Translations under genes and position numbers: made by a program
Part shown: positions 1-64,000 of the stretch, piece after piece
How the letters are laid out: every line of letters starts with the position of its first letter
Numbering within the stretch: position 1 is the stretch's first letter
Notes under the pieces: generated by a model
The model's database searches: none
What the model was told of the DNA's origin: nothing
The model's input: the letters and a program-made list of their open reading frames with translations, nothing else
Source: Podarcis erhardii
Lineage: Eukaryota
DNA length: 64,000 bases
Reading direction: 5' to 3' (one strand)
NCBI GenBank assembly: GCA_964252035.1
Contig: OZ176204.1

Positions 1-528
1 TAATGATCTATCAACCTTAGGCTCATGTGCACTCCCCTCCACTGTGGCCAGGAGGAGGAGTTTGGAACTTTTTGCTTCCATTTTGATGAACCACAGCTTG
101 ATATGGTTGTCAGAACAAGGACAGACTGGTTAATTCTTCACTATGATTTTCTGAACCAAGCCAACTTCAAACTATAGGTTTTTAATCCTGCTTGCTTCAA
201 CTGACTATAACTTAATAACAGTTAAGAGCTCAGAGGAAATGCTAAACTGTGGTTAATCTAAAATGGTCCTTGTAACTGTATTGTAGTGGAAGAGGGGAGT
301 GCATGAGCTTTCTGCAACTGATTCTCATAATAGTAAACCATGGCATTTGAAAACAGCCAGTGACAACTTATCTGAGAGGTGCCCTAAAATTTTAATTTAA
401 ATGAATATGATCCGCACTGCATCTTAATTTGTTTCCACAGAGCTATTGTTTTGAACTGTTTCTAGCAATGTTAAATGACTGTAGAATAACTTTGCAAACC
501 AAAACCAAATTGTTCCCTTCTTCTCCAG

Positions 529-576
529 CTGTTTTCACCACCTTGTATAATGAACTCCATCAAAAAACTAAGGCAG
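529..576 (+). CDS. ABLIM1: ABLIM1 cassette exon, 48 nt (LFSPPCIMNSIKKLRQ)
   Basis: ttctccAG|...cag|GTactg, phase 0-0, 16 codons, no stop; resembles the LLSPPCLTNSNKNPRQ segment I recall preceding PTRTSSES in long mammalian ABLIM1 isoforms. Confidence 0.8.
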
Positions 577-2577
577 GTACTGTAAGCAGCACTGGAACAG
601 TGTCCTTATACCTTATAGTAGTGCATCCAGTTGGCTTGATGTTCAAGGGATTCTTCCAGTTATGGTGTACTTACCCCATACTTTTCCATAGAGCATGACT
701 TGAACATCTGTAATGTAGAAATGGGCCACCATCACATCACTATATCAGGATGATGTGGATGACTCAGGTGCTTTAAGAAGCTATCTGTCCATATTATGTG
801 CAGTGCATGGCAAAACTAATGTTAAGGCAAAGCAGAGGCGCCTTTAATTAAGATGTAAACCCACCCAACTTAAATAACAAGGAAAATACATTTGGGGGGA
901 GATTGTGGTTTTCATAGAGTATATGCTATAATTGACTTGCTGCAACTGTAGCAGCACATGGCACAATATGCCCTTCATGCAAAAGGAACATGAATATCCT
1001 TTTGCTTTGGGCTCATAGATTGATGCAAGAAACAAACACAAAGCTATAACATATATTTAGAGAGGAACAATCATCATGAGCAGTGTTCAAGCTGTACTTT
1101 GATGATTAAACTCCCTGGGCCATTGGCATCTTTCATATACCAGTCTGCTTAAAACAAATGTATAGTGCTCCCTGCCTGTGGTTTATTGAATTGACAACAT
1201 TAACTTGGCGGGGATTGAATATAAGTTCTGCAGTACATATCACACCTGAAATTAAGGCAGAATTTCAGCTTAGGTCGAGGTGTTAATCCCTTGATTGGTG
1301 TTTTGACCTACAAACAGGTTACTTTCATTCTAAGAGGTTCCTTCTAAGTAATTTCCCTAATAAGTATTCATAGGGTTGCAGAGTTGAGAGACATAGTTGA
1401 GAAGACAGCATGGCAGCAAATGTAGTCAGCAAATGTAGGCTGGGAAATAAGACAAACAAAACAAACGATTGTTTTACAGCAATTGCAATGTATCCTCTCC
1501 AGGTGGAATAGCAGTCTTTGGGGGAAAGTGCAAAATCCTGATGAATTTCAGAATATCTGGTAATTTGGAAACACTTGGAAAAACATTGTTTAAAAACCCC
1601 TTCACTAATAAAGAGCCACAGGGTTGAAGGAGAGGGTCTGAATAAGTATAATTGTTAAAACTAAGGAAATGGTCCTAAAATACAAGTTGTCTCTTCAAAC
1701 GAAGAGTTGTAAATCTGTGCAGAGAGGTGGCAATTGTAGGATTAAAGTAGAAAGCTGATAATTATAGAGAAGGAGGTTAAATGCAAAAGCCTGGCTGTTC
1801 AGAACTATGTCAGCTAAGTTTAAGGTTTTCACATGGATGCAAAATGATAACAGCCAAATGAGATCAAGTAGAGGGATGCTGAATGGCAGAGCTACAGACA
1901 GTCATTTTGCTAAAGGTCAAAATAACAGAAAGCTGGTAAGGGACCAAAGTTGAATTGTGATAAACGGAGGGGTGGACCAAGGAAGAAAACAGTGGCGAAG
2001 TAGAAGAAAAGAAAAACAAGGCCACAGCTTTATTAGTATTTTTGAAATGTTTTGACCATAATCATTCCACATGAAAGCTTAATAATAAAGTACATACCAA
2101 ATTTGGGTTTGTATAATGCACAGAACATGAGGCACTAATGATGCTTCTCCACCCCCTTACAAGTACAAAATGGTGTTGCTGATATGTCTGCCTCTGAGCA
2201 GAAAGCCAGCACTGAGCTGTGGCCAGATTACTGAGTCTGAGAGTCATTCCATTCTGTTTGGTGGTGGTATTTTCATAGAATTTTTAAAGAGTTGGGACCC
2301 TGTGGATCATCTAGTCCAACTGCCAGTGATGCAGGAATATGCAACTGTCCCATACCTTGGCATTATCTACCCATCTATCATGCCACAACCTTGGCATTAT
2401 CATGTACCCAACTTTAAGTTATGTTGTAAACCACTGTGATATATTTTTATGATACAGTGGTATATACTATTTTATAAATAAATGATAACAGCTTTGCTAG
2501 CCCCACATTTAAATGCATCCCATTTTAAAGACAACAACTCAGCACACCTATTTTGCTTACCAGTTGTGAAACAGGTC

Positions 2578-2800
2578 AGTATGTTGTAGTGGCTGGAGTG
2601 TTGGATTGGGGCCTGGGAGATGGGTTGAAATCCACACTCAGCCATGAAACTCACTGGGTGACCTTGGGCCAATCACTGCCTCTCAGCCTAACTCAGCTCA
2701 CAGGGCTCTTGTGAGGATAAAGCGGGAGAGCTATGTGCCCCACCTTGAGCTCACAGGAAGAAAGGGAAGATAAAAATGTGATAAATAAAAAAGAAATAAA
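2578..2800 (+). mobile_element. MIR/CORE-like tRNA SINE
   Basis: tRNA-like A/B boxes, tgaccttgggc..tcact..ctctcagcct core, A-rich tail; related fragments near 9620, 11690, 39870, 55250. Confidence 0.65.
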
Positions 2801-3089
2801 GAAGTGCTAGTATAAAGCTGGGAATTGGACTTCCGACAGAAAGGCTGAAGGGTCTGTTACTGGAAATCTCTTCTAAAAGATAAGGAAATTCAACTAGCTT
2901 TGCTTTTTGTCTTCTCACTCTGGAAATATTTGTGATCTGGAGGGCGCACTGCGTTCTTCCATCCAGGGTGCAATCTCTGTTCTTTGGCCTTGGTTGCTGG
3001 CTAGTGAGAGACAAGGACAAGTTCACCAAGGTCAAAACAAAACAAATTCCTTCCAGTAGCACCTTAAAGACCAACTAAGTCAGTTCTTG

Positions 3090-3127
3090 GTATGAGCTTT
3101 CGTGTGCATGCACACTTCTTCAGATAC
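3090..3127 (-). ncRNA. Minimal hammerhead ribozyme motif, mirror copy (element sense)
   Basis: Exact reverse complement of 3316-3353. Confidence 0.7.
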
Positions 3128-3315
3128 ACTGAAACAGAAGTTCTGAAATTCCTTTGTAGTAAAACAGCTACTTTGAGATCTTGTATAGAATGTCCTGGGA
3201 GATTGAAGTGTTCTCCTACTGGTTTCTCTGTCTTGTGATTCCTGATGTCCGATTTATGTCCGTTTATTCTTTGGTGCATGCACACGAAAGCTCATACCAA
3301 GACTTCTGTTTCAGT

Positions 3316-3353
3316 GTATCTGAAGAAGTGTGCATGCACACGAAAGCTCATAC
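3316..3353 (+). ncRNA. Minimal type I hammerhead ribozyme motif (PLE pLTR)
   Basis: GTAT-CTGAAGA-A-GTGTG(CATG)CACAC-GAAA-GC-TC^ATAC: stem I GTAT/ATAC, stem II 5 bp, palindromic AGCT instead of helix III. Confidence 0.7.
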
Positions 3354-4400
3354 CAAGAACTGACTTAGTTGGTCTTTAAGGTGCTACTGGAAGGAATTTG
3401 TTTTGTTTTGACTATGGCAGACCAACACGGCTACCTATCTGTAAGTTCACCAAGGGTTTAATTAAAAGGCAGAAGGAGGCGAAGCACTACTGCATTCCCT
3501 TTTAATGATTTATTTTAGTCCTGAAAGGGCATGGAATTGTTTGCTGGGGGAGACAAGATGTCTTCATTGCTAAGACAACAGGGCTGATTCTTCTTAATCC
3601 TGATCAACCCCTGACTGTGCCATATTGTAGATGAGAATACGTATTCAGATGTGCACCCCATTACGTTTACAGTAATGTGGAGAGACAGTATTGACATTTG
3701 GATCCAGGTTCAGATGAAAGGCTGTGTTGCCAAGGTATGGCAGTTGGCTTGGCAGTGGAGACATTCTCTCCCCATACCAAGCACTGGCTTCATTTGCCCT
3801 CAGTGATGTCATCAACTGCTTGCCAAATCCAATTGACTAAATGGCACTGTGAAGTTATTGTATTTCCCAAGTGGCCCTTGATTGGCTTGGATTGCTAGAG
3901 AAGAAAAAAACCCAGCCAGAAAAATAAAAGGTACTGGAAGAGCAGCAGGGGAAAGAGGATGCAAACTGAACTGCTGCAAACATAGGTGAAACAGGCATTA
4001 TTTCTGTGTTGGGATGGCAACCCTGGAAAACCCTGCCCCCATATCAAGGGTAAAGATTTTGTAGCAGTCTAATTGAAATATCTCATTACCCTGACATTGT
4101 CAAACTACCCCCCAACCCCCCCCCCCAAAATATTTAAGGATGTTCTTAGTTTTGTTTCTACGAAGCTCACAATTGCATAGTTGGAGGGAAGTGCTTAATT
4201 TCCTTTGAAGATAAATCCTCATTGCCATAGCAGTTTAGCTGAATGCTTTGCATTTCTTTATAATTCTATTCTTGCATGTTGATCTTTCATTTGGAGTAAT
4301 TAACTTTTCATTTATTTGACATATTTTTGCAAAACTTAATGTATTGCTATGCTTTATTTTAATTTTGCTATGGTTGAATAGACACTCTCAATGTGCTTTC

Positions 4401-4445
4401 TGTTTGTTTGTTTGGTTGTTTGGTTGGTTGGTTGGTTGGTTGGTT
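4401..4445. repeat. (TTTG)n/(TTGG)n microsatellite
   Basis: Direct reading. Confidence 0.9.
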
Positions 4446-5570
4446 TTGCATGCTTGTAGCATATACATTTTATGAAATAAATAAATAAAATAAATTTAGC
4501 TTGACTAAGAAAAGGATCCATACCGGCGGTTGCTCTTGAAAAGTGAAATAATATCACATTCACAATTATTTGTTGCTCAGTTAGACCACAATTATCCTTC
4601 CATTTTTATATTGCTTAAACTTGTTTTGCCATTAGAAGAGCTCAGGCTGCTGCCCTGTGCACATTTTATCCAGGAGGAAGCCTAGCTCCCAAAATACAAC
4701 AAAACTTGCTTCCATGTAAACAGACTTAAGTTCAGGAAATTCATGAGTGGGCTTAAATTTGAATCTGCAGCTTACTAGTTCATGGCTTACTAGTTCATGG
4801 CATCTTAACCACAAATATACAATCTATGTGGTGCAAATAACAATTAGTGTAGGAAAGAGGGATAAACAATGGCACTTGGAAGCTTTTAGGGGGAGGGAGG
4901 ATGGATGGACACTAGCAGGAGATGTGGTAGAGCTGCCCTCCATATAGCTTTTGGCCCTTTGAAGACTGTAGTATTGATTGACTGATGGATTGATTTTAAT
5001 TTCTATACCAGTTAGAACTATCTCTAAGTGGTGTACAAAAAACCAAAAGCAACTATATTTCATTTTCCTTCTGACACACCCTTCTTCTCAGCTTCCAGGT
5101 GCTGAGCCAGAGTCCAAACAAGCTCTCAGCTCAGCCACAAAAGTCTGAAAGGGGTATATTTAAAAACCATAACACCAAATTACCAATATCTTGTACCTTT
5201 CCCAAAGTTGTTTCAATGTGGGCTATTTCTTTTACATGTTGCAGCTGTCCATGTTGCTGCTACATCTGCAATGATTCCTCCTTAATATAAATGTTAAGTG
5301 ATACAGTGTTAGGGCACATATTCCATTAGCTACTACGGTCCCAAGGTGTATGAGATGTTGTAGTTAAAAAATTGGCACCCTGAAATGAGCCTGGAAACAC
5401 ACCGCAAGTCACTGCAAGTGGGCAAGGACTAGCATTATGAGCCAGCTGAAATTTCTGAACCATCTTTAAAGGCAGCCTCATTGCAATAATCTAAACAAGG
5501 TTACCAGATCATAGCTAGACCACTGAAACCTTTGAAACCATCATATCCCTATAGTGGTGTTCATCTAAGA

Positions 5571-5709
5571 CTGAGATGGGGAACCCATGGCTCTCTAGAA
5601 GTTGCTGAACTCTTAACTCCCATCAGTCCTAGCCAGTATTACCGGTGGTTAGGGATGGTAGGAGTTGTAATCCAACAACATCTGAGGGGCCATAGGTTCC
5701 CCGTCCCTG
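5571..5709. mobile_element. hAT-type fold-back MITE
   Basis: Ends ..gatggggaaccc / ggttccccgtccctg, internal aactcccatc/ggagtt symmetry; relatives at 35443-35550 and 39145-39264. Confidence 0.7.
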
Positions 5710-6096
5710 ATGTCAGGGATGTTAGGTGGAACATGTGGTATTTCAGGCAGGTTCTGGATCCTAACCACAAATTTTAGCTGACTGCCAAAACTTTCAAACA
5801 ACAACATTCCCAACTATAGACAATGATAGTATTCTGGTGGTTTGGTGTTTTATGCTGTTACCCTTGCTAGTTGTGTATGCCTAGAAAGCTCTTGCTTGTC
5901 AACAAAATGCAGAACCCTCCCTTCACGAAAGAAACCCAGCCTGCTTCACAAGACCCAGATGAAAACATGACGGTTTTCATTGAAAAAATGTTGACATGGT
6001 CTTTTGAAAAACTATCTTTTCTGTGTTTCAAATAGGATATATAATGCAGCCACGCCTTTGCAGCTTATTTCTTTGTTGCTGTTGTTGTTGTTACAG

Positions 6097-6174
6097 CCTA
6101 CAAGAACATCTTTGGAAAGTATTTATTCTAGGCCTGGATCCAGTATACCTGGCTCACCAGGCCACTCAATCTAT
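6097..6174 (+). CDS. ABLIM1: ABLIM1 exon (PTRTSLESIYSRPGSSIPGSPGHSIY)
   Basis: ttacAG / GTaagt, 78 nt, phase 0-0; near-identical to recalled ABLIM1 PTRTSSESIYSRPGSSIPGSPGHTIY. Confidence 0.97.
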
Positions 6175-8520
6175 GTAAGTATAATTTTGTCTTACCTTCT
6201 TATTTATTAATGATACCTTATGGAGAAGTAGCAGCTGGGATTTGTCACCTGTGAGATGAGAACTCCAGCGTTTTCACCAGGCATGCTCGAAACCTCAGCC
6301 AGAAATGCATGCCTTTCAAAGCCTTTGAAATGTTACTTTCCGGGTTATTGATCCAGTGGTAGGTATTGCCAACAATATGCTTTGAGTAAAAATTGAAACT
6401 GACAGATTCCATTCTATTCTTTATTGAGTGGCTGAGAAGAAACAAGGCTTGAAGACTTTCTTTACATGCATGGGATGTCACACCAAGCTTGTGTGCTAAA
6501 ATATATAGCAGGAGTAGTTTCCCCCTCATAGAGCAACAATTCCCAGCGCTGCTAACAAGCTATGCTCCCCACAATTCTTTGTGGAGATTTTAAATATATG
6601 TTGGATGTGCTTTAAACATACAGAATGGATAGCAACTGACCCATACATCTGCAATTTTTGGAAACAGCCTGGCATATGCTATGGCAGATAGTAAAGTTGA
6701 CAGAGGACTTCCTGTTCATATCAACTGGGGCACATGCCTAAATCGGGACTCTTTATGAACTGCTAGTTTCAAACTGCAGAGCACACTTTGTCGTGAAGCC
6801 AACATATTCAAATGGGTGGATTCAGATCCTTCAGCAAATTTGGAAAAGTCAGCTCCTCATTACATTGCATAGCCTCTAATTTGCAGTTCTAGGGAACCTT
6901 TATATATTATTCCGATGCACAAGGGAATAATTAAAATGTCTTGTCTTAAATGCAGTAGCTTAAAAATGTTCAGACATGAATGCTTGGGCTTCAATAAAAG
7001 TGGCTTTTAAAAGTTGTAGTTGCACAGACTCATTTCAGTTATGGCTAGAAATTATTCCAAAACAAGTTTGAGGAAGACATAGCAGCATGCACATCTCTTT
7101 GTAACATACTTTTAGCCACTAGCTTTCGTAAGCCTGTGCTATGACAGAAAAAAGTCAAGTAATACAGACAAAAGGAATGAACATTATTTTTACTGATAGC
7201 TTCATGAATAGCAATATTCAGCAGTTACTCCCATTTATCCAGATATGTTTTGGATTATCCCAACCATTTAATCTCTCCCCCACTTCCACTTAAAATCAGA
7301 CAAATTAACCTTAAGAATTTGGCACTCTTCTCTCCATTCTATGGTGTTGTAACAATAGCCTCACAACCATATGAATGTTGTGTATGCAGTAAGCCCACTG
7401 TGTTGTTTGGGGCTTACTCCCAGAAAAATATGTAGAGGGTTGCAGCCAAAAGCTATCATTTTATTCACACTTAGGACCTTTTGAGGTGGGTGCATTTTCA
7501 ATAGCTGTCATTGATGCAATAATAGTGCATTAATCGTGAATTTATACTGTCCTGTATCATTCTGCTTTATTAGTTATTCTGTTGTGTTTCCCCAGTGTTA
7601 CTGAATTATTGCTGTATGGAGCAGCACTTGTGAGCTATAGTGTAACAAAAACAGAGCAAGAAATAAACTAGAATATTTGTGGTATGAGAACTTAAGGGTT
7701 TCCAGAAGGAAGTTACAGGGCATGTGCTGATCAGAAGTGAAGTAGGCACAAACATCATTGAAAGCTGATTCATGAAGGCACAATAAAAAGGACATCTGGT
7801 GGGGCCCTTACCTGGGAATAAGCCCAACTGAACATAGCAGGGTGTACTTCCTAGAAAGCAGACATAGAACTGTGCTATTAGGCTGCAATCCTAAACATTG
7901 ACTACGTGACTACTTGACTACTAAAGCATTGACTACTTCTATATTCCAACTTCATGGAATGAGTATTGGTCTTTATGCAGCCAAAATGGCACCACCCATG
8001 TACAAAGGAGGCAAACTCTCATTTCCTTCCCCAGTGTTAAAACAGTGCGTGCCTGAGTCACCCAGCCTACTGCCATAAAAACCTGTTGGAATCAGTGAGT
8101 GCACAGCAGGCTTCCTGGCAAAGTTTGCTTGAAGGCGAATGCAGGAGGAGGAGGAAGAAAGAGATTAATGAAAAGACATGAGAATGTAGGGGGCTGGATC
8201 TGAGACAGCTTCGGGTGGAAGGTGTTGAGCAAAGCACAAAGCAGAAACTGGGACTGAGTGTGTGTGAGGTGAATAAACCAAAGGGGGTAGGAGAAGATGC
8301 AGCTAGGTGTAGGAAGCAGGAGATAGGAGAAGATGGAGGAGGGGTGATGAAGTTGGGTGGGGAAAGAGGCAGATTGAGGGAGGGAAGAGAAGTGGAGACA
8401 GAAATGGCACAACAACTGACAAAGGAGATTGGAGGGTGAAAGGGGTAGGTGTGAAATGAGAGACGCATGAGGAAAGAGACTCGGAATGACTCCTGGGGAA
8501 GGGAAGTGAGTGTATTTTTT

Positions 8521-8610
8521 ATCTCTGTTGGAAGCCGCCCAGAGTGGCTGGGGAAACCCAGCCAGATGGGCGGGGTACAAATAATAAATTATTATTATTA
8601 TTATTATTAT
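8521..8610 (+). mobile_element. L2/CR1-clade LINE 3' tail
   Basis: gccgcccagag, stem-loop GGCTGGG-gaaa-CCCAGCC, gggcggggtacaaataa, (TAT)n tail. Confidence 0.75.
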
Positions 8611-8756
8611 AGGAAGAAATGTGGGGGTTGTGTGGGGGACTAAACTCACCAAACAACCCACACAGCATCTCTTTGGAGGGCTCCGCTTGTTGTTGTACTC
8701 TTGTAATCAGGATGCATCCTAATGTGTCACAGTGTTTTGTATATTCTTAATTGGGA

Positions 8757-8890
8757 ATAATCATAATCATAATAATACTTTTATTTATATCCCGCCCTCC
8801 TTGGCCGAAGTCGGGCTCAGGGCGGCTAACATTAGATATATAACATTAGTGTAAAATCAAACAATAATTAAATTACCTCCTAAAAACAGG
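8757..8890 (-). mobile_element. L2/CR1-clade LINE 3' tail
   Basis: Reverse complement reads gccgccctgagccc...gagggcgggatataaataaaagtattatt; other L2-like tails near 18190-18375, 25480-25620, 61450-61690. Confidence 0.7.
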
Positions 8891-9894
8891 TCTCTAAAAC
8901 AGAATGTGGATTAAGTGAGTTTACTAACAATTATTTATAGAACATATAAATTTGGCTTACATATAAATGGATATTTTAGTGTGCTGAAGTTATCAAGATG
9001 CACCATGTGGGAAGAAGGACCTGTAAATTCTGAAATGGGCCTGGTGTGCTTAAGAGATGCCCATTTCCATGAGGTTTTTATGGACAACTTCTGAGACTTC
9101 ATCATTTTAACCATGTTTGCTGGGCAAAATGAGGACAGGCATAAAGTAAATCCTATGGTTACACACAGCTCACTGCCAAGGGAGATGCAGCAAAATCCAA
9201 TTCAATTGTAGACCCAATTTGTTTTCTTTCTTTTATTTGTTCTTTTATTAAGGAAGAACATTTATTAGCCAATGTGGAGTCATTTTTAGTTAAACTCTCA
9301 GAAACTGACTTGTACTGGTTTCTTCTGGGGGAAAGGGGAATTGTTTTAGACTGCTTTATACTTCAATATTTTGCAAATAAATCATTTCATATATTATAAT
9401 TTTTTAATGCAGGTTTCTTTGAATTCTTAGGGATGAGTGGGATAGAAATGTAATTAAATGCAGCAAATAAAAATCAACCACAACTTTTCTAACAGGATTT
9501 TGCCCCTCCTCTTCTCAACATCTCCTTGACATAGACATTGGCAAGGCTTGGTTTATGTATGGCATGTTTTGCTGATAGGAATGCTATATCCAAAATAAGG
9601 GTGTTGCTGCCCAAAGGCTACCCACTGAGTTACTGGCAGAGCTGAATTTAGACTGGGACTGATATATTGCCAAGTCTAGGCTTTAACTCAAAAAAGTAAA
9701 TAAATGTTCCACCCTTTTAAAAAAGATGCATAAGGCCAAACGAAAAAAGAGTAGCTTCCGTGAAAAATAATAGACGGGCTATGAGGTTTTCTTTAAGCCT
9801 ACTATAGAAGCAAAATCCCTAAATAATGAACTGTATATTTTTTAAAAATCTACAACTTTGTGTGTTTAATTTATCTTCTGTCTTTGACCTTCAG

Positions 9895-10050
9895 GCAAAA
9901 GTAGACAATGAGATCCTTGATTATAAGGATTTAGCAGCCATTCCCAAAGTCAAGGCCATTTATGACATTGAGCGTCCAGACCTAATTACTTATGAGCCCT
10001 TCTACACTTCCGCCTACGAGGAGAGACAGGAGAGGCAGAGTCTTGGAGAG
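9895..10050 (+). CDS. ABLIM1: ABLIM1 exon (AKVDNEILDYKDLAAIPKVKAIYDIERPDLITYEPFYTSAYEERQERQSLGE)
   Basis: ttcAG / GTaatg, 156 nt, phase 0-0; abLIM/dematin-family anchor motif DYKDLAAIPKVKAIYDIERPDL. Confidence 0.98.
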
Positions 10051-10646
10051 GTAATGAACTGGGGTTCACCTATTCTCTTATGTGCACTGTTTTTAAAAGC
10101 CAGCTTAGCTTCTGCCTGATGTATAAACTTGATGCTCCTCTTGCTAATCTGTGCAAACATTCCACATCTCTCTCTGGCCTTAAAAAAAATATGATGGCAT
10201 TCTTTGTTTCGCAGCATGAAGGCTTCTGCAACGAGAAAGCATATGGCTCCTCTTTGTTGCTTACCTTTTTAATTAGTGCCTTTAGCTGCAAGGACCACAT
10301 TTAGTTTACAGCCCCCTTTTCCTTGTAGAAGCATGGCAGTTACCAAATGCATGTATGAAGCAAGCACAGTGGTTCTATCTAATAGCATGTGATTTTGAAA
10401 CAGAAGGCGTACATCAGGAGTTCAGGAGCTTTTGTGGGACCAAAGGGGTACTAATTCAGTAGGAGTGGCACCCTTTTTTTTACTTAAGGGTTGTATTCCA
10501 GGAGTGGGTAAGTCAAGACCCAAAGAATATGAGCACACAGATCTACTGGCCCTGGAAACACACAGATCTAAAACACACAGATCTACTGGCCCTGGAAACA
10601 AAGGCATTTATTTAATTTAGTAACCCCATTCAGGTTTGAGTTTCCA

Positions 10647-10789
10647 GGATAGCTTAGTTGGTTTACCATGAGACTCTTCATTTCAGAGTGATGGGTTCAA
10701 GCCCCACAATGGGCAAAAAAATCCTGCATTGCAGGCAGTTGGACTAGATGACCCTTGTGGTTTCTTCCAACTCTAGAATTGTACGATTC
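10647..10789 (+). mobile_element. tRNA-derived SINE with CR1-type tail
   Basis: tRNA-Lys-like head (agcttagttgg...gagactcttc...gggttcaagcccca), CCTGCATTGCAG body, degenerate GATTC tail; similar to 48791-48933. Confidence 0.75.
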
Positions 10790-11496
10790 CAAATTTTTCC
10801 TTTGTTTTTTAAATACAGAGTATTTGCATGATTATGCAAAGTCAAAAAGAGCTCAGTAATCTCAGTTGCCTATGGGATGCCATAAGCAGGACATGAGCAC
10901 AACAGCATTCCAGCAACTGGTAATTTAGAGTCATAGCACTTCTGGCAGTGGAGACACAACATCATGGCTGTTTTATGCTAATACTAGAAAGTGGAATAAT
11001 ACAATCGAGAAGGTACTTGACTAAGAGGGGTTTTTTTTCTTCCCGGTTCTACCGTGAAAAGAGTTGGGTAGCCTTTGGCAAGTGACTTCTTCATCTACAT
11101 CTTGTATTCACATGTTTCTTTTAAGCATTTTGTTTTTTCAGTGAAGCAGGACATGCCTCTAAATGTTAGCTTGTGCATTGTGCAGTATAAGTGAAAGTCC
11201 ATGTTGACCTTTAGGGTTTGCAGTAAAGGTTAGAGCCAGGTAATAATGTAGGATCAGTGCTGTTGATCCTCACTTCTATTTAACTTTGTTTGCTTTATCA
11301 TCATAAACCAAAGAGTTGGTATGCTATTTACTGGAGGAGCCTTTTATGGATCCTGTAATTTTTGTACACTATCTTTTTTCTGTATATTTACTTTTTTATT
11401 GTTTCCTGCTCTGAATTGAAATATTCAATAAAGAGCAGATAATAACAAAAAATATGTATGTGTGTGTGCGAGTGAAAGGCGGAGATAAATATACAG

Positions 11497-11527
<31 letters not shown>

Positions 11528-11939
11528 TTGATAAGCAAGTAGGGTCTGATCATGAGATCCAGTCTGTCTAAATTCAGTAGCCGTCTGAAGATAAGGAATT
11601 AGAGCTATGCTAGAATAGAGCAGTGTGTGTGTCATTGTCAGGCAGAGAACAGGTAGGAGAGGGAAGAAAGAACTCAGAAAGTTGTATAGCGTTAAGTGCT
11701 AAGGAACTGAGCTGTGAACCAGGAAGTCATGGTTAAAATTTGTCTCTTCCAAAAAATCTCTAAGGCTGCAGTCCCAAATGCATCTGCCTAAGAGTAAGAC
11801 CCACTGAACACAAGGGGACTTATCTCTGATTAACAATCATAGGATTGTGCTGTATCTGGTCTTATGTAAGCCACTGTCTCTACTTTTCGTTAATGGAGAA
11901 AAACACAGTAATCAAAATCAGCACTAATTTGCCAGATAC

Positions 11940-11941
<2 letters not shown>

Positions 11942-11976
<35 letters not shown>
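11942..11976. repeat. (GA)n microsatellite
   Basis: Direct reading. Confidence 0.95.
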
Positions 11977-11982
<6 letters not shown>

Positions 11983-12889
11983 AGGGGGAATAGTGTTTCC
12001 AAATGGAAACTACAATGACTTCAGAAGTGCACAGCAACATCCATATATTAGAATTAGATCCAAAATGTTCACAAGTGCAAGACTTGCATGTCCTGTTCTT
12101 AAGAAACATTATCCTCAATAGCTTCTGCGCAGTGGGGAAAAAAAAAGGTCTATGTAAATACCTTTGGAGAGGGCAACTTTCCTTATGCATTTCCCTAAAA
12201 AGCAGCCTGGTAAATATTTGCAAAACAAAATCAATAATGAAACATGATATCAAACTGATGTTAGGTTTTATGTGTGAATAAAAAAATATTTACACAGAAA
12301 ATCTCTCCTCATTTAAGACTATTTATTCATGTGACTTGACAAGTCACTTTGGCTTTACTCCATTTCCCCCCGCCCCTGCATTAACTGCATTCTTTATTTC
12401 TGTGCTGTGATGAACAAGCCCCCCCCCCACGCCCAATAATAGCTTGCAGACTGAAAATGTATGATCAGAAGTTCAGGGTTCTAAACTGTAGGGAGAAAAT
12501 GCTCAACACGTGAAGGGTTGAGAGGAGCATTGTGACGTTGGGGGTGGAGCCAAATATACATTGCCCCTTCATACATATAACATGGGAAGGCAACTTAGGT
12601 GACAGTACTCAGAACATAGTGGGAATGTGCACACACAGTGCTGTACCTCTTGAAATCTGAAAAGTCAATTCAGTGGTGAACTTTGGGCTTTAGAATTTCA
12701 GCGGCATCCCTTGTGACGCCAAAATTCACCCCCACCTCGCCTTCCGTTATTCACCATTGTTGCAGAATCCACTGCAGCACCCTCTTGGCTCGGGGCCCAG
12801 TGTGGGCGAACTGGTTGCGCTCCCCTAAATCCTCCTCTGATCAATTATAGTTCTGCATGTAGGCTATGACAGAAGAGCAATATTTGGGT

Positions 12890-13206
12890 TGCACTAGTCC
12901 AACTCCCAATAGACTGCGATCTACTCACAGTATAAAAAAAAACTGGCAGTGATCTACCCATTGTCGTAAAAAGACTGGCAGTGATCTACCCAAAGTTGTG
13001 GAGCTTTTTTTAGGAAGCCAGAGTTGTGGAGCTTGAGTTTTTTTTAGTAAGCCAAAGTTGTGGAGCTGTTTTTAGGAAGCCAAAGTTAGGTTTAAAAAAA
13101 AAAAATAATTATAAGGAGATCGCTGAGGGGCCAGAGGTCAACTAGGATCTACCAGGACACCCCACGATCTACCAGTAGATCATGATCTACCTGTTGGACA
13201 TGCCTG
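12890..13206. mobile_element. hAT-type non-autonomous element with internal tandem subrepeats
   Basis: Right end TTGGACATGCCTG, repeated GATCTAC motifs, two ACTGGCAGTGATCTACCCA and about three AAAGTTGTGGAGCT..TAGGAAGCC units; left end degenerate. Confidence 0.6.
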
Positions 13207-13872
13207 CTGACTAGAGTATGGTCTGAAGCCAAGAAGGTCCAGTCAGTGACTGAATTGGTGACTGGGAACCACACATACATTTCCTTGGATTCCATTATGG
13301 AAGCAAGGTTCCCAAATGAACAAACAGCAGTCACTCTGGAAACACCTTGCCTGTGTTCAACTTTCTCTGAAATGTGACAGCTGTCAGAGGATAGCTGCAA
13401 CTGCAACAGATCAGCTACAAAACGTGTTCTCTTCTAAGCTATGAAACTGCTTTGCCATCTTCTTTGTCTTTTTCCATAATGTATGGACTAGAGACCAGAG
13501 GCATTGTTGCTGCTAAGTTGACAGCTAGACCAGCCAGGAATATTATTTGTGCACATAAGCATAACTAGTCAGAGCTTTTTTTTTTCAAGGATTGGAAGCA
13601 CTCACTTACCTCGTCCATTTCTTCCAAGCTACAGCTTGTGTCCTTTCTTTGTTTTGATTCTCTACCCAGTCTTTAACTCTGTAATGAGAGACTCACTTCT
13701 CTCCACACACACACCAGTTCTGGCACAAAAGTTAATTTGGATAACAACCCACAACTTAGCATTCAAATCCTTTAAAGCTCTATCTCTTGTAAAGTGTTTG
13801 ATCACTGAATTTAATATTTCAGTCTTTGAACTACTACTGTCAGATCTTATTATGGAAAATGTTTTCGCATAG

Positions 13873-13885
13873 TGCCACCTAGTGG
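13873..13885 (-). promoter_or_regulatory. Candidate CTCF site
   Basis: Minus strand CCACTAGGTGGCA, full match to CTCF core CCRSYAGRKGGC. Confidence 0.55.
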
Positions 13886-15674
13886 AAACCAACCAGTTAA
13901 TCTTCTTGTTCAGAAATGAACACATTTGGCCAATAAAGCAAAAAGTTACCGAAAAATAAATAATTCTGGTAGCAAAAGGTTGGTCTTTGATTGTAGCACA
14001 TATGCTTTTAGTATAGTTCATACATGTTATGGTTGTATTCCTATTTGCAAACTCCCCACAGCTTCTCTTACACCGTTGTATCTGATGAATGAGGAAAGAC
14101 AGAGGCTTTGGCTGCCTACTGCTTGTATGATTGCTGTGATGCATTTAATCATTGTTCACTTTCCTTCAGGAATGTTGTTTTGGCTGCATTGCTTTCTAAG
14201 GACCTCTAGCTATCTTCTGCTTCTGCCTTGCTTAATCCTTGCTTTTTATGGAGCAATGCCTTTTTGTATAATCTGATTGCTGATTGCATAGAATCACTTA
14301 CCCAGCAATGGAGCACAGAAAACATACTTAGTGTGTTTAATGTGTGTCATGATAGTAGATACTGCTAGGAAGCAATGTAAATAGTAACAGTAAATAGTTT
14401 TTGGCTTCTTTCTGGTATTAACTTGCATAGTAGTTGTTTTATGCTAATGGTAGCATGGATATCACATGACTAACATGGTCATCGGCTGGTTTTGAACCAG
14501 GAACATACTTAGGTGGATTAATAACTTAACAGTTCTCCTAGTTCTTCCTTGAGACATCCTTTGGCTCCAGATCTACATTGTCTGGTCTGTTTTTAATGGT
14601 CAGGTGAGTTATACCAATCATGGAACTAGTTCTGTGGCTTTTTAGCTACAGTTTTTCCTGGAGCTCCATTCCTTCAGAGTTTGTATAACATTATGACTGA
14701 GTATTTGTATCCATCATAAGCTAAAATCTTATTAGAGCTCTTTGGAATTCAGTCCTGCCTTGCTTCCCTTTAAAGTAATAATATCGCCGTTATTGACGTC
14801 ACAATGGATATGGAAAGTGTTGAAGCATCTGAGGCCAGTACGCCGATTTAGAATCATGCCTGTTACACAAACCAGACCCATAGGCTTCACTTTGTGGGTG
14901 CTGTTGCAAGGCATACACATATAATGCACTTTCTGTTCCTGTCCTTATTTTATGTATTTATTAAATCATAAATTTCACTCAGGGAAGCAAACATCAAAAC
15001 AACAAAAACAATATTTTTTTTAAAAAAAATAAAGAACAGACAACTGTGTACAACTAAATAATGTCAAGGTTTCTAGGAACAATATATTTCAGCCATCAAA
15101 TGCCTAGGTAAACAGGAATGTTTTAAAATGGCAATAAGAGTGCCTTTTATCAGTGGAATACCTACTACAGTGGATACACCTTGTAATAGTGCAACAGTAT
15201 TACTTGGTTTTCTCAGGAAAATGTCTTCTAGCCCACAAAGTTGGAGACTAGTTATCTTTCTTTTTTCAATTTATTAGATTTATATTCCACTCTTCCAAAG
15301 GAGCCCAGATACACTGTCTTGGACATAACATACACTGGCTCTGTCTGAACAATCATATCTTGGCTTAATAAATGGAGATATGAACAAGCCTCTTGGCTAC
15401 ACATGTGATCTCTTTGCTTTAACTTTATTTTCCTGTTTCATTCAAATCTGGAAACTACAGTTAACAGTTTCAGAAAAAGATAGGATGGATATTTAGCCAA
15501 CATCAAACATCACTTAACATCTTGGCTTGTTCTGACGCTGTTAAGCATAGTATCCCAATACAGATGAAACAAGAGGCTATAGTTAATGGAAGACTTCTTG
15601 CTCTTTTGTGCAAAAGACAGAGGACTCAGCTGTACAGCTGCAAATAAAACGTTTTAAGTGAAATATACAATGTG

Positions 15675-15687
15675 ACACTAGATGGCA
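15675..15687 (+). promoter_or_regulatory. Candidate CTCF site
   Basis: ACACTAGATGGCA, one mismatch to core. Confidence 0.4.
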
Positions 15688-18464
15688 ATGGTGAGTCTCA
15701 TGGAAAAGTCAATGTATTTTTAAAAACACATTTTCAGAATGGTTTTTATTGGCCAAGAGGCTTATTACTATCTCAGTTTATTAAGCTGATATATGATAGT
15801 CTAAATGTGGCTTGAATTTTAGTGTAAAACCCTTCACCAGTGTAAAAACATAGAGAACTAAGACTCAGTAATCAAAACCCAGAAAAAATGGTTTTATAGA
15901 CTGCCAGCACTAGAAAAATGGACCAAATGATCCATCTGGGTCAAGCCTGAGACTATTAATTTACAACCTGAAATTCCACTTTCACTGGACTCCACCTGAG
16001 TATTTCCTTTTGCTACCTTGCTGCACCTGAGATTAGTAATTTCTAGGCTTTGCTCTGCATTATGTTCTGATAAAAACTTTTTAGAATTTACAAAAAAGAA
16101 TGATGAACCCAAACTTTCCTTAACAGACTCAGAGTTCAAGATATGGCAGTTCTCCTGTGCACGATGAAAGTGTAAGTTGAAAGAAAAAGACAGTACAAAC
16201 TCCACAGAGGTGACTTGGTGGTGGTATAACAACATGCAAAGCTAAAGTTGGCTTGAAAGGAAGACAGTTTCTTTGATGCCTCACTTTCAGTCATTGAATT
16301 ATCCTGTGTTTGTCCGTAAGGTTGAATAAGAGATTGTTGGACAAGTCCTGAATATGTTTGATTTCTACGTCATGACACATTATTGGAATTTAGCACTTTT
16401 ATTTCATGGCAGATTCACATGACCCAGCTGGCAAAAGATGATCTGGAATAGCATTGTGATTTCTGCATCGCTAGATGTACCAAGCCACTATGTAACCATG
16501 GAGACCGGATTGAACAATGGCATAGTTGATATGGGGTTAGATCCAAAAAAGCTCTTCCATATATGAAGTCATCTTCAGTTCAGGGAAGGAATGTTTAATG
16601 CTAGAGCAAGCCTGTACAACTTATGACCCACCAAGCTAAAACACAGCCAGTAAGGCATGATTTGTGACCTACTAGATACTTGCACTCCCTTCTTTTGCAA
16701 TACCAGGCAGGTAGGGAACCAAAAGGTTTGTTGAGCCCCTCTTGGCTGGTAGACTGCATTCAGGCTGGTAGGTCACAAATTGTGCAGGCCTAAGTTAGAG
16801 CGCTGCATACAAAAAATGAAGCTAAACCCACATATGTTCGTCTGCTTGGCAAAAGGCTGTAGCTTCTCCTAAGCAATAAAGAATGAGAACTGCTACCAAG
16901 CAGATCCACCTCTAACAGGATTTTCAAAACTCTTGTGTTTGTGGTACAGAGCTTGTTGCTATTTTTCTTCTTGTCACAGTGCTTTTGGGTGCATCCTTTG
17001 GACTCTCTCTCTGTGTGTGTGTGTGTGATGCAGCAAGTATATAACAACTTATATAACAACCACAATCCCAGACCATCCAAGATATGCTCAAGAACCCATG
17101 TGGTACAATGGCTGAAGTGTTGGGCTTCAATGTGGATTATAATCCCTGTTCAGCTATGGAGAGTGTTATTAGTTATTATTGCTTAGCCTAGCATACATCA
17201 TAAAAGGTGGCAACTGTGAGGTTAAAACTGGTTGTTTGAATAATGATGGGATGCAAGCATACTACATATACTGATCCTACATCCTGGGCCTGAAAGGACA
17301 TGATTCAGCTTGTGGCAATGCACCTTACAGAAGTTTGCTTCAACATGATAAGAGATCTTCAAAGAGCAGATATCAGAGAAAGGATGGATAATTTTTCTAC
17401 TTCTTTACGTTAGACAAAATTCTGTTCTTTCTGCATAACAAGTATGGGGAACCTTTGGCTCTCTACATGTTACTAAACTACAACCTCCATCATCACATCA
17501 GCTTGCTAGGGCTGATGTCACTTGTAGTTCAGCAACATTTGGAAAGCCAAAGGTTCCCACTTCTGCTGTAATAAAACCCCCCGAGTTTTATCTGGACAAG
17601 GTTTACCACATGCAGCCAACCTGCCTTCAGTGCCAAGGATCATAAAATAAAAATAAAAATGGCACCTCCCTGTAAAAGTCATCTGGAAACTTGAATGCTT
17701 GGTGTCATTCAAACCCCTGAGCCAATGAGATACTTAATACAGGGATCACCATTGTGAAAGCTTTCTGTCCAACTATGGTAGCTGTCAAATTAATCACACT
17801 TGTGATTGCCAGCTTTGCAGGTAGTGTTACCAGAGGAATCATTTGTTATAGGTTGCTCTTGTAGAATATTTGATTAAATTAAGCATATGTGGAGGCTGCT
17901 TGAAACTCAAGCAGTTTCCTAAATCTGGATATGAGTAGGCAGTGCCATAGAAGAATCTTTAGGAGTTTCCAATCAACTTTTTCATATTGTCACCTTGATA
18001 ACGGAACAGTTTGGGGTCAGGTTACCTGAAAGACCACCTGACCCGCAATGAACCTGTAAGATCATATAGATCAGCACTCTACAGGATACCAGAGTGGGTA
18101 AATTGAAAACAGGCATTTTCTGCTGTTTCCCCTGCACATTGACGTGCCCGTCTCTTTGCCCTACATGAAGCATCACAGCAATTTCCCTTGATTGTCTTGT
18201 TAAAGGCATACCTTTTTCGGCAAGCTTCCCCTAATCTATCGACTCAGGCCCTGTACCACTGGATTTCTGTTTTTATGATGTAGTTTTATTGTTTTTACAC
18301 TGATTTGCATTGTTTGTACACAACATTGAGGGTTTCTTTGAATATTAAGTGGTTCAGAAATATTTTTAAATAAATAACACACCTGAAATGACAACTACTA
18401 ATGGATTTGTGACACATTGGGAGTAATCCTCTATCTATAATTTCCTTTCTTCCATGTCTTGCAG

Positions 18465-18500
18465 TCTCCAAGGACACTCTCTCCAACTCCATCTGCAGAA
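18465..18500 (+). CDS. ABLIM1: ABLIM1 exon, 36 nt (SPRTLSPTPSAE)
   Basis: ttgcAG / GTaagt, phase 0-0; identical to recalled ABLIM1 peptide. Confidence 0.96.
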
Positions 18501-18534
18501 GTAAGTTCAATGGAAGCTGTGCCCTCCATTGTAA

Positions 18535-18556
18535 GATGATGATGATGATGATGATG

Positions 18557-18597
<41 letters not shown>
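18535..18597. repeat. Compound microsatellite (GAT)n(AAT)n
   Basis: Direct reading. Confidence 0.95.
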
Positions 18598-18598
<1 letters not shown>

Positions 18599-19008
18599 TG
18601 ACTACCAGTAAAACAGTATTATTGCTTGTTGCGTCCTGCCTTCTTGTAAGCTGCCATTCTGTGACTATGCAGTCCACTGTGCTGAATGCAATTCAGCAAC
18701 AAAATGCACATGGCATTTATTTAGCTTATTGCCCTCAATGCAATCAATCTCATCTCATAATGGCAAGCTCGGGTTTTGCTTTAAAAAAATCAAACGACTC
18801 AGGGGCAGTATGGTTACATAACTGGGGCACTGAAATTTCAGAGGTCAAAGGTGAAGAAGTGAGCAGGGAGCAGGATCAGTAACTGTTGTTAAGTAGTGGA
18901 AACAAACTGAATAGTTGGAGCTGGTAAGCAATGCAATCATATATGCAGGGTTCCTTCTGTATGACAGTTGGGAATGAATGGAACAGACTATTCAACATCC
19001 TTACCCAG

Positions 19009-19361
19009 TAAGGTAAAGGTAAAGGGACCCCTGACCATTAGGTCCAGTCGTGACTGACTCTGGGGTTGCGGCGCTCATCTCGCTTTACTGGCCAAGGGAG
19101 CCGGCATACAGCTTCCGGGTCATGTGGCCAGCATGACTAAGCCACTTCTGGTGAACCAGAGCAGCGCACGGAAACGCTGTTGCCGGAGCAGTACCTATTT
19201 ATCTACTTGCACTTGATGTGCTTTCGAACTGCCAGGTTGGCAGGAGCAGGGACTGAGCAACGGGAGCTCACCCATCGCGGGGATTCGATCCGCCGACCTT
19301 CTGACTGGCAAGTCCTAGGCTCTGTGGTTTAACCCACAGCGCCACCCAGGTCCCTATATTA
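19009..19361 (-). mobile_element. Sauria SINE, near full length
   Basis: tRNA-like head at right end, CTTCCGGGTCATGTGGCCAGCATGACT core, (CCTTTA)n tail; 10-bp TSD CCTTACCCAG at 18999-19008 and 19362-19371. Confidence 0.93.
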
Positions 19362-19711
19362 CCTTACCCAGGAATGTATAGCAAATCTTGGAAGGGTTAA
19401 AGTGGGGTAAGGTGAATTCAGGAGCCCCATCTTCATGCTAGTATGAAGCCTCTGGGATTTTTGGGTCTTCCATGTTCAGTGTTTCAATGATAGACTTTTT
19501 GGACAGGCTAATATTTTTTTAAACGGCTCCCAACTCTCTTAAGTGTCAGCTTCCATGTTATGAGGGAAATGCTTTTTTGTAACATCTAGTTTGTCTCCAA
19601 CTGTCAAGGAACTGAAGCAGTGAGTTACTCTGGAAAAACATTTTAGCAGTATCTTTAACCATTATAACCCTGAATATTATAATATATATGTAAAATATTT
19701 TTTTACCTCAG

Positions 19712-19841
19712 GGATATCAGGATCTTCGGGATCGGATGATACACCGGTCTACCAGCCAGGGGTCCATTGGTTCTCCTGTGTACAGCCGTCACAGCTACAC
19801 TCCCACAATGTCACGTTCACCACAACATTTTCACAGACCTG
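19712..19841 (+). CDS. ABLIM1: ABLIM1 exon (GYQDLRDRMIHRSTSQGSIGSPVYSRHSYTPTMSRSPQHFHRP)
   Basis: cctcAG / GTaagg, 130 nt, phase 0-1. Confidence 0.97.
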
Positions 19842-20368
19842 GTAAGGCCCAATGTAGGCAAGTGGCCAAGCCACAGAATCTTAGCTTCTTTATGTCATAG
19901 AATTGTATAGAAAAGGAATCTGACACTTTAGTATTACATGACTTCTTGCATATGGTTTGGTTCTCTTCCCCCTTCCTTTTCACTTTTTGCTATTTTTAAT
20001 TAAGCTGCCTAGAATCTATGCCAATTAGAGAAAAGCACACTATTTCCTGCAATGAGTCTTGTTCTTAGGGGGAATGTTTGAGTGTTAGGATAAAGCTATT
20101 ACTATTGGGAAATTAAACTGGTTGCTTATCCTTTCTTTTATAAGTGGCAAGTAATGTTGAATATCATGCTATAGGGACCTTTTTAATGAGTCCTTGGTTT
20201 CAGACTGTGGAATACTCCTGATAATCAAACCTCGCAGTCCACATGACCTCTTTGCTTTGATGTTGAAATGGAAGGCCATCTTTAAAAACAGGAAAATTAT
20301 TTATTTAAAATCTTAGTGTGAAGACAGACATAAAGAAAGTTTTAAAAGTTAAATGCAAATTCCACAGC

Positions 20369-20421
20369 CCTTCCTTCCTTCCTTCCTTCCTTCCTTCCTT
20401 CCTTCCTTCCTTCCTTCCTTC
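20369..20421. repeat. (TTCC)n microsatellite
   Basis: Direct reading. Confidence 0.95.
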
Positions 20422-22668
20422 TTTCACATCTGAAATGTCCACTGTACACACTAGTGAATCAAATGCTGGCTCAGTTGTTAGGCTTGCCTCCCCACTTATG
20501 TCTTCCTTTAAAAAAACAACATTTAATTTGTGCCTTCTTAATTATTTTAAAGGAAACTTAAGCTTATTAAACATAAATCTCTTCTGAGTGTTTGAGGCAG
20601 GAAGAGATTTCTTGGTGGCATCACAGGGGCCAGCCCTGTGAATAGCTAAATATAGCCTCAAACTGGCAGAATTGTTCTTTTCAGAGCTTTATCCTGCTGA
20701 GGAAAGCTATCAGCTGGTCACTGTGAATAACTTTGCAGGGTAGCACACACAGCTCTTAAAATGTTGTGCCTGCATTCACCCCTAGCTAGCCATTAAGGTC
20801 TACAAATTGCAAACCAGTTCATCTGTTAAAGTTGCATGCACAAAACAGTGAAATTTCTACTTCAGAGATGTGCATTAAGCTGTATTTTTCTTTGAAGTCT
20901 TGCCTTTAAAACGTACATTCCTAAATAAACTGCTCGTGGGTAGCATTGTGAGCAAAATCTGGAAATTAAAATTGGTTAGCCTTACTCTGGAAACGGTATG
21001 GAACCCCAAAACTAGGGTTTGGGATTCAGGTTAGGGAGAATTGCATAGCTACCTTATCCAAAAGCAGGTGAAGCAAATGTCTAGATGCATGTTTTTCACA
21101 AAGGAATTTATTAGTATCAAGTTTGAGTGCGTTCATATGATGATGGTAAGCTTAAAATGTTGAAGAGGTTTTTCATTTAAAAGGCACAAATGAAATTTGG
21201 TTTATCATATAGCACTGACAAGATGATGATGAATTCTTCAAGATATACATGGTTGAGCCAACTGAATCTATTGGAATCTATGAAAAGGCTTCACATTTCT
21301 GCTTCTTGTGATTATAGCTCCATATATGCTAGATGATAAACAAATCCAGGCTTTCTTAAGAGTTTGACAGAGCACAATGGCTAGTTGTTTTTATTTCTGT
21401 GGGAAATAATGATCCAAGATGGCATTGGCCTCATTCAGACATAACGCTCAACAATAATTAAGGACAAATGAATGAGCCACTCCTCTTTCCTTCTCTGGTA
21501 TGGCCTCAAGGAAAAGATCAGAAGCTATCACTTCCATTTTTAACCACCTGCATTTTGGCATTAGGTGTACTGATCTGTCAGTATAATATAGTCAAAAGCA
21601 ATAAAATATAGTTGTTAATCTCCAACTGATTCCATTTCAGGAAGGTTCTATATGACAACTCTTAGTATGTGGATCTGTGAACATAATCTATGAACAGAAT
21701 TTACTATTTCAACACTTTTAATCCTGTAATTGTAATTAGAATGGTACAGTGTTTCCTTTAAACCATGATTTAACTAACTTAAGAGTGTGAAATATGACAA
21801 GATGTAGGACATGCCATTTCTCAAAATTGTATTTGTGAGATTTATTAAGATTGAGACAATGATTCAGTTTGCTTTGCTGATATTTTGAATAGCTTTCTAG
21901 CATTGTGTATTTAAATAAATGCAGGAAATAAAGTGGTTTCTGAGAGCAGTTCAAATTACTGGGGAAACAACCAGCATTATATTTTGAAATGACTGGGAAT
22001 TTTTCCCCTAAAGTTGGACAAGGAACACCGTTATTCACATAATAGCAGATATTTGCAGATTTCTTGTAACCCCAGATCTCAAAATTTCCAGAATGATTTT
22101 GAAAGTGACCTAAAGGCACTTTTTGAAAATTCCCTCATTGATAAACCACATGAAAGGCTACATTGATTAGAATATTCTATTCAAAAATGGCTCTCTTCCA
22201 GTATCTATATTATATTAAAAACTTTCATCATAAGGCCCCCAAGGTGTTCCTAGTGTTCTTAGTGGAATGACTAAACTCTTCTTCCAGAATTTCTTAAAAC
22301 AATTTTTAAAAGGACTTTGTACCCCTGTTTTGGCATTGTTTGGTCAGGTTGTCACCCAGACAGCTGCTGCTTCTGAAACTCATTTGGGTTCAGGGTGTGT
22401 GATGCATGAATAATATTTTTTTGCTATACAGAGAGGGTACTAATTTAAGCCTGGACTAAGGAAGTATCCAGTGGCAATCTTGAGTTTTCACCTTCTTCCT
22501 ATGACTTTTCCTAATATCTGTGTAATCTTATTTCTTCCTAGTTTGTTTAGTGCTTTTCTCCCTCTGTTCTCTCCCCGCCTCCAGCCACTGGCCCTGCTTC
22601 TGTCTTATTTTGTGTTCTCTTTTCTTTGTTTCCATTTTGTCTTGCCTCACGATTTCTTGCCGCTGCAG

Positions 22669-22788
22669 AGCTGCAGTCTAACGGTGTGCAGCGGTTAGCC
22701 CACCTGCGCACTAGCAGTCCCATCTCCACCCACAATGACTCCCGCCCCTACTCCCCTTTCCGACACCACTTCATCCCCCATGTCAAAG
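22669..22788 (+). CDS. ABLIM1: ABLIM1 cassette exon, 120 nt (ELQSNGVQRLAHLRTSSPISTHNDSRPYSPFRHHFIPHVK)
   Basis: Long pyrimidine tract, ctgcAG / GTaagg, phase 1-1, 40 codons, no stop; resembles the recalled 40-aa ABLIM1 alternative insert ending FRHHFIPH-K. Confidence 0.88.
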
Positions 22789-23798
22789 GTAAGGAGACAG
22801 GCCATTCAAGCTAGTGTCAGACAGACTGGAGATTTATTAGCATTCAAGGAAAGCTAATAAGGCACATCTCCATCAAGTGGCTATCAGCTGTGTGACTCCC
22901 GGCATGCCTCAGACCTGCGTCATAATGACTGTGTTAGACCTGACATACCTTCTCCATCTTCGAGGAAGTATGTCCTTTCTAAGGGTCTCCTTAGGTGAAG
23001 TGCTCCATTTCTTATGTTTTAGGAAAGTGTGGCTCTTTGAACAGCAAGGGGACAGAATTTTGCTGCCTTGGAAATGTAACTCTGGAATTGCCATAACTCT
23101 GAATCTCGCTCTTCAAACACATTGGCATGTCCTACATTTTCTGTAAGGTCTCTAGTAGCACCTCTCCCCATGCTTCAACTTCCAACACAAATAACGCCAT
23201 GTCTGTCGAGCTTCGCACAGAGACATTTTTCACTTACAATGCCTTCTAGCAGAGCCTCCTTCCCTCAAATCTAAGGCCAGATTCAGGTCATTTTACCAGC
23301 TCATACACTGGCAAACCCCAGCGTTGAACAACAAGGCTTGCTCTAATATAACAAATGCCAGCTCCTGTCTTAGGAATGCAGGAAGCTTCCTTATAGCATA
23401 TCTACACTTATTGGCGGTGGCTTTCTACAGTTTCAGACAGGAAGCTTACCTAACCCTACCTGGAAATGCCAGCAATTGATACTGGGAGTTATCGCAAGCA
23501 AAGCATGTGCCTCTACCACTGGGCAAACCACCATGTGAGGCTGCATTCATATAACATTTTTATTGTCTGGAGTGACATGGTACAATCACTACTTATTTTC
23601 AAAAGCTAAGATTCATCTCTCTTAAAAACTATCTTCATAGTTTAGCTTGCTTTTCATACCGTCACACTATGTAACTCTTAAAATTCCCTACCTGTTCCAG
23701 TTAGCTTGCTCCATCTTCCTGCCAGTATATTGATCCTCCATGATGACTACCCTACCACTTTGTATACAAAAAAAGTATCAGGTGTTATAATGATTGTA

Positions 23799-24178
23799 AT
23801 ACAACAAAACCAAAACACCAAACTGGCTTGCAAATATAAAGGACAATTTTATTTAGTTCAGCAAATTAGAGTGCAATGTGCATATCAAAGTCTGGAGATA
23901 CTTATAGACATACAGTCAACTAGTCGCACAACTCTGCCAGTAATGTATATAGTAAGTAATAGTGTCATAGCACAGTTGAAACAAGTGAATTGTTCTACAG
24001 TTAGTTATCTACTGGAAGCGCAAAGTCCTGTAAGTGGGAATGGTTGCAAGAAAGGGTTCTTCACATAGCCATATGTAGATCTCCAGGCTTTGATATGCAC
24101 ATTGCACTTTAATTTGTTGAACTAAGTAAAATTGTCCTTTATATTGCAAGCCGGTTTGGTGTTTTGGTTTTGTTGTAT
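23799..24178. repeat. ~100-bp inverted repeat with 179-nt spacer
   Basis: 23799-23899 versus 24079-24178: 5 mismatches and 1 indel. Confidence 0.85.
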
Positions 24179-25757
24179 CCTGCCACTTTGTCTACCCATT
24201 TTCCTCCCGGTATCCATCCCTCCTTGTTCCCAATGTGCCCTATATAATTTTTAACTCCTCCTGAATCACTCAATCAGGAGCTGATGTGAGCAGCAGTAGA
24301 TTAGGTGAATTGCTAAAAGCCAGGAAGATTTATGCTCAAGTTATACTACACATTTCAGTGTCCTGAACTAAAGTAATATGGATGTTAAATAGATTGCATG
24401 GTTTCCATGGGCCATTATCAGAAATGATAATAGTTCTTAACCTCCTCCTCTCTCCAGTAATAAGACACACTTTACAACCTTTTCGTTCCGGTTTGTTTTA
24501 ATCCTCACCATAGCAAAACTCACTTCATCCTTTACACATGGGGTCCCTTAAAAACAGAGGCACAATTCATGTTTGCATGCACTTGATCCATAAACTCCGG
24601 TTCAACATTTCCATGCTGCAGACCTACTGTAGCATCCTCCTCCTTTCTCAAGGCATTTCCATTCTCTCTCATAACGGTAGAGCACCTTTAGATTTGACAT
24701 AGCAAACCTTCACTGAGGTTCAGCTCATAGTTAGCAGTTTCTGAAATAAAGATTTTCGTGTGTAACTCAAATTTGTGTCCTGCTTTGTCCATTCAAATGA
24801 CAAAATCGGGAAAAACAGAAGGGCAATTAATTGTATCTTGTACAATAAAGATATGGGATATACTTCCATGCGAAAGTGCCAGCATGACTATGTGTGCATG
24901 TGCCTAGGGGTGATGTTTTGATATCTGCAGTCCACACTCAGCAGTAGCTTAAGGCCATGCTGGGCTTCCCCACTTCTGCACAAAGTTAATGGTGGCAATT
25001 ATGGAACCAGCACAGGCTCTGCTGTGTGCTCAGATGCCTTCACAATGTTCATACAGCATCTCCCAGGAAGAAAGGTGCTTCTCTTTCTAGGAGTTCTTCC
25101 CATGTACTTGTGATGCCAAACTATGACATGAGAGTACAGGAAGCTACCATCCAGATGTGTGCTAAGGTGATTTGTGCTAGATTTTCAACCATTTTAAATT
25201 ACAATTGGCAATATTGAATAAATCAGTAATTAAATGGACCTAAGGTAATGATTGATTGTATATTAATCTGATTGTGACTTTCTGGAGGGGAGAGTTCATC
25301 TTCTTTGAAAGTTTTGGCTTTGAAGCGTTTTGAAATGGCATGTTTCAAGTAGGGTGGATAGGTAAAAAATCCCTGCATGTATTTTGCTTTCATGGGGTTT
25401 GCCTCACATACATTATATCAATCACCCTTAATCTGACCCAGCAAGGTTGGTTAGTAATAAAACTTATTTGTTTTATTGTTTATTAAGTTTGTATATTCCC
25501 TTCATTTGAAGATTTCAGGGCGGTTAGCAACATAAAAATACAAGATGAAAACACAAAATGCATAATAAAAACAAGAACAAAACTAAGCAATAACCCCCTC
25601 CCCTCCATCTTCCAAAATTGCCACTGCATTATAGGTATAGGGAGTTTAACAAGTAGGATGGGGAGAAAATTCAAGTCCTTATATAACAACTGATTGTCAG
25701 TCACATAGATTACAAAAAAAAACCAGACATGAGAAAGAAAAGCAGTAGACAGGAACA

Positions 25758-26177
25758 TGTGAGAGGGGAAGGATTAAGATTTGCGTGTCTAGACCCTGCA
25801 GCCACCCCTCGTTGAGGAATAAAACACACCAGGACACAGATATTAGGTTAATGTTGTTGGGCATATTTTGGCCACAACTTTGTTGATTACAGAATGTGAG
25901 TGGTAATTGGCTTAGGCATTGAATGGACCCAATTATATCTGACTCCTGCCCACTGCACAGGGAGTCCAGTAAGGGTAAACCACCAGAAGGGGGAGCCCCG
26001 TCAATGCAGACCAACTCGAGCTCCCCCAGGTGTTCCTGACAGGGTCGTGTCATGGCCCTAGCCCCACCCCGGGCTTCGGACAAGATCCACACCTCTGGAT
26101 TCCTTTAACGGAATACCCTTAAGGATGGAGGGGCAGGTGATGGCCACACCTCCCCTCCCCCATCAAAAGGTAAAACA
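25758..26177 (-). mobile_element. Possible solo LTR
   Basis: TG...CA bounded ~420 bp, GC-richer than flanks, minus-strand aatcaacaaagttgtggcc resembling LTR poly(A) region; no TSD found. Confidence 0.35.
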
Positions 26178-26492
26178 ATGCCTTTGTGATGATTGCTACG
26201 AGGTAGGCGAAAACCAAATGGCCTGTGCCATGCACCAATTGACAGTTTCTCTTAAAAATTATTGATAAGCTTATGTGCTGGATTGAGAACCAAAAAGTAG
26301 CACTGTGCTTCCCATGACTGCTTTCTGCACTCCCCCACCCTTTAATTACATGTGCTTACATAGCCATATGTTTTTTTCTCCTTTTTTTAGTTGAAAAGTA
26401 CCACCATGGTTCTCATGAACGCATTCAGCTCTATTCTCCCATTTGTTTTATCCTCATTTCTGTACATGACTTTTTTCCTTTTCTTTTCTCAG

Positions 26493-26513
26493 ATGCGGCT
26501 CCATTCTACATAG
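26493..26513 (+). CDS. Candidate 21-nt microexon (DAAPFYI)
   Basis: tgac-ttttttccttttcttttctcAG / atag|GTatgc; phase 1-1, frame-preserving, stop-free; no homology support available to me. Confidence 0.45.
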   Translation: MRLHST

Positions 26514-27148
26514 GTATGCCATGTCTCAGCTCTCTTGAGACACCCCTCTCCAATACCCAGAGGGACTTTGTGTTGTTGTTCTTACCCATGTTCACTCCCT
26601 CTTTGCTGATGCTTCTTTCCTTCCAAGTGTCATACTAACAGATACATTTTACTGCTTTAGCTAACAACATGTTAGGCACAATTCAGCTGCTCATATTGGC
26701 CTCTATTCACAGATGTGTAAATCTGTGGCTCAGTCTGTAGCACAGGGGTGTTTGACCAGAATATCAAGGGTCCTGTGTTCTTTCCATTTAACTTAATGCT
26801 TGTCAGTAGAGATTACTGTCACCCTTCAGCTTTCTGTAAATAGCATTTCAATGCAAATTTCCTAGAGAGCCAAACAGAGGTTTAAAAGTGTGATGAAAAG
26901 CTGATAACCAATTCCTCTTTTTAAAAAAGTTTAATGTCCATGTTTGTAGGAGATTTCTAGCAGGTTGAGAACCACATGATGGTGCATCCCAATTTTGTAC
27001 TGTAAAATGTTGCCTTGAACAAACAAAGTTAGCATAGCATAAAAGCCACATGGAGGCCACTTGAAGCCACATAGCAGCCGCTCCATGAGGACTGGTTTCC
27101 ACTGTCCATTTTCTCTCCTCACCACTGCCACACATGCATGATGTGTAG

Positions 27149-27196
27149 AAGAGCTGCCATGCAGAGACAGTTTCAAGTTGTTTGACTTGCTTTCAC
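27149..27196 (+). CDS. Candidate 48-nt cassette exon (EELPCRDSFKLFDLLS)
   Basis: gtgtAG / cac|GTAAGT; phase 1-1, stop-free; AG-free pyrimidine-rich stretch upstream; prediction only. Confidence 0.3.
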
Positions 27197-27395
27197 GTAA
27201 GTCCTGTTAAATGCACAATTAATTTCCCTCCGGCTCCTGAGAGCAAATAAAGAGGTTACCATAACCCACTGTAAATACACCACATCAATTGATTTAATGT
27301 TTATTTTCTAATAAATGCATATTCTACAGAAAATATATGTCTCTCTCCAAGCAGTCATTCACATTTTTTTAGCACTGATACTAACTAATCGCTAG

Positions 27396-27434
27396 TGTCT
27401 TTGAAAAGCCACATGTATGAGGATAGACATAAAC
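27396..27434 (+). CDS. Candidate 39-nt cassette exon (VSLKSHMYEDRHK)
   Basis: TACTAACtaatcgctAG / aac|GTAAGT; phase 1-1, stop-free; prediction only. Confidence 0.3.
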
Positions 27435-29098
27435 GTAAGTTCTTACTGATCCTGAGCTTTAGGGATGAGTTGAGTAATCTATGAACTGAATGAATTGGAT
27501 TCCCTCCCTTCAGCATATTGATAACCCACTCCCAGGTTTTTAAAGGAACAGTTCGCACATCAGAAAACTATATCAGAGAGTGCCACTCAATAGCAGACAC
27601 AGGCCCTTTCCAGGGAGGCTCACCTGATGTTGACTCTATTAGGTACCTTATGGTGCCACTTGTAGACTGTTTTATTTGTCTAGGCGTTTTAGATACCATT
27701 TGAATAATGGTTTTAATCTTGCTTAGCTCTTTTTAATCTACTTTTAATATTGGCTTCCGCTGTTACACTGGTTTTATAATTGCTGTATTTGTTTTAGTTG
27801 ACTGTTTCTAATCCTCTTCATTTGTGAGCTGCTCTGAAAACCCTTTGGGTTGAACAGCAGGCTAACAACATAGGACATATACATGAGATAAAGTGATTCA
27901 GAGTCCCGTTGACATAGTTCAAGCTTGAAAAGCTTGGACAGGTTTTATATGCTGTCCTTTCCATGCAAACATAAAACACGTATATGTGTAGCTGTATTGC
28001 ACACAATTGGAGTTTATACGACAATGCATTGGTCTCCCTGTTGATTAGAAGGAATCTCCAGTCCAAACTTTCAGTCACTCACTTAATCACTATGTATCAC
28101 TGGCTGTGCAGCTGGCATTGAAAGGAAAACATACTTTGACTGCTTCTGTTCATGAATGAAAATGTGGGAAAGTGTCAATAGAACAGCTCCCCATGTGCCC
28201 CCTCCCCACCATCTAGCAGTTGTTGGATTACAACTCCTGTCATCCCTGACAATTGGCCATGCTGCCCAGGACTGACAGACAGGCCCATGCAGAGGGGAAG
28301 GCAGCCGGGTACATTTGTCCTGGACCTTTAGAGTGCTAAGCTGGTTGGGGGAGCCTGCCAGGGGCCTGCTGGACTTGCGCTGTTTGAGTTTATAACTTTA
28401 TTCTAACAAGACTCCAGCCCCTGGCCCCAGACAAGTTCTGTATGGACCTGCTGACAGGAGTTAGAGTTCAACCTCATTGCGAGGGCCACAGGCTCATCAT
28501 ACCTACCATAAGAGAATTTCCTGGAGATGAGATGAAAAACAAGACCCTAGAGAGAAGGGAGTGTAGTTATTTATTTATGCTAGTTTGATCAATCAAAGAA
28601 ACAGCAAACCAGAATAATTAATCTGAAGCTTTTCTCCTCGTACATGTATGATCATTTGAAATAAATGATTCTCTTGTAAGGGTGCAGATAATTTGACTTG
28701 GGGTTTGCCTAGCAATGACTTTGCCAAATGCCATGACTCTTCAACTGAAAGTGTGAACCCTGGCTGATATTAAATCATTACCACGTAACTTCCCATTCCG
28801 CTCCACGGCTTGTCCATTTAATTTGACTGCATTCTTCCTCACGCATGCTGTTGGAATGTACAAATGAGAGGATGCAAGCTGCCTGATTTCCAGCCTGATG
28901 TGAATGTCTCTCTTAGCACATACTAGCAGTGCCTTCCAATGCTAGCCATATTTCCTGACTACCAACTATATATATTTTTTGTTCGTTTCCTCCCTGGTTT
29001 TCCTTTTCCACCCTCTTTTGGTTGGGTTTTTGAATTATGCCTGCTTCTTTACTGCTGTTTTTGTTTTTGTTTCTGTTTCCCCATTCTCCTCATTGGAG

Positions 29099-29203
29099 GC
29101 AATGAGCCGTCCAGCGGTCGGAACTCCCCTGCCCCTTACCGGCCAGACAGCCGCCCTCTAACACCAACTTACGCTCAGGCCCCTAAACATTTCCATGTTC
29201 CAG
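29099..29203 (+). CDS. ABLIM1: ABLIM1 exon, 105 nt (GNEPSSGRNSPAPYRPDSRPLTPTYAQAPKHFHVP)
   Basis: cattggAG / GTagga, phase 1-1; matches recalled ABLIM1 GNEPSSGRNSPLPYRPDSRPLTPTYAQAPKHFHVP. Confidence 0.96.
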
Positions 29204-29731
29204 GTAGGAGCTGGCAATGTATGTCTTGGTGTCCTGTCATAGTGTAGACCAGTAGCCTTTGTAACCCTTGTCTTGTCTCCATTATCTCATGCTGTTTAGT
29301 TCGTTTGTTTTTTTGGAGTATACCATGAACTGCTTTGAAATGCAGGGCTTGTTGCTTTTATTTTGAGAGGAATTAGAAAAAGCTGGCTGCAGAAAGATTT
29401 AAGCGTTGAAATATTTTGGAATAGGGAGGATACAATGTAGTTTGGTAAGAGCACCGTGTACATGGCCCAAGCCACTTCTTGGTAGCACCAAACACATCTT
29501 ACCTGTTACTTCCTGTTTTTCATGACTTTAAGAGGCAGGGTTCAGGTTACAATCCTAAACAAAAATGCTAGGAAGCCCATCTAATGGAACTCAATGGGAC
29601 CTGAGCAAGCATACTTAGATTGCACTGTCAAAACACTTTGCATTTTTTTGTGGCAGACTGTGTAACAGACTGTGCTTTCTGTTAAGAATAATATTGCTTA
29701 AACAGACTCATTGCATCTAGTTGTTACTGTG

Positions 29732-29745
29732 GCGCCCTCTGGTAG
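29732..29745 (-). promoter_or_regulatory. Candidate CTCF site
   Basis: Minus strand CTACCAGAGGGCGC, one mismatch to core. Confidence 0.4.
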
Positions 29746-30978
29746 GCTTCATTTGGGGCCTTAAATCTGTAGATTCCTGTGTGAAGTAGTTCTCATTGAT
29801 GCAAATCATTAATTTAACATTAAAGCTTCACATTATTTACTTTGCTTCTGTACACTTTTTACTGCTTGAAAAGGAGCCAGTGATACTGCTAGAAGTTCAG
29901 CCTTGTGTATATTACACTCTGCTTTTATAGTATTGTCTGCTGCAAATGCTGCAGATAACCTGGTAGCCATTTTCTAGCAATGGCTGTGGCTTAATGTTTC
30001 TTGAGCAGTCTCAGTGAGCAATGGATATGTCATTATTCAGTATTAAGCAAAACATTGAGTTGGGGTTAGTTTGTATCAAAGAACTCTTGTTCCAATGTAT
30101 TTTGAGGAGATAAAGAAGTATGGCCCCACTCTCTTCCGTGTCAATTAGAGTTGTTTCTCTGGAAGTAATAGAGACGTGCCTGTCTGGCTGAAAAATTTGG
30201 CCACACACTTAGGAGCTACTGCTGCTGATATAACATCTGCCTTCATGGTCATGGATCTCCAAGACATTCTTAAGAGATTACACACATATTGTAACTGCTT
30301 AACATACAGAGAAGGTATAGTGGAGGGTGGGGAATGTGGAACTGAACCAACAGCATAACCCTTTTTATGGTTTAGAGTTGGACCATTACTGATATATTCT
30401 AGCCATTAATTAGCTGCTACACATCTAAGAGGGATAGCCTGCATTAAACATATCTTGCCACTACGAGGCTGCAATCCCACAGTGGCACTACTGAGTAAAC
30501 ATGCGTAGGATAAGGCTACAATATAGCATTCCGTTTTCTTTGTCTACTGAGTTACCCTAGATAAGTCTTTTTTTTAAAAAAAAAAAAAACAACCGAAAGA
30601 ACATGGCTTTTGGGTTATTTATTTTTGACTCTACCTCAAGCTTTCTAAGAATCCTCTCTCCATTTTGTTTGTGTTGTCATATTAATTTTCAGTGTCTGTG
30701 CATTTTATAATTAAGAGGAACATGAACTTTTCCTTGAGAGTATATCCAAGCATGTATTTAAAAAAACCAAATGAAAACATTCTGTAGTATTTAAGTCATT
30801 GCTAGAGAAATACTGTATTAAGTTCAGGCTCTATGACATAAAATGCTTCTGAATATGAACATATGTGGTTGGTGGTGTGAGTTGGTTGTACCACCAAACC
30901 AATAAGTGTGGTAAGAAACATTGCAGAGGCTCAATAGAATCACAGAGAATATGGCTGCATTTCAAAACGGCAGATTTA

Positions 30979-31068
30979 CACTGCAATCCTTTACACATCT
31001 ACCTGAAAGCAAGTCCCACTGTTCTCAATGAGACTTACTTATGAGTAGGCATACATAGGATTGCACTG
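30979..31068. repeat. ~90-bp palindromic interspersed repeat (representative copy)
   Basis: tgcaatcct...aagtcccact..aatgagactt...aggattgca; relatives near 7383, 7880, 11764, 29546, 30466, 39553, 51886. Confidence 0.6.
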
Positions 31069-31564
31069 AATGAAACATGTTCTGAAGCCTTGACTGTAAA
31101 TGTACATCATTGCTATTTGTGATGTCTGTGGTTGGAGGAGAAATTGAGCTGCTGTTGCACAATTTCCCAGTAGTCATTTGGTGGCTATTTTCCGCCAGAA
31201 TGCTCCTGTCTCCACCCCGGCATATCTCTTTTGGTTGCACCTCCTATGAAATGTTTATCCCACTAACAATCTACTAAGACATTAAACTGAATGGCCCATG
31301 CCTTTAGGTACATCACCATGTCGCCAACTCTATATGTCAAAGATTTCATGTCATCTGTCTGTGATATTTTCCCATCTGTTTTTGTGTTTTGTTTTCATCA
31401 GATACTTCTCTCTTTTATGTGATACTGAAATTAGTTTCCTGGATACTTGTGCCAAGTCCTCAGTTTGGAATACCTGTCAATTTAGTGTTTGATTTCTTCC
31501 CTCTTTCCCAGCATTAATTGAAGATGTCCAAATAGTCTCATGTTTCTGCTTTTTATTTTTACAG

Positions 31565-31612
31565 ATCAAGGCATCAATATTTATAGAAAACCTCCTATCT
31601 ACAAACAGCATG
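31565..31612 (+). CDS. ABLIM1: ABLIM1 exon (DQGINIYRKPPIYKQH)
   Basis: tttacAG / GTaaac, 48 nt, phase 1-1; NIYRKPPIYKQ is a conserved abLIM/dematin motif. Confidence 0.97.
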
Positions 31613-33022
31613 GTAAACCTTCTTCTTTCTGTTTTCAAAGTGGGACAATCTTAATATATTAAATAGCTGCATGACTGAACTGTTGACTTACCCAGAGCTT
31701 TGTCTTCATGTTAACTTTTTGTAACATTAGTGGATTATTGCCTGCTTTATCACCTTTTATGTTTCATTTTTTCTGATGTAAACAGAGGGTGGTTGAAAGG
31801 CAGAAAGATACAGTAATCTCTCATCTTGTTTGGCAACAGACTGGTTGAAATTGTGCAAGTCAACTCCCAAGCAAGGCACTGGGTAACACAAGCAGACCTG
31901 GCACATAATGTGCTTTTAAACTCTTGGTCTTGCTTGCTGGGCAAGGCCTGCTCATTGCGCCGGCTCTGGGAGTGCTGCAGATACACTAGCCACAGGGTAG
32001 CGCCACGGTTTGACTATATGCAATTTTCACACATATGCATAATGCTTGGAACCAAACCCATGTAAGATGAAGGATTACTTTACACGGTATGCCTCACTGC
32101 TTTGAATGCCGTTTTCCAGAATATGATAATCCATCACGGCTACTTTGTTATGTAGTACCCTGCTTGCAAACAGGAATAGTACATGTCTTATTAGCCTTTA
32201 TTTCAGTCATATAAGCTGCAGTCATGTAGGGTTGTTTTACAGCTAGCAGGCCAGCATTCCACATGCAAATTTGCTTAAAGATATTGCACTAATATATCTG
32301 GAAATATTGAAAGCAACAGATCTCTTGGAAACTGTCATAACTAGCTAAAAAACTCTGACAGGAACAGTTAGGTTTTTTAATCAGTTTTCCTGTCCAGTGG
32401 AATACCCACTTTAATAATATGAGAAATGATGGGGAAAGTCACTTGACCAAGGCATGGTCCCAATGAATACTGAAAGAGCATAATCCAACAAGCACGCTCA
32501 TCTCTCTCACGACCCTCATTCATTTTATTGATGCTGGCATGGGAGCAAGCTTGGTCTCCATTGTGTATTGCTGTGCTCGACTGAGCTTAAAATGAGGTAG
32601 AACTGACAAGAATCTGTTTTTGAGTGCAGGGGCAAAGCAGTAGAATGTCTGTAGTAACTACAGAGTGTCTTTCAACATGTGCCCAGTTGACCGCTCCGAG
32701 TAAAAAACGAATAGTGTGTTTTCATAGCAGGGTTATTCCTCAGCGGTTCTGCACTGACAGTGGAGCATTCACAATTAGCAAATCACAATTTCTTTTTAAC
32801 AGCAAAGGTCACATTGCAGTATTTGCTGAGGGAATTTCAGTAGTCTTTGGAGATCTGGCTACGAAAATACATTTTTCACAGTATCTAGAAAGAAACTAAT
32901 TATAATTATAGCTTTTAGGTAAAGACTCATGGAAACAGAAATAGTAGGAAGATCAGGGGTGGCTGAGGGATGCAAAAGTTTTAGATTGCTTGAGGGCTGA
33001 TGGTTATTATGGGGTGGTATTT

Positions 33023-33023
<1 letters not shown>

Positions 33024-33070
<47 letters not shown>
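33024..33070. repeat. (TAT)n microsatellite
   Basis: Direct reading. Confidence 0.95.
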
Positions 33071-33071
<1 letters not shown>

Positions 33072-36000
33072 ATTTTTAATCATGCCATTTAATTATTTTT
33101 TCTTGACATCATTTTTATTTCTCTATGATTTTTATTGTGTCTACTCACCTCCCATTAACATGTGAATGTTTTTGCCACTGACCTCATCAATTCTAATACG
33201 TAAGTACTGTTGGAAGGCATGTTTTTGTAATTCCCTGAGCAATGAGCCAAGGTAGCTGCTCCTTATCCATTAAAGGCAGGGATGGGAAACCTCCGATCTG
33301 GGCATCAAATGAGACTTCTCTTCTGGCCCTCAGGACTCTCCTCAAGCTACACACCCTCCTCAGTCACCCACCCCTGCTCCCCAGCCACACCATTCTAGGA
33401 CTGATCTTGGCTGGCTGGAATGTGTCCCTTGCTTGCCTGGGTGTAGGATAGAAAGGGGTATATTAAGTATGTTTAGAAACTGACCTACTGTAAAAAGGTT
33501 AAATCTACATTCATTGCTCTGCCCACTTTTGCCTGTGAGCCCCCCACCCTTGGGAGGCTGCCTAGAAGGGAATGTGCCCTCAGTCTGAAAAAGGTTCTTC
33601 ACTTCTGCATTAAGACTTCACAGTTTTTCAGGAACTTTTCTTGTTCATAAGCCCCCTTTGAAATGAAAGAGAACTGCCAGTCTGCACAGGATGAAACTCT
33701 TGTGCAGCTTTCATTTGTTTCACTTAAGCCTATGCACAAGATATTTCCAGTTATTTACATCCCTTATGAACAATTTTTATTATATTTCAAAATAGTAAGG
33801 GGGCTTCTGCAAATAAACATCTTTTGTTTCTTGTTTGCTCTTCCCTAAAAATTCTACATTTTATTATAACTTGCAAACTTTAAAAAGTTAGTATTCTTTC
33901 ACTCTACTTTCTCTTCTTCTGGAGAATGAATCTAGTTAAGGTTTTAACTATGTAGTAGCATCTGATAAAGACTTTCCCTTCCATCATGCGTGACTAAATA
34001 GTCGCAGGACTTTCATTTAAAAATGTACTTTAAGAAATGTTAACAAAGGTTTAAAATATCATGGAGTAGCAATCTAAGGCTGAGATGGCCATGGTTTAGG
34101 GGAAAGGGTCTTAAGAGTCAAAGTGAGAACCGTTCAGGGCCTGATTAGGTCCACTGGCTGGTGGTTTCCCACCTCTCCTCTAAGTGATCACAGGTTAAAT
34201 GGCCAAATTCATTTGAACGGAGCATTAAAACATTGAAGTATATTTATATAATACGCAGATGGACAATCAATATCTGGATTTACCCCTTCTCTTCTTATGC
34301 AAGCATAGCCCTGTATAACTTTCTAACATTTTCTGATACAAGCCTCTGTTTTAGCTAAGTTTGTGACATCTGAAAATACCCTTTGGAGGCTTTCAGAAAC
34401 ACAAACCTTAAAATAGTAAAGACACAAAATATATCTTGGGAAATAGTTTTTCTAGTTCACATTCTTTTCAATCTTTTTTTAGTTGCTTCATACACAGTGG
34501 AATCAGCCCAACATTTGGTTATTGAAAACAGCAAAGGGTGAAACTACACTGTCATTTTTTATATATAAAACTCTGCCCTGATGTGATTTTTTTCTTTGTT
34601 ATTTACTGGCATTAAATCTGCCTTCTTCTTTGCAATTACACATGGATCTTAAGAACAGTTGCATGCATCTCATGGTGATGTTCCCTCATACATAATGATA
34701 GTATAATTTCACCCTAAGTGAATTGCCAGGATAAATATTACACTATTACTATACCTTACTTTGGGATCAATTTCACATGGTGATGACAATGCTCTGAAGT
34801 AAACATCAAGGATGCTTAATAAGAGCTTTAACCAAAATAAAATGAAGCTAATTATCATGTAGCAGTTACCCAACTACTGATTTGGACTGATGAAAAATTA
34901 TTTATTTAATGAATGTGTTAAGGAAATGTAATTATACAGTAGAAAGTTTACAGTTATTAATACACAGCAAATTTCATTCCCATTGGAGAAATTTTGTAAA
35001 ATGTCATGAGATTACATCCACTAGAACACTACTAAGATATCCCTGGCTTCTTGCCTTACATGGAAACCAAGAGGCACACTGAACTCTTCTTTTTATTAAC
35101 AGCAGTTGCTTTAAAAAAGAGAGACTGCCATATAATGCTTCTGTGGTTCCAATGAACTTGCTTTGTAAATTCATTCTAAAGCTGTGCACAAACCTAGGAT
35201 TATTGAAATGAGAGTGCCACTCTGGAAATATACTTGTGTTCTATTCAAACAAAACAATTTTCTCTCCCAGATCAAGCTCAGGAAAACTGGTCCCGTGAAA
35301 TTTTGCAGAAGTTGGCTGTACATACAGCTAATTAGCAGACACTTGTGATGTCACAAACCCACCTCCATTGACCTGGGAACAATTTTGCAACTGTTTAAAA
35401 AAAGCAGCCTGAGGCAACTAAAGCGCATTTGAATCACACATCTTGGCCTTCCAGATGTTGTTGAAATCCAGCACCTTACACTCCCTGACCATGCTGTCTG
35501 TGGTTTATGGTAGTTGGAGTTCAACAACAACTGAGGGGCCATGGGTTCCCTGTTTTAAATGATTAAGTGTACATCCCATATGCCTCCCTGAAGCATTTGG
35601 AATAGGCAAGATAGCTGAATTCAAGCTTTTGGATGACTTGCTTGTCTGTTATTTACATTGTAAAGGAGGGAGGAAGCCAGGCTCACTCCATTACAGAATT
35701 CCACTGTAACTTCTGATTTAATGCTGTGATTGTATGCATCCTTCAGATGCGCTGTTCTCATGAAACTTGGGGTTTTCTTGCAAAAATTAGAACTTAAAAT
35801 TTGGCCACAATATGTTAATAGGAGTATTATATCAGGGCTTCTCCAGACTGGTGTTTTATTTGTGTGTGTGTGTTCTACCGTGGGTGGGTGGGGGCACACG
35901 GTGTCTTACACTTGTCATTGACACAGTAATAGTGCGTTAGTGGCAGATTTATCCTGAACCTTCAGCTTTATTTACATTCTGTGATGCTTCCCCAGTGTTA

Positions 36001-36408
36001 CTGCATTATTGCTCTCTGGAGGGGCATTTTCTGTGCTATTGCCAAACAAAAGGAGGACAACCACCACTGCCACTCCCAGAACATTTGTGCTATAAGAAAT
36101 TACAGGACTTCAACAAGAAGCTAAAAAGCATGCACCAATTGGATACAGGGCAGTTTGACAGCCCCAAAACTTTTGCAGTCACAAACTGTATTGAAAGAGT
36201 GATTGTAGAAAACTGTCCGAACACCACCAAGAATGCACAATAAAAAGGATGTCTGGAGGGGCCCTCACTTGCTGAATAAGGAGATGAAATAATAGTGCTT
36301 ATAGCGTTAACTATTTCAATTGTAAGAGAGCATGAAGTTGAAAAGAACCATATAGCATTGATGCAGCAACTTAATCTGATAGCTTAAGTTCCCCTGATTG
36401 CGATCTAG

Positions 36409-36555
36409 ATGCAGCTGCCCTGGCAGCCCAGAACAAGTCTTCCGATGATATCATCAAGTCCTCCAAGTTCCCAGCAGCTCACGCTCCAGCACCCAACGAG
36501 ATTCCAAAGATTGAGACAGAATACTGGCCAGGCCCACCCGCACTTGCGGCTGTAG
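36409..36555 (+). CDS. ABLIM1: ABLIM1 exon (DAAALAAQNKSSDDIIKSSKFPAAHAPAPNEIPKIETEYWPGPPALAAV)
   Basis: atctAG / GTatgg, 147 nt, phase 1-1; SKFPAA..P...PKIE..WP.PP family motif. Confidence 0.96.
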   Translation: MQLPWQPRTSLPMISSSPPSSQQLTLQHPTRFQRLRQNTGQAHPHLRL

Positions 36556-39500
36556 GTATGGAACAACAAGTGACAAAAAGTGTAAACCCCACCCCCAGCT
36601 TTCTACTAACCTATAAATAAATTTAGACTAATATTAATTAGTGTGTGATACAGGGACATTGAACTCATTTGCACCTGATCCTTAAGAGTCTTATGGGTGC
36701 TACACTAAATATATAATGTGAAAAGATGGGGAGAGGGATTTCCCTGGAAAACCCTGTAGTTTGGAATGTATAACCTCAGACTCTGGGATTTCAAATCCCT
36801 GGAGTCTACATTCCATTGAAGTGCAAACTCCCAGGTTTTCCTGTGTTTCTTTCTCATTTGGACCCCTCCCATGCATGCCTAACACAGAACCTCTAAGCTT
36901 TGCTTTAACGTATCTAGAGTTCATAAAGACATTTAGGGTTTATCATAGGAGCTTTATGAAGGGAGATTTTTTCCCGTGTGTACATGCTGTTCCTCCGATT
37001 TCCCCCTTTTAAGAGCTTTTGGCCCCCGAAACCACAATGCACTTTTTGAATTCAGAGAGTTTAAACAGGAAGTTGAGGTTTCTTTGGGACACTTTTTGAG
37101 AAGGAAAGTGAGGATTTGGATATTTCTCCTTAGTTTCTAGTCAAAAATATTATCATTTCTTTATGAATATATTTATATGCTGCTATATCATAAAAATCAA
37201 GTACGGTTTCGACCACAGTATCTATATACAATAAAACTTTGTAAAAACTTAAAATCAGAGACCATCACCTATTATTGAAATGTGTTTTCTTAATTGCCTG
37301 CATAAGCTTGGCAGCATGGAAAAGTTTTCAGCAGGCATTTAAAGGTTAAAACAAAAGCTGCTTGCTGAGGAATGTGTCCAAGGAATTGGTCTACAGGGGC
37401 AGAGTTAAGAGATTACAAATAACATTGTCTTCGTAATCTCATTCAAATCAATGTGTTAAATTGACTGCTGCAATGAAGCCTGACTTGTTTAAGGATTTTC
37501 TTACTTCAACACCTTTTCACTGTATCTAATTAGGATAGGAAACCAAAGATACAGACAGGGTGAGTCATATTATTAGAAAACCTGAGGCAGCCACATTTGG
37601 CAGCAGGTGCTGGGGGACATACTCTGCGATCAGACATACACATTATCCTGAGCTGGTGCCCAGGCATTGGCACCACTGCTGCTGAATTGCAATGTTTGTT
37701 TGACCAGGTAGTGAGCAGGTGCCAGGTGGCACAGTGCATGAGTGAGGCAAGGTGTTTGAGGTCATAGCTGTGGGGCCACATAGCCTGTCCTGCACTTCCT
37801 AAGGTAGCCTCCTGCCCTTAGCTGCAATGGAAGATGTTATCCTGTTGCCAGTGTTGGAGCAAGAGTCAGTTGCCAGTCCTATGGACTTCTGTTCATGGAA
37901 CTGAGTGAAGGGACATGAATCCATCATCTCAGGCTGCAAAATGTCCTTAAAGTTCTTGATTTCAATACATAGCACAAGCAGATTTCCAAATAAATGAAGT
38001 TAAAAGTGGCCTATTAGCATCATATTTGTGCCTTAAGATAGTAATTTTATTTTCCATGCTTTTTTCATTTTTAAAAACACTTTTTTTTTGGTTAAAACCC
38101 AATATGTATCGTCATATTATCTGTCCACATGATTATTTAAATACAATAACTGTTGGTTACCTGTTAACGGTTGGTTGCATACACAAGCCTGATTCTCTTG
38201 TTAGCTGGGGAACTCAGTGTGAGGTGATTTTACAACATCACATCAATGTTACCTTTTTTTGTCAGCATTGTGTGATCATGTCAGCATAAAGAGATTTTTG
38301 CAATGCCAGCTTTATGGAGGGAGGATCTCACAGTGGTGATTTTCCCTTCAAAATTATTCTATGACTGCACCCTAAGTATATTATTAAAATTAATATTAAA
38401 TGACTGGGTAACAAATTCCACATATACTGTGACACAAATGAGGATGAGGGCTTGTTCGCCATGGGTCATAGTAAGCATTAGCTCTGACTATAATAGGGTG
38501 TATGAAGCCAGCATACTCAATATATGAAATGGCCATAGCTAAAATCATCTCATACTGACTTCACCAAATCCAGAAGGCACAGGTGAATTGGACCTACAGC
38601 AGGCATTTGGGGATCTCTAAAGAAAATAATTTATTCTTCTAACATGGAATGTGGTCAGCTTGATAAGAAACAGGAAACAGTTATATTACATTTTGGAAAA
38701 TGTTAGCAACGTCTGCTAAAGGTTCAAAATGCGGAAGGACCCAGGGGCAGCAGAGATTTCATAGGGTGGGTGTGTGTGTGCTTTGAGCAAGGAAAAGTGA
38801 CTTCAGGAGCTGGCTGTTTTCAGCAAGCAGTAGTGGCAGGAGAGAAGAGGGTGCCTAATCTTACTCCTGTGTACCATTTTCCCACTGCAATGCTTCTCCC
38901 TGCAAACTGGGCTCCAGACTCATGCTTGTGAGAAGACAGAAAAAAATATACATCTAGAACAGTGTTTGGGGAAAAGCAGGCTGGGGAGCAGGAACTTGCA
39001 GCAGGAAAATGGCAGGCGGGAGGGGTTATGTACACTCTTGAAGCCGTTTCTGCTTCTTAAAATCATCGTTTGATATTTAAATGCATGTATATGCATGTAA
39101 TATCTAGCTAAGCTCATGGTTCTGTACTCATGGTCATGATACATTAGGTGTGGGGAACCTTTGGGTCTCCAGATGTTACTAAACTACAACTGCCATCAGC
39201 AGCTTGTCCACTGGCCAAGGATGTTGGGAGCAACACCTGGAAAGCCAATGGTTCACCACATCTGCTTTATACACCATTGTCCCCATGTCCATTTTGCTTG
39301 CATATCTTACCCTTCCTATTCACATTTCCAGTGTTTCCCTATTTTAAAAATCCATAATCGTTTGCAGTCTTTGCAAAATAACTGAATTAATATGCTTGGG
39401 TTAATACTTTATTTTAGGTTTTACTTACTGTGGAACCTGAAATGTTATTTATCTTAAATGTAGTTCTTCTGATTGGCAGAGTGCTTTACACAACAGCCTT

Positions 39501-40905
39501 GTAAGCTGGGTCAATATTATGTATGTTTCACAGAAGAAGAAAAACTTCATAGCACAGTCTTAGCCATTCTGCTCAGAAATAAGTCCCACTGAGTTCAGTG
39601 AGACTTAAACCCAAGTGAATGTATATATGATTACAGCCTGAAATAATGTCCAGGGTTTCTAGATTCAAGACCAAATGTTTATCCAACCACTATTCTTGAT
39701 TATTTCTTAGATCTTTTCAAAACTTTAAAAAAGTCCTTAACCATTGATTCAGGGCTTTTGTTGTTTTCTTGCAATAGTATATTATATACCTCTCCTTGGT
39801 GAACCTGTGGAGAGTGCAAGAGAGAGAGAGAGAAAGAAATTCTAAAACTTTAGCTATGCCTACCTCATACATAGAGTTGTGGGAATAAAATGCAGAGGGG
39901 AAGAACCATGTACCCCACTTTGAGCTCAGTGGAGGAAAGGTGGGTTATAAATGTAATAATAACAACATATATCACTAAAAACATGGGCCAAATCTCAGCT
40001 TCCCATTGGTAACTGGAAATGGAGTTGCTCAAATCTTTTATCCTAAAGCTTTTATTAAAAGAGCCCACCTAATTCCCAAGTTCTTTATGATATTATTCCC
40101 TGTAGTTACAACTGACAAAGTTTTAATTTACTTAATGGAGTTGGACGTAGAGGTGCCCTTTAGAAAGTGGAAGTCCCCTTATATAAGCATAAGGGCTATT
40201 TTGAACATAGCACAAGATACTTATTGTGAGAGCTGAAATCCAATGGTACACTTCTGTAACACAAGTTTTTGCTCAAACTTCAAGATGCTTGCTTATGCAA
40301 GTCCAAGTTGTGCAAAGTCTTCCTCTAGATTTTGTACAAAAGTTTTGGGGACAGAATTTTGCCAGAACTTTTTCTACTGGCGCCTCAGGATCCAGCCCAC
40401 AATGTGTACGAGATTCACCTACCACTTGAAAAAATTAGCTAAAACGTGCAAAATTACTATTTAGAAAATTGAAGCCCTGGGCCAAATTAGCTCTACCATG
40501 GCTTCTCAGTTAGGAACACAAAGATACAAGCAATGGTTGCATCGATGGGACTTTACCAAATATCTATTTTCAGGAGTTTGGCCGTCGGCACTCAGTTTTC
40601 CTCAATATAGCCCTCTAGTAAAATAAGTGAAACCACAGTATTTACAGTATATGTCACACTTAGGAGGTAACAAAAATTTGGGTTCTACACAGAAGGTGAC
40701 AGAGTTAAACTGGAGATAAGTATATAATGGCTATTTCTGAAACAAAATTGATAGAACGTCTGGCTATGTGTTTAGTGGAGTTTAGTTTTGTTATTCAGCA
40801 AGCAAATTTTATTCGGCAGGCCTAAGGAGACATGGGTAATGGTTGTCAATCCTTGTGTACAGTTGTGCAAGAAGCTCTCTTTGTGCTGTGGTTTTGTGGA
40901 AGTAG

Positions 40906-40997
40906 GTTCTGACATGCGCCGCAGATCCACTGGCAGAGATGAAGATCTTGAGGAGCTTCAGAGACGTCGGCAGCTACAGGAGGAACAACTGATGAAG
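40906..40997 (+). CDS. ABLIM1: ABLIM1 exon (GSDMRRRSTGRDEDLEELQRRRQLQEEQLMK), coiled-coil region
   Basis: aagtAG / GTggtt, 92 nt, phase 1-0. Confidence 0.95.
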
Positions 40998-41091
40998 GTG
41001 GTTATGATATTGATGTAAATAACTCATCTGTGCCAATTGAACTGGATGTTTTCAATAGCTTACGTACAATTTTTAATTCCCATTTTTGCAG

Positions 41092-41188
41092 CTCAACTCA
41101 GGTCTGGGACAATTGATATTAAAAGAAGAAATGGAGAAGGAAAGGTCTTCACTTCCCAGCAGCCGTTACGACTCTCCAGTTAATTCAT
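41092..41188 (+). CDS. ABLIM1: ABLIM1 exon (LNSGLGQLILKEEMEKERSSLPSSRYDSPVNS)
   Basis: tttgcAG / GTaagc, 97 nt, phase 0-1; SGLGQLILKEEMEK family motif. Confidence 0.97.
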
Positions 41189-42311
41189 GTAAGCGAAAAG
41201 CATACATGGGTGGTCTATGGGAAATGATGGATTAGGCTGCCTAAAATAAAACCAGTTTTTTCATCTATTCTATTGCTGGTTCTGCAAAAAGAGGTTGATC
41301 AGTGCCGCACATGTGAAGCTGTTTTTATCACTCCTGTGTTCACTGTCTGCCGTTTTATCGCTGGCTGTTTTTCACAATACATTCTCAGAATGCCTTGTGC
41401 AAGAATTGAGGTTTCCCGATTCCAGATCCTTGGCACATCTTAAATAAATCAAATGAGGAAATATATTCCCAGATTGCAGAGGAAATATAATGATGTTGTT
41501 TGAAAGTCTGCTGATCCATGAGATCAGAATTTTTATGAACAGTACGAAAATTGTTGGTGCTGATTTCTTGGGAAAGCTTCCTTTGCTTTGGTCTGTAAAG
41601 AAACAGAAAAATATTGGCGGTATGTTGCTTACTCCAATTAATCTTCAACTAGTTCTCAAATTAGAAAAAAAAATGATGTGGTTGGCAGTAACTTAAACAA
41701 GTTAAAAAAAATAGCCTTGTATAGAGCCTGAAGTTTAACGACTAATTCAGATTATTCTTTTTTTTAAAAAACAACCCTCATTTGCATCAAGATTTAAAAA
41801 GCAACAGCATTTAGAAAACAAATACTGAGTTGCACATTTTACAACAAGCATCTTTTATGAGATTATGATTGCTCACTTGCCTAAATGAATAACATATAAA
41901 ATGTAGATTACTGCTGAGGTCACGGCAATATTAGTGTTCCTGAAAAGCCAACAAGCTAGGTCAGGAAATCATGTTTAAAAAGTGGCATACACCTTGTTGA
42001 TATTTATGCTTCTCATAGCCTTTTAGCCTTTCCCACATTGGGAGAGGAAATCAGCACTGCCTCAGGGAGCAGGGCAGCACATTCCAAAGTGCTGGATCAT
42101 AGAAAACGGAATCACTGGCTCACCAGACAGGTCGTATGGGCAAACTATGATACATTCCAGAGAAAGACTGCATTTTATAATTACTGCTTAACTGTTTGTT
42201 TATAGGAGGATGTATATGATTCTGTATAATTGGATTGTATATCCTTCATGCACTTTTCCAAACTCTAAGATGGAAGTACTTGTGACAAAAGCACAACTGC
42301 TTACCTAGTAA

Positions 42312-42651
42312 TGGTAAAAGGTAAAGGACCCCTGGATGGTTAGGTCCAGTCAAAGGTGACTGTGGGGTTGTGGCACTCATCTTGCTTTTAGGCTGGGGGA
42401 GCTGGCATTGGTCCACAGACAGCTTTCCGGGTCATGTGGCCAGCATGACTAAACCGCTTCTGGCGCAACGGAACACCGTGACAGAAGCCAGAGTGCACGG
42501 AAATGCCATTTCCCTTCCCACCACAGCGGTACTTATTTATCTACTTGCACTGGCGTGCTTTCGAACTACTAGGTTGGCAGGAGCTGGGACAGAGCAACAG
42601 GAACTCACCCCAATGCGGGTAGCGCTGTGGTCTAAACCACTGAGCCTTTTG
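42312..42651 (-). mobile_element. Sauria SINE (longer subfamily) with inverted 5' head
   Basis: Minus-strand tail/body 42312-~42612, then head GCGGGTAGCGCTGTGGTCTAAACCACTGAGCCT on + strand; TSD TGCTTACCTA(G/C)TAA at 42298-42311 and 42652-42665. Confidence 0.9.
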
Positions 42652-43135
42652 TGCTTACCTACTAACTGTGGGCTAAAAAAGAAGTGCATTTTAAGCAACA
42701 TAGAGGATTGTATACCCCAATCGTTTTGAAGAGAAACAGGACAGGAGGCTTTGTGACCCCTGAAAATGGCTTTCCTTAAGACAGAAATGTAAGCAGGTGG
42801 GGGTGAGTGGGCTAGTTCCATCACCCCTCGGTCACCATTCAATCACCTTCCAACTTCTAGAAGATGAGCAGCAGGGAACATTTCTATAGCCCATGCAGCA
42901 CCCCTGCACGTTTCAGAATGCTGAACCTCCACCCTCCTAAACTAAATTCAATATTATAAGGCCAAGTTTGCTTCAAACTTATAATTTCAAGATTCCTTTT
43001 GGAGAAAATCTTGTGGGTTCTTTTAACTGATTTCTAAAATGTTCTGACTTTGACTTTTTGAATGTGTGTGCTGTTGTTTCTGACCTAACATAAATTGTTA
43101 CGTTTTTAATATTTCCTTCTCCCTTTTCTGTTTAG

Positions 43136-43200
43136 CTCCACATGCAGCTGCTTCCAAAACCTCTTCCCTTCCTGGCTATGGGAGAAATGGACTTCATAGG
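43136..43200 (+). CDS. ABLIM1: ABLIM1 exon (SPHAAASKTSSLPGYGRNGLHR)
   Basis: tttAG / GTaaac, 65 nt, phase 1-0; SLPGYGRNGLHR family motif. Confidence 0.97.
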
Positions 43201-43589
43201 GTAAACAGTCAACATTTATTATAAGACAGGGTCATATGTGTTGTTATTCTATTAGGAATTTCATGGAGTCTCTACATGGTATTGATTGAAAGTAGGTGGC
43301 CCTAAACCCTTTATCTGTTCTGGAGTTCAGGAAATGCAAGTGATTATAGATTCACGTAGCTTCCCAAGTATTGCTCTCTCAATGCATTCAAACAAGGATG
43401 GGTACATTCAGAGTACTGTATGCCATATTTCTGAACCATCCTAAAATAGTTGAAGGCATCAGATACAACTGGGCTTTAGTTAATACTACATTATCTCTCC
43501 ATTTCTGAAAATCCTTAAAATAACAATGTAGCACAAAAGGAACGCAAGGGGAATTCTTATGCAGTGGTGCAATATTAGAAACCGATGTA

Positions 43590-43827
43590 CAGTGGAACCT
43601 CGGTTGTTGAATATGATCCGTTCCAGAAGACCGTTCGACTTCTGAAACGTTTGACAACCAAGGTGCAAAGGGAGAATGTCAATTTCAGTGGTGAAAATTG
43701 AAAAACACACCACGGAAGCCATTCAACTTCCGAGACATGTTCGAAAACGGAAGCAATCACTTCTGGGTTTTCAGCAGAAAACTGAAATGTTTGGCTTCCA
43801 AGATGCTCGAAAACCGAGGTTCCACTG
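43590..43827. mobile_element. Tc1/mariner (Tigger-like) MITE
   Basis: TIR CAGTGGAACCTCGGTT / AACCGAGGTTCCACTG flanked by TA on both sides. Confidence 0.9.
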
Positions 43828-44231
43828 TATATTCTTCATGTATCTTAAGCAATACATCAGATGATATTTGCTTCAACATTTTTTGGGGAATTCCATCCCC
43901 AAACTTTTAAAATATAATTCAGAAAAACCTAATGCCACCAGTTGGGTATCAATAATTTGATGCCTGAGTTTGTTTCTTTTCCTCTTCCTTCCCATCACTT
44001 TATCTTCTGTGCTGTGTTGTAAGCCTGAGTGCAAGCACTCTGCTATTTTTATTGATTTGTAAGCTGCTGTGGAAGCTTTTCTGGCTGAAGAATGGGTTGT
44101 ACATGCTTTGAGGGGAAAATCAGGCCTGGCCCAAGATACTTCAGCATTTGAGGTAAAGACCTAATGAATCCAGAATTGTTCCCCTGGCAGCAAAAGTACA
44201 ATGATCAATTGCTGACTACTCCATACCCTTT

Positions 44232-44502
44232 AGGTAAAGGTAAGGGGACCCCTGACCGTTAGGTCCAGTCGTGACCAACTCTGGGGTTGCAGCGCTTATC
44301 TCGCTTTACTATCCGAGGGATCCGGCGTACAGCTTCCGGGTCATGTGGCCAGCATGACTAAGCCGCTTCTGGCGAACCAGAGCAGCACACGGAAACACTG
44401 TTTACCTTCCCACCAGAGCGGTACCTATTTGTCTAATTGCACTGTGACGTGCTTTCGAACTGCTAGGTTGGCAGGAGTAGGGACTGAGCAACGGGAGCTC
44501 AC
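44232..44502 (-). mobile_element. Sauria SINE, 5'-truncated
   Basis: Highly similar to 19009-19361 from tail to GAGCTCAC; no head, no clear TSD. Confidence 0.9.
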
Positions 44503-44715
44503 TGTGGCTTTTCACCTCTTTGGGATCTTTGCTACTTCTCCCCGCTCATTCAAGTGTTTCCTGTTTCACAGACCCAATGCTTCAGTACAGTCATCTCTTC
44601 CCCACTCCCCTATTTTCTCTTCTTCTGTGGTCTGTTTTTATGTGCATATGCTGCATATTTTTGACACCTCCAGATCAACAATGTGGTTGACGTGTCCATT
44701 TGTGTCTTCTTCTAG

Positions 44716-44776
44716 CCGGTCTCTACAGACTTTGGTCAGTACAACAGCTATGGGGATGTGAGCAGCGCTGCTCGAG
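44716..44776 (+). CDS. ABLIM1: ABLIM1 exon (PVSTDFGQYNSYGDVSSAAR)
   Basis: ttctAG / GTaaca, 61 nt, phase 0-1. Confidence 0.96.
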
Positions 44777-45059
44777 GTAACACGATGAGAAATATGGTTT
44801 TCTTTTGTGTGCTGCTATATCTGTAACCTATACGCTTGGGTTTTTGTGGCCTGCTTTTGTGGTTAGTCTATTCTCATAGCAGACTGGTGAGCACCTTACT
44901 TATCCCTGCAATGTACACATTTTTGTTCTTGCAAATGAATCTGGTTCTTCAGCACTGAGAACAAGTTAAAATAAAGAGGGGAATGTGTACATTAAAACCG
45001 TATTATATTTTATGCATATGGATCTGTATTTTTGTCTGCTTGATTCTGATCATTTAGTT

Positions 45060-45183
45060 CAGTATTTCCCAAACTTGGGTCTCCAGCTATTTTTTCAACT
45101 ACAGTTCTCATCATCCCTGACCTGCTAACTGGGGGTGATGGGAGTTATAGTCCAAAAAAGCTGGAGACCCAGGTTTGGGAAAC
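45060..45183. mobile_element. hAT-type fold-back MITE
   Basis: TTTCCCAAACTTGGGTCTCCAGCT / AGCTGGAGACCCAGGTTTGGGAAA arms; 8-bp TSD ATTTAGTT at 45052-45059 and 45184-45191. Confidence 0.8.
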
Positions 45184-45295
45184 ATTTAGTTGATTCCTGC
45201 AAGTTAGGAGCTCGGGGATTAAATGAAACACGTATTGTTTGGCATCCTGATCCTGATGCTGTTTCTCTCCCCACCCCATCCCCATCACTTTTCAG

Positions 45296-45303
45296 ATTTT
45301 CAG
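45296..45303 (+). CDS. ABLIM1: ABLIM1 8-nt microexon ATTTTCAG (D-F-Q)
   Basis: ttttcAG|ATTTTCAG|GTacag after a C/T tract; bridges the phase 1 to phase 0 mismatch between flanking exons and gives DFQ, matching recalled mammalian DYQ. Confidence 0.85.
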
Positions 45304-46469
45304 GTACAGTACAGATTTTCTTCCATCAAGTAACCAAGTATCTAACCAACTTCATCGACAATTCATCCACTATGTGACTCAAGTCTGAATTTCCGCTACA
45401 GGGAAGAGTTTATTAGCACATGTTTATCTGCATGTTTCATTTCTAACCAATGATGTAAACTTATATCACTGTGGAAAAGGGCACAGCTAACACAATAACT
45501 TGCATAGGCCAGTTTTGTGACTTGCTTGGTAAGCTTTTGGAAGACTGACCTGAAAGCCACCTGTGGCAGTTGTTTCTCCATCAGGTTTCTCCTGATCTCT
45601 CTGGTTCCAAACAAGGGAGGTCCAGACAATAACTCTCCTCTTTCTGAAGCCATACCATCTTCCTATTTTCCACATATGATTCCCTGACCTTTCCTCCTTT
45701 GTATGTGGTTGTGGACATGGAAGAAATAGCCAGCAAATGACCTCATATAACACTGACATGATCCATTGATTGACCAATAAAAAGGGTTGTTGTTTCTTCT
45801 AAACGCCAGCCCTAACTCTAAATTCTATGTAAAATTCTTATGAAGAGATGATCTGGACAGAATCTTTATTGCATATTATGCTATTAATGTGGAAAGTCTT
45901 TTCCAGCCTGGGATAGGTAGGAACTTGCCATTTTACTGGGCAGATTTTTTTACAACAGGGCAAAAACTTCAGAGTAAAGTATAGCTGGAAAAGTAACATA
46001 GAAGATGACAAGTCAGTTCTGTGAGACAATATTGCCCGTCATTCCTCTTCCTCCCCTACAAACTGATTTATTAATACCAGATACTGGGGGGAAATGCTGT
46101 TGCCTGCTAGCCCTGTTTATAAGCTTCCCAGAGGCATCTAGCCAGCCACTCTTGGAAACGGAATGCTGGATCTGATGGATCTTTGGTCTGATCCAGTAAG
46201 GTCAATTCTTTGGTCCTTAGAACCAGAAAGATACTCTTAACTTGCTGCTTAATCTTTACTACTAGGAATGCTTTTGTTGGACACCATAGAAACCAGATTG
46301 TTAACTTGCTTAAGGAGTACGTAATCATAGTATTCCATTGGCTGATGTAAAGATCTAACATGGGATCATAGTATAAATTCATGTCCATGTTCACCTTGAA
46401 TGCCTTTACCCTTTCTATGTGTGTGTGCATGTAACCTGTGTGTCTGATGTTTACCTATATCTGATACAG

Positions 46470-46544
46470 TCCCTCCCAGATGGTCATGTCCCCGGAATGC
46501 GAATGGACCGAGGAGTGTCTATGCCTAACATGTTGGAACCAAAG
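46470..46544 (+). CDS. ABLIM1: ABLIM1 exon (SLPDGHVPGMRMDRGVSMPNMLEPK), GC donor
   Basis: atacAG / AAG|GCaagt, 75 nt, phase 0-0; MDRGVSMPNMLEPK motif. Confidence 0.95.
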
Positions 46545-48790
46545 GCAAGTGCAGACATTATTCACTTTCCTTCAAGACAGTGCTGGTTTGCCTATGAAAT
46601 GGTGGTAGTTTGTGCTTGTAGCCCTGTGGTCTGTCCCCCCCCCCCAAAAAATGTTGCTCCTTATGTGCCAGCCCTATCTTGCTTTGGACTGTAGGACATA
46701 TGTCATTAATGTATACAGGGCAAGAGCAGCTAATATTCCCTGGGGAATAGACAGCAGCATTCAGTAAAACTTGAAACTGGTAAGCTTTCAGCACCAAGCT
46801 TCTGACAGCCACAGTTATAAGAACCCACAGGGCACAGTCTGTAACTGAGCAGTGGTACCTGCTAACACCCCTTTCAGCAAGGAGCCACATCTTTACCTAC
46901 CCCACCTCCAGTCCTTTTTTTCAAGAAAAATAGGTGCTGGAACTCACCATTAAGTTGTTACAGTAAGTGACTCAAGGCAGCCCTAAACAGATGCCTGCTT
47001 GAAAGAAACCATGTTCACTGCCTGCAGAGATGCTAAAAAAAACTGACGGCAAACTGTCTCCCTAGCTAGTTTGGGGGTTTCCCCTTGTTCTGGTGCAGGT
47101 CAAATAAATGCACCTCCACTTCCCTCGTTCTCTTCTATTCAGGCCCTCGCACAATTGCACATAGGTGCAATGGTAGAGACCTGGCAGCAAAGCTTAAAGC
47201 CTGCTGCCACTACACAATGGGTTGATTGAAGAAAAGGAACTATGAATTGGCCCCACCCCATAGCCTGTCCAGTCACAGCTAGGAGCGACTAGGAGCTAGG
47301 TGGAGTCATGGATCTTAAGAAAAAGTGTAGACTCACACATGTTGGACAGCTTCCATTTTGACTTGAAATGTTCATTTTGGGCTTCTCAGAAGTATGTAAA
47401 GGCAAGAGGTGAGTGGGGAGATCTGCGTTCTGGCACACTCCTGCTGAAAAAAAGCACTGCGCACCACTGATGTCACGTGTGACATCAGGTTAGGGCAGGT
47501 GGAAAGCCTTGCAGCAGGACCTCCTGCTGAACCTGATTAGGCCCACAGGTCATAAATTCCTCACTACTGTCATAATAGTTGATCTTTAAAACAATGGGGC
47601 TGTATCTAATGAACTTGTCCCACCAGCACAAGAATGTATGCTTGTGCAACATAACTTTCCACCTCTCCTTGCCTGGTGCTCCCTAAATCTCTTCTAGGGG
47701 ATTCCTCAACTCTCCAAAGCAGATTTGGGGAGGCCATGTATGGGAAGTTTATGGGAGATGGGAGGTTTAGCATAAATCCTTGTACTGACGAGATGCGTTA
47801 GCTTGATGCCAACCATGAAAGCAACCAACCTGAGAATTCTGCCCAATTTTGGACTCAAAATATTTTTAAAAGCACTTAAGAGCACTACTCTGTGGTTTTG
47901 TAAAATATAAGAATATAATTAATGACTTCAAAGTTCTCAGCAAAGTTTGTAGAATTTTGTCTAATTTTGTTACAATAATGTATGTTAGTTTTATGTTGCA
48001 TTGTATAGCATTAAAATATGTATCTAAAGTTATATAGTAAAGCGAATTGTATAATTGTCATATTCCACTACCAATTCTCTTCCAAGCTGTATATAAAGTA
48101 CACATCATTTAAATAATTACAATAAACTAAGTGGTATATGTTTGATGACTTTATCTTCTTTATTGTACTTCTGAAATCTTCATTAGGTGTTGCAGCTGAT
48201 AAAACAACTAGCGGTCTCAATTAGGTCCCACCATTTCATTGACAGTTTAAAAAAATTGACAAAAGTCTCTTACTACCTTCAAGGAGAGAAAAATTGGGCC
48301 CTGATCATTGGCATATTCAGCCAGTAGCTCAGATAAAGAACTCTTGTTTAGATATCCTGATAGAGCTAGAAAGGACTAGAAGTTTCATTTCCTCCTACTG
48401 GTACACCATATTCCGCATTATGGAAAACCTGATTGACGTTTGCTCCGTTTCAGCAGTAAAGAGTAGGTTTTCCTAGGGGAAAGCACTGGAACAAGCAGAA
48501 GTGTGGACAAAACAATCCATTTCTTATGCTGTGGTGACTGGTGTCCATTGGGGGTTAGTAGGGTAGAAAGGGAGTCAGTGGTAGATAGAGCCAATGACAA
48601 GCAGAGCCAATTCTAGTTTTGTCCCTATACCTGTTTGCCCCACACGTAAAAAACTCAAACTAAGGAGGAGGAAGGTGACAGCCACTGTATTAGTTGTAAG
48701 TAAGAAGGCAGGCAAGTTGGGGCTGACGGGGCAGACTGAGGTTGGTGGGACAGTGATCCATTTAGCAGAATAGACCAGCCTCTACTGCAT

Positions 48791-48933
48791 GGAGCTGCGG
48801 TAGGTCAGTTGGTAGAGCACAAGACTCTTAATGGGTTTGAGCTCCATGATTGGCAAAGGATTCCTGCATTGCAGGGGGTTCAAATAGATGACCCTCATGG
48901 TCTCTTTCAATACCACAGTTCTATGATTCTATG
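48791..48933 (+). mobile_element. tRNA-derived SINE with CR1-type tail
   Basis: gagctgcggtaggtcagttggtagagcacaagactcttaat head; TTCTATGATTCTATG tail. Confidence 0.78.
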
Positions 48934-49506
48934 TCTAGTAATAAGAGAAACTTGTCTACCATTACTATCTTCTAATCTAGAAACACCTATTAATTTGCTT
49001 AGTAAATTCCACAACACAGAAAACCACTGAATCAGCAGAAGAAGTTAGGTAGCTAGCCATGGTGGATATGTGAAAAAATCAGCTTCAACTGGACAGGACA
49101 AGGGTGGAAGAAAAGACACATGATTGAGATACTTGTTCAGACCTAACAATTGTACCTTCATTAATGAAGTAGTTATTTTTCATGTGAACAAACCAAATTG
49201 GGCAATGCCCCCATCAAGGATAATCCAGAAAATGAAATGGGATTATATGCAGTATCCACATATATTTTTAGTATGATGTTGTGCAAAAATGAAGTGGTAT
49301 AGACATCCTGCTAAGTATGGTTTATTTATTTTTTAAGGAACAAATGATTCAAGGAAACAGTGCACATTACACTCAAATACTTAAGGCAGCCTTTTAGCGA
49401 ACTTGAAGCTGTCTGCCAACAGTGACTGCATTCTGCTTGTGAGCTTAATGGTGTCTTTTTGGGGTGCTATAAATCTACATAAATGCTTCTTGTATACCAT
49501 TAACAG

Positions 49507-49587
49507 ATATTCCCCTATGAACTGCTCATGGTGTCCAACAGAGGCCGAAGTAAAATTCTACGAGAAGTGGATAGAACCAGGCTGGAG
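49507..49587 (+). CDS. ABLIM1: ABLIM1 exon, villin headpiece N-part (IFPYELLMVSNRGRSKILREVDRTRLE)
   Basis: taacAG / GTaaga, 81 nt, phase 0-0. Confidence 0.98.
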
Positions 49588-49702
49588 GTAAGAGAATATC
49601 TGACTCCCCAAACAGATGTTTGGGCTGATGGTTTTAAAAGGATACAAATCTCTTGTTTAAACATTTGGACTGATAGCTGTCCTTTTCCTTGTCTTCCTTC
49701 AG

Positions 49703-49816
49703 CGTCACTTAGCACCTGAGGTTTTCCAAGAAATATTCGGCATGACGATACAGGAATTTGATAAATTACCTCTCTGGAGACGCAACGACATGAAGAAGAA
49801 AGCTAAACTCTTCTGA
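49703..49816 (+). CDS. ABLIM1: ABLIM1 terminal coding exon, villin headpiece ([37 protein letters not shown])
   Basis: ccttcAG, TGA at 49814-49816; headpiece signature LP.W+....KK...LF; all 17 exons total 1461 nt = 486 aa + stop. Confidence 0.98.
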
Positions 49817-51097
49817 ATCCCATTCTCTCCTTTGGAGGGGAGAAAATACCACATATAGGATAATGTATCATACTTAAGTTCAAACGCTTTTTGGAGAGTA
49901 ACCACGAGAGACAGAGAGAGAGAGAGAGAGGAAATGGGGGTTAAAGGGAAAATCTGAGAAAGGCACCTATATATTCCTTGCAGGTGCAAGGGCCTTTCAA
50001 GCTTGCCAGAGAGTTGTGACCCAAAAATGTTGACATTCTAAATCTCAGCAGTGGTCTTTATGCATTATAAAGTTTTTACATGGCATCAATACATAATGTG
50101 GAGCTGCTCTGCCCTCCCTCGTTTCCCTTCACTTTTATTTAAAGGTCAAGGGGCAATGCTGATAGAGCCAGGAAGTGCCAATAGGATGCCAACCCACAAT
50201 TACGTCGTCATGGTCTCTCCAAGGAATGAATGACTATATTCTGTAGCTAACGAAGGAATCCTGTGTAATATATTTATCCTTTGGGCACAGCCATTACAAT
50301 TAATTGGCCTTGCCTTCAAATGGCCTATTATTGTTGCAGTGCCCATCAGCAAAGCAGGCCACTGAGCCAGAGTTCTGCTGCATACCAGCCAAATTCTTTG
50401 CAAGGAAACTCCCAGCTTGCACTTGCACACATCTGCTAGGAATCTTAAGAACAAATTATCTTATTTTGTTGTCAAGTCTTCTCTCCTCCCTTTGTCCGGC
50501 TTTAAGCGAGTTTGCTAAGTGTTAACAAGGGCCGCAAGCCAAAAATGAAAGAGTTGGTTTTCTCGTTCTATGTTGAGAAAAGTATTTCCAAAGTGAAATA
50601 CAGGTGTAGGCTTAATTCAGATGCTACTTGTGCCGTGTGGCAATCTATGGGGCATGGTCTAGCCACATGCTGCTTTGGTAATGTTTCTAAAGGACTAGTA
50701 TGTGGGCTCTTGCAATTATGTCATTGCTTCCCATACTGTCACCACCTGTTATGATGTCTAGCAGATGGGAAATAATCACATCATCCCTGCAAAGATGGCT
50801 CAACCCTGCAAACATCAATAGTGTGGGATGGGACCTGACTACACCAAAGCAAGTTCCATCCCATTACAAAGGGAATGACTGAATCAGGGCTACTGCCGCC
50901 TATACCAGCATACATCCACTGGTGTGCTGTACAGTTGAACTCCAGAATGTCTGTGACAAGAAAATGATATTTAATCCACTTTGTAGAGGAGATGCTATGA
51001 AACAAGACACCTCCTGGAAATTTTGCTGCTTAAAAATGACAGATCAGCCCCTTTCTTGGATGCTTTGATGACACAGCACAATATCAAGTTAAGTAAT

Positions 51098-51468
51098 GGC
51101 CTGATTTGCATATCATGCTAAGCCAAATCATGGCTTAGTCAGTGCAGCTGTACATGTTCCCAGAGAGGAGACCGCAGTTACTTTGCTCCTCCCTGGTCCT
51201 TGTGCTGCTGTGCTAAGCTAAACCTTGCCTTGGGTCATCTGAACCCAGGCTCAAGGTTTAGCTCTCCCGAGTAAATCATGAATCATAGGGCAAATCTTGG
51301 TTGCAACTTCTGGTTAAGTCTGGAGTGAGCTAAACGACAAGCGTGGGTTCAGACGACCCAGTGAGCCATGCCTTTGCTTAGCACAGTGTCGCATGGCAGC
51401 AGACCATGGAGAAGTGAAGCACTCCTGGAGCCCATGCATTTGGCTTAGCATGACATAGGAACCAGGCC
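51098..51468. mobile_element. Fold-back MITE (PIF/Harbinger-like, tentative) in 3'UTR
   Basis: Ends GGCCTG..CATGCTAAGCCAAA / TTTGGCTTAGCATG..CAGGCC plus nested internal inverted segments. Confidence 0.65.
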
Positions 51469-54388
51469 AGTGTTTGATTTGGTTTTATTCAGGCAACTAC
51501 AGGCTCACCCATAGTTAGAGCACTTGGGTTTTCTTTTTTTGTAATATTTCAAAGCTGCAGCCTAGGCTATTTGCTTTATTTATCCTCAGTGCCTAGAAGA
51601 AGGAACGCCTAAGACAGTTTCTGAATTCAGTGATGCTCCCTCATCTACATGCAGTCCTGAGCATTGTGTGAAGTGGCCCCCATCTAGCAGAACTGCTTAG
51701 AGGGCTGTGCATATTCTATTCATTTCAGAACAGTTAATAACATATTTTCACAGACTCCAGAGCTGTTTCTTGCCAACAGTAGGATGCACTTGATACATTT
51801 ATCTTTTACTTTGAGTGGTGATTGTTGCCGTTTTCACTGTTGTTTTCAATAGAAATTTGACACTAGCACGTCACTTACCGGGAAATACTATGCATGTTTA
51901 CTCAGAAGTAAAGCCCACTGTCTTCAATGAGACTTCCTTCTGTTCAAGCATGTATAGGATGGCAGCCCCTGAAGGATGCCTTTGAGGGCAGGACATTCAG
52001 GACTTCCTGCTCTTACATTTAAGAGCTCAGCAGAGAGAACCGTTTGCCAAAAGGCGTTATCATAGAAGCGCTTGATAGGTTGGTCATCCAAGCCCATAAA
52101 GAGGATCTTTCATGCATCATATATTGATTTGTAGAAGAACATGTGGTAAAATGCAAGCACATGTCTTTTGTGAAAGTCTTGTCAAGTGGTGAAAATAAAC
52201 TTACCACATGTCTACACCATAATTCTGGGAAGCAGAGTGAGTGGTAACATTTTCACCACCACACTGATGACCAGCTTATGAAGTGGCTCCCTGGTAAAGT
52301 CATATGCCAGATCCTTTATCAGTTAGCAGGAGGAGAGTGCTGGCAGCAGAATAATAAGGACCCCAGCTCTGCAGGGGAGGTTAGCCATGTTATGTGGAAA
52401 CCTAAACATCTCACCCACTAAAATCTGTCACATATCCCACATGATGTTGTAGCAGCATTAGGATGCTCCAATAAACTTTCAATCTGTATTAGCATTATTG
52501 TAACACTTTCCATCATTATATTGTGTTGACTCATTAGTTCAAACTCCCTGCCATTTACAATCAAAAGAACATTCTGGATTAATGGCCTGCAATAGGCCAC
52601 ACTGTTCAGTGGAGGAAAAAATGGATATTTGTACCAAGATCAGACAATGGTTTGGAAGCTAATCTATAAAGGAATATTTGGGCTGGCTGTTCTATGCCTT
52701 ATTCCTAGGCATGCTATTGTCACTGCCACAACATCCAACAGCTCAGTGATTTGGCTTTGCACTTCTCTTCATGCTACCGCTTTCCAGCCTATGACCTCTG
52801 GAGATACATTTCTCTCTGTCTCACAGAAAGGGGCACAGATAGTATATCCCGAATGCAGTGAAACAAATTAACCAACTTCCAGTCCCACCAGCTGATTTCA
52901 GCACTCTACACATTTTCTATACTGCCAAGCATCACTTCCCAGTTGTCTCAAATGCTGAGCAGACATCCCTCAGCTCAGCGATTAAGAGAAGCTAAAAGTG
53001 TGGGTGTACCACTTGTTGCATGGTTTCTACTTGGAAAATATCTCATGTGCCCTCTAAACATGTGGGGAACCAATATTCTGTAGGCTCCAGCCACACAGAA
53101 GAATGCCATGTCCTAACACAGCGAGAGCTTCCTGTTGGTGCTTAACTAAGGAGATTTTTCTCTATCCCCGCCCTTCTCTCACACATTTCTACTTCCTGAT
53201 CCCAAATTCCATCTACTGTAAAGAATGCAACATTTTAGTTGACATTATTTTCCAAATATGACAGTCTCTTCCTAATAAGAGACTGTAGCAATAAGTAAAC
53301 AAACAAATTATTTTTTTCAGGTGTTGCTTTCCCAACAGTTCCTTGAGGGGGGGGGAAGCAATGCCAGTTGAATTTCTGCCTGAAATATAGCTGCCCCCAA
53401 AAGTGGCAAATCTACAGAGGCCCTTCTTGAATTCCTGCCTTTGAAAAGGTGGCCAAATAAGCATAGTTTAACCCCAAATCATGACATAAGAAAATAATGT
53501 GGGTGTCAGGTAGTTTTGTGAATTTCTTCTTTGTGCAAAATGCTTTCTAACGGGGCAGGCGACTGGAATCATTATTACATCTTGAAGATGTTCACCCATG
53601 TATCAGAATGATAACACCGCATAAGTCGGATCATTATTTTCTAGGGACTTCCTTCCAAACCCATGAACATTAACAGGAGGTTTGGTAATTAACTTCAGCA
53701 AGCTGGTGGAGTTCAGCAGTATAAATCGGTGGCAAATTCATGCTGCTCTTTGCTCCCAGGCCTGGTTCTTCAAGGGTAACAAATACTACTTTGCATTGCC
53801 TGTTTTCCAAACTAATCTGTCATTGAAGCAACTGGCACAATCGAGGTCTGATGTAAATCCCATGGAATTTGATGGAAAGAGTCAAAGTTAGGCTATTTCT
53901 CAGCCAGCAAGGTCAGAAAAGAACCTTTATCAACTGTTGTGTATTCCCATGACAACACTTTGTATTGTTAATGACATCATTTGGTGCAAAATAGTAAAAG
54001 TTGCTGACAACCCTTGTAGTGAGGGAGCCTTATTAATATTCTGTAGGAAGATCACTTTAATGAGATATATTTTGCACCACTTTGATAAGTTTTAACTGCA
54101 AGGTTTTTAATTACATGTTTCTTCCCTTTCCTGGGCAGCCAATTTCCAGAATGCAACCAAGTAGCCTTTTTCAGATTATTTCCGTTAAGTTTGTTTGTTC
54201 TTCCTCCTTTGTTGTAGGACAGCTCTGATTTGGAGCCTCTGTTTAAGAGGGAAAAAAATCACCAATACCTATCTATACTGTTAAGTCTGCTTCTTCTGCA
54301 AAATGAAACATTGGCCGTCATTGCTGTTCATCTCACCCAACCACCCCACTATAATCTACATCACTGTTGTACTCAAACCAAGTAAACA

Positions 54389-54394
54389 AATAAA
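54389..54394 (+). terminator. Candidate polyadenylation signal AATAAA
   Basis: TGTA at 54368-54371 upstream and T/GT-rich tract (tttattcttattgtgctctttgg...) downstream. Confidence 0.6.
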
Positions 54395-54939
54395 GTTTTG
54401 AACTTTATTCTTATTGTGCTCTTTGGATATTTTGTTTCATGTATTTAGTTGTGTCATGTTCACCCTTTCAAAACCTTGATATAAAACAGATTTTGCACTG
54501 ATTGCAGATGATGTACTTTGGGACAAAGGGTTGCTTTTTATCAAATGTTTACAGGAAGAGAGAGGGCATTTTGGGAGTGGGACAGTCCTTGGTAAAGAGA
54601 GGCCCTTCATGGCTACAAGCATTAGGGAAAGTCACTCAGAGGGCACATTTAGGAAAAGAGGAGTTAAATTGTGGGGCTGAGTCCCAAAGCTGAAAGCCCA
54701 TCATCCAGATCTCACTGGGCCCCCAGTTTGGCAGTCAAATGGTGTCCATAAATCAATGTGAGGGAATTGGCTTCTCCTGATATGGAATACGTGGAAAATA
54801 TTATTCTTGTTCTGCTTCTGTGGTAGCTCATTACAGTGGTAGGAGGAACAACTTTTTACAGCCCTGTTATTTGCCAATTGTAGAGGCAGCTGAGACTTAG
54901 TGGCCCTCTTTTGTGTTATCAGTTGATGAGAGGGACATA

Positions 54940-55181
54940 CAGTGGTACCTCGGGTTAAGTACTTAATTCGTTCTGGAGGTCTGTTCTTAACCTGAAACTG
55001 TTCTTAACCTGAAGAACCACTTTAGCTAATGGGGCCTCCTGCTGCCGCTGCGCCGCCGCTGCACGATTTCTGTTCTCATCCTGAAGCAAAGTTCTTAACC
55101 TGAAGCACTATTTCTGGGTTAGCAGAGTCTGTAACCTGAAGCATATGTAACCTGAAGTGTATGTAACCCAAGGTACCACTG
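54940..55181. mobile_element. Tc1/mariner MITE, copy 1
   Basis: TIR CAGTGGTACCTCGGGTTA / TAACCCAAGGTACCACTG, TA TSD, internal TAACCTGAAG repeats; 242 bp. Confidence 0.9.
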
Positions 55182-56545
55182 TACTTGCTACTATAACAAG
55201 GGGCAATGTTTGCCCACACCCCACAGCTCTGGGGACTTTGGTCTCATAACAACACTGAGGCCGGTTAGGCTTTGTTATAGTAACCAGCCAAAGGTCACCC
55301 AGTCAGTGTCATCATCTACTAGGGATTTGAACCTGGGCCTTCCCAGTCCTATTCTGTCATGGCCTCAACTTTGACCTCAGAGTCAGAGGAGAATCAGCCT
55401 GCCACATGCAGGGCTTGTCCACCATCCACCAAGTTCCAGATACTGAAGCTGAGCCAAAACCCTTTGAGAACCTTCCACATACCTCTCTTTCCTCTGTGTC
55501 TGCCCAATGGCAAGAGGCTGTAGGAGGGAGAAGCTCCAGCTATCATTCCAGAGATTGGTCCTTTACAAATTCACACTCTTCAGGCAGTGAGTAGAGCCTG
55601 GGAGGGACAGAATGGATGGCGGGAACTCATAAGGCCCCAGTTCACCTTTAGGCTTTGATGAAGCAAGTTTCTCACTAGAAGCATCCAAGGTACTACAACC
55701 ACCTGCCTCATGGGCATCTGTCAAGGATAAATGAGAACACAGGTCAGCACTCAAGCAATACTACATGTAACATTCTTCATGTTGAAGGGCAATAAAGAGT
55801 CAAATGCTTTAAAACTGCCTGCCTCCTTGCGTGTATGACTTGGGGTGGGATGTAGGTTGGCCTGTTTTTTACCCCTCCAGATCCTCATTTCTTTTTGACA
55901 TCCTTTCCATTCCCTTCTACTCTTGTTTTTCACTCCTTCCCCAACTGGTGTGTTGCATTTAAAACCAATACCATTATCCAGTAAAAATACTGCTACTGAT
56001 GAAGAATAGTGATCCATTTTTTAAAAAATTCAAGCTACTATATATACTTCTGGGATCCAAATTTAATTACACAGCAGCATTATACTGCTTGCCTATGCCT
56101 ACTCCACAAGATTGCCTTCCCAGAGCTCACACTGCTGTGGCTTGCAAGGATTAAGTGTGTCAAGTGAGTGTGGATGACCCACTTTCTGCAAAATAGCCAA
56201 CATCTCCTTTAGCGTGTGATTGGACGTTTCCTGTGCATGTTCTCAGGGTGCAACAGGCAGAAAACCCTTTCTACTGCCACAGGTCTCCCATAATAGCTAG
56301 AGAATATGAAACCTGCAATTTGTAGATAGGTAGCTTCACTGGAAACCTAACAGTAGAGCAAGGGATGTGAATGAGCAAGTCATAATGCAAGTCACAGTAG
56401 AGGGGTTAATGCAGTGGCCGTCAAACCTTTCAGATCAGTAGTCGTATTTAGAATTTTGAGAAGGTGCAGTGAATCACAAAATGGCTGCCATGGAAAGGAG
56501 CATGGGAAAGCACAAAAACAACATGGCTAGCATGGGGACAGCATA

Positions 56546-56787
56546 AAGTGGTAACTTGGGTTAAGTACTTAATTCGTTCCGGAGGTCCGTTCTCAACCTG
56601 AAACTGTTCTTAACCTGAAGCACCACTATAGCTAATGGAGCCTCCTGCTGCCGCCACGCCACCGGAGCATGATTTCTGTTCTCATCCTGAAGCAAAGTTC
56701 TTAACCTGAAGCACTATTTCTGGGTTAGTGGAGTCTGTAACCTGAAGCGTCTGTAACCTGAAGCGTATGTAACCCGAGGTACCACTG
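56546..56787. mobile_element. Tc1/mariner MITE, copy 2
   Basis: Same family, length and orientation as 54940-55181; TA TSD. Confidence 0.9.
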
Positions 56788-57650
56788 TAATGCAAAATTA
56801 AAGAGGATACAGCCCTTGTTGCTTACTCAACCCCATCTCAGACAACCTCGGGCTTACCATGTAAGTCAACTATGTCCTGCTGTTCCCTGAGTGTGGAGAT
56901 TGCACAATATTGATCACACACACATACACACTGTTGCTGTAGGAGCATTTCCCACTTCCAAGAAAAATATACAAGGTGCCACACCATATTCTCTTCATGC
57001 ACACACTCACTGCACATCTCCATTGCCCAAGTGCGTATCTCCCTGTTACAGACCACATTCATTCACCTCTTTTCTCACACACACCTTTCCCTTGATACAG
57101 GAATTGGGGGGGGGGGTTAAGGGGAGGCACAGCAGGCAAATTTCTCACAAAAATTGAGAACAATTGTGTCTGTACATCTGGCCTCATATCTCTGGTTCTT
57201 AAAATGCCAGAAATTGTTTGAAAAAGAGTGCTTGGGTATCAGAGGATTAAGGTTCATGCTCAGGGCATGAAAGAATGCCTTGTGGATGCCAGGTTGATAA
57301 GCCTTGCATTAATGTATTTTTTAAAACTCCCTTGCAGCAGCAATTGCTGGTGCAGTCTGTTCTGGAAGAATAAAACAAGGGATGTTGATGCTGCAGAGGT
57401 AGAAGCTGCAGAACAAAGAGGAGTGAGACAGGCATAATATGGATAAAATTTCCAGGGCTCTGAATCATTGTTCCATTCTGGAAATAATGCAAAGGCATTA
57501 AACAAAACAGTAATGTTAACAAGTTTTTCTTAAAGCTAAAGTCACATGTGTTCCTGAAATTCATACTACATAGACCAAATATTCATTTTTCTCCCTTGCT
57601 CTGCACCCTACATTATAGATAAGTTGAAGGCTCCAAAGCATTCCAAGAAA

Positions 57651-57779
57651 TAGGGTTGCCATATTTTTAAAAGCAGGACACATTTGCAGACTTCTACCTT
57701 TAGTTATGGATCACTATGACAGCTCTACCCATGAAAAAAAGAGGATGTGTCCTGGAAAAGAGGACATATGGCAACCCTA
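57651..57779. mobile_element. hAT-like MITE
   Basis: Perfect 14-bp TIR TAGGGTTGCCATAT / ATATGGCAACCCTA; inverted relative at 60019-60153. Confidence 0.8.
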
Positions 57780-59854
57780 ATGTGTCAATTCTTTGAACGT
57801 CAAGTAAGTGGCTCTGATGATTAAACTATGCCTTTCCCAACCTGGAGGAAGTAGGACCAGGATGAATGCTGTGCAACAGACATGGATGGCTGGAAGCGGG
57901 CCGAGCTGCGCTCACCACCCTACTTTAAAAGTGCGTTGCCACAGAAAAAGCTGCTCATCTGGCCTTTTCTTTGTAAGCATCAGCAAACACCAGCAACTGC
58001 ATATGCAGCCTGCAATGAGGGTTTGTGGGCTCAAAAGGCACATCTCACAGGTACTTAGGATGTGCATACCCAGGAAAAAAGAACAATAATGGTGCTTTGA
58101 GCCTGTGTGTCTGTTGTTGAAGGGCTGGCTGCAGACTGGAACCACAAGAGGTGTTGGCAACACAAACAGCAGCACTAATTAAAGAGGAAAGAACGAAGCC
58201 TTGATGAATCCCTTGCAGATCATAATGGCAAACTCAGCCAATATGCTCAGAGGGAATTTGTATCTGAATCTAGGACAAGTGTGGGCAGGAAGTAGATCTA
58301 TTTATTGGTAGACTCATGGCCGATTTTCAGTAGACCAGCAAGAGTTTCTGACTCTTGCTGCCATAAAAACAGCAGCGAAAAGTTTCTCCTTAAATTCAGC
58401 TGTTAGAATCTCTGTTCTGTGCTAACTCACATGTAGGTTTATACTTGCACATACAGTTCGTTCCCGGTAATAACTCAAGGGATGTTGTCTTAGCTCTGTA
58501 ACTGGCTTAGCTCTGCACACACAGCCTGGACTGGGATTTGGGGGTTGAGAGAGAGAGTAGATCCCACATGCCTTAAGTTAGTCCATGTCTGAGCTAGGAT
58601 CCCTATTTTCAAGTGAAATATTCAGTTTCTGTTCTTCAACTCATGTTTAGGCTTCCCCATTTTGTCTGTGACACTATTTTGGCCAAGTGAAGCCCACCTG
58701 CCCCATCTGTTTTCATCTGAGAGGCAGCTAAACATGCAGCTGGGCCAACAGTGGGCTTTGCAGGTGCCATCTATCAGGTGACTAGCAGTGCCTGCAAACC
58801 ACATACAGTCACCAGGATGTTTGAACAGGCATTAGACTTTATCATTGGTACTAAGCAGCTTGGTTGTCGGCACTTGCAAAGTGCTGTGCCTTCGCTCACC
58901 AGGTTTGATTTCAAACACATGGGCAAATGAAAACAGGTCACCTGATGCCATTGTGGCTTAAGGTGGCATGCGCCACCATGCCAAACTAGCAGTGTCACAA
59001 CTCACATCTAAAACATGTCAGTGATCTGCAAAACTTAACAACTGAATTTCAGAATAAACGTCAAATTTGAAAGTTTCAACCCCAAAGTTGCTTCATATTT
59101 GAGAAGCCTTAAATAGCAAACTTGATAATTCTCCTATTCATTATGAACAACATTTGCCACCATGCGAAGAAACAGTTTGTTCATTTGCTATTAACCCTCA
59201 CAATGGGGCTTCAAATCCTTCTCTCTTGGCATTCTTTAATATCTGAACTTACTAGCGGACTTTTAATCCCATTTAAACAAAAAACAAAACAAAAAACCCT
59301 TCAAACTCTAAAAGCCTCATTTTATTTCCTGTTTCCCTGATACTAAAATAATTCTGAGTTTCTGACCCCTGAGTAATGATGAAGGAATGCACTACGTTCC
59401 CCAACACAGCAAGGCAGCTGGTAAAGTGAATCTTCACAGCATGTTAAAAATACAGATAACAGTGCCAAAAGCTAGATCTGATTGAAACACAGTCAAATGT
59501 CAGCACTAATTTGCTCTTAAATATATATGGCTCCTTGGGACCACTTCCTTTAGGAACTACAACATAAGACTTCAAGTGTCCCCCCCCCTCCTTTACCACA
59601 TCCGTTTAAAAAATTGTTTCCTCCAAAGCAAGGGGAGAAATCTGAAACAAAAATGTTATTTACATATACACCAATGTACTTGTTTGTTATCTTTGCTTGT
59701 GCTTTTATTGGTTTGAAGCTGTAACTAAATAAGACTTCAGTCCTGTCTTTTGTAGAAGGACCTTGGGAGCATGTCCAGATTGGGTTCTGTAGCTTGGATA
59801 AAGGGAAAGTGTCATGAATTGTTCAAGAGGGTGCCTTTTTCAAAAAAATCATTT

Positions 59855-60860
59855 ACAGATTATGATTTTTATTTTTAAGGGCCCAGGAGTCCAGTAAAGT
59901 CAAGAGCCTATGTCAGCTTTAAACAGCCACTATGCTGCCATATTCTTCCGATTTTGTATCAAGGATTTTAAGCTGCAAGAGGTCCTGCAGTCACATCCCA
60001 GATGAGCCCAATGTTTCTTAGGACTGCCATATGTCCTTTTTTTCCAGGACACGTCCTCTTTTTCAGTGGTATGTAAAATGAGAGTCATCATAGCGATCCA
60101 TAGTTAAAAGCAGAAGTTGGCAAATGTGTCCTCTTTTTTTGTTTGCAACCCTAGTTTCCTGCATGAGTTTGAGCCCCCATCCCGCTATATGATTCTATGA
60201 ATTATGGCATAATGCACTGCAAAGTGGCCTACCTTGCAAGTGTAAACATAATCAAAATGCCAGAAATGGCTGCAGACATAATACAAGGAACAAGATATGA
60301 ATTCATAAAAGCATTTTGGTGACCAAAGGAGATGTGTAAACTATTAAGAAATAACAAAATGGTACGGAGTCAGCATACATAGCAAATCAAAAACTCTTGG
60401 GTTACTTTTGCTGGGTTAAGGTTACTGACAAAAATCATAAAATACATACACATAACCCTAATTATAATAAACAAATATAGTTCTTTTCCTGGGATTTTTA
60501 ATATAACTGAGAAAATGAACACACAGCTGAGCAACTTGTGACCGCTAGTGTTAAAAATGTTAACATTTATTGTGGAAGCCTTTTTTGTGGAACCTAGAAT
60601 CCTGGCAGGCATGGTAAATACAGTGGGCCTTGATTAAAGGCATGCCATGCATTGGCCAGTTGTTGTGAACCCAACAGTGGCTGTTTAAAGCTGACATAGG
60701 CTCTTGACTTTGCTGAACTCCTGGGCTCTTAAAAATAAAAATCATAATCTGTTATTGTGGAAGCCTTTTTTTGTGGAACCTAAAATCCCAGCAGGCATGA
60801 TAAATACAGTGGACCTTGATTAAAGGAATGCCATGCATTGGCCAGTTGTTGTGAACCCAA
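59855..60860. repeat. Local duplication with inverted templated insert
   Basis: Direct repeats 60567-60674 / 60752-60860 enclose 60676-60752, the reverse complement of 59855-59931 (74/77). Confidence 0.85.
60019..60153. mobile_element. hAT-like MITE, same family as 57651-57779, opposite orientation
   Basis: Reverse complement aligns across full length (ggacacatttgc, atggatc.ctatga, gaggac/tgtgtcctggaaaa). Confidence 0.75.
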
Positions 60861-63136
60861 AGCTGCAGGCAAGCTTGTAATCCTAAACTGTTTTCAAGAC
60901 AGCTAGTGAATGAATCATTATTAGAAATTACTTCTTTGGTGGCGTTAATACCCCAATTAAATGTTAAGTGGCTGCCAGGAGAAATCTCTGTGGCATTCTG
61001 GTAAGTGCTTAGTCCCAATTATCACGTTGTGGGGAGCAGGACAAGCAGGCAGGCTTCAGTTACATAACCCAGAAGCCTTTGGGGGAGTGGCTGATGTAAA
61101 TGCACAAAGTGCTGCAGTATGTACATCAGAACAGGGATGGAGAACCTTTTTGCAGAGTGAGGGCCACATTCCCTTGTGGGCAACCTTTTGGGAGCCACAT
61201 GCCTGTGGTGGGAGGGGACAGAGGAAAAAGCAGACAAGTGTCAGAAATAAAAGGGTAACAGATAGGACTCTCTGCTTTGTACATTTTCTGCCATCCAAAG
61301 GTCAGTGGTTTCTGCATATGCACCCATCTCCAACCTTCATTCAGATAAACCTTTGCTTTAAAACTTCCAAGAAAGGAGAGTTCACGACCTCTAAAACCTT
61401 ACAGGCTTTTATTGTTGCCTGGTTTCTGTGCTTAGATCACAGCTTTCAGTTTAATTATTGCAATGTTTTTAATGTGTTATCTGCTCTGTATGCACTTTTT
61501 AAATTTGTGGCTGTGTTTTTAGATAGCTCATTTATGTCAAGGATGCTTGCTACCTCCTTTTATCCGTTGTTGGCTTGCATTATTGCTATTATTGTCATAC
61601 TGTATATATTTTTTAATTTAAAAAACTTTAACACATGGTGAACATTCTAATGGAACGGGAGGGCATAAATGACTGAAATAAATGAATTTTGAAGGCACAG
61701 CTTGAAAAGCAGTAGTTAACATGTGGATATTTAGAATTTGTTAAGGCTCTTTTGCACAGAGGGGTCACAAACCAACACTAAGTTAAACGGGTTTAAGGTC
61801 ATTGAATCCACAAGCTTAAGCAGGCTTAACTCCATGTTGGATTGGGGCCAATGTGTCTGTTCTGCTCCTGCAGAACTGAAATACCCTCACAGCAGGATGT
61901 TAGCTCAGATATATTTTTTTTTAAGTCCTACATAAAGTTCTAATTGTGTCAGAGAACAGTATTTCCAGTCATCCATCTTCCTATCAAACCAGTGTATTTC
62001 AACTGTTTCATCCCCACTGGAAGTTTCCCTCTTCTTTTGAACTTTTATTTATATTCTCTCAGTTGCTTCTACCAGAGGATCTCATGCGCATAGATCAGAC
62101 CCCTTCAAAAAAGTCATTTGAATTACAGTGATTTTTTTTCCAAGTAGGGAAGCAACTATCTCAACTTCTCTTTTTTTAAAAAAGGAAAAAAGTAAACAAT
62201 AGTAACTTCAGTTAGAGATATGCAGAATGTGACCTATTTCCACAAAATGCATAGTGATGCTAGCAGACAGCAGTGGAATTTGTTAGGCCGCCTGGGAAAA
62301 TAAGGGTTGAAATGTTCTTGTTTACAAAGCTGACTTCTCATCTCACATAAAAATCAGCAGAAGTGGAAAAGGGGGGGGGGGGAGAGGATGGGAGAGAGAA
62401 AAGAAACCATTCACAATAGATGTGTCAACCAGAAGCTATTCCCACTTGTCTTGTTTGTGTTGAAGTCTGTGACAGAATATTTTTTTATCCATTATTTTTT
62501 CAATGATATGTCGACATAAATTCAGTTTCATGCTATACGTTTATGTGAGAAATTCTGCAGCTCCATATGCAGCTGCAATTTGAAGAACTGCAGAAGGCTA
62601 TTGACTTTGGCTGCACTGAAGTGCACTGTGTCTAAGGAAAAAGCCAAGGCCCAAAACTTTATCTCTGGGAATATTCCAGAAAAAACACCCGTTCGTCAGC
62701 TCAGAACTGGTATGGTAGAGCAGATTCTGTAAAACGGAGAGTGATGCTCCCAATCTGGCTGGGGCCTGAAAGGCTCTCATGAGAATTCTACAAATTTGGG
62801 CTTCCCTTTTTTAAAAAGTAAAGACACAACCCCATCGAAAAGGAAAGTATCTTCATGAATGGACAGGGAGCACTAAAAGATAGCAGGGAGTGCAACCATT
62901 GCCCACCCTTCTCTAGTCTTGCTTGTGTAAGATTACGACACCTATTCCACTAACTTGCATTCCCCGATTTATACAAAATCATGGATTTTATTTAGCAGGT
63001 TCTCAAATGAACTTATTTTGGCTGGTACACTATTATCATGAAAGAAATGGACGTCACAACACTTGCACGCTTGTGGACCAATTGCAAAAGCTGTCCAATT
63101 TGGGGGAAGGGTGATTTTTATTGTAACCATGTAGCA

Positions 63137-63437
63137 CATGGGTGGGAAACCTCAGACCTAGGGGCCAAAAGTCCCCTGGAAACTCTCCCAAGCCACTCCG
63201 TTCACGGGCTGTGCTTCACACCCCCAGTATTTTGCCTGACCGGAATGTTTCATTGAACTATTATGATGTCTCTTGTTTGTCTGAATGAAGGACAGTGAGG
63301 GAACTGTATGTGCTGAAACTGGCCTACTGCACAAGGGAAAATTAAGTCAATGCTCTGCCTACCACTGGCATGTGGCCCTCAGAAGCTTTCCTCGAAGGGA
63401 AAGTGGCTCTCTAGCTGAAAAACATTCCCCACTCATG
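63137..63437. mobile_element. hAT non-autonomous element
   Basis: Imperfect TIR CATGGGTGGGAA / TTCCCCACTCATG; 8-bp TSD ATGT(A/G)GCA at 63129-63136 and 63438-63445. Confidence 0.75.
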
Positions 63438-64000
63438 ATGTGGCACCACATGTTCATCATATCGGCACAGCTGTGTCGATAACTATGTCAAAATATTCCA
63501 TCCAGGATGAAGCCTTGGGCCCAGAAAAACAGCTAAGACCACCTCTAAAAACAAACCAAATAAATCTACCTGCCCTCGAGAAACCCTCACCAGAATCCCA
63601 GCCCAGAATCACTTGTGTTTCCTGGTCCCTTTTCAACATTAGTCCCATTCAAGTCCTCCATCCAACACTGCCTGGTCCAACTTCCTCCTTTTGTCCCTTG
63701 GCGCTCTCCCTATCAACACTTATCTGGCAGGCTCCTAGTCACTTCCTGGAATGATTGAGTTGTCTGGTTTTGAAGCTAAGCACCATTTATCTCATGGGAA
63801 AAGATGGGAGCATTTTTACTAGGCCAGCCTTACCCTGAGGCAAGGTGAGTCAGATGCCGCCAGTGCTGAGTTTCAGGTGCAATGAAGACTAGAAGGCTTT
63901 ATCTGGTGTTATAATAACAAAGGTTCTTGTTGAAAGAGGTGAAAGGGGGCAGCAAGGAAAATGGGCCTGGGGAGGTGCATTTCATATGACCTGAATTGCA

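What the first reader, a model, noticed from the sequence alone, without database searches (positions are those of the whole stretch)
26493..26513. Candidate unannotated 21-nt microexon (DAAPFYI) in ABLIM1
Seen: textbook acceptor (tgac, 20-nt pure pyrimidine tract, CAG), 21 nt, donor TAG|GTATGC; phase 1-1 matches both neighbouring exons and no stop is introduced. A TACTAAC (QKI-type) element with a ctaac half-site lies ~120-150 nt downstream (26633-26665). Inference: regulated tissue-specific microexon adding an aromatic motif to the disordered linker. I do not recall it from mammalian ABLIM1.
Basis: partly seen in the sequence, partly recalled or inferred. Interest (0 to 1): 0.7.

Follow-up and report, generated by a model that had tools for sequence, protein, structure and literature searches.

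The report
Known conserved 21-nt ABLIM1 microexon
The 21-base segment is a genuine, evolutionarily conserved alternative microexon of the actin-binding gene ABLIM1, but it is already present in public gene models of wall lizards and many other reptiles, so it is a correct call rather than a discovery.

Summary
It follows TGAC, 21 pyrimidines and AG, and is followed by GTATGC.

It is a real exon. The same exon, with AG and GT intact, sits in a small island of conservation in otherwise unalignable introns of a skink (Lerista) and an iguanian (Phrynosoma). Two of the three variable exon sites are synonymous.

It is not unannotated. RefSeq models of Podarcis muralis, P. raffonei, Lacerta agilis and Zootoca vivipara carry exactly QHFHRP-DAAPFYI-GNEPSS. 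The window's other exon peptides match Podarcis exactly. Variants (DAASFYI, DTASFYI, DGASFYI, DAASFFI) are modelled in geckos, skinks, anguimorphs and iguanians. A 15-nt form (ASFYI) is modelled in a turtle and a marsupial.

No copy was found in a rattlesnake intron or in two bird introns.

The downstream element survives only as a pair of CUAAC pentamers with fixed spacing, conserved in all three lizards. QKI-type control is therefore plausible but unproven.

Verdict: observation confirmed, exon real and alternative, novelty claim refuted. Interest is low.

The parts
26493..26513 (+). 21-nt cassette microexon of ABLIM1, phase 1-1, encoding (D)AAPFYI(G)
   Evidence: The exact peptide is in lacertid RefSeq isoforms. 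Orthologous exons with AG/GT are in Lerista L004:40347-40367 and Phrynosoma L005:46794-46814.
26466..26492 (+). 3' splice site: TGAC branch-point candidate, 21-nt pure pyrimidine tract, AG
   Evidence: TGA(C/T), tract and AG are conserved in the 3-lizard alignment A2.
26514..26522 (+). 5' splice site GTATGCCAT (approximate PWM 6.6 bits, weaker than the neighbouring exons at 9.0 and 11.3)
   Evidence: GTATGCCA is invariant in the three lizards.
26623..26665 (+). Conserved downstream intronic block CAAGT...CTAAC(A)...CTAAC; CUAAC at +122 and +148 from the donor; candidate STAR-protein (QKI-type) splicing enhancer
   Evidence: The pentamer pair lies at +134/+160 in Lerista and +103/+130 in Phrynosoma. 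Both are invariant in A2.
19712..19841 (+). Upstream constitutive exon ...SPQHFHRP(G), ends in phase 1; joined directly to the microexon in the lacertid models
22669..22788 (+). 120-nt alternative exon (E)LQSNGV...IPHVK(G), phase 1-1; joined to the microexon in Gekko, Elgaria and Phrynosoma models
29099..29203 (+). Downstream exon (G)NEPSSGRNSPAPYRPDSRPLTPTYAQAPKHFHVP, itself skipped in some isoforms

Best explanation
Window 26493-26513 is a genuine alternatively spliced 21-nt microexon of ABLIM1 in a lacertid lizard genome (exon peptides identical to Podarcis). When included, it is spliced between the QHFHRP exon (or the optional 120-nt exon ending HVK) and the GNEPSS exon. It inserts seven residues, DAAPFYI, into the region between the LIM domains and the villin headpiece that matches Pfam AbLIM_anchor; that this region is disordered is assumed, not tested here. 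The conserved core is A-(S/P)-F-(Y/F)-I. The exon is old: a 15-nt form (ASFYI) is modelled in a turtle and a marsupial. Squamates use an acceptor 6 nt further upstream, which adds D plus one variable residue (A, T or G). Shown here: the exon's existence in gene models of 14 squamate species plus the Lerista genomic copy, conservation of AG, GT, length and frame, and alternative inclusion. Inferred: an exon this short probably depends on its very strong polypyrimidine tract and on the conserved intronic block about 100-160 nt downstream. That block holds two CUAAC pentamers 26-27 nt apart, the kind of site bound by STAR proteins such as QKI, which promote inclusion when bound downstream of an exon. 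The protein-level consequence (a new short hydrophobic or tyrosine motif next to the serine-rich GNEPSSGRNSP stretch) is also inference.
For: Sequence and phase. Rarity of such splice pairs in the window. Conserved island in otherwise unalignable intron: window 26467-26544 vs Lerista at 83% and 26477-26709 vs Phrynosoma. Exon alignment: 3 variable sites among the three lizards. Site 5 is G/T/A and always synonymous, site 20 is A/C and synonymous, site 9 is C/T and gives P/S. RefSeq and GenBank protein models carrying the insert. These include the exact DAAPFYI in four lacertids. Isoforms without the insert in the same species: P0026 and P0093 vs P0182 and P0183. Window exon peptides identical to Podarcis. 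Insert (residues 381-387 of P0182) lies inside the PF16182 match 234-596. CUAAC pair conserved with constant spacing: (14 shared pentamers vs 0-4 in shifted controls). ABLIM1 is a reported QKI splicing target in cardiomyocytes: PMC7782589 and PMC10202634.
Against: Expression and tissue pattern therefore rest on other groups' computed gene models. Those models are predictions, and some could be carried over by homology. For the QKI part: the full ACUAAY core exists only in the window (GCUAAC in Lerista, UCUAAC in Phrynosoma). The core to half-site gap is 22 nt, just outside the published 1-20. Bipartite QKI-like motifs are no more frequent in the window than in shuffles (13 vs 16.9 expected). 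The papers do not say which ABLIM1 exon responds to QKI. No function is known for the inserted peptide.
Confidence: 0.92

Rival explanations
1. The exon is real, but its inclusion is not controlled by QKI. The CUAAC pair would then be bound by another factor (SF1 or another STAR protein), or be conserved for another reason. The decisive control would be the long pyrimidine tracts (PTBP-type repression) or another tissue factor.
For: Only CUAAC is conserved, not ACUAAY. The spacing is 22 nt. Motif frequency in the window is at chance. A second 18-nt pyrimidine tract lies about 100 nt upstream at 26371-26388. Pyrimidine-rich sequence is also conserved upstream.
Against: Two UAAC-containing pentamers with fixed 26-27 nt spacing about 100-160 nt downstream of a short exon is the classic layout for QKI-promoted inclusion. 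ABLIM1 is a documented QKI target.
Confidence: 0.45
2. The segment is a chance pseudo-exon: a splice-site-like pair in an intron that is never used.
For: Introns hold many decoy sites. The same strict scan found two such pairs on the non-coding strand. No reads from this genome were seen.
Against: AG, GT, 21-nt length and frame are conserved in Lerista and Phrynosoma inside an isolated conserved island. Substitutions at the variable sites are mostly synonymous. The peptide is present in gene models of 14 squamate species, a turtle and a marsupial.
Confidence: 0.03
3. The exon is an annotation artefact spread between RefSeq models by protein homology and is not transcribed in lacertids.
For: All protein evidence consists of computed models. 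Ensembl/UniProt models of Podarcis, Salvator, Gopherus, Terrapene and Chrysemys lack it.
Against: Each species' model carries its own genomic variant (DAAPFYI, DAASFYI, DTASFYI, DGASFYI, DAASFFI, ASFYI). Independent non-RefSeq models (Phrynosoma JD844_006821) include it. Genomic splice sites are intact wherever they could be read. Homology transfer would not explain purifying selection on an intronic 21-mer.
Confidence: 0.04

Closest known systems
RefSeq ABLIM1 isoforms of Podarcis muralis (XP_077786376.1, XP_077786377.1), P. raffonei (XP_053245096.1, XP_053245103.1), Lacerta agilis (XP_033005469.1, XP_033005472.1) and Zootoca vivipara (XP_060130745.1)
   Same: They carry the identical junctions and identical peptide QHFHRP-DAAPFYI-GNEPSS. 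All other window exon peptides match Podarcis exactly.
   Different: Nothing detectable. The window shows the genomic exon behind these models. Whether this exact assembly is the annotated one was not established.
ABLIM1 microexon forms in other amniotes: DAASFYI (Varanus, Elgaria, Hemicordylus, Tiliqua, Phrynosoma), DTASFYI (Anolis), DGASFYI (Eublepharis), DAASFFI (Gekko), ASFYI (Pelodiscus, Macrotis)
   Same: Same position in the protein, same phase, and the same core A-S/P-F-Y/F-I followed by GNEPSS.
   Different: Lacertids have Pro where the others have Ser. The turtle and marsupial forms are 6 nt shorter. Phrynosoma keeps an internal AG exactly where the short form would start.
Striated-muscle microexons controlled by QKI, MBNL and RBFOX, e.g. 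the Snap23 microexon (PMC12064062)
   Same: A short frame-preserving cassette in a cytoskeleton or trafficking gene, with STAR-type motifs in the flanking intron. The host gene is a reported QKI target.
   Different: No expression or binding data exist here. Only CUAAC is conserved, not ACUAAY. ABLIM genes are not named in that paper's held supplement.
SRRM4 (nSR100)-dependent neuronal microexons
   Same: Length, frame preservation, strong flanking-intron conservation, and location in a non-globular protein segment.
   Different: No UGC motif lies between the pyrimidine tract and the AG in any of the three lizards, so the defining cis-element is missing.

Membership tests
Conserved vertebrate cassette microexon | Length of at most 27-30 nt, a multiple of 3, no stop in the host frame | tested here: met
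   21 nt, phase 1-1, reads D-AAPFYI-(G).
Conserved vertebrate cassette microexon | Splice sites, length and frame conserved in other species, with conserved flanking intron | tested here: met
   Lerista and Phrynosoma genomic copies keep AG, 21 nt and GTATGCCA. They sit in an island inside an otherwise unalignable intron.
Conserved vertebrate cassette microexon | Alternative inclusion: isoforms with and without the exon | tested here: met
   P. muralis X1/X2 have it and X12/X13 lack it. In Tiliqua 7 of 11 models have it. In Pelodiscus 7 of the 15 listed models have it, 5 join QHFHRP directly to GNEPSS, and 3 did not match the GNEPSS search pattern (one checked, P0192, skips that exon).
Conserved vertebrate cassette microexon | Junction reads in transcriptomes of this genome | not testable with these tools
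Annotated ABLIM1 exon (RefSeq) | Exact encoded peptide and junctions present in deposited gene models of the same or sister species | tested here: met
   DAAPFYI lies between QHFHRP and GNEPSS in 7 lacertid isoforms. Window peptides match Podarcis.
QKI response element (NACUAAY-N1-20-UAAY) | ACUAAY core | tested here: inconclusive
   Present in the window (TACTAAC, 26633-26639). The orthologous sites are GCTAAC (Lerista) and TCTAAC (Phrynosoma).
QKI response element (NACUAAY-N1-20-UAAY) | UAAY half-site within 1-20 nt of the core | tested here: not met
   The gap is 22 nt in the window (26640-26661). Start-to-start spacing is 26-27 nt in all three species.
QKI response element (NACUAAY-N1-20-UAAY) | Motif occurrence above chance or conserved | tested here: inconclusive
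   Frequency in the window is at chance (13 vs 16.9). However, both CUAAC pentamers are conserved at matching offsets.
QKI response element (NACUAAY-N1-20-UAAY) | QKI binding and QKI-dependent inclusion | not testable with these tools
   The literature says only that ABLIM1 is a QKI target and names no exon.
SRRM4-dependent neuronal microexon | UGC enhancer motif close upstream of the 3' splice site | tested here: not met
   There is no TGC in the 30 nt before the AG in the window, Lerista or Phrynosoma.

The most novel reading that the evidence does not exclude
The exon is an ancient amniote 15-nt microexon (ASFYI) that squamates lengthened to 21 nt by adopting an acceptor 6 nt upstream. It was lost independently in snakes and birds. 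It is switched by a conserved dual-CUAAC STAR-protein (QKI) enhancer, making it a muscle/heart- or glia-type rather than an SRRM4-type microexon. None of this appears in the searchable literature.
Probability: 0.3. Interest if true: 0.35.

Novelty: already known. Interest (0 to 1): 0.18.

Why it matters
The result shows that a reader working from raw sequence can pick a true 21-nt exon out of a 6.3-kb intron. The exon itself is already in public gene models, so nothing new is added to the ABLIM1 gene structure. What remains of modest value is descriptive. The microexon is shared by lizards, a turtle and a marsupial. It differs by a 6-nt acceptor shift. It seems to be missing from a rattlesnake and from birds. 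It carries a conserved downstream CUAAC pair that would make a clean minigene test for STAR/QKI control in a gene already known to be QKI-regulated in heart. No paper in the searched library discusses this exon.

Tried and rejected
Exons were searched singly and by reference.
- Representative search with the 34-aa downstream exon: only 15 hits, mostly ORF-like genomic fragments. Its use was to supply P0008 as an entry point.
- First region search across the junction: it ranked only insert-free isoforms and so was uninformative for the question. A second search, restricted to sequence downstream of the junction, solved this.
- Bird introns: contigs L001 and L002 span the whole intron but hold no usable copy. 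A 9-nt match (CATTCTACA) lies at a similar relative position but has no AG or GT. MAFFT did not align it to the exon. I treat it as chance or a decayed relic.
- Snake intron: the Crotalus intron showed no copy even with short-word BLAST.
- Repeat origin: rejected, because there are no other copies in the window.
- Literature: two searches for an ABLIM microexon, a general microexon search and two supplement searches found nothing on this exon. A paper id recalled from memory was not held.
- Human sequence: no human contig was fetched or compared. P0010, a mammal-like protein of unknown species returned, was read once and not pursued.

Full report
**Observation.** One search shows the sequence exactly as described. 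It reads catgac, then a 21-nt pure pyrimidine run (26470-26490), AG, a 21-nt segment (26493-26513), then GTATGC.

The neighbouring ABLIM1 exons were mapped by translation and motif search:
- 19712-19841 ends ...SPQHFHRP plus one base.
- The 120-nt exon 22669-22788 reads (E)LQSNGV...IPHVK plus one base.
- 29099-29203 reads (G)NEPSSGRNSPAPYRPDSRPLTPTYAQAPKHFHVP.

All junctions are in phase 1, so the segment reads D-A-A-P-F-Y-I and regenerates the Gly codon.

A strict scan for acceptor-donor pairs 3-60 nt apart found only two on the + strand of the whole window: the known 36-nt exon 18465-18500 and this segment. It found two on the - strand, which measures the chance background. The segment is not part of a repeat.

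The stop-to-stop ORF around the downstream exon retrieved ORF-like products of genomic contigs. Their contigs turned out to be avian, judged by the SPVPY signature.

The representative search gave a Lerista edwardsae model, P0008, whose 71.7-kb locus could be fetched. BLAST of window 19000-32000 against it aligned the exons. Within the 6.3-kb intron it aligned only two islands, one of which is 26467-26544 at 83% identity.

The alignment shows Lerista with ...tttctcag | 21 nt | gtatgccatgtc. The 21 nt differ from the window at three sites. A Phrynosoma locus has tag | 21 nt | gtatgccac.

Across the three lizards the three variable exon sites are:
- site 5 (G/T/A), always Ala;
- site 20 (A/C), always Ile;
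- site 9 (C/T), Pro in the window and Ser in the others.

AG, GT, length and frame are all kept. This is the signature of a coding exon under purifying selection.

**Is it unannotated?** No. A region search limited to sequence downstream of the junction listed isoforms regardless of what precedes GNEPSS. Parsing them and the members of their clusters gave the insert in the models below.

| Insert | Species |
|---|---|
| DAAPFYI (7 isoforms) | Podarcis muralis X1/X2, P. raffonei X17/X23, Lacerta agilis X3/X5, Zootoca vivipara X4 |
| DAASFYI | Varanus, Elgaria, Hemicordylus, Tiliqua, Phrynosoma |
| DTASFYI | Anolis carolinensis, A. sagrei |
| DGASFYI | Eublepharis |
| DAASFFI | Gekko |
| ASFYI (15-nt form) | the turtle Pelodiscus and the marsupial Macrotis lagotis |

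The window's other exon peptides occur letter for letter in the Podarcis proteins. The first one occurs only in Podarcis, so the window is Podarcis or a very close lacertid. Isoforms lacking the insert exist in the same species, so the exon is alternative. It is combined freely with the 120-nt exon: HVK-DAASFFI in Gekko, HFHRP-DAAPFYI in lacertids.

**Distribution.** Phrynosoma has an internal AG exactly where the 15-nt form would begin. This fits an ancestral 15-nt exon lengthened by 6 nt in squamates, which is inference.

No copy was detectable in the gap-free Crotalus horridus intron, and none of the eight snake models seen carries it. Two bird contigs spanning the whole intron have no usable copy, and none of the many bird isoforms listed has it. 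A 9-nt match at a similar relative position, without splice sites, is chance or a relic.

Placental mammals were not tested.

**How it probably works.** The insert (residues 381-387 of P0182) lies inside the Pfam AbLIM_anchor match 234-596. This is the linker between the LIM domains and the headpiece. That the linker is disordered is general knowledge about this region, not something tested here. The conserved part is a small hydrophobic or aromatic core next to the Ser/Pro-rich stretch. A new short linear motif or Tyr site is the likeliest effect, but this is inference.

On the RNA side, the acceptor is unusually strong. The donor is moderate (6.6 bits on an approximate PWM written from textbook frequencies, against 9.0 and 11.3 for the neighbours).

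The downstream intron holds a conserved block with two CUAAC pentamers. They lie at +122/+148 in the window, +134/+160 in Lerista and +103/+130 in Phrynosoma. In an alignment-free test, 14 of 240 window pentamers recur at matching offsets in both species, against 0-4 in shifted controls. The CUAAC pair is among the few that are not T-rich.

ABLIM1 is reported as a QKI target in human and mouse cardiomyocytes (PMC7782589, PMC10202634). By established knowledge of QKI, binding downstream of an exon favours inclusion.

Several points count against a firm QKI call:
- Only the window has the full ACUAAC core.
- The gap to the half-site is 22 nt.
- Bipartite motifs of this kind are at chance frequency in the window.

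No UGC lies near the acceptor, so the SRRM4 class does not fit.

**Comparison and verdict.** The exon is a member of the ordinary class of conserved cassette microexons, and it is the very exon already modelled in lacertid RefSeq records. Literature searches found no paper that discusses it.

The reading 'real alternative microexon' is supported. 'Unannotated' and 'not in mammals' are not supported. QKI control remains a reasonable, testable hypothesis. Novelty: already known. Interest: low.

Noticed in passing
window 24473-24749 (core about 24536-24600, TGCATG at 24574-24579): A deep-intronic block between the 120-nt alternative exon and the microexon is conserved in Lerista, Phrynosoma and also the snake Crotalus. 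It has an invariant TTGCATG.ACTTGAT.CATAAA containing the RBFOX consensus UGCAUG. It is non-coding in all 220 ABLIM1 proteins seen. Because it persists in the snake that lacks the microexon, it more likely serves the 120-nt exon.
   Followed up: partly
No protein isoform has an insert between the microexon and GNEPSS.
   Followed up: partly
window 29099-29203: The GNEPSS...KHFHVP exon is itself skipped in some RefSeq isoforms (P. raffonei X14 and Pelodiscus X14 read QHFHRP|DQGINIY), so three consecutive phase 1-1 cassettes sit here.
   Followed up: no
window 26371-26390: A second 18-nt pure pyrimidine tract followed by AG lies about 100 nt upstream of the microexon acceptor. The tract is conserved as pyrimidine-rich sequence, but the AG is absent in Phrynosoma, so it looks like a protein-binding tract rather than an acceptor.
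   Followed up: partly
L005:46794-46814 (Phrynosoma platyrhinos): The orthologous exon has an internal AG (ATGCAG|CT...) exactly at the start of the 15-nt ASFYI form modelled in turtle and marsupial. It is a possible tandem acceptor 6 nt apart.
   Followed up: no
L001:4445-4453 and L002 about 3400 (bird contigs): CATTCTACA / CATTCCACA lies at about 61% of the bird intron (the lizard exon lies at 59%) but has no AG or GT. It is either a chance 9-mer or the decayed remnant of the microexon.
   Followed up: partly

Follow-up and report, generated by a model that had tools for sequence, protein, structure and literature searches.

Does an exon of only 8 nt decide whether ABLIM1 keeps its C-terminal headpiece and, if it does, is this achieved by skipping the exon or by another route? 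The question arises from a window of 64 kb (the whole stretch of DNA analysed here), in which such a microexon lies between two longer ABLIM1 coding exons. Binding of ABLIM1 to actin filaments is attributed to its villin headpiece, and removal of this domain changes what the protein can do. A search of the literature found nothing specific on either the ABLIM1 microexon or a headpiece-less isoform. The explanation we favour, and consider quite probable, is that the exon is the orthologue of a vertebrate-wide 8-nt ABLIM1 exon recognised as an island, the alternative outcome at this site being that its weak donor is left unused and the transcript is read through.

The 8-nt exon and its conservation

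The features under consideration are gathered in Table 1. Read in the sequence, exon A ends in CTCGAG/gtaaca, and it matches ABLIM1 of Podarcis, Zootoca, Hemicordylus, Tiliqua and Anolis at 100% (20/20) by tblastn. At the other extremity, the last coding exon is recognised as a headpiece by Pfam (VHP PF02209, E = 8.6e-18) as well as by the ABLIM2 headpiece of the PDB (2l3x, E = 2.9e-15). The microexon sits in the context ttttcAG/ATTTTCAG/GTacag (45289-45309), its acceptor ending at 45295 and its donor starting at 45304, and this arrangement of AG, 8 nt and GT restores the frame between the flanking exons. The microexon would complete the codon split by the preceding intron and add two more (D-F-Q), such that every headpiece-bearing mRNA would need it. 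This requirement holds whether exon C is present (DFQ/SLPDGH) or skipped (DFQ/IFPYE), since both frames need the 8 nt; the latter form, in which DFQ is spliced in frame straight to exon D, is found in three proteins, from Lerista, Columba guinea and Aix galericulata (P0005, P0163 and P0172). Exons were handled singly rather than as a joined exon A, microexon and exon C, and places 46496-46555 were masked in the local tblastn against the window.

Table 1. Positions in the window of the ABLIM1 exons, splice-site regions and intronic elements discussed in the text
Feature	Position (strand)	Length or extent	Description
Exon A	44716..44776 (+)	61 nt	PVSTDFGQYNSYGDVSSAAR plus first base G of split codon; donor GAG/GTAACA
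Microexon 3' splice-site region	45212..45295 (+)	83-nt AG-free stretch plus acceptor	Acceptor TTTTCAG
ABLIM1 coding microexon	45296..45303 (+)	8 nt	ATTTTCAG; G + ATTTTCAG gives D-F-Q
Donor and read-through tail	45304..45333 (+)	TAA at 45331-45333	GTACAG, tail VQYRFSSIK and TAA; alternative headpiece-less C-terminus
Conserved intronic block	45386..45409 (+)	+83 to +106 from microexon	TGAATTTCCGCTACAGGGAAGAGT; nearly invariant in four sequences
Invariant block with RBFOX-type UGCAUG	45428..45437 (+)	126 nt downstream of donor	CTGCATGTTT; TGCATG at 45429-45434
Conserved intronic block	45452..45460 (+)		(G/A)ATGTA(A/G)AC; four-way alignment
AATAAA and GU-rich stretch	45776..45781 (+)		Candidate poly(A) signal within the intron, for read-through transcripts
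Exon C	46470..46544 (+)	75 nt	In-frame cassette, GC donor; translation SLPDGHVPGMRMDRGVSMPNMLEPK
Exon D	49507..49587 (+)	81 nt	IFPYELLMVSNRGRSKILREVDRTRLE; N-terminal half of headpiece
Last coding exon	49703..49816 (+)		RHLAPEVF...KAKLF and TGA; villin headpiece core

Splice-like geometry alone does not identify the microexon, as 62 AG...GT candidates restore the frame within the 1,693-nt interval from exon A to exon C; homology and cDNA do. About 140 orthologous ABLIM1 proteins from RefSeq and UniProt, collected with a last-exon query and two follow-ups (all queries, P0005 and P0268 included, being without exon C), carry DFQ or DYQ at the microexon position, namely DFQ followed by exon C (...R-DFQ-S/T-LPDG...) in 138 proteins from reptiles, birds, turtles, crocodilians and marsupials, and DYQ in three snake isoforms. 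Elsewhere, the corresponding residues are DFK, ELQ or EFQ in teleosts and DIQ or DYQ in amphibian-like RNA contigs. At the level of RNA, two spliced bird contigs from separate runs (L002 and L003), with a 455-residue ORF on about 1.85 kb, read AGAG/ACTTCCAG/TCCC, i.e. the 8 nt are included in spliced RNA of relatives. At the level of the genome, the skink Lerista and the mousebird Colius show gcttttcAG/ATTTCCAG/GTA(C/G)AG at the orthologous place (Lerista L001 61510-61517; Colius L004 42724-42731), both with an acceptor (GCTTTTCAG) identical to that of the window. The earlier note had considered the 8-nt exon obligatory for the headpiece frame, and had suggested comparison with mammalian ABLIM1, where DYQ was anticipated, as well as a check that the bridging residues do not stem from another exon. 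The proteins with DFQ or DYQ, the bird cDNA and the skink and mousebird genomes bear this out; the sheep protein does have DYQ at the microexon, and the bird contigs L002 and L003 carry the 8 nt themselves.

The 8-nt exon annotated in ABLIM1 of Podarcis, Zootoca, Anolis, Gallus, Chelonia, koala and others in RefSeq has the same length, the same phase and the same DFQ (DYQ in sheep and snakes), is flanked as here by the exons encoding ...YNSYGDVS..R and SLPDGH, and its acceptor and donor agree with those found here in both genomes examined; the exon of the window differs by its letters, ATTTTCAG instead of ATTTCCAG or ACTTCCAG, the difference being synonymous only. Judged by this homology, 45296-45303 is a genuine and old ABLIM1 coding exon of 8 nt, which the annotation of many vertebrates already contains. 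Besides, ABLIM2-like proteins have R-EYK-IYPYD or S-QYK-IYPYD at the same place, an alternation of E and Q as from a split codon before an 8-nt exon, from which we infer that the microexon predates the ABLIM paralogues. The microexon itself is thereby ordinary, conserved and already annotated.

It is nonetheless absent from some gene models. Several Ensembl/UniProt-type models without the 8-nt exon patch the frame (P0219, P0242, P0245, P0247, P0256, P0257, P0259, P0263, P0204, P0266, P0196, P0192 and P0010): in some, R-GK-SLPDGH results from five intronic bases (GTAAG) taken as coding, and in others exon A is trimmed or intron is translated. Omission of the microexon is a systematic annotation error in some pipelines. 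A protein of 113 residues from Platysternon megacephalum (P0004), labelled 'BTB/POZ domain-containing protein 9', consists of the C-terminal exons of ABLIM1 with a start in the intron before exon C. Regarding exon C, its GCAAGT donor (46545-46550) is present in Lerista (L001 63809-63814) and in Colius (L004 44049-44054), indicating a conserved GC-AG intron adjoining an in-frame cassette exon.

Loss of the headpiece at the microexon donor

Headpiece-less ABLIM1 is on record in squamates. As many as 56 isoforms lacking the VHP, from 13 species (Paroedura, Heteronotia, Eublepharis, Euleptes, Sphaerodactylus, Hemicordylus, two Podarcis, Zootoca, Tiliqua, Varanus and two Anolis), contain the microexon and read through its donor, these RefSeq isoforms being computational models; their consensus tail is ...DFQ-VQY(R/G/E)(F/V)S(S/T)(I/F/L/S)K followed by a stop. 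The same read-through in the window gives DFQ-VQYRFSSIK and a stop, with 12/12 identity to the tails of the Podarcis and Hemicordylus isoforms by tblastn. In the genome of Colius, it gives VEYGFSSIN and a stop, a tail of the same length. An in-frame stop is thus found shortly past the unused donor, with its position conserved in the window, the 13 squamates and Colius, and the donor itself is kept suboptimal across species (GTACAG or GTAGAG). A salmonid model (P0380) likewise has EFQ and then continues into the intron. As for RNA, a bird contig (L005) in which at least 10 upstream exons are spliced enters the microexon by a splice junction and then follows the intron collinearly over 213 nt; RNA spliced upstream and unspliced downstream is therefore found in a bird relative. 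When the weak donor is unused, translation would proceed 9 codons into the intron to the position-conserved stop and yield a protein without the villin headpiece. Going by these recorded forms, headpiece-less ABLIM1 arises by donor read-through and not by microexon skipping, and the window species presumably behaves like its relatives in both microexon inclusion and read-through. As the squamate headpiece-less forms arise at the microexon donor, this is a concrete place where ABLIM1 output could be regulated.

With an unused donor, a nearby in-frame stop and the loss of a C-terminal domain, the ABLIM1 read-through resembles retained-intron and composite-terminal-exon isoforms, from which it differs in that no conserved poly(A) signal was found at it. 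In the window, an AATAAA with a GU-rich stretch (45776-45800) lies 473 nt after the microexon and could, solely in this lineage, serve to terminate the read-through transcript; AATAAA is missing at the aligned place in Lerista and no such hexamer is present in this intron of Colius. The read-through RNAs could be splicing intermediates or retained-intron RNAs (NMD substrates) rather than stable mRNAs. That the donor, the 9-codon tail and the island (with its UGCAUG and pairing block) act jointly as a regulated switch dating back at least 280 million years, which through donor use would choose between headpiece-bearing and stable headpiece-less ABLIM1, is a possibility to which we give rather little credence.

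A distinct switch, operated by skipping, had been put forward in the earlier note. Without the 8 nt, the frame shifts to V-PPRWSCPRNANGPRSVYA and a stop (TAA at 46526-46528). Past this stop, 16 nt of exon C remain and, once the 81 nt of exon D are added, the last junction is 97 nt away, more than the 50-55 nt applied for AS-NMD; this frameshift and stop geometry had been given correctly. Regulated skipping would then lead to an mRNA degraded by NMD or to a headpiece-less protein ending in VPPRWSCPRNANGPRSVYA and a stop, namely an on/off control of actin binding, for which the stop is indeed suitably placed. Microexons tend by nature to be skipped and, where their length is not divisible by 3, skipping entails a premature stop and NMD (PMC9929638). 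The conserved UGCAUG, in turn, implies an exon whose inclusion has to be assisted. Against this, none of about 380 proteins and contigs retrieved has exon A spliced to exon C with the frame shifted, an absence of skipped forms that is weak evidence since database proteins under-represent NMD substrates, and the headpiece-less route on record is a different one, i.e. donor read-through. The skip-and-degrade part of the proposal is consequently left unsupported, and we hold such a switch to be unlikely. A protein from O. mykiss (P0374), the only one to end in the shifted frame, carries at the junction six nucleotides of unexplained origin and would seem to be an artefact of gene modelling; in two frame-shifted Logan ORFs (P0370 and P0382), the microexon is, in our reading, retained.

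The same bird contig L005, in which the upstream intron is removed and the downstream intron still present, would also suit an inclusion in two steps, where a longer provisional exon starting at 45296 is joined to exon A and the internal donor at 45304 is chosen later on the part-spliced RNA. Donor-like GTs at 45330 and 45338 could delimit such an exon, and the cryptic microexons controlled by the EJC provide a precedent (PMC6224609). However, the GT at 45338 is missing in Lerista and that at 45330 in both birds, and a single contig cannot show the order of splicing; this scenario strikes us as improbable. The preferred reading remains that of an exon included as such, with read-through when its weak donor fails.

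The repeated acceptor and recursive splicing

A peculiarity of the microexon is that its sequence repeats that of its own acceptor. The unit CAGATTTTC occurs twice (45293-45301 and 45312-45320), a 17-mer pattern allowing up to 2 mismatches has 1 match where 0.08 are expected, and the X-N-X-GT arrangement has its sole case within the 64-kb window at the microexon site. The recurrence of the exon sequence just downstream, as pointed out in the earlier note, is therefore present, except that the shared unit is of 9 nt and not a 10-mer, a T rather than an A preceding the first copy. In this lineage alone is the acceptor copied exactly in the exon, which reads ATTTCCAG in the skink and the mousebird and ACTTCCAG in another bird; these differ from ATTTTCAG by synonymous letters only, which in this lineage results in the exact acceptor repeat, and the latter hinges on TTT versus TTC. 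Similarly, at the place of the downstream CAGATTTTC, the other species compared have CGGATTTTC or CGGGTTTTC. Donor sites prefer an exon ending in CAG. The resemblance of the exon to a pyrimidine-CAG acceptor follows from its Phe-Gln codons, from this donor-preferred CAG end and from the generic character of the acceptor. Hence, we read the self-repeat as a coincidence at a synonymous site, incidental rather than the design of a recursive site, and what looked like a designed oddity dissolves on comparison with two other genomes.

The recursive-type feature seen here by the earlier note would imply that the second AG (45302-45303) serves as acceptor, with a GT donor rebuilt at the junction (GAG/GTACAG), so that the exon is bypassed in two steps as in recursive or zero-length-exon splicing. 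The YYYYCAG/GT at 45297-45305 does belong to only 7 such sites in the 64-kb window, and acceptor-like sequence directly abuts GT as in recursive splice sites and RS-exons (PMC6224609). Recursive sites, however, serve very long introns (PMC6224609), whereas the present interval is a mere 1.7 kb (1,693 nt), which is not a very long host intron to be removed stepwise. The acceptor half can be recognised, but GTACAG makes a weak donor half, departing at +4 to +6 from the consensus (Y)nCAG/GTRAGT; the microexon begins with AT and not GT, hence no recursive donor forms after normal splicing; the upstream AG is the first after the 83-nt AG-free tract and is the one used in every cDNA and protein seen; and no intermediates were seen among the material compared. 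As the feature is moreover not conserved owing to the synonymous TTT/TTC difference, it falls away, and recursive splicing at this site is highly improbable. An exon spliced in the ordinary manner from the first AG, as in the orthologues, is what the comparison favours.

A conserved intronic island around the microexon

How an exon of this size would be recognised is suggested by its surroundings. Between exons A and C, alignment to the bird is confined to two stretches, namely the island around the microexon and the last 75 nt ahead of exon C. Upstream, the acceptor region comprises an 80% pyrimidine tract and two CTGAT branch-point-like motifs at about 45247-45257. Downstream, the four-way alignment (the window lizard, the skink and two birds) gives a conserved block at the donor, GTA(C/G)AGTAC(A/G)G(A/G)TTTTC, and a consensus TGAATTTC(C/T)GCTACAGG(G/A)A over 45386-45404. 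Recognition would probably take place as a small 'exon island', through a mechanism that we infer to combine an extended pyrimidine tract free of AG, the consensus acceptor TTTTCAG, a donor whose pairing with U1 would be limited to -3 to +3 (CAG/GTA), and about 170 nt of conserved downstream intron including the invariant UGCAUG.

A model for such an arrangement is provided by the constitutive 4-bp microexon of MPC1, whose inclusion depends on strong proximal intronic sequence, for which the term 'exon island' was used (PMC9929638). Like that of ABLIM1, the MPC1 microexon is very short, its length is not a multiple of 3 and its loss shifts the frame (PMC9929638). The island of MPC1 was defined experimentally (PMC9929638), whereas that of ABLIM1 is deduced from conservation; in addition, and in contrast to MPC1, ABLIM1 has a weak donor at which read-through is documented as another outcome.

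Regarding the UGCAUG, the suggestion that TGCATG (45429-45434) could enhance inclusion of the microexon gains support from its invariance in lizard, skink and two birds, and a conserved (U)GCAUG within about 300 nt downstream is what is found in RBFOX-enhanced microexons. In the window as a whole, TGCATG is not enriched (64 observed against 59 expected), hence only its conservation counts. On the evidence of the alignment, the RBFOX motif has been kept since birds and squamates diverged, and a role of RBFOX at the microexon would be in line with this. ABLIM1 has been cited as a previously reported RBFOX1 target, the exon not being named (PMC4857170). With its highly conserved flanking introns and a UGCAUG less than 300 nt downstream, the ABLIM1 microexon resembles the neuronal and muscle microexons under RBFOX, SRRM4 or PTBP1, from which it differs by a length that is not a multiple of 3 and by having no UGC beside the acceptor.

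A contribution of RNA structure was also considered. Local folding around the microexon was unremarkable (z = 0.66; z = -0.7 to 0.6). Applied to the alignment, RNAalifold pairs the microexon and its donor (45297-45318) with the 45386-45406 block, with 67 of 68 cells paired and one compensatory change from U-A to C-G, in a bird, this support being counted on the same four sequences that yielded the helix. In the window, the duplex between microexon and intron block (-7.1 kcal/mol) is weak and does not outdo shuffled sequences (p = 0.41); we grant this helix a low probability.

Further upstream, at 120-200 nt from the microexon, a repeat-like stretch (45100-45175, containing gggagttatagtccaaaaaagctggagaccc) has no alignment to skink or bird and is probably a fragment of a lineage-specific interspersed repeat. 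Elsewhere in the window, the exons at 16124-16171, 18453-18500 and 36429-36569 match some squamate ABLIM1 isoforms and not others by local tblastn, and are probably cassette exons of the linker region.
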